Origin: Chiloscyllium plagiosum
Lineage: Eukaryota
Length of the DNA stretch: 52,373 nt
NCBI RefSeq assembly: GCF_004010195.1
Contig: NC_057754.1
Span: forward strand, 8,294,360-8,346,732
Direction of reading: 5' to 3'
Positions 1 through 52,373 of this stretch are shown here, in pieces; position 1 is the stretch's first letter; each line of letters starts with the position of its first letter. The translations under genes and the position numbers were made by a program. The notes under the pieces are model-generated. The model was not told the origin of the DNA, ran no database searches, and saw only the letters and a program-made list of their open reading frames with translations.

Positions 1-465
1 CACTCTGGGAGCACTGTCCTGGCCACTCTGGGAGCACTGCCCTGGTCACTCTGGGAGCACTGTCCTGGCCACACTGGGAGCACTGTCCTGGCCACTCTGG
101 GAGCACTGTCCTGGCCACTCTGGGAGCACTGCCCTGGTCACTCTGGGAGCACTGTCCTGGTCACTCTGGGAGCACTGTCCTGGTCACTCTGGGAGCACTG
201 TCCTGGTCACTCTGGGAGCACTGTCCTGGTCACTCTGGGAGCACTGTCCTGGTCACTCTGGGAGCACTGTCCTGGTCACTCTGGGAGCACTGTCCTGGTC
301 ACTCTGGGAGCACTGTCCTGGTCACTCTGGGAGCACTGTCCTGGTCACTCTGGGAGCACTGTCCTGGTCACTCTGGGAGCACTGTCCTGGTCACTCTGGG
401 AGCACTGCCCTGGCCACACTGGGAGCACTGTCCTGGTCACTGTGGGAGCACTGTCCTGGTCACTG
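1..465. repeat. 23-bp minisatellite (cactctgggagcactgtcctggt)n
   Basis: About 20 near-perfect tandem copies, running off the window start. Confidence 0.95.
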
Positions 466-836
466 TCAGCCCGTGTCCATTCCCATGGGCATGTTTCCGA
501 TGAGGTCAGCATGAATCTTTCTGAATGTCATTGTGTTGTAGGGACGTACGGAGTAGCCATGTATTCCTCGGGACCCTGAGACCGGACATGATCCTGAATG
601 TCACAATGTGCCCTGGAATTCCCTGGCATTTCCATTCCTGCTGGATTTCGGCACTCTCCCAGCTGTTCTCCCAAATCACCACTCTATATTTTCATCGTTC
701 TGTCTATTGAGCCATCATATCCAGTGCCACAGGTCAAACACCTTTATTCAGACACTGCTCCTGTTCCGGTACTGTTAGGGTGCTACGTAGATTAAGGACG
801 TTGCTATACTTTGTACCAAAAATGTACAGGCAGGTT

Positions 837-840
<4 letters not shown>

Positions 841-877
<37 letters not shown>

Positions 878-1131
878 CGTCTCTCTCTCTCTCTTTCTCT
901 CTCTGTCTCTCGCTCTGTCCCTCTCTGTCTCTTTCTCTCTCTCTCCAACTCGCTCTCTCTGTCTCTCTCTCTCTCTCTCACACTCTCCCTCTCTCTCCCT
1001 CTCTCTCTGTCTCTGTCTCTCTCTCTCTCTCTGTCTCCCCCTGGGTCTCTCTCTCTCTCTCTCTCTCTGTGTCTCTCTCTCTCTCCCCCTGGGTCTCTCT
1101 CTCTCTCTCTGTTTCTGTCTCTCTCTGTGTC
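841..1131. repeat. (CT)n-rich microsatellite
   Basis: Imperfect CT/GA dinucleotide tract; it explains the ER/SL low-complexity ORFs. Confidence 0.95.
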
Positions 1132-1644
1132 TGAAGTTCTATCATTCACAGCAGATAAAGGTTCCTGGCTAAAATTGGAAGCCCACCTTTCTTTGACAGG
1201 GTGGTTGGGAGTGGCAGCTTATTACAGAGCACTGCACCTCCCTTGTAACCACAATTTTTCACAGCAGCAATCTAAGTGTAAATGTCAAAGTCTTGGCAGG
1301 TTTGGAGCTGTCTCCCACGGCTCTTAGCCAGCGATAAAGGCATGCGATAACACTCCATAATATGTGACCAGTAACCCACGCCAGACACCATGAGAGAGCT
1401 CCGCAGCGAGGGTGGGGTAGGTGGCCATGACTCAGAAGCATTTATCTTCCAAAAATGAAGCCGCCCCAGACCGCAGTCAGCCGCCTGCATCCAAAACATC
1501 CCCCTGGTTCGGAATCGCCTCTTCCCTGAGGGGGGAGCTGATTCAGAGCATGCTCAGAGGACAGGCTAACACAGGAAAGCTCAGCTAAATACCCAACGCG
1601 AAAGCCGAGTTGTCCCCTCCCTCTCGTTCCCCCAGGTTAGGGTT

Positions 1645-2100
1645 GCACAGCACGGAGACGGGCCCTTCGGCCCCTCTCGCCCATGCCAGCTCCTTTTCCC
1701 AAGCTAATCTAGTCCCATTGGCCTGCGTTTGGCCCAAATCCCTCATACAGCCATGGAGATGTCCAGCACTGAAACAGACCCTTCGGCCCAACTCATCCAG
1801 ATATCCTAAATGAATCCAGTCCATTTGGTTTATATTCCTCTAAACCCTTCAATCACACAGATTCTCCCCACTCTCTGGGTGAAGCCATGACTTCTCGTTT
1901 CAGTCCAATATGTCCTATCCCAGATGGATAGACCATGCCCCCCTAACACCCCCCCCCCGGGTTCTGGACTCCCCCCCCCCTTCTGCACTCCCCCCCCCCC
2001 CCCCACTGTCATCGGGAACAGCGTTCCTGCCTTCACCTTGTCTGGCCGTGTGAGAACTTTCTGTCAGAGCTCCCCCCCCCTCATCCTTCGAAACTCCATG
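1645..2100 (-). mobile_element. Degraded CR1/HER1-like LINE 3' end fragments
   Basis: Contains cagcactgaaacagacccttcggcccaactcatcc, the reverse complement of the LINE tail seen at 25000-25045; poly-C expansions. Confidence 0.65.
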
Positions 2101-2454
2101 GTGCAACCAGTCAGAGATCGTCCTGATACTGACCCATGGCGCTACATACTTCCTCCCTCAGGGTCATCAAAGCTGGGATGAGGGAAGTCATATAATCCTT
2201 GATTCAATCGATTAGCCGGGTCACAGCCAGAGCGACACGCCCACTCGGCGGCCATCTTGACAAAGCAAAGCTGGAAGCTCCCAGTGTTCTGAGGGCAGAG
2301 CTCCCTTTCTCCAGATCCAACAAGTATTATCCGCGCGTGTGGGGACTCCCGGGAATTGTCAGAGCTGGAGGTTGAGGAGGTTTGAGGACGGCACCAAAGA
2401 TTGTTGGTGTCGCGGATAGTGAAGAAGGTCACCACGCGATCTCGACCGGACCAG

Positions 2455-3175
2455 GTCAAGGTGTGGCAGATGGGGTTTAATTGAGGTAATTGTGAGGCGT
2501 TGCATTTTGGGAAGGCAAACCAGGGCAGGACTTATCCACTTAACGGGGGAGCCTTGAGGAGTGCTCCTGAACAAAGAGACCTCGGAGTGTAGGTACACAG
2601 TTCCTTAAAAGCGGAATCACAGGTTGGGCAGGGTATTAATGAAGGCATTTGGCACCGAGTGTCGGTCAGGCCGCTTTTAGAATACTGCGTTCAATTCTAC
2701 AGGAAGGATGTTGTGAAACTGGAAAAGGGTTCAGCAAAGATTGACAAGGATGTTGCCAGGGTTGGAGGGTTTGAGCTACAGGGAGCGGCTGAACAGGCTG
2801 GGGCTGTTTTCCCTGGAGCGTCGGAGGCTGAGGGGTGACCTTATAGAGGTTTATAAAATCATGAGGGGGCATGGATAGGGTAAATAGGCAAAGTCTTTTC
2901 CCTGGGGTCGGGGAGTCCAGAACTAGAGGTTAAGGGTGAGAGGGGAAAGATATAAAGGGGCAACTTTTTCACACAGAAGGTGGTATGTGTATGGAATGAG
3001 CTGCCAGAGGAAGTGGTGGAGGCTGGTACAACTGCAACATTTAAAAGGCACATGAATAGGAAGGGTTTGGAGGGATATGGGCCAAATGCTGGCAAATGGG
3101 ACGAGATGAATTTAGGACATCTGGTCGGCATAGAACAAGTTTGACCAGAGGGTCTGTTTCCGTACAGGACAGGTC
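2455..3175 (+). mobile_element. CR1/HER1-like LINE 3' fragment (RT C-terminus plus 3' UTR)
   Basis: Frameshifted WQM..LHFG..EQRDLGV and RMLPGLEGLSYRERLNRLGLFSLERRRLRGDLIEVYKIMRG motifs, then tail gggtctgtttccgt. Confidence 0.9.
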
Positions 3176-3375
3176 AATGACTGGATGAACAGGAATGCCA
3201 TTATCTGATATCACAGGCCAGTCAGCTCACTCTGATCGATGAGGTTCGGACTCGCTGCGTCATGCAGCACATGGCCCAGATTCAGAGCCCAGGCCGAAGC
3301 AGCAAGCAAGCTCTTCCTTCCTCATCCCGCCACCCACAACGCACATCCCCGTGCTCCTTAACCCTGAGCCAGTGC

Positions 3376-3999
3376 TGCACTGTCGGACAGTCAATGCTGA
3401 GGGAGTGCCACACTGTCGGAGGGTCAGTACTGAGGGAGTGCCACACTGTTGGAGGGTCAGAGCTGAGGGAGTGCCGCACTGTCGGATGGTCAGTACTGAG
3501 GGAGTGCCGCACTGTCGGAGGGTCAGTGCTGAGGGAGTGTCGCACTGTCGGAGGGTCAGTGCTGAGGGAATGGGCACTGTCGGAGGGTCAGTGCTGAGGG
3601 AGAGGGCACTGTCGGAGGGTCAGTACTGAGGGAGCGCCGCACTGTCTAAGGGTCAGTACTGAGGGAGTGGGCACTGTCGGAGGGTCAGTACTGAGGGAGT
3701 GCCGCACTGTCGGAGGGTCAGTACTGAGGGAGTGGGCACTGTCGGAGGGTCAGTGCTGAGGGAGTGGGCACTGTCAGAGGGTCAGTACTGAGGGAGTGCG
3801 GCACTGTCGGAGGGTCAGTGCTGAGGGAGTGCCGCACTGTCGGAGGGTCAGTGCTGAGGGAGTGGGCACTGTCGGAGGGTCAGTGCTGAGGGAGCGCCGC
3901 ACTGTCGGAGGGTCAGTACTGAGGGAGTGGGCACTGTCAGAGGGTCAGTACTGAGGGAGTGGGCACTGTCGGAGGGTCAGTGCTGAGGGAGTGGGCACT
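3376..3999 (+). repeat. 32-33-bp minisatellite (actgtcggagggtcagtactgagggagtgccgc)n
   Basis: About 19 tandem units; 11-aa periodicity in the overlapping spurious ORFs. Confidence 0.95.
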
Positions 4000-4203
4000 C
4001 TAAGTGTGTCTAAACTGAACAGTGGCAGCTGCTCTGTCCTTGCATGTTCCTGCCTCTCCTGCCCCATTCCATAAACCTTTTCTGTCCCTCTCCAAGGCCA
4101 TTGCACCATTCCGAAAGGAAAGAGGAGAAAACACAGTGATGCAGCTTGCCGGGGGGGGGGGGGGTGAGCTGTGATTTGTAAAGGTTTAGAAAACCATCCT
4201 TAC

Positions 4204-4485
4204 AGTTTAGAAATTCAGTTTGAATATTTGTTCAAATGGTGACAAGTTCAGTGTGGGAGTTATGTTGCTGAATAGAGTGCGATGCAAACACCTTTGTCCG
4301 ACTCATCCCTCGGTTTGACTGACTGCTCCTCATTCCTCGAAACCCCCGGATCCGAAATCCGTCTTGCAGAGCGTTCTCAGCATCTGGGGCTGTCACTTTG
4401 TGAATCCGCTCTCTGTGGGCTGAAAAGGGACTGGTGTTCGCCCACGTATCAAAACCATGCCTGCAGGATTCGGGGAAACTTTCAT
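4204..4485 (-). other. Candidate minus-strand (probably non-coding) exon
   Basis: Minus-strand acceptor ttttctttttgtcag (plus 4486-4500) and donor ct|gtaagg (plus 4198-4203) bracket 282 bp of non-repetitive sequence. No transcript evidence. Confidence 0.3.
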
Positions 4486-4679
4486 CTGACAAAAAGAAAA
4501 CTTGCATAATGACTTGCAGTAGAATAATGTTCAGCAAAGAGAGTGTTTCAGCCTGAGGGCTGATGCTCATTCTGACATTTTCTGTAATATTTCTACCGTC
4601 AGTAATTTGCAGTGCCTGGCTGCTTCTGTGTAATTGTTTTACTTATAAATAAATCTGATTGATTAGTTTAACCTGCAGA

Positions 4680-4965
4680 AATCACAGCAGCCAATTTGCA
4701 CACTGCAGGTTCATGGTATATGAAGAAAATTAATTTTCTCCTTCACACCAGGACTGTACCTCAATGGTATATCGTTGGCTGTTCAGCAATTCTGTATTTA
4801 TGTGATATGACTTATAACTGCAAGGTGCACTAGAATACATCAGCTTATCTGTTTTAAGCTGATGTTATTGGAGGTATAAATATTTCCCTCAGACATTGAA
4901 GAGGACGCTAGCAGCTGTACACTCAACAGGTTCTTAGTTCACCTGACAGAGCAAGTCCGGCTCTC
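4680..4965 (-). mobile_element. Degraded SacSINE1/Deu-like SINE body
   Basis: Reverse complement contains aatatttatacctccaataacatcagcttaaaacagataagctg and gtgtgcaaattggctgc, resembling the recalled Deu-SINE body; it runs directly into the 33-bp array. Confidence 0.6.
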
Positions 4966-5259
4966 ACTCTCAACTGACCCTCCGACAGGGCGGCACTCAC
5001 TCTCAACTGACCCTCCCACAGTGCGGCACTCCCTCAATACTGACCCTCCCACAGTGCGACACACCCTCAGTAAAGACCCTCCCACAGTGCGACACACCCT
5101 CAGTACTGACCATCCCACAGTGCGGCAGTCCCTCAGTACTGACCATCACACAGTGCGGCAGTCCCTCAGCACTGACCCTCCAACAGTGCGGCACTCCCTC
5201 AGTACTGACCCTCCCACAGTGCGGCAGTCCCTCAGTACTGACCCTCCCACAGTGCGACA
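4966..5259 (-). repeat. 33-bp minisatellite, inverted relative to 3376-3999
   Basis: (ctcagtactgaccctcccacagtgcggcactcc)n is the reverse complement of the upstream array; it ends at the N gap. Confidence 0.93.
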
Positions 5260-5759
5260 NNNNNNNNNNNNNNNNNNNNNNNNNNNNNNNNNNNNNNNNN
5301 NNNNNNNNNNNNNNNNNNNNNNNNNNNNNNNNNNNNNNNNNNNNNNNNNNNNNNNNNNNNNNNNNNNNNNNNNNNNNNNNNNNNNNNNNNNNNNNNNNNN
5401 NNNNNNNNNNNNNNNNNNNNNNNNNNNNNNNNNNNNNNNNNNNNNNNNNNNNNNNNNNNNNNNNNNNNNNNNNNNNNNNNNNNNNNNNNNNNNNNNNNNN
5501 NNNNNNNNNNNNNNNNNNNNNNNNNNNNNNNNNNNNNNNNNNNNNNNNNNNNNNNNNNNNNNNNNNNNNNNNNNNNNNNNNNNNNNNNNNNNNNNNNNNN
5601 NNNNNNNNNNNNNNNNNNNNNNNNNNNNNNNNNNNNNNNNNNNNNNNNNNNNNNNNNNNNNNNNNNNNNNNNNNNNNNNNNNNNNNNNNNNNNNNNNNNN
5701 NNNNNNNNNNNNNNNNNNNNNNNNNNNNNNNNNNNNNNNNNNNNNNNNNNNNNNNNNNN
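5260..5759. other. Assembly gap (500 N)
   Basis: Run of exactly 500 N with different repeats on each side. Confidence 0.99.
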
Positions 5760-6840
5760 CTCATAGTGCCCTGGGATGTGCAAGTTCGAGTGGGTTGGCC
5801 GTGCTAAATTGCCCCATAGTGCCCAGGGATGTGCAGGTTAGGGTGGATTGGCCATGCTAAATTGCCTCATAGTGCCCCGGGATGTGCAGGTTAGGGAGGA
5901 TTGGCCATGCTAAATTGTCCCATAGTGCCCAGGGATGTGCAGATTAGATTGGAATGGCCATGCTAAATTACTCATAGTGCCCAGGGATGTGCAGGTTAGG
6001 GTGGATTGACCGTGCTAAATTGTCCCATCGTGTCCAGGGATATGCAGGTTAGGGTGGATTGGCCGTGCTAAATTACCCATAGTGCCCAGGGATGTGTAGG
6101 TTAGGGTGGATTGGCCGTGCTAAATTAACCATAGTACCCAGAGATGTGCAGGTTAGGGTGGATTGGCAGTGCTAAATTACCCATAGTGCCCAGGGATGTG
6201 CAGGTTAGGGTGGATTGGCCGTGCTAAATTGTCCCATCGTGTCCAGGGATATGCAGGTTAGGGTGGATTGGCCGTGCTAAATTACCCATAGTGCCCAGGA
6301 ATGTGTAGGTTAGGGTGGATTGGCCATGCTAAATTGTCCCATAATGTCCAGGGATATGCAGGCTAGGGTGCATTGGCTGTGCTAAATTACCCATAGTGCC
6401 CAGGGATGTGCAGGTTAGGGTAGAATGGCCGTGCTAAATTACTCATAGTGCCCAGAGATGTGTAGGTTAGGATGGATTGGCTGTGCTAAATTACCCATAG
6501 TGCCCAGGGATGTGTAGGTTAGGATGGATTGGCTGTTCTAAATTATCCCATAGTGCCCAGGGATGTGCAGGTTAGGGTGGATTGGCCGTGCTAAATTACC
6601 CCATAGCATTAAGTGCATTAGTCAGGGTAGGATAATGGGTCTGAGTGTGTCACTGCTCGGAGGGTCAGTGTGGATTTGTTGGGTCGAATGGCCTGTTTCC
6701 ATACCGTAGGGAATCTAAATTGCCCATAGTGTTAGATGCATTAGTCAGAGACAAATGGGTCTGGGTGGGATACTCTTCAGAGGGTTGGTGTGAACTTGTT
6801 GGGCCGAATGACCTGTTTCCACCGTTTTGATAAACTAATC
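5760..6840 (+). repeat. 53-bp tandem array inside an HE1-like SINE, followed by two HE1 3' tails
   Basis: About 16 units of gatgtgcaggttagggtggattggccgtgctaaattgtcccatagtgcccagg to ~6605; the tail gagggtcagtgtggatttgttgggtcgaatggcctgtttcc occurs twice (6606-6716 and 6717-6840). Confidence 0.9.
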
Positions 6841-7104
6841 TTGCCCTCACCTCTACAAGCTAAAGAGTTTTCTTTCCTGCTTGTGTGAATTAATTTGGTC
6901 TGCCCATGGAAACCTGCCGCACTGACCTGATCTGACCTACATGTGACTCCAGGCCCCACTGCAATGTGGTTGACTCTTCACTGCCCCTTCGGAAATGGCC
7001 TGGAGAGGTAATTAGGGATAGGCAAAAAGAAAAGCTGGTCTTACCAGAGAGGCCCACATCCCAAGGAAGAATTAAAAATGTGATTGGGATTCCTGGATAT
7101 TGAC

Positions 7105-7431
7105 TCAAGAGTTGGACAAGACATTGGTGAGGCCACCTTTGTCTGCAACTCTGGTCACCTTGCTATAGGAAGGATGTTATTAAACTGGAAAAGGTACAAA
7201 GGAGATTTGCAAGGATGTTATCGAGACTGAAAGGTTTCAGTTATAAAGGAAGGCTGGATAGGCCAGGAGTTTTCCCCCTGGAGTGTATGAGGCTGAGGGG
7301 TGACCTTATAGAGGGGTGTGGATGGGGTGAACAGGCAAGGTTTTTTTCCCCAGTGTAGGGGAGTCCAAAACTAGAGGGCATAGGATTCAGTTGAGAGAGG
7401 AAAGAGAGGGCAACATTTTCATAAATAGGGT

Positions 7432-7466
<35 letters not shown>

Positions 7467-7760
7467 TGTGGGGTGTGTGGTGTGTGTATGTACATGAGTG
7501 TATGTGTGTATACGTGAGTGTGTGGTGTGTGTGTGTGCGTATACGTGAGTGTGTGTGGGGTGTGTGTCTGTGTGTGTGTCTGTGTGTATATAGGGTGTGA
7601 TAGAGGCGGGTACAATTCCAACATTTCTAGGGCCTTTGGACAGGTATATGAATAGGAAGGATGTAGAGGGATATGGGACGAGTTCACTTTAGGAAATCTG
7701 GTCAGCCTGGATGAGTTGGGCCGAAAGCCTGTTTCTATGCTGTCCTCTCTCTGACTCCAG
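7105..7760 (+). mobile_element. CR1-like LINE 3' fragment interrupted by a (TG)n tract at ~7432-7598
   Basis: gtcaccttgctataggaaggatgttattaaactggaaaagg...gaggggtgaccttatagagg; the LINE resumes after the TG tract and ends in the tail. Confidence 0.85.
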
Positions 7761-8380
7761 TCAATTCGGTGAAACCTTTGAGCTTGCTGTTCTCAGCTCG
7801 TTTGCTGTGAAGGATTAGGATTCACATTTGTGGAGATAGTGGTCCCATCTCCGGACCAGGAAGCCAGCCTATGGGAATGTAGGTTCGGATCCCTCCAGGG
7901 CAGTGACCGTAGTTTTAATCAACCAGATGTGGTTAACTAATGTCGTCAACCCCCCCCGCCCCCCCCACCCTAGTCAGGTTCCCCTGATGTCCCTTCAGGG
8001 CAGAAAATCCACCTCCACTTGACTCCAACCCTGCAGTGACATGGTCATCCTCTCAAATGGCCCGAGCAAACCCACTCAGCACCAGGGGCAACGAGGGTTG
8101 GGCAAGGGGGAGTAGGCCATTCAGTCGCTTCCAGCCTGTTCCGCCATTCAGTGAGATCAGGGCTGACCTGTGGCCTAACACCACCAACCTGCCTCTGACC
8201 CATATCTCTTCATACCTTTGCTGGACAAAGATTTGTGGACGAGAGTTCCAAACCTCTACCACACTTTGTGTTGTAGACGTGCTTCATAATATCTCTCCTG
8301 AATGCTCCGGCCCTAGTTCTCAGACTCGGCCCCCTTCCCGGCTCCTCATTCAAGGGGCTTTGCTGGTCTTACCCGTCATG

Positions 8381-8520
8381 GAGAAAGTGGGGACTGCAGA
8401 TGCTGGAGACCAGAGTCGAAAGGGAGTGTGGGGTGCTGAAAAAGCACAGCAGGTCAGGCAGCACCCGAGGAGCACGAGAATCGACGTTTCGGGCATAAGC
8501 CCTTCATCAGGAATGAGGGC
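8381..8520 (-). mobile_element. PLE-derived terminal repeat, family A, solo arm
   Basis: gagaaagtggggactgcagatgctggagac...gacgtttcgggcataagcccttcatcaggaatgagg, the same arm as in the fold-backs at 23518 and 48946. Confidence 0.85.
8483..8510 (-). ncRNA. Minimal hammerhead ribozyme motif (family A)
   Basis: Minus strand reads CUGAUGA A GGGC-UUAU-GCCC GAAAC GUC: canonical core, 4-bp stem II, palindromic ACGU in place of stem III. Confidence 0.7.
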
Positions 8521-8635
8521 CCACAGTGAGCCCCACATACTGTGAGAGATCGAAAGGCAAATGGAATCTATAGCACCGTTGAGCATTAGGGATTGGCTTT
8601 GACAAGTTCAGGTCACCACAGTGTCACTCTCTCAT

Positions 8636-10120
8636 CTAAATTGCCCCATAGTGCCCAGGGATGTACATGTTAGGGTGGATTGGCCATGCTAAATTGTCCC
8701 ATAGTATCCAGGGATGTGCAGGTTAGGGGGGATTGGCCGTACTAAATTGTCCCATAGTATCCAGGGATGTGCAGGTTAGGGGGGATTGGCCGTGCTAAAT
8801 TGCCCCATAGTGTCCAGGGAATGTGCAGGTTAGGGTGGATTGGCCGTGCTATATTGTCCCATAGTGTCCCGGGATGTGCAGGTTAGGGTGGATTGGCCGT
8901 GCTAAATTGTCCCATAGTGCCCAGGGATGTGCAGGTTAGGGTGGATTGGACGTGCTTAATTGTTCCATAGTGTCTTGGGATGTGCAGGTTAGGGTGGATT
9001 GGCCGTGCTAAATTGTCCCATAGTGTCCAGGGGTGTGCAGTTTAGGGTGGATTGGCCATGCTAAATTCTCCCATAGTGCCCAAAGATGTGCAGGTTAGGG
9101 TGGATTGGCCGTGCTAAATTGCCCCATAGTGTCCAGGGATGTCCATGTTAGGGTGGATTGGCCATGCTAAATTGTCCTATAGTGCCCAGGGATGTGCAGG
9201 TTAGTGTGGATTGGCCATGCTAAATTGTCCCATAGTGCTCAGGGATGTGCAGGTGAGGGTTGTTGGCCATGCTAAATTGTCCCATAATGCCCAGGGATGT
9301 GCAGGTTAGGGTAGATTGGCCATGCTAAATTGTCCCATAGTGCCCAGGGATGTGCAGAATAGGATGGATTGGCCATACTAAATTACCTCATAGTGCCCTG
9401 GGATGTGCAGGTTAGGGTTGGTTTGCCATGCTAAATTGCCCCATAGTGCCCAGGGACGTGCAGGTTAGGGTGGATTGGCCATGCTAAATTGTCCTATAGT
9501 GTCCAGGAATATGCAGGTTAGGGTGGATTGGCCGTGCTAAATTGTCCCATAGTGTCCAGGAATGTGCAGGTTAGGGTGGATTGGCCGTGCTAAATTGTCC
9601 CATAGTGCCCAGGGATGTGCAGGTTAGGGTGGATTGGCCGTGCTAAATTGCCCCATAGTGCCCAAAGATGTGCAGGTTAGGNNNNNNNNNNNNNNNNNNN
9701 NNNNNNNNNNNNNNNNNNNNNNNNNNNNNNNNNNNNNNNNNNNNNNNNNNNNNNNNNNNNNNNNNNNNNNNNNNNNNNNNNNNNNNNNNNNNNNNNNNNN
9801 NNNNNNNNNNNNNNNNNNNNNNNNNNNNNNNNNNNNNNNNNNNNNNNNNNNNNNNNNNNNNNNNNNNNNNNNNNNGTGCAGGTTCGGGTGGATTGGCCGT
9901 GCTAAATTGTCCCATAGTGCCCAGGGATGTGCAGAATAGGATGGATTGGCCGTGCTAAATTGCCCCATAGTGCCCAGGGGTGTGCAGGTTAGGGTGGATT
10001 GGCCATGGGAAATGCAGGGTTACAGAAATAGGGTAGGGGGTTGGTCTGGGTGAGATGCTCTTCGGAGGGTCGGTGTTGACTCGATGGGCCGAATGGCCTG
10101 CCTCCACACTGTGGGGATTC
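8636..10120 (+). repeat. 53-bp HE1-derived tandem array (N gap at 9682-9875) plus HE1 tail
   Basis: More than 20 units of the same 53-mer; tail ggagggtcggtgttgactcgatgggccgaatggcctgcctccacactgt. Confidence 0.92.
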
Positions 10121-10809
10121 TGCGATTCCCCCAGCCCGAGAACTGGCGGACTCACTGGTACCAGCAGGCCCAACAGTGAACATTGGAGTCCTCCAAAGTG
10201 GTGCACACCTCAAAACGGCCAAGATGTCACCACCTATTTACAGAAGGAAGGGAGGAAAAGCTACTGCACGAATTCCTCCATTTTCCATACGTACAAGATG
10301 CAACAGAGGTACCAGAGCAAGGATGCCTCATATTTTGTAGAAGGAGGGAGTTGCTGAGGCCTGAGAAAAGTGACTTGTAAAAAGCCTGATCAGGAGCATT
10401 TCTTCATCCAGATGTCGGCCTGAGACCAGCCGGGGAGGGGAGGTCAGATTGCTCAATGGCTTTGGGAGAGAATGGGGTGGGTTTGGCTTGACAGAAAATA
10501 ACTAAGTCCAGCATCTTGAGGTGGGAGATGGCGGTTAGGAAAGGCAAGAGTGTCTGAGGCCGGGCAGGTCTGAAGAGGAAAGGGGCTGGTGGGAGACGAT
10601 GTAGGGGGAGGATTCCAAAGGGGAATAACTCGATCTGTAACCTGAGGACATTATTGGCTAACAGACTGACTGGCACAAGCACAAGATGTAGAGAGACCAC
10701 AATGAAGGAAGCAAGCGCCAGTCTGTGGACAGAGCATGCTTCAGAGAAGTATTACCTCACAGAATGAGCTCATTCGGCCCATCATTCCTGCACGCCCTCC
10801 AGCCAAGCC

Positions 10810-10990
10810 AAACCCAGAAACAGAAATTGCTGGAGAAGCTCTGGCAAAGAGAAACAGAGTTAACCTTGCGGGCACAGCGACCCCTCTTTCAGAACTACGG
10901 GAGATCTGAAACCTAGCCAGACCTGCTGAGTTTCTCCAGCAGTTTAACAGTTTTATTTCAGCTCTCCAGCTCCCGCGGCTCTGCATTCCA
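10810..10990. mobile_element. Degenerate PLE-type fold-back remnant (family C)
   Basis: aattgctggagaagctctggc...cagacctgctgagtttctccagcagtt imperfect inverted arms; decayed hammerhead-like agttctgaaagaggggtcgctgtgcccgcaaggttaact on the minus strand. Confidence 0.5.
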
Positions 10991-11446
10991 TTTAAGGGAG
11001 ACATGTTCTGTTTTCTAGCTGCAAGTTTTGTGATTCAGTTGAACGAGTGTGGGCGACGTTCTGAAGTAGGATTGGTTTTCTGTGTCTGAGCCCAGCATTT
11101 TGTTTGTCTTACTGATAACTTCTTAAAGCATTGGGACAAAGTATTTCAGCTGCCTTTATCCAATTTTCTCAAGTTAAACTCCAATTCTGAGAATTAAATG
11201 TTATATACTAAAGTGCACAAATCATGAGTGAGGTATTTGATTAGAATTATTACTGTCACATGTACCGCGGTACAGTGAAACGTTTTGTTTTGCGTGCAGT
11301 GCAGGTAGATCATACCGTACAAAGAGCATCAGGGTAATAGAAAAGAGCGAGGAATGCAATGCTACAGCTGCAGAGAAAGTGCGCAGAGAGTTAGATTAAC
11401 ATTAAATTTAAATGTAGGCTTGCTCGCTGAGCTGGAAGGTTCATTT

Positions 11447-11486
11447 CCAGACGTTTCGTTACCCTACTAGGTAACATCTTCAGTGG
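11447..11486 (-). ncRNA. Minimal hammerhead ribozyme motif (family B)
   Basis: Minus: CCA CUGAAGA U GUUACC-UAGUAG-GGUAAC GAAAC GUC UGG; stem I CCA/UGG and a perfect 6-bp stem II. Confidence 0.78.
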
Positions 11487-11772
11487 GCCTCTGGACGAAG
11501 CATTGCTGAAAATTCCTGCTTTCTATTTATATGTTGGGCTTCTTTGGGTTGGCAATGTCATTTCCTGTGGTGATGTTATTTCCTGTGGTGAAGTCACTTC
11601 CTGTTACTTTTCTCAGGGGGTAGTAGTTGGGGTCTAACTCGATGTGTTTGTTGATAGAGTTCCGGTTGGAATGCCATGCTTCTAGGAATTCTCATGCGTG
11701 TCTCTGTTTGGCTTGACCTAGGATGGATGTATTGTCCCAGTTGATAATTTTCAGCATTGCTTCACCTGAGGC

Positions 11773-11812
11773 CCACTGAAGATGTTACATAGTAGGGTGA
11801 CGAAACGTCTGG
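11773..11812 (+). ncRNA. Minimal hammerhead ribozyme motif (family B)
   Basis: CCA CUGAAGA U GUUAC-AUAGUAGG-GUGAC GAAAC GUC UGG. Confidence 0.72.
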
Positions 11813-11947
11813 ATATGAACCTTGCAGCTCAGCGAGCAAACCTACATCCAGAACTTCAACCTGAGCTACAAATCTTCTCAAAACCCGCGAATTAAATTTA
11901 AAATTTGAGCGGTTCCGGTCATTCTCGCTGAGCTGAAATGTTTGTTT

Positions 11948-11987
11948 TCAGACGTTTCGTCACCCTGCTTGGTTACATCATCAGTGA
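11948..11987 (-). ncRNA. Minimal hammerhead ribozyme motif (family B variant) in a second PLE end fragment (~11923-12075)
   Basis: Minus: UCA CUGAUGA U GUAACC-AAGCAG-GGUGAC GAAAC GUC UGA; stem I covaries to UCA/UGA. Confidence 0.7.
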
Positions 11988-12723
11988 GCCTCCGGTGAAG
12001 TGCTGGGGTTAGTGACCCACTTTCTATTGCTGGGGCTTGGGCTGTAAGGTGGGTGATACAAATCTTCTCAAACATCGCATCCATTCAGAAGTCGAATAAC
12101 AGCGGTCAGGAAGCTGTTCTTGAGTCTATTCATACCTGCAAATAAACGTTTCTCGCCCCTTCCCACTGGACGGGGGTGGAAGAGAGTGTAACCGGGGTGG
12201 GAGGGGTCTTTGATGGTGTTGGTTGCTTGGGGAAATATAGATGGATGGAAGGCTGGTTTGTGTAACAGACTGGGCTATGTTCACCAACTCTCTGTTGCTT
12301 GCAGTGCTAGGAAGGGCAGGCCCCAAACCACACAGGGATGCATCCACACAGGATACCTTCTCGGGTGCCCTGATAAAAATTGGTCAGAGTCCTTGTGGAC
12401 ATGCCGAATTTCCGTAGCCGCCTGAGGAAGTAGAGGTGTTGTGCTTTCTTGACCGTTGCATCGGCGTGGGTGCACCAGGACAGACTGTTGGTGAACATTA
12501 CTCCCAGAACCTCTCGACCATATCCACCTCAGCGCCATTGATGCAGACCAGGATGTGCCCTCCACCTTGCTTCCTGAAGTCAATGATCAGCTCCCTTGTG
12601 GTCACAGCGCGCCCTCTTACAAACATCGCAGTGTTTTCAAAAGCACCGTTTGCTATAAAGTCCACTTGTTACAAATGAATAGGGACTTTTTGACACGGCA
12701 GGTATAAATGTGTCTCCCTGTTA

Positions 12724-13005
12724 GGGGTGGCACGGTGGCTCAGTGGTTTGGTTCCAGCCTTGGGCGACTGTCTGTGTGAATTTTGCCCATCCTCCCCGTG
12801 TCTGTGTGGGTTTACTCCGGGTGCTCCGGTTTCCTCCCACAATCCAAAGACGTGTAGGTTAAGGTGGATTGGCCATGCTATAATTGCCAAGTCGGGGGGG
12901 GGGGCAATATAGGGGAGAAGAATGGGCCTGGGTGGGTTCATTTTTAGAGGGTCGGTGTGGAATTGTTGGGCCGAAGGGCCTGTCTCCACACTGTAGGGAA
13001 TCTAT
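12724..13005 (+). mobile_element. HE1-like V-SINE, internally deleted
   Basis: ggggtggcacggtggctcagtgg head, V-domain-like ctccccgtgtctgtgtgggtttactccgggtgctccggtttcctcccac, LINE-like tail. Confidence 0.88.
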
Positions 13006-13299
13006 CTGTACAGATTCCGAGTTGCATATCTATCGTCATCCTGCATGGAGCCCTCATATTAAACGTTGCAAGTGTAGTTTGCTTAAAGATCATATTTCTG
13101 AATTCTTTCTGCGGAAGAGCGGTGAAAGCGGCCTGGTAAAGCGACACACACATGCGCACCCGGGCAGTGAGGTTATGGATGGTTTGCTTTCAGATTCGGA
13201 CTATGCCTTGAGAGAGAAAGTTGAGCTGTATAACATGAAGTATTGCCTCAGTAATGAGTGCACAGGGATCAACTTAAAGTGATGGATTGAGAATAAAAA

Positions 13300-13410
13300 T
13301 GGGAAAACTTGCATTGATGTTGCGCCTTTCGTGACTTTGGGACATCCCAGAGAGCTTCACAGTCAATTAAGTACTTTCCAAAGTGTAGTCACTGTTGTAA
13401 TGGAGGAAGT
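13300..13410 (-). mobile_element. SacSINE1/Deu-like SINE 3' tail
   Basis: Reverse complement cattacaacagtgactacactttggaaagtacttaattgactgtgaagctctctgggatgtcc...aaaggcgc. Confidence 0.6.
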
Positions 13411-14294
13411 TACTGCACATTAACAACATGCGTTTCAGCGTTTTGAATCCCTGAGGACACAGAGCAGCATGACTTAGAATCAAAGTGTCAGTGCCTCTTA
13501 GAATCTCACAGCACTGAATAAGGCCATTTGGCCCATTCTGCCTGTGTTGGCTCTTGTGAGTGAGCTGTCTGGTTAATGCCAGGTCCCCTTGCCCTCCATA
13601 AGCCTTCAGCTTGAGCACTTGTTGGAAATTACTGGCTCCCACTGCCCTTACTCAGGCAGCGCCTTCCTGGCTACGGCAAGGGGACAAAATCGTCCCCATC
13701 TCCGTCTCTGGCCGATTAACTTTGATCTGTGTTCCTTTGGTTCACGACTGGAATCTCCTTCAATCGATCGACTCGGTTTAATCTGCCCTTTGACCTCTCC
13801 GGTTTTGAAGGACAACCATCCCAGCTTCCCTCATCGCTCCATGCCAGAGCCTCACCCATTACCGTTGACATCTTCTGTCCGTAGTTGCAAATCCTGCCTG
13901 CACCCAAACCTGTGTGTGCCCTGAAACAGTGTATGGTGAGGAAAATGTCTCACGTGCATAAGGTCCAGAATTTATTATGCTCATGTTTGCAGAAATGTAG
14001 GAAACAGAATAGGCCGTACAGCCCCTGTTCCGCCATTCAACTCAGTCATAGCTGTTCTGTGAACCTGCCTTCAGCTCATATCCTTTTGCTGACCAAAAGT
14101 TTCTCTTTTCCATATTTAAGGTTGACAACTGATCCAGCATCCACTGCTGTTACAAACACCAGCCAGCCCTCGTGTGTACTGGTGCTTTCTTACAACTCTC
14201 CTGAACGCTCTGGCCTGAATTCACAGACCTTGTGCCCCCCCCCAGCTAAATTCAAGGATCCCCAACCAGTAGAAATAGTTTCTCCTGGTTGTGG

Positions 14295-14980
14295 GCAGCC
14301 CACGGGGGCTCAGTGGTTAGCACTGCTGCCTCACAGCGCTTGGGAGTCAGGTTTGATTCCAGCCTCGGGCGACTGTCTGTGTGGAGTTTGCACATTCTCC
14401 CCGTGTCTGGGTGGGGTTTCCTCCGGGTGCTCCGGTTTCCTCCCACAGTCCAAAGGTGTGCAGTTAGGGTGGATTGGCTATGCTAAATTGTCCCATAGTG
14501 CCCTGGGATGTGCAGGTTAGGGTGGATTGGCCATGTTGTATTGTCGCATAGTGCCCAGGGATATGCAGGTTAGGGTGGATTGGCCGTGCTAAATTGTCCC
14601 ATAGTGCCCAGGGATGTATAGGTTAGGGTGGATTGATACGTGCTAAATTGTCCCATAGTGCCCAGGGATGTGCAGGTTAGGGTGGATGGTCCGTGCTAAA
14701 TTGTCCCATAGTGCCCAGGGATGTGCAGGTTAGGGTGGATTGGCCGTGCTAAATTGTCCCATAGTGCCCAGCGATGTGAAGATTAGGGTGGATTGGCCGT
14801 GCTAAATTGTCCCATAGTGTCCAGGGATGTGCAGGTTAGGGTGGATTTGCCGTGTAAAATTGTCCCATAGTGTCCAGGGATGTGCAGGTTAGGGTGGATT
14901 GGCCGTGCTAAATTGCCCCATAGTGTCCAGGGATGTGCAGGTTAGGGTGGATTGGCCATGCTAAATTGCCCTATAGTGTT
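14295..14980 (+). mobile_element. HE1-like SINE with about 10 internal 53-bp tandem units
   Basis: tRNA-like head (ggctcagtggttagc, ggtttgattcc), V-domain, then the array from ~14455. Confidence 0.92.
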
Positions 14981-14982
14981 CA

Positions 14983-15089
14983 ACAAATCCACATCGACCC
15001 TCCGAACAGTAACCCACCCAGACCCATTGCTCTTCATTTACCCCTGACTAATCCCTGGGCACTATGGGACAATTTAGCACGGCCAATCC
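14983..15089 (-). mobile_element. Inverted HE1 3' segment abutting the plus-strand copy
   Basis: caaatccacatcgaccctccgaacagtaacccacccagaccc...gggcactatgggacaatttagcacggccaatcc is the reverse complement of one unit plus tail. Confidence 0.8.
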
Positions 15090-15714
15090 GTGAATTTCTG
15101 CTGAAGATTCTCGTCGTGAGCTCATCATGGCACTCAGCAAGAATGCCAAATCCCAACCAATGGCAACATGTTATTTATAGGGTTCTGATGGGCTGGCAAG
15201 TTGATTCTGGTTGGCTAGGGGGGGCTACGGGGAGCGGCAGACACCCCAAAGTACCCAGGTAATTCATGACTTAGAGAAGTGACCTTTAACGCTTGCAAAA
15301 GCATGGACCATCTTCTTTCTTAAAATATAACCAGAGATTGTGATGCAGGAAACCAGCAAGTGTAACATTTATTGCAATGTATCCCCTGATTGAGTTGTAC
15401 AGGCTAACCACAGGGACTCAGTGACTGTGATGTTAACAGTTTCCTCTCCTTGCAGGATGTTCATTACTCTTTCCAGACAGCACTGTGAAAATATCGCATA
15501 ACAGCCCCCGTTTTAATGGCTCAAGGTAGTATCCCTTTGAGCATGCTACCTACCCACAGGATGTGCTATATCTTCAAGTCGCTCAGTGTATTTTATTCAC
15601 AGTGTTAGAGTCTGCAGCACAGTTATTAGATTGAGTTGTGACCGTTATGTTGGACTTGTACACAGGGAGTGCATGGCTGCTCAGAATTCCTTATTGATGA
15701 AAAGATAGAGCTAT

Positions 15715-16345
15715 TATAGAGTCACAGGGGTGTACAGCACAGAAACAGACCTTTCAGTCCAAACCTGTCCATGCCGACCAGATATCCCAACCCAATCTAG
15801 TCCCACCTGCCAGCACCCGGCCCATATCCCTCCAAACCCTTCCTATTCATATACCCATCCAGATGCCTTTTAAATGTTGCAATTGTACCAGTCACCACCA
15901 CTTCCTCTGGCAGCTCATTCCATACACGCACCACCCTCTGTGTGAAAATTATTGCCCCTTAGGTCTCTTTTATATCTTTCCCCTCCCACCCTAAACATAT
16001 GCCCCTCTAGTTCTGGACTCTCCGACCCCAGGGAAAAGACTTTGTCTATTTATCCTATCCATGCCCCTCATAATTTTGTAAACCTCTATAAGGTCACCCC
16101 TCAGCCTCCGACGCTCCAGGGAAAACAGCCCCAGCCTGTTCAGCCTCTCCCTATAGCTCAAATCCTGACATCCTTGTGAATCTTTTCTGAACCCTTTCAG
16201 GTTTCACAACATCTTTCCGATAGGAAGGAGACCAGAATTGCACACAATATTCCAACAGTGGCCTAACCAATGTCCTGGACAGCTGCTACATGACCTCCCA
16301 ACTCCTGTACTCAATACTCTGACCAATAAAGGAAAGAATACCTAT
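15715..16345 (-). mobile_element. CR1/HER1-like LINE 3' fragment
   Basis: Reverse complement of the 24530-25045 element at high similarity. Confidence 0.92.
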
Positions 16346-16795
16346 TGTTGAACGTTTTTTCTGTTGGTTTTGCTTTTGTCAGGACAAATCCACGAATGCC
16401 ACATTTAAATCAGGACTGTTGATGTAGCAGGGGAAACTTTATAACTGATGGAAGCGACATACACTCTGCCAACAAAGGGAGCACATTGAAGTCTTAAATT
16501 ATCCTGGGGCTTGGAGTAGCAACAGACATCTCGCAACAAAATAAACCAAAAAAATGCGAAATTTTCACACAAACCAGGCCATGTTTCCCAGTAGCCATGG
16601 CCAGAGTCAGAGAGTCATAGCGTTGTACAGCACAGAAACAGGCCCTCGTATTTACCTAAAGTGAACTTCATCTGCCACTCCTCAGCCTGTCAACCCATCC
16701 AGTCAAGGTCCTATCGTACTCCAAGGTAACCTTCTTGGCTGCCCACCACCTCACCAATTCTGGTGTCATTTCTAAACTTATGAACCATACTTCCT

Positions 16796-17133
16796 ATTAT
16801 TCACATCCAAATCATTTATATGGATGACAAATAGGCTGTGGACCCAGCACATCTCCCGGGGCTCGAGGGACAGGGCAGGACCTGCCCTCACACTCCCGTC
16901 CGAGGTAGTGCAGGGGCGCACAGCAAGATCCCACTGACAGCCGCACGGTGACAGACCCCTACCGGATTATTCACATCCAAATCATTTATATGGATGACAA
17001 ATAGGCTGTGCCCAGCACATCTCCCGGGGCTCTAGGGACAGGGCAGGACTTGCCCTCACACTCCCGTCCGAGGTAGTGCAGGGGCGCACAGCAAGATCCC
17101 ACTGACAGCCGCACGGTGACAGACCCCTACCGG
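16796..17133. repeat. Tandem duplication, 170 + 168 bp
   Basis: 16796-16965 is repeated at 16966-17133 with a 2-bp indel and a few substitutions. Confidence 0.95.
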
Positions 17134-17421
17134 CTCCTGCCGAATAACGGCGGCTAAAGGGGAAGCCACTGACTCTGGAGAGAATTCCTTACCCCCCCTC
17201 CCCAACCCGCTCCACGGACCACTCTTACAGCAGTGGCTGTTGGTTCCACCTTACCTCAGATCATGTGGGCTGTTGTTTCAGCACCTCAACACAGCTGATC
17301 ACTCCCTGCCTAAGGCAGAGATTATTCCATCAGCCGGTTTTCTGTCTTGGAGTTTCATGGATTCAGATTTCCCCACCCCAGTTACTCAGCCACTAAATCT
17401 TAAACCACGTTTTCTCTGGGA

Positions 17422-17520
17422 ACACTGCACTGTCGGAGGGTCAGCACTGAGGGAGTGCCGCACTGTCGGAGGGTCAGTGCTGAGGGAGTGCTGTGTTGTC
17501 AGAGGGTCAGTACTGCTAAC
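17422..17520 (+). repeat. Short array (about 3 units) of the 33-bp repeat
   Basis: cactgtcggagggtcagcactgagggagtgccg repeated. Confidence 0.85.
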
Positions 17521-17554
17521 CGCTGCGCCACAATGTCTGAAGAATTTTTACTCG

Positions 17555-17685
17555 GCCTGATGAAGGACTTTTGCCCGAAACGTCGATTCTCCTTCTCCTC
17601 AGACGCTGCCTGACTGGCTGTGCTTTTCCAGCGCCACACCTTTTGACTCTGACTCTCCAGCATCTGCAGTCCTCACATTCTCCTC
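17555..17685 (+). mobile_element. PLE family A solo arm with a hammerhead motif at 17557-17584
   Basis: CTGATGA A GGAC-TTTT-GCCC GAAACGTC gattctcc...ctccagcatctgcagtcctcacattctcc; one stem II mismatch. Confidence 0.8.
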
Positions 17686-18746
17686 CTCTCGTAACGTCTC
17701 GTGACGTTACCACTCAGGCTAACACCTCCCCGCGGCATGGAGGGTTTCCCTACTCAATCTTGGCCGTTTGATCAGGAAAAGGTGGCATTCCGTACAGAGT
17801 GGGCCACACATCAGGGATCCAGGGTATGTTCTGCAGGAGTCAGGAGGCTGGGATTACCCCGATCAGGGGCCAGATGTGTATTTCCTATTCACGCGGTGGC
17901 CACATGAGTGAAAGCCAACCTTACCTCAGTCTCGGCCTTGCGTTCTGAGGAAACGTTTTTGAACCACAGCTCGATACAGCAGCGAGATTGTGGAATTGTT
18001 CAATGCAGAGGGCTAGCTCAGTCACATATTGAGGGCTGAGGTGAGACATTTAAAGGGGAAGGGAATCAAGGGTCATGGGAGGGAAGCAGGAAAGTGGAGC
18101 TCACCCGATCAGCCCCGATTCTATTCAATGATGGAGCAGTCTCGAACAGTCTTGCCAAGCTCCCGTATTTCCAAGGAGGCCTTCGGAAAACCAGTGTGGA
18201 CATCCAACAGCGCTTCCTCCCAACATCCAGGATTGAACCCCCCTCAGAACTCCTCGACAGACAAAGGGAAGTCAGCCCCACGCAGACTCCGGGGCAGGGA
18301 CACGTACATTTCGATCCCATCGTGCACAGCCGGCAGAGGTTTCTCAGTGATGTACAACCCAGTGAAGTACTTCCGAAGTGCAGTCCCCGCTGCCATCATT
18401 AGCACTTCTGACTTAACAAATGCAAATCCCCAGAACCAAGCAATACGCTCCTCATTTGCTGTGTTTCAGATGATTAATCCGCCACTTAGACTGGAGAGGG
18501 GACAATCCTCAGTAACGTGTGACATTGTCTGAGACTCTCCACAAGCCCATGAGAGCTCCACGCTGATTATTATCATAATTATTCGGTTAATGGGTTGCGC
18601 TTGTCATGTAGAAATTGTGACCCTTCGGAGAAAAAAAACCCCTTCCCCGGCTCTGAAGCACTTCTGTGTTGTCCTGAGGTTGCGTGCGGCATGGTATCTG
18701 CACAAGTCCTCACAATCTCCCTTTCACCGAGTCATGCGTCCTCCCA

Positions 18747-19092
18747 CCGCGCCGAGACAATTGTTGGATGTGTCTCTGCCGTTCCTGACGCTCCGGGCCA
18801 CTGTCCTCACAGTTTCTGGGTGTGAAGAGAGGTCTGGGGCTCAAGTTGACCTGCGCGTCGCACAAATCGAGATTCGGACTGCCGCTCGCTTATTCAGTCA
18901 AAAACGGGTTGAGAGTTTCCCGCGCCGAGACAATTGTTGGATGTGTCTCTGCCGTTCCTGATGCTCCGGACCATTGTCCTCACAGTTTCTGGGTGTGAAG
19001 AGAGGTCTGGGGCTCAAGTTGATCTGCGCGTCGCACAAATCGAGATTCGGACTGCCGCTCGCTTATTCAGTCAAAAACGGGTTGAGAGTTTC
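18747..19092. repeat. Tandem duplication, 2 x 173 bp
   Basis: 18747-18919 is repeated at 18920-19092 with about 4 substitutions. Confidence 0.95.
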
Positions 19093-19094
19093 AG

Positions 19095-19640
19095 GGGCTG
19101 GCCTCAGCATTTATTGCTGCTGTCTCTAATTAGCCCTTGGGAAGGTGGTGGTGTTCCTATGTATCTGCTAGACCTCATCTCTTGAGATAATGGTGATCGA
19201 GACGTCGTTTAAAGAGCCTTTGTGAGATAGTATACACTGCTGCCTCTGAGCGTCGGGGCTGGAGGAAGTGGACGGTTTTGGACGAGGTGCCAATCAAATG
19301 GGGGCTGCTTTGTCCAGGAAAGTGTCGAGCTTCTTGAGCTGTTGTCCGAACTGCACCCATCCAGAGCGAGTGGGGTGTATTCCATCACACTTTGGACTTT
19401 TACCTTGTGGGTGGTGGACAGGCCTTTGGGGGAGTTTGGAGCTGATTTATTCGCTGCAGTGTTCCGAGCCCCTGACCTGCTTTTGTAGCCATTGTGTTTA
19501 TATGGCGAGTCCAGTTGAGTTTCTGGTCAGGGTGTTGACAGTGGGGGATTCAGTGATGCTAACGCCATTGAATGTCAACAGGTGATGGCTTGCTTTCTCT
19601 CCAATTGGAGACAGTCATTGCCCGGAATTTGTAATGTCAC
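19095..19640 (-). mobile_element. Old LINE (L2/CR1-clade-like) 3' fragment
   Basis: Same family as 31250-32010 (cagcatttattg...agtccagttgagtttctggtca...ccattgaatgtcaa). Confidence 0.6.
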
Positions 19641-19744
19641 TGAATTATCATTTCCAAGTCTGAAGCAGTTTGGTTAGAGGAGCATTGGAAGACAAAACAT
19701 ACAATTCTAAAGGAGGTGTGTAAATAGAGGGATCTGCTTCAACA

Positions 19745-20450
19745 TCTGATTTGATCTGATTTATTATTGTCATGTGTACCTAGATACAGTGCAAAGTTTT
19801 GTTTTACGTGCTGTACAGGCCGATCATACCATACAAAGTGTATTCGGATCAGAGAACAGAGGGAAGAATACAGTGTTACGGCTGCAGGGAAGGTGCACAA
19901 ATCAACATTAAATTTGAGAGGTCCGGTCAGCGGTCCAATAACAGCGGGGAAGAAGCTGTCCTTGAATCTGTTAGTGTGTGTGTTTGAGCTTTCGTATATT
20001 CTGCCTGAGGGAAGAGGGTGGGAGAGATTATAACCGGGGCAGGAGGGGTCTCTGATGATGTCGGCTGCCTTCCCAAGGCAGTGGGGAGTGTAGATGGAGC
20101 CGGTGGATGGAAGGTTGGTTTGTGTGAGGGATTGGGCCGTGTTCACAGCTCCCTGGAGTTTCTCACGGTCCCGGGCAGAGCAGTCGGCGTGATGCATCCG
20201 GAGAGGATGCTTTCTACAGTGCATCAGTAACAATTGGTACCAGTGTTTTACAAACATGCTGCATTTCCTTAGCCTCCTGAGGAAGTAGAGGCATTGTTGT
20301 GCTTTCTTGACTATTGCATCCATGCTGGTGGACTAAGTTAAAGTGTTGGTGGTCATTACCCCCGGGAACCTGACACTCTCAACCATCTGCATCTCAGCAC
20401 CAGTGATGTCGGCAGGCACGTGCTGCCCACCTTGCTTCCTGAAGTCAGTA
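19745..20450 (-). mobile_element. Rex1/Babar-like LINE 3' fragment
   Basis: Minus ORF DAIVKKAQQCLYFLRRLRK...IIRDPSCPGYNLSHPLPSGRIY..TNRFKDSFFPAVI; 3' end aataataaatcagatcaaatcaga. Confidence 0.85.
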
Positions 20451-20680
20451 TGTGTTTTGCACACATCGTTGAGGGTGGAAGATTAAGTCAAAACAGCGTG
20501 GTTAACAAGTCTTACAGAATTTTGGTTTTGTCAGCTGAGGAGCTTAATACCAATCCTCGGAAGCGCTGATAAATTTGCACAGAACGCTGGGTACGTCCTC
20601 AGTTGGTGTATCATGTCCAGATAAGGGTGCTCCGCTTCACCAAGGATGTGAAGGCCTCAGTCAGAGTGAATGCATTTATG

Positions 20681-20984
20681 GGCGGCACGGCGGCTCAGTG
20701 GTCAGCACTGCTGCCTCACAGCGCCTGGGACCCGGGTTCGATTCCAGCCTGGGGCAGACTGTCTGCGTGGAGTTTGCACGTTCTCCCCGTGTCTGTGTGG
20801 GGTTTGCTCCGGTTTCCTCCCACAGTCCAAAAGGTTTGCAGGTCAGGAGAATCGGCCACGCTAAATTGTCCCATAGTGTTAGGTGCGTTGGTCAGAGGGA
20901 AATGGGTTGCTCTCTGGAGGGTCGGTGCGGACTTGTTGGGCCGAAGGGCCTGTTTCTCCATTGTAGGGAATCTAATCTAATCTC
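20681..20984 (+). mobile_element. Near full-length HE1-like V-SINE (single 53-bp unit)
   Basis: A box ggctcagtgg, B box ggttcgattcc (20735-20745), V-domain, tail ending (aatct)n. Confidence 0.93.
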
Positions 20985-21089
20985 GTAAAAAGGATCCACA
21001 AGCATGGCCCAGGGATGAAGGATTCCGTTGCCGTGGTTAGATTAGGGAAGATATTCTCTCTGGAGAAGAGAAGGTTGGGAGGAGATTTG

Positions 21090-21225
21090 AGGTAAAAACA
21101 ATGACTGCAGATGCTGGAAACCAGATTCTGGATTAGAGTGGTGCTGGAAAAGCACAGCAGTTCAGGCAGCATCCGAGGAGCAGGATCCTGAACTGCTGTG
21201 CTTTTCCAGCGCCACTCTAATCCTG
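21090..21225. mobile_element. Short fold-back of a family A-related PLE end
   Basis: ggattagagtggtgctggaaaagcacagcagttcagg ... cctgaactgctgtgcttttccagcgccactctaatcc inverted arms; flanks gagatttga / gacatttga. Confidence 0.75.
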
Positions 21226-21814
21226 AGACGACATTTGAACAAGGCATTCAAAGCCACGAGAAATCTGGGCCGAAAGGAGAGGGAGGAAGTGTTCCCATTG
21301 GTTGAATGGTGGGGAGTCATATTGAAAGTGGAGTCAATCAGGGCTCTGGGAGCGACCCAATACCCGCTCAAGTGGCGGTTAGGGATGGACAATAACTACT
21401 GGGCCAGCCAGCAACAGTGACATCCCGTGAAATAGTGACAACAGTGTGTCGGATAAAAGAGAACTGACCCTGACCCTCGACCCCAGTGGCCTACGTACCC
21501 TGTTCTGTTTGAAAGCTCAAGCATTCAGGCTCGACCCTATGCTTCCGTAATCGGTGCCAGTTTCATAACCCATGTTGCCAAGTGTTCCTGTCATCCCTGG
21601 GGTTTCAATTATATAGTATGTTGTCAAACGCCATCTGCAAGTTTTGGAGATTAATTATTCCTCTGCCAACTCAATGAAGTGTAGCCACAGTGTTGATAAT
21701 GATATGAGAGCCACACTTCAAGTAAAGTGCTTCGAGACGTCTTGTGGTTATGACATCCACTTAACCCTGCTCTTTCCCCATAGCCATTTCTTCATGACAA
21801 GCATTTATCCATAA

Positions 21815-22945
21815 GATAATGGAGGAAAATTAGGCCATTCAGTCTGCTCCATCATTCAATCATGGTTGATATGTTCCTCAGCCCTATTCTCCCCATACCC
21901 CTTGATCCCCTTACTCATCAAGAGCCTACCTATCTCTGTCTTAAATTCTCGGCCTCCTCAACTCTCTGCGGTAACGAGTTCTACAGATTCACCACTCTCT
22001 GAGGAAAATTCCTCCTTATCTCAGTTTGAAGAGGTCATCCCATCATTCTGCGGCTTTGGGTCCTCGTCTTTTCTCCTTGGTGGGAACATCTCCACCGTCC
22101 ACTCTGTCCTGGCCTAGTCAGTCAGATTCCTGTCGGCCTTCGAAACACCATCGAATGCAGACCCAGTTGCCCTTTGGTTTTTAAATGCTCCTGTTGAAGG
22201 CAGTGCCCAAAAGGCCCCAGGTTCTCGATCTTAGCGCCTCACTCCTGTCGCACCGACGATCCACCTTGTAGCCTCTCCCAGGACGTGAAGTCCTTCGTAG
22301 CCTGCAGCGTCAAAAATTGGCGACAGGTATTTGAGCCGAGGACCAGCCAACGTTCTGTAAGGGTTTCTCATAACATTGTACCAATGACTTGTACATGAAT
22401 ATGCCCCAGGTTTCTGCAGCCCTTTAGAACTGACTGTTTAGATTTTGTCGCCTCCTCCATCTTTTCACCAACATGCATCGGTAAGGGCGGTTGGATGGAG
22501 GGCACCGATGGTGTCGTGGTAATGTTTCTGACATCATCATGCACCAAATTCGCTGGCTCGCGGGGAAGGTTAATGGCCTTTATTTCAGACGGAATGAGGT
22601 ATACGAGTGAGGCGGTTTTGCTAAACAGTGTAGAAGGCTCTGGTCAGACTACAGCTGGTTGTACAATGTTTGACCCTCTCTCGAAGGAAAGACTTTCCTG
22701 ACCTTGGAGGCAGTCCAGAGAAGGTTCACCTGACCGAAACCAGGTACGGAGGGACTGTCTTATGAGGAGAGGACTGTCTTATCAGTAGGTTGGGCCTGTA
22801 CTTGTTTGATGAAAGGTGACCTATTGAACCGTACAGGATTCTTAGGGAACTTGACTGGGTAGATGCTGAGAGGCTGTATCTCCCTGTGAGCGAGTCTGGG
22901 ACCAGAAAGCAGAATCTCAGAATAAGGGTCACTCACTTAAGACAG
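21815..22945. mobile_element. Cluster of degraded CR1-like fragments (minus ~21815-22170, plus ~22560-22945)
   Basis: taggccattc...ccataccccttgatcccc tail (minus); ttggaggcagtccagagaaggttcac...agaatctcagaataaggg (plus). Confidence 0.65.
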
Positions 22946-23517
22946 AGTCATCGAGTCACAGCACAGAAACAGACTCTTCAGCACAACGAGTCATAATCCC
23001 AAACTAAACTAGTCCCACCTGCCTACGCTTGGCCCATATCTCTCCGGACCTTTCCAATTCATGTACTTATCTAAATCAGTGAGTCTTGAAAAGGTTTGTA
23101 GCTCAGGTTGAGGTTCTGGATGTAGGTTTGCTCGCTGAGCTGGAAGGTTCACTTTCAGATGTTTCGTCCCCATACTAGGTAACATCATCAGTGCGCCTCC
23201 AGATGAAGCGCCAGTGGTATAGCCCACTTTCTGTTCATATGTTTGGCTTTCCTTAGATTGGTGGTGCCATTTCCTGTGGTGGCGTCATTTCCTATGGTGA
23301 TGTCATGTCCTGTTCTTTTTCTCAGGAGGTGGTAAATGGGATCCAAGTCGATGTGTTTGTTGATAGAGTTCCAGTTGGAATGCCATGCAGACAACAAGCA
23401 AAACTAATGTCATTTACAAAATACCGTGCAAGGACTGTAACAAACACTACATTGGACAAACAGCAGAAAACTAGCCACCAGGATACATGAGCATCAACTG
23501 GCCACAAAAAGACATGA

Positions 23518-23773
23518 GGAGAAAATGAGGTCTGCAGATGCTGGAGATCAGAGCTGAAAATGTGTTGCTGGAAAAGCGCAGCAGGTCAGGCAGCATCCAG
23601 GGAACAGGAGAATCGACGTTTTGGGCATAAGCCCTTCTTCAGGAATGAGGAAAGTTTGTCCAGCAGGACAAACTTTCCTCATTCCTGAAGAAGGGCTTAT
23701 GCCCGAAACGTCGATTCTCCTGTTCCCTGGATGCTGCCTGACCTGCTGCGCTTTTCCAGCAACACATTTTCAG
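23518..23773. mobile_element. Fold-back PLE-derived element (family A) with a 15-bp TSD
   Basis: 109-bp arms 23553-23661 and 23666-23774 with one mismatch and a 4-nt loop; TSD cacaaaaagacatga at 23503-23517 and 23774-23788. Confidence 0.93.
23685..23712 (+). ncRNA. Minimal hammerhead ribozyme motif (family A)
   Basis: CUGAAGA A GGGC-UUAU-GCCC GAAAC GUC; stem I pairing is weak. Confidence 0.68.
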
Positions 23774-23934
23774 CACAAAAAGACATGACCCTCTCTCACT
23801 AGTACCCTTACGTACAGGTAAGGAAGGACACCACTTTGACTGGGACAACACATCCATCCTCAGACAAGCCAAACAGAGACACGCACGAGAATTCCTAGAA
23901 GGATGGCATTCCAACTGGAACTCTATCAACGAAC

Positions 23935-24180
23935 AAGCCTCGGGCGACTGTCTGTGTGGAGTTTGCACATTCTCCCCATGTCTGCGTGGGTTTCCTCCGG
24001 GTGCTCCAGTTTCCTCCCACAGTCCAAAAATGTGCAGGTTAGGTGAGTTGGCCATGCTAAATTGCCCGTAGTGTTCGGTGAAGGGGTAAATGTAGGGGAA
24101 TGGCTCTGGGTGGGTTGTACTTAGGAGGGTCGGTGTGGACTTGTTGGGCCGAAGGGCCTGTTTCCTCACTGTAAGTAACC
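23935..24180 (+). mobile_element. 5'-truncated HE1-like SINE
   Basis: Starts agcctcgggcgactgtctgtgtggagtttgcac; tail gggcctgtttcctcactgtaagtaa. Confidence 0.9.
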
Positions 24181-24529
24181 TACTCCTGAAGGGGCCTCAC
24201 CAATGTCCTGTATGAGATGAGGAGGAGCCCCCTCCCCCCCCCCTCTGAGGGGAGGGAATCAATGGCATTCTTTATCACAGAGGGCTGTCAAGACTGGGTC
24301 ATTAAGTATGTTCGAGGGATTATGGGGAAAAGCCAGGAAGATGAAATTGGAGATGATCAATTTGGAGACGGGTTTGTCTTTCTTGCCTCGAGGATCAATA
24401 TTCCCTGGAAGTAAATGCATCTTTGCAACTGTGCTGTCTGTGAAGTCCCAAAGCTTGGGCAAATGCAGTAAGGGGCATGGTTCAAATCTCACCACAGCGA
24501 TAGGTGGGATTTTAATTTCAATGAATAAC

Positions 24530-25047
24530 AGTATTGAGTACAGGAGTTGGGAGGTCATGTTGCGATTGGTTAGGCCACTGTTGGAATACTGCGTGCAACT
24601 CTGGTCTCCTTCCTATCGGGAAAATGTTGTGAAACTTGAAAGGGTTCAGGAAAGATTGACAAGGATGTTGCCAGGGTTGGGGGGTTTGAACTACAGGGAG
24701 AGGCTGAACAGGCTGGGGATGAGGGGTGACCTTATAGAGGTTTACAAAATCATGAGGGGCATGGATAGGGTAAATAGATGAGGTCTTTTCCCTGGGGTGG
24801 GGGAATTCAGAACTAGAGGACATAGGTTTAAGGTGAGAGGGGAAAGATATAAAAGAGACCTAAGGGGCAACTCTTTCACACACAGGGTGGTATGTGTATG
24901 GAATGAGCTGCCAGAGGAAGTGGTGAAGTGGAGGGATATGGGCCGGGTGCTGGCAGGTGGGACTAGATTGGGTTGGGATATCTGGTCGGCATGGACGGGT
25001 TGGACTGAAGGGTCTGTTTCCGTGCTGTACATCTCTATGACTCTATA
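24530..25047 (+). mobile_element. CR1/HER1-like LINE 3' fragment
   Basis: IEYRSWEVMLRLVRPLLEYCVQLWSPSYRENVVKLERVQERLTRMLPGLGGLNYRERLNRLG; tail (ctctatga)n. Confidence 0.95.
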
Positions 25048-25309
25048 AATCTACAATAGCAGGGTAGTCTCAGGGAAGGAGACCGTGACTTCAGTTGTCA
25101 TAAAAGCCAAAGCCATCTGATTCACTTGAAATAAAGGCAAAATATTGCAGGTGCTGGAGATCTGAAACAAACACAGAGAAAGCTGGAGAAACACAGCAGG
25201 TCTGGCAGCATCTGTGGAGAGAAAAACAGAGTTAACATCCTGAGTTCTTCAGTGTATTTCTGTCTCCAAGATGGCTGAGGAAGAGTTGTATTGGACAAGG
25301 GGTTCATGT

Positions 25310-25930
25310 AGATAATTCTTTGAAGTTTGGGTCTCAGGAAGACAAGGGGGTTAAGAAGGTGTTTCGCAAACCTGCCTTCAATGCTCAGACCTTTGAGTAT
25401 GGGGGTTGGGACATCATGTTGGGGCTGTACAGGACCATTGTTCCCTTCCAGAGTACTCCATCCAGATCGGGTCTCCCCGTTATAGGAAGGGTATTATTAA
25501 GCTGGAGAGGGTTCAGAAGAGATTTACCAGGATGTCGCGGGGAATAGAGGGCTTGAGTTATAAGGGGAGGCTGGGACTTTTTTCACTGGAGCGTAGGGTG
25601 ACCTTATAGAGGTTTATAAAATCATGAGGGGCACAGGTAAGGTGAAGGGCAGAAGTCTTTTCCCTAAGGTGAGAGAGTTTGAAACTAGGGGATATATTTT
25701 GAAGGTGAGAGGAGAAATGTTTACAAAAGAACATGAGGTTGGTGTGTGGAATGAACTTCCAGAGGAAGTGTGAATGCAGTTTTAACGTTTAAACGATATT
25801 TGGATAAGTACACGAATAGGACATATTTGGAGGGATACGGGCCAGGCGCAGGAAGGGGGGACAAGTTTAGTTTGGGATTATGGTCAGCATGGACTGGTTG
25901 GGCCGAAGGGTCTGTTTCCATGACTGTATA
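25310..25930 (+). mobile_element. CR1-like LINE 3' fragment
   Basis: SPRYRKGIIKLERVQKRFTRM motif; tail gggccgaagggtctgtttccatg. Confidence 0.9.
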
Positions 25931-26669
25931 ACTCCCCCAGAGTGCGGTGAGTGCCGGGACACTGAGTTAATTTAAGGACAGATTTTTAATCAGTACCGGG
26001 ACTGTGGCAGCAAGGTGGGGTCGAGGCCATAATGAGGTCGGCCATTGCATAGTGGAGCAGGCTTGGGGGCCGAATGGCCTTCTCCTGCTTCTTGCACTAC
26101 ATCTGGTCCACTGGTGTCCTTGAGGGAAGGAAATCCGCTGCCCTGACCCGATCCGGCCTAGACGTGACCCGCTCGCCCTTTTCGAAAACGGCCTTGTCAG
26201 CGATGCCCAAATCCCACTAACAATTCGACAAGAAAAGCTCTTTTCCAGCGATCAGAATCTCTCACGGCCAGTCCTGCAGTCTGATTGCCGCTGAGTCGTT
26301 TATTGACTCTGTGGCGTTTGCGCGTGTTTATTTATTCAGACGTCTGTATTTTTAACTTCAGATCCAAGAAGCCCAGCACTTTGTGTTCACGGCTGTCTGT
26401 GAATTTTTTAACAAAAACAGCACGACATGATTTATGGTGCGTCTGCCTGAGCTGCAGTCAGCTGCAGCTGAACGTGGAAGGAGACAGAATTGTCTCCTGT
26501 CTCGTTTGCTACTTCCTTAACGGTGCTGTCAGCCCTGAAGTGACTCCTTCGTGGATCCTCACAGCACAGAAGGAGGCTCTTCAGCCCATCCTGTTTGTAC
26601 TGGCTCTTCTAAGTGATGTCTCCCATCTGGTCTACCCTCCATTTCTCCTGCTTGAGCTCCAGCCTGCGG

Positions 26670-27265
26670 CCTAGTGGCATTGGCTCGATCGGTTAATCTA
26701 GAGACCGCAGGTTAATGTTCTGCGGACCTGTGTTCACATCTCACAGTGGTAAGTGCTGGAATTTGAATTCAACACAAATCTAGAATTAAGCGACCAATTG
26801 CCAGTGGGGTAAAGACCAACTTACGTCCTTCACTGAAGGAAATCCGCTATCTTGAGTTGGTCGGGCCTACATTCAACTTCAGAACCATTCTGAAAGAGAA
26901 TCCCAAGACATTGACTCTACTTCCTTTCTCTACGGATGCTGCCAGGCCTTGGGAAAAGTGATGGCCCAGTGGCATTATTGCTGGACTGTCAATCCAAAGA
27001 CCTGGGTAATGCTCTGGAGACCCAGGTTCAAAGCCTGCCATAGATTCCAGTAAAGAATCTGGGATTAAGAGTCTAATGATGATTGTGAGGCCATTGTTGA
27101 TTGTCGGGAAAACCCATCTGGTTCACTCATGTCCTTTAGGGAAGGAAACCTTACCTGGTCAGGCCTACTTGTGGTTGACTCTTAACTGCCCTCTGGGTAG
27201 TTAGGGACGGACAATGAACGCTTGCCTGGTCGGTGATGCCCCCATCTTGTGAATGAATTTTTTTA
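26670..27265 (+). mobile_element. Two copies of a second tRNA-derived SINE family (26670-26885 partial; 26960-27265)
   Basis: ggcccagtggcattattgctggactgtcaatccaaagacc...ggttcaaa head; aaacccatctggttcact...gaaggaaa body. Related copies at ~28920-29110 (-) and 47205-47490 (+). Confidence 0.7.
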
Positions 27266-27659
27266 AAGTGCCAGGTTTCCCTGGCAATGTCCATTTGTGT
27301 TTAAAACTTTGGGAACATCCGGGTTCAAATCCCAGCTGGGGGATTTTAAATTTGATTCATAAATTTCTACATGGAGCACCCAGCGAGCTGGGGTCAGATT
27401 GCTGATGGGTATTGGTGTGCGGCACGCGTTATAGAGAGTGTGGACGGCAGGAACCAGCAAAGGCTCAGGTTGGCCAGGAGGGCAGTGGAGTAGTCAAGGG
27501 GATAAACGCACCTTACGAGGTCACCAGGTGAGCTGCACCAGACAGAGGGCATGAAATGAAAGCGGGTGCTCCGAGGGTGAGAGTGGGTGCCGCAGGGGTG
27601 ATGGGGGGTGCTGTGGATGTGAGTGCAGGCACCCTTGGTGATAGACAGGATACAGGGGA

Positions 27660-28458
27660 ACAATAAAAAGATTTCTTTATTTGTTCACGGTCAGAAGTCA
27701 CATGACACCAGGTTATAGTCAACTGGTGAAATCAGAAGCTTTTGGAGTGCCGTCCCACATCAGAAAAGTGCACAGGCACAGAATTTATCGGCAGAAGGAT
27801 CAATGATCAAAAGAGCGTACAAATGGTATGAGTGGAGTGTCGAATAATTAGTGATCGAAAGTGCCAGACAGTGTGAGTAAAGTGTCAACGGCTGAATAGT
27901 AAGTGAAGTGGATGGGTTATTATCCGATTAATTAAGGCACAGAGGTAATTACAAAGAAATGGAACATGAGGTGGTGGTTCTGGAGACAAACCGAAAGGCT
28001 GGAATAACGTGCTAGGAGTAAGAGTCGCATGCTGAGGACCTAACCAAAGTAACAAGTAATCCAAAACTGTGCAAACCAGTTAGGGTAGAGAGATGATGAC
28101 AAGTTATCAAGGTAACGGTGTTAAAGCAGGTCAGTTGGGAAGATTTTACAAATGCAGAACAGTACGGTGGGGTTACATGCAGCACAACGTGAACCCAAGG
28201 TCATGGTTGAGACCGTCTTCATGGGTACGGAATTTGGCGATCAGTTTCTGCTCGGCGATTCTGCATTGTTGTGCATCTGGAAGGCCGCCTTGGAGGGCGC
28301 TGACCCGAAGGTCAGGGGCTGAATGTCGTTGACTGCTGAAGTGTTCCCCGACTCAGGGAGGGAACGCTCCTGTCTGGCGACTATTGGGCTGTGTCCATTC
28401 GTACGTCTGCTCGGTCTCACCAATATACCATGCCTAAGGGCATCCTTGCCTGCAGCGT
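27660..28458 (-). mobile_element. Penelope-like element 3' fragment (third family): GIY-YIG remnant plus 3' UTR
   Basis: Minus strand, with frameshifts: RCRQGCP*AWYIGETEQT..GEHFSSQRHSAPDLRVSALQGGLPDAQQCRIAEQKLIAKFRTHEDGLNHDLGF. Confidence 0.8.
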
Positions 28459-28462
28459 GTGA

Positions 28463-28556
28463 GTCAGAAAGTGTGTGGCGCTGGAAAAGCACAGCCGGTC
28501 AGGCGGCATCCGAGGAGCAGGAGAGTCGATGTTTCAGTCTCAAGCCCTTCCTCAGC
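28463..28556 (-). mobile_element. Degraded PLE family A arm
   Basis: gctggaaaagcacagccggtcaggcggcatccgaggagcaggagagtcgatgtttcagtctcaagcccttcctcag; the hammerhead core is decayed. Confidence 0.7.
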
Positions 28557-30369
28557 GTCTGAGGTCGATAACATTGGCTGAGTCACCCAGGTATCTGCCG
28601 TGTTTCCACATGTCGATGGTCTGACATGTCTTGCAGAGGTTTGTTCACAGGGTGTGGGCATTGCTGGCTATGACCATTATTTATGACACATCCCTAATTG
28701 CCCAGAGGGGGTTAAGAGTCAATCACAATAGACAATAGGTACAGGAGTAGGCCATTCTGCCCTTCAATATGATCATGGCTGAATCAGTATCCTGTTCCTG
28801 CCTTATCTCCATAACCCTTGATTCCACAATCCTTGAGAGCTCTATCCATATCTTTCTTAAGTGAATCCAGAGACTGGGCCTCCACTGCCCTCAGGGGCAG
28901 AGCATTCCACACATTGGCTGTGGGTCAGTTTCCTTCCCTCAAGAGCATGAGTGAACCATGTAGGCCTTTCCTCACAATGGATTCATGGTCGTCATCAGCC
29001 TCTTAATTCCAGATTTTTTGTCAAATAGAATTCACGTTCCACCATCTGCCGTGGTGGGATTTGAACCCAGATTCCCCGGGACGTTAGCTGGGTCTCTGGA
29101 TCAACAGTCCAATGTTAGACCATCGCCTCCCCTTGAACTGTGGAGTGGCAGAGGCGTGAGTGAGGGAGACGTTGAATTGTAACCGTCCGTGACTCTTCGG
29201 ACTTTAGCCCATTCGGCCGTTCCCACCGGGAGAGGTGTGGGGGGCCCCGGAACAGATCCACGGCCGGTCACCCTCACGGAAGACGCAAGCATCGACAAAC
29301 CTCCTGATTGACTCAGACACGGGCGTGTCAGGGCTGATTCACAGCGAGCAGATTTGCTCTGAAAGCTGCTGAGTAATTGTCTCGCCGTTTCTTCGGAGCC
29401 CTCTCGCTAAAGACATTACGATGATGAATGTCGCATTGTTTTGTGGCAGAGTTTTCAGGCTGCAGCCAATATAAAATTCATGAAATTCTCAAATTAATCT
29501 GCCCGGGCCTCAGTCCTGCCATGTATCATGAGTTTAACGGTTAAACTAAAATTATTGAACGCTAACTGATAGGGCATAAAACAATATGATCCTGACAGAG
29601 GAGAAATTTAAAGCTCATTTATAAAGGTTTCCAAAGATTTCTGAGGAACAAGAATTGCCAGAATATTTTCTTCAAATAATTCAATTCCAAACCAGAAATC
29701 ATGAAAAAAAAATCCTTTAGTTGTTTAATTGCACACATAATGATTCAGTTTTTATTTTGCAATGCCTGTCAAGTGTATCTGTCTATGTATCCTGTTTACA
29801 CTGATAATTCAACATGTTCTGGAGCTACTTACACAGAGGTAGGAACTTAATCTAAAGCAGCTATCCTGCTGAGTGCAAGAAATACTGAGAATGCTGGGGG
29901 AAAGCAGCAGATCTGGCAGTGTCTGTGGAGTTAACATTTCAAGTCCGGTGCGACTCTTATGCTGTTTGCATCGGCCAAGAATTGGTGGCGACTAAAGTGG
30001 TGTTCGACAACGTGAGTGCATTTGAACACAGTTCAGAAAAGGTTCACTCAGCCGATCATGGTCCTAAGGGACAGTTAGCTGACCAAGACAGACTGGGATT
30101 GAATCTATCAACGTTTGGAAAAGTGAGAGGCAATTTCATCGAAACACATGAGATCATAGAAACACAGGAGGAAGTCAACTTCATTGAAGCATCTAAGATC
30201 ACAGGCACATGGGAGTAGGCTATTTAGTCCTTTGAGCTTGTTGCATCGATCATTACGATCATGAGAGACCCAGCTCAGATCGACTCTGAGCAGATCCAGG
30301 CAGCACACCTTCGGAAGGGTATATTGGGTTTGGATTGGAGTTAGGGTGAGGCCCTGTAGGGAGTACAAT

Positions 30370-31130
30370 ATACGTTTACAAGAATGACACCCGGACTTCA
30401 GAGGTCAGGTTATGAGGAGAAATTATACAAATTGAGGCTGTTTTCCCTAGAATTCAGAAGTTTAAGTTATGATCTGCCTGAACTCTTCAAGATATTAACA
30501 GCAGGTAGATGAAGGTTAGCGTTTTCCGCTGACTGGGGATTCGAGAGCTCAGGGGCATAGTCTGAAAATTCGGGCCAGACCATTTGGGAGAGGTGTTTGC
30601 AAGCATCAGGAGTGGGAGAGGTTTGAAACTCCCTTCCACAAATAACAATGGACGCTAGATCAATCGTTAATGTTAAGTTCTTGGTCGATCTGTTTTTGCT
30701 AAGCAGCGGTATCAAGGGAAATGGGCCCCATGTGGAGTTCCACCATGATCCCATTGAACGGGTGGAACAGGTTCGAGGGGCTGAATGGCCTACTCCTGTT
30801 CCTATGTACTCTATTCCCATTTTCTCCTGATATCCTTTCAATGTATCCTCCTAGCCCACCTCTCCCAGAACGTCCAAAACGTCTTGGGCAGTACAATTCC
30901 ACACGCCCCAGATATATCCACATCCTTCTTGAAGACATTCAATGTTTTGCCCTCAACTGCTTTCTGCGATAGAGAATCCCACAGGCTCCCCCCGACTCTG
31001 GGTGAAGACATTTCTCCCCATTCCAGTCCTGAATGCCCCATCCCATAATCCTTCGACTGTGACCCCCTGGGTCTGGACTCTCTGGGTCATCGGGAAACAT
31101 CCTTCCTGCATCAGTCCTGTCTAATCCTGG
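30370..31130. mobile_element. Tail-to-tail CR1-like fragments (plus ~30370-30810, minus ~30820-31130)
   Basis: Tail gggctgaatggcctactcctgttcctatg (plus); ctcaactgctttctgcgatagagaatcccacagg (minus). Confidence 0.75.
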
Positions 31131-31249
31131 AACCATTAACAGATCAGTCTCGATCTTGGCGAATGTGGACGGGTTGGACCGAAGGGTCTGTACATCTCTA
31201 TGACTCTATGACTATGACCAAGCAGGCTTGAGGAGCCAAATGGCCTTTT

Positions 31250-32010
31250 TTTATTCACTCGTGGGGTGTGGACATCACTGACTGGGCCCAGCATTTATTG
31301 CCCATCTCTTGTTGCGACTTGAGAAGGTGCTGATGAACTGCCTTCTTATACGGTTACAGTCCAAGCACTGTTGGTTGACCCGCAGTGCCCTGAGGGAGGG
31401 AATTCTGGGATTTGACCCAGCGACTTTGAAGGAGTGGTGATATATTTCCGAGGAGGGATGGCGAGTGGCTTGGAGGGGAACTTGCAGGGGATGGTGTTCC
31501 CATGTATCTGCTGCCCTTGTCCTTCTAGATGGAAGTGGTCGTGGGTTTGGAAGGTGCTGCCTGAGGATCTTTGGCGAATCTTAGCTGCCTATCTTGTAGA
31601 TGGTACGCACTGCTGCTACTGAGTGTCGGTGGTGGATGGAGTGGGTGCTTGTGGATGTGATGCCAGTCAAGCAGAGGCTGCTTTCCCCTGGATGGTGTCG
31701 AGCTTCTACAGTGTTGTTGGAGCTGCCCCCATCCAGAGGCAAGTGGGGAGTGTTCCCTCACCCTCCTGACTTGTGTCTTTTCAGGTCTTTAGGAGGTCAG
31801 GGGGTGTGTTACTCGCCACAGTGTTCCCAGACTCTCACTTGCCCTTGTAGCCACTGTGTTTTTATGGCAAGTCCAGTTGACCTCCTGGTCAATGGTAGCC
31901 CGAAGGATATTGATAGTGTGAATGAAGGTAACACCATTGAATGTCAAGGGGCGGTGATTAGATTGTCTCGTATTGGAAGTGGTCATCGCCTGACATTTGT
32001 GTGGCGTGCC
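31250..32010 (-). mobile_element. Old LINE (L2/CR1-clade-like) 3' fragment
   Basis: Minus frame PLTFNGVT..TINILRATIDQEVNWTCHKNTVATRA is RT C-terminal-like; the 3' end is shared with the second SINE family tail. Confidence 0.7.
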
Positions 32011-32688
32011 TAATCCATCCCTAATTCTGTCCCTAATCCGTATGTTTAGATGCATCATCCCCCACACACTTGTTATAAATCAGACAGTATGAGGGGGTAG
32101 CAAGTTCTCTTGAATCCCAGAGCCTTGTATTGAGATCTGAGGAAGGAAATCTGCCATCCTCAACTGGTCTGGCCTACATGTGACTCCAGACCCACAGCAA
32201 CATGGTTGATTCTCAACTTCACTTCATTGTTGGCCGTGGTATGGGTTTATATCTATCGCAGAAGGGCAAGGAAGGGCCTCAGTACATCAGATGTTCGTAC
32301 CGAGGCTGCCAGGAGCTGTTGGTAGTCCTGAAGTTATAAAAGGCGCTTATAAAGATAGGAGGTGCCTCTTCTCTGAATGTCGACACATTATGTCAAAAAC
32401 TTTCATCTTGTAATCGTCAGGAACATTTGCAAAAATATGAATTCAAAGGGCGGTGGATTTCCTTGAAGCTTTTAATCTTCCACTCATCAGAACAATTTGT
32501 AAAAAAATCAAAGTGAGGCAAAAGCACAAGTTTTTGAAGCTTCACTCTGCACTCAGCTTCTCTTTTTCTTCGAAATGGTGGGATTGCCTGTTGGCACAGA
32601 TTCTTGCTGATGTTTTATTGACACGTCCTCCATGTCCTGCTGCTCCCTAATGTAGTTGACACTCAATGAACAGGCAGATTCCAGTATG

Positions 32689-32689
<1 letters not shown>

Positions 32690-32726
<37 letters not shown>

Positions 32727-33362
32727 NNNNNNNNNNNNNNNNNNNNNNNNNNNNNNNNNNNNNNNNNNNNNNNNNNNNNNNNNNNNNNNNNNNNNNNNNN
32801 NNNNNNNNNNNNNNNNNNNNNNNNNNNNNNNNNNNNNNNNNNNNNNNNNNNNNNNNNNNNNNNNNNNNNNNNNNNNNNNNNNNNNNNNNNNNNNNNNNNN
32901 NNNNNNNNNNNNNNNNNNNNNNNNNNNNNNNNNNNNNNNNNNNNNNNNNNNNNNNNNNNNNNNNNNNNNNNNNNNNNNNNNNNNNNNNNNNNNNNNNNNN
33001 NNNNNNNNNNNNNNNNNNNNNNNNNNNNNNNNNNNNNNNNNNNNNNNNNNNNNNNNNNNNNNNNNNNNNNNNNNNNNNNNNNNNNNNNNNNNNNNNNNNN
33101 NNNNNNNNNNNNNNNNNNNNNNNNNNNNNNNNNNNNNNNNNNNNNNNNNNNNNNNNNNNNNNNNNNNCGTAGCCATGTCGTGCTGTGAGGATGTATGTGA
33201 GTGTGTGTGAGAGAGAGAGTGAGGGAGTGTGTGTGTGAGGGAGAGTGAGGAAATGTGTGTGAGGGTGTGTGTGTGACAGAGAGTGAGTGAGGAAGTGTGT
33301 GTGTGTGAGGGAGAGTGAGTGAGGAAGTGTGTGTGTGTGTGTGCGCGGACAAGCGTGTGTGT
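32690..33362. repeat. (TG)n/(GA)n microsatellite spanning an N gap (32727-33167)
   Basis: Direct inspection. Confidence 0.95.
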
Positions 33363-33619
33363 GACCACAAGCGTGGTCATGACCCAAATTCCAACTCTGC
33401 TTCCTGCACGGGGGTTCGACAGTGAACGTTACTCAGTGGACAGGCACTAACACAGGTGCAAGTGAACCAGGCTTGAAGTTTTCACTTCCCCAAAGCACTC
33501 CCCTGTGAGTGATTGAGTGAAATGGAATTAATTGAGCTGCTCCCTCTCTCTCTCTCTCTCTCTGTAACTAGCACACCTTTGTCCAGACTACAACAACAGA
33601 GAGAGGAGGCGCAGAGAGA

Positions 33620-34020
33620 GAAACACAGAAAACAGGGTGCAGGAGTAGGCCCTTCGGCCCTTCGAGCCTGTACCACCATTCAGTAGGATCACAGCTGATC
33701 ATGCATGTTCCGTACCCCACTCCTGCTTCCTCTCCATAACCCTTGATCCCTTGAGGCACAAGGGCTCCCTCTTGAATGTATGGAACAAACTGGCCCCTGT
33801 CGCAGAGAATTCCACAGGTTCACGACACTCTGAATGAATAAATTGTTCCTCACCTCAGTCCTGAATGGCTTACCTCTAATGAGACTGTGACCCCCTGGTT
33901 CTAAACTTTCCCAGCATTGGAAACATTCTTCCCACAGGGAGCCTGTCCAGTCCCATCAGGATTTTATATATTTTGGTGAAATCCCCCCTCATTCTCCCAG
34001 ATTCCGGAGAGTACAAGCCA
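33620..34020 (-). mobile_element. CR1-like LINE 3' fragment
   Basis: caggagtaggcccttcggcccttcgagcctg...ccataacccttgatcccttg...agagaattccacaggttcac. Confidence 0.8.
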
Positions 34021-34107
34021 AGAAAACTGATTAAAATCAATGTTCCATCCGCTGGGTGGGATCTCTGTCACGCATATTAAATTCTCCATACTGTACTCTT
34101 TAGTCCC

Positions 34108-35392
34108 ACAGTAGCTCAGTGGTTAGCACTGCAGCCTCATAGCACCAGGGTCCCAGCTTCAATTCCAGCCTCAAGCGACTGTCCGTGTGGAGTTTGCAAG
34201 TTCTCCCCGTGCCTGCATGGGGTTGCTCTGGTTTCCTCCCACAGTCCAAAGATGTGCAGGTTAGGGTGAATGGGCCGTGCTAAATTGTCCCATAGTGCCC
34301 AGGGACGTGCAGGTTAGGGTGGATTGGCCATGCTAACTTGTCCCATAGTGTCCAGGGATGTGCAGGTTAGGGTGGATTGGCCGTGCTAAATTGCCCGATA
34401 GTGCCCAGGGATGTGCAGGTTAGGGTGGATTGGCCGTGCTAAATTGTCTCATAGTGCCCAGGAGTGTGCAGGTCAGGGTGGATTGGCCATGCTAAATTGT
34501 CCCAAAGTGCCCAGGGTTGTGCAGGTTAGGGTGGATTGGCCGTGCTAAATTGCCCATAGTGCCCAAGAATGTGGAGATTAAGGTGGATTGGCCGTGCTAA
34601 ATTGCCTCATTGTGTCCAGGGATGTGCAGGTTAGGATGGATTGGCCGTGCTAAATTACCCCATAGTGCCCAGGGATGTGCAGGTTAGGGTGGATTGGCCA
34701 TGCTAAATGTCCCATAGTGCCCAGGGGTGTGCAGGTTAGGGTGGATTGGCCGTGCTAAATTGTCCCAGTTTGCCCAGGGATGTGCAGGTTAGGGTGGATT
34801 GGCCGTGCTAAATTGTCCCATGATGCCCAAGGATGTGCAGATTAAGGTGGATTGGCCGTGCTAATTTGTCCCATAGTGCCCAGGGATGTGCAGGTTAGGG
34901 TGGATTGGCCATGCTAAATTGTCCCATAGTGCCCAGGGATGTGCAGGTTAGGGTGGATTGGCCATGCTAAATTGTCCCATAGTGTCCAGGGATGTGCAGG
35001 TTAGGGTGGATTCATTGTGCTAAATTGTCCCATAGTGTCCAGGGATGTGCAGGTTAGGGTGGATTGGCCGTGCTAAATTGTTCCATAGTGCCCAGGGATG
35101 TGCAGGTTAGGGTGGATTGGCTGTGATAAAGTGTCCCATAGTGCCCACGGATGTGCAGGTTCGGGTGGATTGGCCGTGCTAAATTGTCACGTAGTGCCTA
35201 GGGATGTGCAGGTTTGGGTGGATTGTCCATGGGATATTGCCCATAGTGTTCAGGGATGTTTAGGTGAGGTGGATTAGCCAGGGGAACTGTAGAGTAATGG
35301 GGTAAGGGAATGGATCTGGGTGGGTTACTCTTTGGATAGTCGGTGTGGACTTGTTGGGCTGAATGGTCTGTTTCTACACTGTCAGAATTCTG
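34108..35392 (+). mobile_element. Complete HE1-like SINE inflated by about 19 internal 53-bp units
   Basis: Head gtagctcagtggttagcactgcagcctc, V-domain, array ~34250-35280, tail gtcggtgtggacttgttgggctgaatggtctgtttctacactgt. Confidence 0.93.
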
Positions 35393-35649
35393 TGAAGCCT
35401 TCAGCTAATTGGAAATTTGGAAGTGGCCTGGTGCATTTTTCAGTTCCCAAATCGAAATGAGATGTGTGGTGAGGGCCACGATTGCTGTATTTGCGATGCA
35501 ATCATTGTACTCTCTTGGGGGGAGCTTAAAAACAGTCAAGCAGATTAATTAATTGACGTCCTCTGGAAACAACACCATAGCAAAAATCAGAAACGTTGTG
35601 AGAAATTCATCAAATATGACTAGAATGTCATTCTGGAGCCGAACAATGC

Positions 35650-36290
35650 AACAGAAGGTATTTAGCAAGCTTACCTCCGTTGCTCAGACCTTTGAGTGTC
35701 GGAGTTGGGACGTTCATGTTGAGGTTGTACAGGGCATTGGTGAGGCTTTGTCTTGATTACTGTGTCCAGTTCTGGTCACCCTGTTACAGGAAGGAGATTA
35801 TTAAACCGGAGAGGGTTCAGAAGACATGTACCAGGATGTTGCTGGGAACGGAGGGTTTTTGAATTACAAGGAGCTGGAGGCTGAAAAGACTGGGAATTTG
35901 TTCACTGTCGGGGGTGACCTTGTAGAGGTTTATACAATCACGAGGGGTGGAGATAAAGTGAATGGCAGGTGTCCTTTCCTTAGGGTGCGGGATTTCAACA
36001 CTAGGGAGCATGTGTTTAAGAAGACAGGAAGATGATTTTTATAAAAAAACATGAGGGGCAATTTTTTTTTTTACGCAGAGAGTGGTTCACATGTGGAATG
36101 AACTTCCAGAGGAAGGGTTGGACATGGGTACAGTTACAACGTTTGAGAGACATTTGGATACGTTCATGAATAAGAAATGTTTGGAGAGATATGGGCAAAG
36201 CACAGGCGGGTGGGCCCAGTTTAGATTGGGAACATGGTTGGCGTGGAGTGGGTGGTCCACAGGGTCTGTTTCCATGCTGTATGACTCGAT
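35650..36290 (+). mobile_element. CR1-like LINE 3' fragment
   Basis: MLRLYRALVRLCLDYCVQFWSPCYRKEIIKPERVQK; tail gggtctgtttccatgctgtatgactc. Confidence 0.9.
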
Positions 36291-36479
36291 AACACTGACA
36301 GGCACCCAGGCGCAGACAGCAACCAACATTCGGGACAGGAGATCCCTTAACTGCCCAGACATGTTCATGGCCAGCTTGGCCAGGCCTGGGAACAGGGCAA
36401 AGTGGTCCATTAGTTCAAAGATATGGGCACAGTGCAGTGTGTGCACGTGAACATGTTATCATTTCGTTCGTCTATTGGC

Positions 36480-37130
36480 TTTAAGGTGCTCGCCTCTGAA
36501 TGAAAACACCAGTCCGTTATCTGGGGTGCATTCTGGAGCCTGACACCCCGTGTACAGGGCTGTGGGTGTGCTGCACTGTCAGAGATGCTGTTTCTCAGAT
36601 CCAGCCTCTATCTGCCCCCTCTGGTGAACGTAAATGATCCCACATCAATCTTCCAGAAGATAAGCTCATGGTCAATATGTATCTATCCATCATTGACCAG
36701 CACTGGTCAGACATTACATCACTGTGTGTTTATATGTGTGTGTGAGTGACAGTATCTGCGTGTGTGAGAGAGTGTATGTGTGTATGAGTGAGAGTGTATG
36801 TGTGTGTGAGTGTATGTGAATGTGCGAGTGTGTGTTTGTGAGAGTGTCTGTGTGTGTATTTATGTGTTGTGTACGTGTGTTTGTGTATGTGTGTGTGTTT
36901 TTGAGGATGTGTGTGTTTGGAGTGTGGGTATATATGTGTGTGTTTGGTGCGTTTGTGTGTGTTTGAGGTTGTGTGTGTTTAGGTGTGTGTAATTGTGGGA
37001 GATCATGCTGTGTGCCATGTGCCTCCTGTCCTATCTACAATACACTTTCAAAAAAGATTTCATTGACTGCAAAGGGGCCAATGTAGGTCAGGGAGGACAT
37101 TGTACAAAGACAAGTCTGCCCTTTTTTCTA
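36480..37130 (+). mobile_element. SacSINE1/Deu-like SINE split by a (TG)n tract (~36722-36990)
   Basis: gtgctgcactgtcagagatgctg...ctgccccctctggtgaacgtaaatgatccca body; tail tacactttcaaaaaagatttcattgactgcaaag. Confidence 0.65.
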
Positions 37131-38009
37131 ATAGGAGGAACAGCTGCAGCTAGTCAGCTATTGGTCAGTTTGAACAAGAGTCTTTGACCCCATTGAGCTG
37201 TCTTTATTACTGCTGAGAGAAGGCCTCTGCTTTTGAAACTTTTTCGTCCTGCACTTATCAGGATAACATGGCAAGAATGCCAAATCTTAAAGGGAACAAC
37301 AATTTGAAAAGGAGGTAGAGGTGTTGCCGTGGGGAATACCCCAGGGAATGGCTGAGCCCAAGACTTTGATTTAGTTGATGTTCTTCCTGTTTATAATCCC
37401 TCCCTGAGGTGTAGGCATCTTATATCGTTCAGACGTGAGGCACAGTGCAGGGCGATGGAGACAAGGTAGGGTTTGGGGTGGGGAGGGACACATGGGGTAC
37501 TCCTTCAGAGAGTCTGCATAGCCATAACGAGATGAATGGCCTCCCAAAAAGGCTTCAATTGAACCATCGTGTGGGACACTTCATTGATTTGTTCACCGGG
37601 TTCTGCCTCGTCACTCGATGAGTGCAGACGGGCCTGTTGAGGCATTCAGGCCAGGGTCTCGAGGAATGAGTAAAGCAGAAAGGAAGTGAGGGGGAAGGTG
37701 AGGGAATTGGGATCAGGCAGACTGCCGAGCGACTGAGGGGGTCAGCAGAATGGCGCGGCTCTATCTCACACAATCTTACGTTGACCAATTAACTGCTCCC
37801 GGGGTCGCCATGGAAATGACAAGCTGAAAAATAACACCCTGGCGAGAAGCAACTGTTGTGAGTAAGTGCAACAAAAAGCTGCCAGAGGCACTTTGATGTG
37901 GAATTTGCTCCGATGAAGAATCATCGAGGCAAATAACTCAGAGGCTGGGAATACTGCAGCGAGTAACTCAGCTCCTGACTCTGCAAAACCTGTCCACCAT
38001 CAACACTAT

Positions 38010-38425
38010 CTGGGTGGAGTCTGCATCTTCTCCCCGTGTCTGGGTGGGGTTTCCTCCAGGTGCTCCAGTTTCCTCCGACAGTCCAAAGATGTGCAGGCTA
38101 GGGTGGATTGGCCGCGCTAAATTGTCCCATAGTGCCCAGGGATGTGCAGGCTAGGGTGGATTGGCCGCGCTAAATTGTCCCATAGTGCCCAGGGATGTGC
38201 AGGTTAGGGTGGATTGGCCGTGCTAAATTGCCCCATAGTGCCCAGGGATGTGCAGGTTAAGATAGATTGGCCATGGGAAATTACCCATACCCGAGACTGT
38301 GTGAGTTAGCCATGTGCAGGCAGGGTTAGATGGTAGTGGGAAGTGGGTCACAGCGGTGTGCTCCTCAGAGTGTCAGTGTGGACTTGATGGGTTGAATGGC
38401 CTGCTTCCACACTAGGGATTCTATG
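38010..38425 (+). mobile_element. 5'-truncated HE1-like SINE with about 4 internal units
   Basis: V-domain, 53-mer repeats, tail. Confidence 0.88.
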
Positions 38426-38894
38426 AATTTCACAGGACCTCGGTGTCCAACAGGAAAGGACAGCAAGTCTCTTTTGCTAATCCTGGGTCGGTGTAACTAT
38501 ACACTGACACAGGCCTTTATGTGTAACCTGAAGGGAAATCAGTGTTGATTAAAGCTCATTGTGGCCCTTGGCGGGCTTTCCTGGTGACAAACAGAGAGTC
38601 TTCAGCTGCAGGGTCAGGGTTGGGATTGGCGAGTCTGTCAGAAGTTGTTAGACACAAATAATACAGTGAGCCTGAGGGCCAGATGCTGAAGAGCATGACT
38701 AGTCGTTTCACAGATTCTCACCTTAGCAGTGTGCGGCTGGAATTGTCTGCCCTACATTCGCCTTTGGATGGAGCTGGCCTTCTGTCGTGGTGAAATGCTT
38801 CTCGCTTCCCTGCATTTCCATAGCGCCGCTCCCACCCTCCACACCACCTGCCCGCGCTCTGAAAGCAGTGACCTGTCTTTGGGGCGCAGCCTCT

Positions 38895-39260
38895 GTTCAT
38901 AGAACCCCCACAGCGTGGGAGCGAGGTCATTGGGCCCATCAGGTCTACATCGACCATCCGAACAGTGTCCCACCCAGAACTGCCCCCTCCCCCTGTCAGT
39001 CCCATCCCTGTAACCCTTCATCTCCCATGGTTAACTCACCGACACACGCCTGCACACTATGGGGCAACTTAGCACGGCCAATCCACCCTAACCTGCACAT
39101 CTTTGGACTGTGGGAGGAAACCGGAGCACCCGGAGGAAACCCACGCAGACACGGGGAGAATGTGCAAACTCCACACAGGCAGTTGCCCGAGGGTGGGATC
39201 GAACCCGAATCCCTGGTGCTGTGAGGCAGCAGTGCTCACCACTGAGCCCCCGTGCCACCC
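38895..39260 (-). mobile_element. HE1-like SINE
   Basis: Reverse complement head gggtggcacgggggctcagtggtgagcactgctgcctcac, B box gggttcgatccc. Confidence 0.9.
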
Positions 39261-39474
39261 TGTAGGAAGTGCTATCAATGTCCCAGGGCTTACCATTGTT
39301 CAGAAATTCAACTGGACTCGCCATATAAACGCAGCGGCTACAAGAGCAGGTCAGGGTACTGGGAATACTGCAGCAAGTAACTCATCTCCTGACTTCCCAA
39401 AGCCTGTTACCCCATCTCCAAGGCACAACTCAGGGGTGTGATGGAATACACCCCACTTGCTCCTGCATGGGGTC

Positions 39475-39997
39475 AGTGTGGAGGGAGCTTTGCTGTGTAT
39501 CTAACACTGCGTTGTCACTGATCTGGGAGTGTTTGATGGGGAGGGCGCTTTACTCTGTATCTAAACCTGTGCTTCGCTGTCCTGGGGAATGTTTGATGGT
39601 GGGACAGTGTAGAGAGAGCTTTACTCTGTATCTAACCCCGTGCTGACCCTGTCCTGGGGAATGTTTGATGGGGGACAGTGTAGAGGGAACTTTACTCTGT
39701 ATCTAACCCCGTGCTGACCCTGTCCTGAGGAGTGTTTGATGGGGGACAGTATAGAGGGAGCTTTACTCTGTATCTAACCCCGTGCTGACCCTGTCCTGGG
39801 GAGTGTTTGATGGGGGACAGTGTAGAGGGAGCTTTACTCTGTATCTAACCCCGTGCTGTCCCTGTCCTGGGAGTGTTTGATGGGGGACAGTGTAGAGGGA
39901 ACTTTACTCTGTATCTAACCCCGTGCTGTCCCTGTCCTGGGGAGGGTTTGATGGGGGGACAGTGTAGAGGGAGCTTTACTCTGTATCTAACCCCATG
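39475..39997. repeat. About 70-71-bp minisatellite
   Basis: (ggggacagtgtagagggagctttactctgtatctaaccccgtgctgtccctgtcctggggagtgtttgatg) x about 7. Confidence 0.93.
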
Positions 39998-40869
39998 CCA
40001 GCGACCTTCCCCTCCCGTGACAGAGTGAAGGGGCTCCATCATAGAGGGGTGACCACATTAACGCGATGCTGCAGACTGGTGAATCTGTTTGTGCTGGGGT
40101 TCCCTGCACCCACTGGGTGCTTCACTCAGCCAGCCCTCTCAGCTATGTGCACCGCTATCTCTTGGGGACCGGAAATTGAGTGAACTGGGCGTTTCGTTTC
40201 GGACCCCACCGTTTCTCTTCCGCTGCCCCTCTCCCTCCTCCGTCAACTGTTGCCAAGCAACGGAGGTTGATTCCCACCCACCCCTTCCCTGAGGTGCTTC
40301 AGGGGTTCAGAGAGATTCAGAGCAGGGAACCACCTCTGCTCCATCACTGGACAGGATTGGGAGGCTGATTTAATTGCCCCCCTCAGCTCCCCGTCAATAA
40401 TCACGTTCTGGGATCGAGGGAATTCCCCCCTTTCTGCCCGGGGGGCTCCCTACTGGGATATATTGAAGGCTGTGATGGACAGACGTTGCGGTCTCTCAGG
40501 GAATCGAGGGGAAGCAGGGAGGACACTGTCGAAGGCCCCAAGTTTAGGCCTGACCATACTGACTGACAGAACAGGCTCAATGGGCTGAGTGGCCTGCCTT
40601 TTCCGCTTCACACTGTTCCCCCATTTCGCATGGATTTGAATGATGAAGGAGAGATATCTGCAGCCAGGGGTGGTTTCCGAGCTGCGATAGGTCCGTCAGA
40701 GAGGCGGTGCTAACAACGCTGAATGATGAAGCCAGAACCCCAGGATCATGATCTGGGCAAATGGGCTCGAATCACTCCATCACAGAGGGTGACATTCAAA
40801 CACAAGGAAATCTGTCATTAAGAGCCCAGCTCATGGCATATGTAAAATCCCAGCTGGTTCACTCAAGTC

Positions 40870-41475
40870 CCACAGCACGGAAACAGACCCTTCGGCCCAA
40901 CCCATCCATGCCAGGCATAATCCCAAACTCAAGTTAGTCCCACTTGCCAGCATTTGGCCCATATCCCTCTAAACCTTTCCTATTCATGTACCTGTCCGCA
41001 TGTTTCTCAAATGCTGTCACGGTACTCACATCTACCACTCCCTCTGCCAGTCCGTGCCACGTACAAACCACCCTCTGTGTGAAAAGGTTGCCCCTCGGGT
41101 CCCTTTTAAATCTTTCTCCTTTCACCTTTAATAAACGCCCCCGAGTTTTGAACTCGCCCACCCTCGGGAAAAGATCTTTGCTGTTCACCTTAACTCTGCC
41201 GCTCACAATTTTATAAACCTCTAATCGGTCGCCCCTCAACCTCCTACGCTCCAAGGAAAAGAAATCCCGGCTCCTCCTTACAAATCAAACCCTCCATTCC
41301 CGGCAACGTCCTGGTAAGTCTCTTCTGAGCCCTCTCTAGTTTAGTAATTTCCTCCCGATAACAGGAAGAACGGAACTCCACACAACACTCCAATGTCCTT
41401 ACAACCTCATTGTGATGTCCCAACTCCTAGACCCAAAGGTCTGAGCATTGAACGCCAGCGTGCTAAACGCCTTGG
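40870..41475 (-). mobile_element. CR1-like LINE 3' fragment
   Basis: Minus ORF ERRRLRGDRLEVYKIVSG..LFPRVGEFKTRG..FTQRVVCTW. Confidence 0.9.
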
Positions 41476-41479
41476 TGTA

Positions 41480-41900
41480 TGAAGGGAAAGTGGATCGGTG
41501 AGGATGACATTCGCTGGAGTTCCGAAGAATGAGGAGGGTTTCTCATAGAAATCTATACAATTCTAACAGGGCCTCGACAGGGTCACATGCAAGGAAGATG
41601 TTCCTGATGACCCAGGCAGTCCAGAACCAGGGGGGGGAGAGCGGTGACATGCTAAGGATTACGGATGGAGCCGTTTCAGACTGAGATTAGAGAGAAATGT
41701 TTTCTCCCCCCCCCCCCAGAGAGTGGGGAGGAAAGCCTGCGGGATTGTCTGTCACAGAAAGGGGTTGAGTCCGAAACCCCGAACGGTTTCAACAGAAGGG
41801 GATGGAGAGATCAAAGTGTACGGGGTGAGGGTGCAGGTAGCTGGGAAACAGGCGACTGAGCTGGAAGGTCAGCCATTGATCCTGTTGACTGGCGGAGTGC
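41480..41900 (+). mobile_element. Degraded CR1-like fragment
   Basis: cgctggagttccgaagaatgaggaggg..ctcatagaaatctatacaattctaacagg. Confidence 0.7.
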
Positions 41901-42894
41901 AGCTACGAGAGATATCAAGGAAAGATGGGGCAAGAGCGCGGGTGGGGGAGGGGGGAAAGCTGCTGAGCTAGCAGGTTGGCCATCTTTTACTGACTGTCCC
42001 TCCCCCCACCCCCATCAGTGCCAAAGGCAGGTCACCTCCAAACACTAAGTGCTCTCCCCCGCCCCTCTCCCCAGGCAATGCCTGACCCTCTGTGTTCTCC
42101 GTTACCGTTTCAGAGCTCCAGTGTCCAGGGCGTTGGGTCAGCCATGATCCGGTTGCTCTAAGGGTTCCGAATGGTCTCCACCTTTGACGGTGTTGGGGGG
42201 GGAGGGCAGAGATTGGAAGAGGGTGGGAGGTGGTTCCTGGGGAGTGCAGTAAGGAACGGATGGGCTGGATGGCCTGTTACAACCCACTGGAAGCTTTGTG
42301 CGCGGTGCCTGCTCCCTCTGGAACAGGATCCTGATTGCTTTAACTTGAATTCAGTGGGTTAAGTGCATGTGGCAAACATCTTTGTGTACGTGTCAAGTGC
42401 ATGAGTAGGGACAGGGGGAGGGAGAGAGGGCGGCTCTTAATAAAAAGCTGCTATTTCCAACTCAAGCAATGACTCAAAATATCACCTACTGCATTAACCG
42501 ACAAAGCATCCTGCCTCTCAAGCATCATTTAGTGAGCTGGGTACCTCGCTGGAGGATGGAGTGAATGACAGGGACAGATACACAGAGAGAGAGAAACGGG
42601 TTTCTGCCTTGCATTTGACTTGCAGTCAGACATAGCCAGTACCTGTGCTGCACGCTAACAAGGCAGTCTGAGGAATGGGCGAATGGTCCTGTCTCTTTGC
42701 CACCAACCCATTGAGGGAGGTGGGGGCTCTGGCAGGGTCTGGCTGGGGTTGGACAGGTTGGGGGAGGATTGGTGGGTGATCCACCCCCCGCAACTCCTTC
42801 CCCAGTCCTTGTCCCATCATACCTGAATATTGTGCGATATCCTTGACAGAAATTGCTTGCAATAAGGAGAGGGTTGTCGGTCTGAGAGACACAT

Positions 42895-43318
42895 CTCTGC
42901 TACACCCTGCCCTCTGCTACACCCTGCCCTCTCTTACTCCCTGCCCTCTGCTACAGCCCTGCCCTCTCTTACACCCTGCCCTCTGTTACAGTCCTGCCCT
43001 CTGCTACAGCACTGCCCTCTCTTACATCCTGCCCTCTCTTATACCCTGCCCTCTGCTACACCCTGCCCTCTGCTACTGCTCTGCCCTCTGCTACAGCCCT
43101 GCCCTCTGCTACACCCTGCCCTCTTCTACAGCCCTGCCCTCTGCTACACCCTGCCCTCTGCTACACCCTGCCCTCTGCTACACCCTGCCCTCTGCTACAC
43201 CCTGCCGTCTGCTACACCCTGCCCTCTGCTGTAGTTATACCCTCTGCTACACCCTGCCCTCTGCTACACCCTGCCCTCTGCTACACCCTGCCGTCTGCTA
43301 CAGCCCTGCCCTCTGCAT
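42895..43318. repeat. 17-bp minisatellite (ctgctacaccctgccct)n
   Basis: About 25 tandem units. Confidence 0.95.
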
Positions 43319-43833
43319 CTGTGCTGTAGCCTTTAGTCAAGTGATTTCAGACCAGCAGCACTGAGTGGCGGTTTTGGAGTTTACTGCGTCACATTGGACA
43401 CATGAGGATGCAGGAAAACACAATCAGAGGCCCACCTTGTCTGCTCCGGCTCCCTGAATGGATGTCATAACTTTGTGCCAATCTTTTGCCCTTGTCCTGT
43501 GAGCGTGCACTCTCTTTCTATCTGAGCAATCATCCACTGCCCCTCGTTAATGCCTCAATTGGACCTGCCTCCCCCATGTTTACAGGCAGTGCATTCCACA
43601 CCGTTGCTGCTCACTGGATGAAGGTACTTTTCCTCAGCCCGCATTTACTGCCTTGAAGTCTCTCCTGTCCGGCTCTGATTGCTGGGCAACAGGACCAGCT
43701 TCTCCATATCTCCTCTGCCAAGTCGCCCGCTCATGATATTGAAAACCTTCATCTGAACTCCTCTTAACCTTCTCTCCAAGGAGAACACTCCCAACATCTT
43801 CCATCTATCTTCAAAGCTAAACAATTAATTAGT

Positions 43834-43945
43834 ATGTACGTTTGCTCGCTGAGCTGGAAGGGTTGGTTTCAGACGCTTCGTCACCATAGTAGGTAACATC
43901 ATCCGTGATCAGTAACATCATCAACCTGAGCTATACATCTTCTCA
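43834..43945. mobile_element. PLE family B end fragment with a decayed hammerhead
   Basis: tttgctcgctgagctggaagg..cagacgcttcgtcaccatagtaggtaacatcatc..tcaacctgagctatacatcttctca. Confidence 0.7.
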
Positions 43946-44610
43946 CTATAGCGTTAGGGCCCTGAGTAGGGTTGTAGAACAGAGGGACCTGGGGGTTTAG
44001 GTACATAATTCTTTAAAGTATGCATCACATGTAGGCAGGGTGGTTATGAAGGTGTTCAGCATGTTTGCCTCCATTGCTCAGTCCCTTTGAGTCCAGGAGT
44101 TGGGGACATCATGTTGGAGGTTGTGCAGGACGTTGGTGAGGCCTGTTCTGGAATAGAGTCCTAGAGATGTACAGCACGGAAACAGACCCTTCGGTCCAAC
44201 CCGTCCATGCCGACCAGATATCCCAACCCAATCTAGTCCCACCTGCCAGCACCCGGCCCATATCCCTCCAAACCCTTCCTATTCATATACCCATCCAAAT
44301 GCCTCTTAAATGGTGCAATTGTACCAGCCTCCACCACTTCCTCTGGCAGCTCATTCTATACTAGAGGGTGCCCTCTAGTTCTGGACTCCCACCCCGGGGA
44401 AAAGACTTTGTCTATTTACCCTATCCATGCCCCTCATGATTTTATAAACCTCTATAAGGTCAGCCCTCAGCCTCCGACACTCCAGGGAAAACAGCCCCAG
44501 CCTGTTCAGCCTCTCCCTGTAGCTCAAACCCTCCAACCCTGGCAACATCCTCGTGAATCTTTTCTGAACCAGTCCCGGTTTCACAACATCCTTCCGATAG
44601 GAAGGAGATT
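43945..44610. mobile_element. CR1 fragment (plus, 43945-44153) abutted by a younger CR1 3' end (minus, 44154-44610)
   Basis: gaacagagggacctgggggtttagg (plus); minus ORF VQKRFTRMLPGLEGLSYRERLNRLGLFSLE. Confidence 0.88.
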
Positions 44611-45247
44611 GTCCTGTTAACTTTAATGGCTCCTGTACGTAAACACCCAGGTCTTTCTACTCCTGCACACTCGTCAGAATTGTAGCTGTTATTTTATCCT
44701 GTCTCGTCACATTCATTTTCCCCAAAGTACATCACCTCACACCTCGCCATATTAAACCTCATCTGTCTGCCACCTCTCCACCCACTCTACTGACGCGACA
44801 CTGACCTTTTGGAGTGACAAACTGTCCTCTTCACTGTTTACAATGCTTCTGTGTTTTATATCAACCGCAAACCCACAGATTATCTCTTGCACAGCAATAT
44901 CCATATCGTTAATATATTATCAGGAAAAGCAAGAGTCCCTGTACCCTTGTGGTACTCCATGACAAACCATCCAGATCATCCACTGAGCATAACTCTCTGT
45001 ATTCTATTGTTGTGAACCTTCAGGATCCACCTCACCCCCATCATTTTTAATCCATGATTTCCAACCTTTCTCACCAGTCTGTCCCGTGACACTACATCGA
45101 ACGTCCAAGTACACCACGTCAACAGCGTTATCCTCATCGACCCTCTCTGTCACCTTTTCAAAAGAACTCCAGAAAATTCGTTCGGCACGGACTTTAGCTT
45201 AACCAATCCACGCCGACTCGCTCGCATCTTGCCATGTGACAACATCG

Positions 45248-45550
45248 GAAGGATGTTGGTGAAATTTGAAAGGGTTCAGAAAAGATTCACGAGGATGTTG
45301 CCAGGGTTGGAGGGTTTGAGCTACAGGGAGAGGCTGAACAGGCTGGGGCTGTTTTCCCTGGAGCGTCGGGGGCTGAGGGGGGTGACCTTATAGAGGTTTA
45401 CAAAATTATGAGGGGCGTGGATAGGATAAATAGAAAAGGTCTTTTCCCTGGGGTCGGGGAATCCAGAACTAGAGGGCGTAGGTTTAGGGTGAGAGGGGAA
45501 AGATATAAAAGAGACCTAAGGGGCAACTTTTTCACGCAGAGGGTGGTATG
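45248..45550 (+). mobile_element. CR1-like LINE fragment
   Basis: gaaagggttcagaaaagattcacgaggatgttgccagggttggagggtttgagctacaggg. Confidence 0.9.
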
Positions 45551-46009
45551 AGCCTGAGTGATTATTCCTAGGGGTTGCCCCAACATTGAAAGTAAACTGA
45601 CCACTCGCCCACAACTACATCCCATTTTGAACAAGGCTGTAAGGTTTGCAATTCTCCAGAGCTCCCACCTCCTACAAGGCTAGGGAATATTGAGTGTCTC
45701 TTCAATTCTCCCTCTCTCTCTCTCTCTCTCTCTCTGTGTCTCTCTGTCTCTCTCTCTCTCTCCCTCTTTAATATGCTTTGGATATCCTTTCTCTGGTCCC
45801 ACTGCCTGGTCAACTCTTTAAATATCAACAGCTCATCCAGTACCTCCTCCTTATCAGTTTTGAGCCCTCCTTAGGACGGCATGGTGGCTCAGTGGTTAGC
45901 ACTGCTGCCTCACATCAGCAGGGACCCAGGTTTGATTCCACCCTTGAGCCAATCCAGTGAGGGATGGATGCAATCGCCTACCGCTGTTCTTACGAGGGCA
46001 CCCTCACGA

Positions 46010-46345
46010 GAATCATAGAATCCCCACAGTGTGGAAGCAGGCCATTCAGCCCATCAAGTCAAAACCAAACATCCAAAGAGCATCCCTCCCAGACCCGCTC
46101 CCCAATCCCTGTAACCCTGCATTTCCCGTGGCTAATCCACTTAGCCTGCACATCCCTGAACACAATGGTTGATTTCCCATGGCCAATCCACCCGAACCTG
46201 CACATCTTTGGACTGTGGGAGGAAACCGGAGCACCCGGAGGAAACCCCACACGGGGAGAATGTGCAAACTCCACACAGACAATCGCCCGAGGCTGGAATC
46301 AGTCAGGTCCCTGTGAGGCAGCAGTGCTAACCACTGAGCCACTGT
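46010..46345 (-). mobile_element. HE1-like SINE (with a plus-strand HE1 head at 45874-45950)
   Basis: Reverse complement gtggctcagtggttagcactgctgcctcacagg..V-domain..tail. Confidence 0.88.
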
Positions 46346-46610
46346 ATCATATACCTGTAAATTTTATATCTACGTATCATATGTCTGTGTATCACATATC
46401 AACAAATTATATATCTGCATATCAATTATCTGTGAATTATATGTCTGTGGATTCTGTAGCTGCCTATCAAATATCTACATATCACATATCTGTGAATTAT
46501 ACATCTGCATTTAATCTATCTGTTTATCATATATCTGTGAATTTTGTATCTGCATATTATGTATCTGAAAATTGTGTCTTTGATATTATGTCTGCGTATT
46601 GTATATCTGT
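46345..46610. repeat. Degenerate AT-rich repeat (atatctg...)
   Basis: Recurring tatatctg/tatgtctg about every 15 bp. Confidence 0.7.
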
Positions 46611-47629
46611 AGTGACAAACTTGCTCTGGGTCACTTGAGGTGGCAAGAGAGAGGTGGAGACAGAAATTGGGATATTTCCAAATCCTGCGGGTTACAGAGA
46701 GATGGGATGAAATGGTCAAAAACAGTTGAAATAATATTTCAGAAGGCCCTGGTGGGGGTGAAGGGGCTTTGAGCGGAGCTAAGGGGGTGGGAGAGGCTTT
46801 GTGATTCCAGGAATAATTCAAAGGAAACAGTCTTCCTGTCTGCAGCAATTCCCTGCTCTCACTGACGGGGCGTAATTGAAAACGTGTTTTAATATCAGGG
46901 CCAGCGCTGCGCCCAGGCCATTCTGTTTTAGTGTAGTCTCGCCATCGCACACCACGCGAGCGATGCTCCACGTCAGTCTGACTTAGCTGACAGGCTCAGG
47001 AATACCGGTGACCTTTCACCTGGTGAAATTGTAGAGTGAGAGCCCATTTTCTAGACCTGGCGCCAGGGCCTTTACTCAGAGGCAGGGCTGCCCAGCCCTG
47101 AGTGAAGGGGCTTCAGAGGAGGGTGACGTACCTCGGTGGTGGGGTGGTTGTGGGGAGGGGGGGTGGGGGGTGGGGATGCGGTATATTCTCAGGCGGAGGG
47201 AGGTGATGGCCCAGTGGTCTCATCACTGGACTGTTAATGCGGAGACCCAGCCAATGGGTTCAAATCCTGCCACGGCAGACAATGGAATTCGGATTCAATA
47301 AAAATCCAGACTTAAGAGTCAAATGACGATTAATGGTGAAACGCCCATCTGGTTCACTGATCTCCTTGAGGAAAGGACACTACCATCCTGACCTGGTCTG
47401 GCCTCCATGTGACTCCAGACCCACAGCCATATGGTTGAGACTTGACTGTCCTCTGGGCGATGGGCAGTGGATGTTGGCCTAGCTGGTTCTCTACATCGGT
47501 ATCGCCCCCCCCCCAAGTTAATCAGTTACGACGAATCGCGGGAGCGGGTGCTCTGTCTCCTGGCTCAGGCGCTGCACCACAGTGCTCTTTGCCCCAGGCT
47601 CCCCTCCTCAGATCATTTTGAAAGATCCG

Positions 47630-48150
47630 AAAGAATTGGAATATTGTGTCCAGTTCTGGTCGCCTCATTTTTAGAAGGATGTAGATGCTTTGGAGAGGCT
47701 GCAGAGGAGATTTACCAGGATTGGAGGGCCTGACTTATAAAGAGAGGTTGAGGGAGCTCGGACTGTTCACACTGGAGAGAAGGAGGAAGAGAGGTGATTT
47801 GATAGAGGTGTACAAGGTAATGGGAGTCATAGATAGAGTAGATAGCCAGAGACCTTTCCCCAGGGCAGCAATGGCTGTCACGAGGGGTCATAATTTTAAA
47901 GTGTTTGGAGGAAGGTTTAGGGGAGATGTCAGAGGTAGGGTCTTTACACAGAGAGTGGTGGGTATGTGGAATGCACTGCCAGCGGTGGTGGTAGACTCAG
48001 AGACACTCGGGACATCTAAGCGTCTGCTGGACAAGCACGTGGACGGCGGTAAATTGAGGGGTGTGGAGGTTAGGTCGACCTTAGATTAAGATAAATGCTC
48101 AGCACAACATCGTGGGCCGAAGGGCCTGTACTGTGCTGTACAGTCCTATA
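47630..48150 (+). mobile_element. CR1-like LINE 3' fragment
   Basis: PGLEGLTYKERLRELGLFTLERRRKRGDLIEVYKVMG..FTQRVVGMWNALP. Confidence 0.92.
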
Positions 48151-48477
48151 TTCGACGTGACTCACAAAGTGAACGGAAAATGTCGCCCCTGGGGGCTCAG
48201 GGCAGGGGACTGCAGCCCCTTGCGGTGCCCATGGGTGTTGGGCGGTTTCTGGGCACCCTGTGATTGCTTCCCCAGGGGCATAGCGTCGCGGTAACTGAAG
48301 CCCAGTCCTCCCCACTGCTTCCTGGACCCCGGTTATGGGCCAGACAGGAGAGAGCAGCGAATAGATCCCCCACCCCGGGAACTGAGTGTCCCAGGAATAA
48401 ATCAGAAACAAAGAGCGGGAAGAAAAGGCATGCTATTTGGGATTGAGATGAGGAGAAACATCTTCAATTTGGAGGGT

Positions 48478-49240
48478 AAATGTGCGCAGTTTTGGGCCCC
48501 ATATCCCAGGAAGGATGTACTGGCCCTGGTGCTCAGAGGAGGTTCACGAGAATGGCCCCAGGAATGAAACAGCTTAACATAGGAGGAACGTTTGAGGTGA
48601 ATACTCGATGGGGTTTCGAGGGATGAGGTGGGGGGGGATCTAATTGATTCAAACAGAATACTGAATGGCCTGGACAGAGTGGATGTTGGGAAGATGTCTC
48701 CTTTGGTAGGAGAGACTAGGACCTGAGGGCACAGCCTTCGAGTAAAGGGAAGACCCTTTAGAACGGAGATAAGGAGAAACGTCTTCAGCCAGAGAGCGGG
48801 GAATCTATGGAATTCACTGCCACAGAAGGCTGTGGAGGCCAGGTCACTGAGTATATTTAAGACGGAGACAGATAGGCTCTTGATTGTCGAGGGGATCAAG
48901 GATTACAGTGAGAAAGCTGGAAACTGAGGTTGAGAAACTTATCAGAGCTGAAAATGTGTTGCTGGAAAAGTGCAGCAGGTCAGGCAGCATCCAGGGAACA
49001 GGAGAATCGACGTTTCGGGCATAAGCCCTTCCTGAAGAAGGGCTTATGCCCGAAACGTCGATTCTCCTGTTCCTTGGATGCTGCCTGACCTGCTGCGCTT
49101 TTCCAGCATCACATTTTCAGCTCTGATCTCCAGCATCTGCAGACCTCACTTTCTCCTGAGAAACTTATCAGCCAGGATTGAATGGTGGAGCTAACCTGAT
49201 GGGCTGAATGGCCTAATTTCTATGTCTCATGGTCTTATGA
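48478..49240 (+). mobile_element. CR1-like LINE 3' fragment, interrupted at 48946-49156
   Basis: gaggaggttcacgagaatg..gggaatctatggaattcactgccacagaaggctgtggaggcc; tail gggctgaatggcctaatttctatgtct resumes after the insert. Confidence 0.88.
48946..49156. mobile_element. Fold-back PLE-derived element (family A) with a 15-bp TSD and a hammerhead motif at 49032-49059 (+)
   Basis: Inverted arms of about 85-90 bp; tgagaaacttatcag duplicated at 48931-48945 and 49157-49171; CTGAAGA A GGGC-TTAT-GCCC GAAACGTC. Confidence 0.92.
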
Positions 49241-49485
49241 ATCTTTGGAATTCTCAAACTCTGAGGAATGGGAACGTTCAGTCATTAAGTTCAAGAGAGA
49301 GTGAGCAGACAATGATCAGTAAACCAATGATACGACGGGATATGATGTCAGTGCGGGACAGTTGGACATGTGCTAGCATGGTGCGGCAGAGGGGCCGAAT
49401 GGGCCAGCTCTTCGCTTGCTGTGTTTGTAGCTCCGCCCACAGCGCGTGGTTCTGGATTAACTCCTCGTGTCCCTCTGTCTTTCAG

Positions 49486-49630
49486 ACGAACATCCCGTTC
49501 CTGCAGAATGTGCTCAGCAATGACCAGTTTCTGTACGGCGCTGTTGACACTCAATTCATCGACGAGAATCCTGACCTCATCCTCACGAGACCGGTGCAGA
49601 ACCGGGCACAGAAACTGCTCCATTTCCTCG
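49486..49630 (+). CDS. PC: Pyruvate carboxylase internal coding exon (end of biotin carboxylase domain / linker to PT domain)
   Basis: Translates as [48 protein letters not shown](G), matching the recalled vertebrate PC segment [49 protein letters not shown]. Acceptor ccctctgtctttcag ends at 49485, branch-like ttaac at 49457-49461, donor G|gtaaga at 49631. Length 145 bp, phase 0 to 1, as recalled for the human exon. Confidence 0.95.
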
Positions 49631-50769
49631 GTAAGACTCCCCGACCCTCCCCACCCCGGCTCATTCACCCCGTACTCCCACCCCCACCCCCAACCTCACC
49701 AGTTTGCCCTCTCTCGCAATCGCTTCCGGGATTCAGGGACAGGGAGAGGACGGAAACCTTCCGGTCGCAAAGCGGAATTCCAAGGAACGCCGGAGACCAG
49801 GAGAGCGTGGGAGAGGGAGCCGGCAGGATCAGCGAAGGAAGTGCGGAGCCAAGGAGGCAGGCAGAGTGAGGCACACCCACTGACAGGAGGACCGATGGGA
49901 CTAGGATAGACGGGGGCTCACAGAGACCAGCAATTCAGAGATCCCAGAGGATTGAACACGCTGGAGGGGGTGACAGAGATAGGGAGGGGGTGTAGGGGCT
50001 GGAGGGGGTTACAGAGATAGGGGGTGGTGTAGGGACTGGAAGGGGTTACAGGGATAGGGAGGGGGTTTTGGGACTGACAGAGTGAGACCTGGAAAGCCCA
50101 CTCCCCTCTGTACCAGGCGAAGCCACACGAATGGGTTTGGTGAACACGTAAGGAATTCTCATCCCTGAATCCCATCATTGAACCGTTGCTGTGGGTTATG
50201 TCTTTGTGCGAGTTCGGGAAGCTCCCGCGGGCGTACTGAGGCGAAGGATTTGCTGATATATCGAAAGCCTTATCCCTGAGGTGATGTGTACAGGGAACAG
50301 CAACGCCCCCTCTCACCCCCACCCCCACCCCCCCAACCCCCAAAGCTCCTCCTCCATCCCCTGCACTTCCGAAAGACAGGAAACAGGAGCGATTGTGATC
50401 CACTCAGCCCGTCGGGCCTGTGGTAGCGTTCAGTGAGAGTGTGACCTCTCGACCCCACTCCCCCAGTACTGCGAGGTGAGACGAGTTGCTGGTGATGATG
50501 GGAAGGAGCCTGAAACCGATCCACGGAGTCTCATTTGACCTCCGACCGCAGCCGGCTTGCATGTGGGGTTTGCTGCAGTGGTGGGGGGGGGTCAGGAACG
50601 GGGGTACAAAAGCAGGTCAGTGCTGGTTGCCAGAGCGCTGAACTGAAAGCTCCAAAAGTGCTGGAGAGCCTCAGCAGGTCTGGCAGCCTCAGTGGAAAGT
50701 GTCAGAAAACAAGAGTTAACTTCTCAGGTCAAATCCAAGATGGCTCCGGAACAGCCCTTTGACCTTCCC

Positions 50770-51030
50770 ATTTTAGGGTGAGAGGGGAAAGGTATGAAAG
50801 GGACGCAAGGCTCTATCTTGTAGAGGGTGGTGCGTGTGTGGAATGAGCTGCCAGAGGATGTGGTGGGGGCTGGTACAATTGCAACAGTTAAACGGTATCT
50901 GGATGGGTATGTGAATAGGAACGGGTTTAGAGGGATGTGGGCCAGGTGCTGGTAAACAGGACTAGATTAATTTCGGATATCTGGTTGGCATGGAGGTAAT
51001 GGACTGAAGAGCTGAACATCTCTATGAGTC
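50770..51030 (+). mobile_element. CR1-like LINE 3' end
   Basis: agggtggtgcgtgtgtggaatgagctgccagaggatgtggtg...tail. Confidence 0.85.
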
Positions 51031-52134
51031 TGTGTGTGCCCACATTTTGACAGTCCTATTTTTAGTGCGATGAGCTGAAAGGATGGTAGGCTAGTGCTGA
51101 TATTAAAAGCAATATAGCGTTTGGGAGGAGTGGGGGAAGTAGTGATAGCTCCTAAATTAGCCAAGGACCAAAACCAACAGCAGGAAGAACAGAGGGAATA
51201 ATTGAACGCCTGGGCACGGTGAATCATTGTGTGAAGCACAATGAGATGTTACACAGTGTAAAACAGCAACTCCACTCTCACAGGCAGAAAGGACTGATCT
51301 GCTCAGCCAAGCTCGCAGGTAAACTGGGTGGCAGACTGGGGCCACATTAATCATTCATTTCCAGTGACATTTTTAAACCTTAAATGATTACAGTCGGGCA
51401 CCTAAAAGTGAACAGAGAGCGTTGCTGCAGGCTATGTGCTGGGGGAGGAAGTTAAAGGAATTTAATTAACGGAGCAGCTTGGAAACTCTGAAACTTTCAC
51501 TAGTTGGTCCCCTGGGACAGCGTTCAGAGAAACATTTGAGAATCCTTCCTCCGGCAATGAGCTTCGTTCTTTTCCACTCTTTGGTTCCTTCTGCAATGCT
51601 CTCTCTCTCTCTCTCTGTCATCCCTTCTGTTCCAGCTTTCCCTCACTCCCTCACTAACCTCTACCTGCCACAATGTCTCTGCCTCCTTTTGTCATCCTCT
51701 TTCAAGTGTGTGTGTGTGTTTGTCTGTGAATCTGAATGTGTACATGTGTATGTATATGTGCGTGTCCGTGTCTGCCCGTCTTATCTATCTCCCTGTGTCT
51801 GTCCCTGTCCCTCTCTCTGTCCATCACTTGCGTGCGTGTGTGTATGTGAGTGAATGGGAGTACGTGTGTGTGAATGTGTAGGTGTGTGAGGCGGTACAAC
51901 AGCTCCTGGTCCTTCACCATCATGCACACCCTGCCCTCCCTAACAGCAGCATGCGTGTATCTACTCACCAAGGACAGTGGCTATTCAAGGAGCCAGCTCA
52001 CCACTAGCCACTTCAGGGGCCATTAGGAATGGGCAGGAAATGCTGGGCCCAGAAACCGATGCACAGATCCCATAAAAGAATGTAATGTCTCAAAGGTGGA
52101 ATTTGGATACCACATGACCTGCTTAAGTGGGACT

Positions 52135-52373
52135 CTCTCTATCCCAGTCTCTCACTCTCACTATCTCTCACGCTCTCTCTGTCCTGGTATATCTCAGTCT
52201 CTCACTCTCACTGTCTCTCGCACTCTCTGTCATGGTATATCTCAGTCTCTCACGCTCTCTCTGTCATGGTATACCTCAGTCTCTCACTCTCACTGTCTCT
52301 CACACTCTCACTGTCATGGTATACCTCAGTCTCTCACTCTCACTGTCTCTCACACTCTCTCTGTCATGGTATA
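52135..52373. repeat. About 50-bp CT-rich minisatellite
   Basis: (ctcagtctctcactctcactgtctctcacactctctctgtcatggtatac)n, running off the window end. Confidence 0.85.

What the first reader, a model, noticed from the sequence alone, without database searches (positions are those of the whole stretch)
23503..23788. Young 256-bp fold-back insertion with hammerhead cores in both arms and a 15-bp TSD
Seen: 109-bp arms with one mismatch around a 4-nt loop, plus an unpaired ~35-bp extension on one side. A perfect 15-bp duplication flanks it, and it splits a GIY-YIG reading frame that rejoins exactly across the TSD. Each arm carries CUGAAGA-A-GGGC(UUAU)GCCC-GAAACGUC; the single mismatch (23622) turns the left-arm GAAA into AAAA. 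Known: Penelope-like elements carry minimal type I hammerheads in their terminal repeats and often insert with an inverted truncated copy. Inference: this is a recently active, non-coding, ribozyme-bearing palindromic mobile unit mobilised by PLE machinery, either a distinct non-autonomous family or a stereotyped abortive-insertion product. Stem I pairing in this family is weak, so activity is uncertain.
Basis: partly seen in the sequence, partly recalled or inferred. Interest (0 to 1): 0.72.

Follow-up and report, generated by a model that had tools for sequence, protein, structure and literature searches.

The report
Head-to-head Penelope retroelement stub, shark
This hairpin is a real, fairly recent insertion of two back-to-back tail ends of a very common Penelope-like jumping gene in a shark-type genome, laid down in a pattern already described for this class, so it is ordinary rather than a new kind of ribozyme-carrying element.

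Summary
In detail: 109-bp arms, one mismatch, 4-nt loop, 35-bp one-sided extension, perfect 15-bp TSD. The structure is the published insertion signature of endonuclease-bearing Penelope-like elements (PLEs): an inverted 5'-truncated end, a 30-40-nt 'tail' on one arm, and a minimal hammerhead. The arm is a very high-copy repeat (71,906 contig pieces in one run), and its 3' ends pile up at both ends of the tail. It is not a fixed palindromic family: two other fold-backs of this sequence in the window have different centres, one with a hammerhead core on one arm only and one with none. The interrupted GIY-YIG fragment was already frameshifted and is itself a head-to-head stub of another PLE family. 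In a read-through RNA the hairpin masks both hammerheads. Most likely it is a dead product of two target-primed reverse transcriptions starting at the two tail boundaries. I found no autonomous parent for this family, and cleavage is untested. This scan reported the same pattern several times elsewhere in this genome.

The parts
23503..23517 (.). Left target-site duplication (15 bp), inside the host GIY-YIG coding fragment
   Evidence: single copy in intact relatives
23518..23552 (-). PLE 'tail': 35-nt 3' extension present on the left arm only
   Evidence: family loose ends pile at 23517-23519 and about 23549-23557 (table 7)
23553..23661 (-). Tailed arm: 5'-truncated PLE terminus, sense on the minus strand
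23615..23642 (-). Minimal hammerhead of the left arm; G12 changed to A at 23622 (CpG transition)
23662..23665 (-). 4-nt loop, probably parent sequence belonging to the tailed arm
   Evidence: suggestive only: family depth continues over it (X21 about 70 against 83 in the previous bin, table 2)
23666..23774 (+). Tail-less arm: inverted 5'-truncated copy ending at the inner tail boundary
23685..23712 (+). Intact minimal type I hammerhead motif: core, extra A, 4-bp stem II, no loop III, predicted cleavage after 23712
   Evidence: matches the min-HHR features in PMC4209133
23774..23788 (.). Right target-site duplication (15 bp)
23388..23935 (+). Host: 5'-truncated GIY-YIG fragment of an older PLE family, Penelope/Poseidon-type by my reading; frameshifted near 23462, split by the insertion, cut off at 23935 before a SINE-like repeat (SINE label recalled)
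23083..23388 (-). Host's own inverted, tailed arm with a different hammerhead (core at 23191), so the host is itself a head-to-head PLE stub
48931..49171 (+). Second fold-back of the same family: TSD 48931-45/49157-71, arms 48941-49031/49037-49127, 5-nt loop, tail on the + arm, hammerhead core on one arm only
21076..21238 (-). Third, older fold-back of a related subfamily: no hammerhead on either arm, decayed candidate 15-bp TSD (12/15)
11401..11902 (.). Head-to-head insertion of the host-type family with 12-bp TSD; the tail-less arm is the longer one

Best explanation
The 256 bp is a dead-on-arrival insertion of the terminal (pLTR) segment of a very abundant shark PLE. Steps: (1, inferred from known PLE biology) a PLE RT/GIY-YIG protein nicked both strands 15 bp apart inside an older PLE fragment. 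(2, inferred, by analogy with Anolis Poseidon) each nick primed reverse transcription internally on PLE RNA, one at the outer and one at the inner boundary of the 35-nt tail. (3, shown by sequence) both copies run through the hammerhead cleavage site, so the template was uncleaved. (4, inferred) both cDNAs stopped within about 4-6 nt of each other, probably at a shared RNA 5' end or break, and were joined head-to-head; fill-in gave the 15-bp TSD. (5, shown) one CpG later decayed. The hammerhead is a passenger: in a read-through RNA the 109-bp duplex sequesters it.
For: Published signature: adjacent inverted pLTR with an optional 31-bp tail and 8-10-bp TSDs (PMC3846280 passages); inverted 5'-truncated copy and 30-40-bp tail (PMC8557442 passages); in vitro, the protein cuts and extends both strands, RT starts at two internal sites bounding the tail, and unprocessed RNA is the main substrate (PMC11167929 parts 1-2). 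Family 3' ends with mixed flanks pile at both tail boundaries in 3 of 4 runs; the fourth shows 23517 and 23561-64. Core conservation: 0 of 36 core positions against 33 of 192 non-core positions differ in three older window copies, Fisher p = 0.002. Fold-back centres vary. In two host-type loci (11412-11884, 43834-43945) the tail-less arm reaches further 5' than the tailed arm, which a simple snap-back cannot produce. Copy 2's arms differ at the site matching the family's dimorphic position 23600 (weak). Stem II probability is 0.96-1.0 in the free arm and 0 in the whole insertion.
Against: No RT/GIY-YIG ORF was found linked to this arm family: protein searches with translated arms gave nothing relevant, nor did four DNA pattern scans of microbial and viral collections. 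No genome was held. Its PLE identity therefore rests on architecture, the hammerhead and the neighbouring family. In both young copies the tailed arm is the slightly longer one and the loop is tiny, as a snap-back would also give. Rfam hammerhead models do not hit. The clustering of family 5' ends at the hammerhead edge is not explained by random truncation.
Confidence: 0.82

Rival explanations
1. Same PLE origin, but the second arm is made by snap-back: the first cDNA (tail to 23665) folds on a 2-4-bp microhomology and is copied on itself before joining the second nick. A related self-priming model on an antisense template was proposed by Arkhipova et al. 2013.
For: Loops of 4 and 5 nt; 3-nt microhomology at the centre of copy 2; both arms of copy 1 start at the same point, upstream of the family's usual start, and share all subfamily variants; self-priming is discussed in PMC3846280.
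Against: It does not explain why the short arm stops at the inner tail boundary, which in Anolis is an RNA initiation site. It cannot make the host-type loci whose tail-less arm is longer. Copy 2's arms differ at a family-dimorphic site (weak).
Confidence: 0.3
2. A separately transcribed, SINE-like non-autonomous unit of about 130 nt (hammerhead edge to tail), mobilised in trans by PLE proteins, supplies most copies; the fold-backs are its double-primed insertions.
For: Family depth falls 3.1-4.4-fold between bins 23638-50 and 23651-63 in 4 of 4 runs, and loose ends pile at 23646 in the listed rows of X1 and X21. 4 of the 5 other hammerhead-bearing arms in the window begin at 23642-23650 equivalents; the fifth begins inside the core. 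No parent ORF was found.
Against: Copy 1 extends about 20 nt further upstream, on both arms. [quoted passage not shown] The 90% likeness filter can create part of the depth step.
Confidence: 0.2
3. The whole palindrome is a self-propagating ribozyme-bearing element (MITE-like or retrozyme-like) with a fixed structure.
For: Near-perfect arms, clean TSD, a second similar-sized copy 25 kb away.
Against: Centres differ among three window copies, ends are asymmetric, single-armed copies occur, and no head-to-tail hammerhead tandem of this family is seen in the window. The hairpin masks the ribozyme.
Confidence: 0.04

Closest known systems
Insertion units of EN+ Penelope-like elements: inverted pLTR plus 'tail' (Arkhipova et al. 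2013, PMC3846280; Craig et al. 2021, PMC8557442; passages read)
   Same: Head-to-head inverted 5'-truncated copy, 30-40-nt tail on one end, variable TSD, insertion into another PLE copy
   Different: Both arms are cut down to about 110-150 nt so no ORF remains; the TSD is 15 bp against the 8-10 bp quoted for rotifer copies; the parent ORF and clade were not identified
Poseidon of Anolis carolinensis, PAc (Frangieh et al. 2024, PMC11167929; parts 1-2 of 4 read)
   Same: Hammerhead about 60-100 nt upstream of two preferred 3' ends that bound a tail; copies keep sequence across the cleavage site
   Different: Different family. The ATG in loop II of this hammerhead opens only a short frame ending in the tail, whereas the PAc ORF starts at stem II. 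No biochemistry here.
Minimal hammerheads (min-HHR) of metazoan PLEs (Cervera and De la Pena 2014, PMC4209133; parts 1-2 of 4 read)
   Same: Core boxes, extra base between 9 and 10.1, G10.1-C11.1 pair, palindromic 15.2-16.2 without loop III; that paper also reports pairs of motifs 100-700 bp apart on opposite strands
   Different: Stem II is 4 bp; stem I is at most 2 bp + mismatch + 1 bp; the two cores here are about 45 nt apart
Non-LTR retrozymes of animals (Li et al., bioRxiv 10.64898/2026.07.22.740005; parts 1-2 of 5 read)
   Same: Non-coding, hammerhead-bearing, PLE-related, reported in a chondrichthyan
   Different: Defined by head-to-tail tandem units that each carry a hammerhead; this locus is head-to-head with opposite-strand motifs

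Membership tests
EN+ PLE insertion product | Inverted, 5'-truncated copy adjacent head-to-head | tested here: met
   three loci of this family or a related subfamily
EN+ PLE insertion product | 30-40-nt tail at one end only; two preferred 3' ends | tested here: met
   35 nt in copy 1; loose-end piles at 23517-19 and about 23557 (24 of 1214 rows were shown)
EN+ PLE insertion product | Minimal type I hammerhead in the terminal repeat, core conserved over flanks | tested here: met
   0/36 against 33/192, p = 0.002; only three older copies, picked by blastn
EN+ PLE insertion product | TSD longer than a few bp and not of a fixed sequence | tested here: met
   15, 15 and a decayed candidate 15 bp with unrelated sequences; 12 bp for the host-type family
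EN+ PLE insertion product | Arm is the terminus of an RT + GIY-YIG ORF | tested here: inconclusive
   Not found for this family; no genome held. For the host family, RT-containing proteins exist and some read on into its hammerhead region.
EN+ PLE insertion product | Hammerhead self-cleavage (dimer or protein-assisted) | not testable with these tools
   Needs a bench assay; no pile of molecule ends anywhere table 6, but those libraries are poorly suited
Non-LTR retrozyme | Two or more head-to-tail units each with a hammerhead | tested here: not met
   No same-strand tandem of this arm in the window; the rest of the genome was not examined
Non-LTR retrozyme | Circular RNA made by self-cleavage | not tested
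   No suitable data
MITE / DNA transposon | Identical terminal inverted repeats at both outer ends with a short fixed TSD | tested here: not met
   Ends differ by the 35-nt tail, TSD is 15 bp, single-armed copies occur; typical DNA-transposon TSD lengths are recalled
miRNA precursor (Rfam MIR6136 and others) | Score above the gathering threshold | tested here: not met
   best 73 bits against a threshold of 99; generic hairpin match

The most novel reading that the evidence does not exclude
In this shark PLE family the internal RT start sites of the 5' pLTR are used so often that most genomic copies are 'strong-stop-like' run-off cDNAs of about 95-130 nt ending at the RNA 5' end just upstream of the hammerhead, and head-to-head stubs form when two RTs of a dimer prime at the two tail boundaries. 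The huge copy number would let the open question of how PLEs build inverted pLTRs (two primings or snap-back) be settled from one genome, by comparing subfamily-diagnostic bases between paired arms.
Probability: 0.3. Interest if true: 0.5.

Novelty: new member of a known kind. Interest (0 to 1): 0.2.

Why it matters
As a single locus it matters little: it is one of a very large number of PLE stubs. It is a clean example of the inverted-pLTR-plus-tail signature nested in another PLE stub, and a warning that such hairpins mimic MITEs and miRNA precursors in annotation. The family as a whole could help with the unresolved mechanism of PLE inversion, because arm pairs record whether one or two RNA templates were used. 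If the locus lies in the pyruvate carboxylase pre-mRNA, it would add a 109-bp dsRNA that could be edited or diced; there is no evidence for that here.

Tried and rejected
Whole-genome analysis was impossible: no G000 is held. Search for the autonomous parent: exact-pattern scans of metagenome (2), viral (1) and prokaryote genome (1) collections all gave 0 matches; protein searches with translated arm frames gave 0 hits and 2 hits that are unrelated repeat proteins. These blanks are weak, since the collections hold little shark DNA. Rfam finds no hammerhead even on the single arm; the miRNA hits are generic hairpin scores. Pfam does not recognise the short GIY-YIG pieces. Expression: no RNA holder was listed as such; RNA reads laid on the arm come mostly from other copies (57 of 2022 are 99% alike or better, 93% run on unlike), so they say nothing about this locus. 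Insertion polymorphism could not be judged: no listed piece spans the junction. Only one pyruvate carboxylase exon (49486-49632) was detectable in the window with a bacterial homologue, so the intronic position is inferred, not shown. The Lunse et al. dimer-cleavage paper was not held; I saw it only as cited in PMC6765202. Literature searches for shark PLEs, twin priming in PLEs and palindromic non-autonomous PLEs showed no listing devoted to this family; subscription papers, Repbase and Dfam were not searchable, and no supplements were read.

Full report
Observation. The arms 23553-23661 and 23666-23774 are 109 nt long with a 4-nt spacer, and a 15-bp direct repeat lies at 23503-23517 and 23774-23788. 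The only arm mismatch is at 23622. As RNA the region folds at -238.8 kcal/mol, z = -31, and none of 200 shuffles folds as well. The 35 unpaired bases 23518-23552 continue the left arm on the minus strand: the same bases follow the arm in copies at 49128-49156, 8380 and 17683. Both arms read outward from the centre in hammerhead sense, so the arrangement is head-to-head.

Context. No whole genome is held. The interrupted frame matches proteins named from Stegostoma, Hemiscyllium and Chiloscyllium (9 hits among 10 candidates); 2 of the 5 that I scanned hit RVT_1, one of them above the curated cut-off. The host is therefore the GIY-YIG end of an RT-bearing PLE in a carpet-shark-like genome; the Penelope/Poseidon label is my reading of its motifs, from recall. 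Intact relatives carry the target motif once, which confirms the empty site and the TSD. The host was already dead: it is 5'-truncated at 23388 and lacks one base near 23462 that family reads carry (table 4). It is itself a head-to-head stub, with an inverted tailed arm at about 23083-23388 and a different hammerhead at 23191. One pyruvate carboxylase exon lies at 49486-49632 on the + strand. No upstream exon was detected in the window, so the locus may sit in a long intron of that gene; this is inferred.

The arm is a mass repeat. Laying four runs on 23300-23665 at 90% likeness placed 71,906, 46,430 and 9,822 contig pieces and 2,022 raw RNA reads on the stretch, with depth over the arm up to some tens of times that over the host (for X1 not everything was counted, and summed contig depth is no copy number). 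Loose ends with mixed flanks pile at 23517-23519 and at about 23557 in X1, X4 and X21 (X15: 23517 and 23561-64); 24 of 1214 rows were shown. These are the two ends of the 35-nt extension. The literature calls this the PLE tail: a 30-40-bp extension at one end of units that often carry an adjacent inverted 5'-truncated copy (PMC8557442 passages; PMC3846280 passages). In vitro the Anolis Poseidon protein cuts and extends both target strands and starts reverse transcription at two internal RNA sites that bound the tail, using mainly uncleaved RNA (PMC11167929 parts 1-2).

It is not a fixed palindromic family. Blastn finds five further clear loci of the arm in the window, plus weak remnants at 25182, 50659 and 10916 that I did not analyse. 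The copy at 48931-49171 is also a TSD-bounded fold-back (15 bp), but its arms start at 23645 and about 23636 in copy-1 coordinates, its loop is 5 nt with a 3-nt microhomology, and its short arm lacks the CUGA box. An older copy at 21076-21238 folds back downstream of the hammerhead and has none. Copies at 8380-8518, 17556-17683 and 28467-28555 are single-armed. The joints listed also fall at many positions. So each palindrome appears to be built at insertion, and hammerheads in both arms is a property of this copy only.

Hammerhead. The + arm has the minimal type I form described for metazoan PLEs: core boxes, an extra base before stem II, a G-C closing pair, and palindromic positions 15.2-16.2 with no loop III (PMC4209133 parts 1-2). 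A strict descriptor gives 5 sites in the window against 0.03 expected. In three older window copies 0 of 36 core positions differ from the young arm, against 33 of 192 other positions (p = 0.002); the sample is small and the copies were chosen by blastn. Rfam's models do not detect the motif. Stem II forms in the free arm (0.96-1.0) but stem I does not (below 0.001), and in the whole insertion stem II falls to 0 because the long hairpin takes over. The two motifs are on opposite strands, so one transcript never holds two sense copies for the dimer that such motifs are thought to need (review passage). Both arms extend across the cleavage site, so the template RNA had not been cut, unless it had been re-ligated. 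The G12-to-A change is a CpG transition, and 10-26% of family depth also lacks the C.

Age. The arms differ at 1 of 109 pairs and the TSD is perfect. The window's base at 23656 is shared by about half of the depth in organism A runs but under 0.5% in organisms B and C, so the source subfamily seems restricted to one lineage; the window's species is not known, and the best runs hold only 0.72 of its words. At 7e-10 per base per generation (PMC10587355 passages) one change in 218 bases means about 6.6 million generations, range 0.17-37, less for a CpG. It is young for this genome, but current activity is not shown.

Mechanism. I favour two target-primed reverse transcriptions, one from each nick, starting at the outer and inner tail boundaries and joined head-to-head. 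For: the short arm stops at the inner boundary; in two host-type loci (11412-11884 with a 12-bp TSD, and 43834-43945) the tail-less arm extends further 5' than the tailed arm, which snap-back cannot give; and copy 2's arms differ at the site equivalent to 23600, where the family is dimorphic, though one site of three differences is weak evidence. Against: in both young copies the loop is tiny and the tailed arm is the longer, as snap-back predicts, and copy 1's arms start together about 20 nt upstream of the usual start; self-priming has been proposed. Two cDNAs running off the same RNA end would reconcile these points. One feature goes beyond random truncation: depth falls 3.1-4.4-fold just 5' of the hammerhead in 4 of 4 runs, loose ends pile at 23646, and 4 of 5 other hammerhead-bearing arms in the window start at 23642-23650. 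This could be run-off at a transcription start (in D. virilis the start lies in the pLTR shortly before the motif) or a short non-autonomous transcript. The likeness filter may inflate the step.

What is missing. I could not tie this arm to an RT/GIY-YIG ORF, so the parent and its clade are unknown. Expression of this locus, polymorphism and cleavage are untested.

Comparison and verdict. It works like, and on four tested features is, a PLE insertion product; it fails the tests for tandem retrozymes, MITEs and miRNA precursors. Earlier notes of this scan reach the same reading for other pieces of this genome, including the pile-up at the hammerhead edge. I had written my reading and the pile-up idea before seeing them, and they are not independent support. 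New member of a known kind; interest 0.2.

Noticed in passing
window 23548-23566 and 23515-23533 (minus strand): The two preferred 3' ends are each preceded by a similar short motif (CATTTTC) about 36 nt apart, and the region folds into a modest stem-loop (z not significant); a possible RT initiation signal.
   Followed up: partly
window 48994 against 23600: Copy 2's two arms differ at a family-dimorphic site, hinting at two different RNA templates for one insertion.
   Followed up: partly
window 11401-12028: Cluster of host-type PLE stubs: a head-to-head unit with a 12-bp A/T-only TSD and an adjacent third arm, with three hammerhead cores.
   Followed up: partly
window 43834-43945: Host-type arm without tail joined head-to-head to a 25-nt piece consisting only of tail sequence; no clear TSD.
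   Followed up: partly
window 49486-49632 (+): Pyruvate carboxylase exon (human residues 456-505); the only exon of that gene detected in the window, implying a very long upstream intron or exons in N gaps.
   Followed up: partly
window 23735-23775 (+): The sense arm holds several pyrimidine-tract/AG motifs that look like 3' splice sites, in the same orientation as the pyruvate carboxylase exon; possible cryptic splicing.
   Followed up: no
window 25182-25212, 50659-50690, 10916-10970: Weak matches to the middle of the arm, probably old related PLE subfamilies.
   Followed up: no
window 3364-5259: 33-bp-period minisatellite present in both orientations next to an N gap.
   Followed up: no
P0001, P0002, P0003, P0007: Several shark gene models (CUEDC2, MAP3K7 isoforms and others) end in exonised GIY-YIG sequence of the host PLE family; possibly annotation artefacts.
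   Followed up: no
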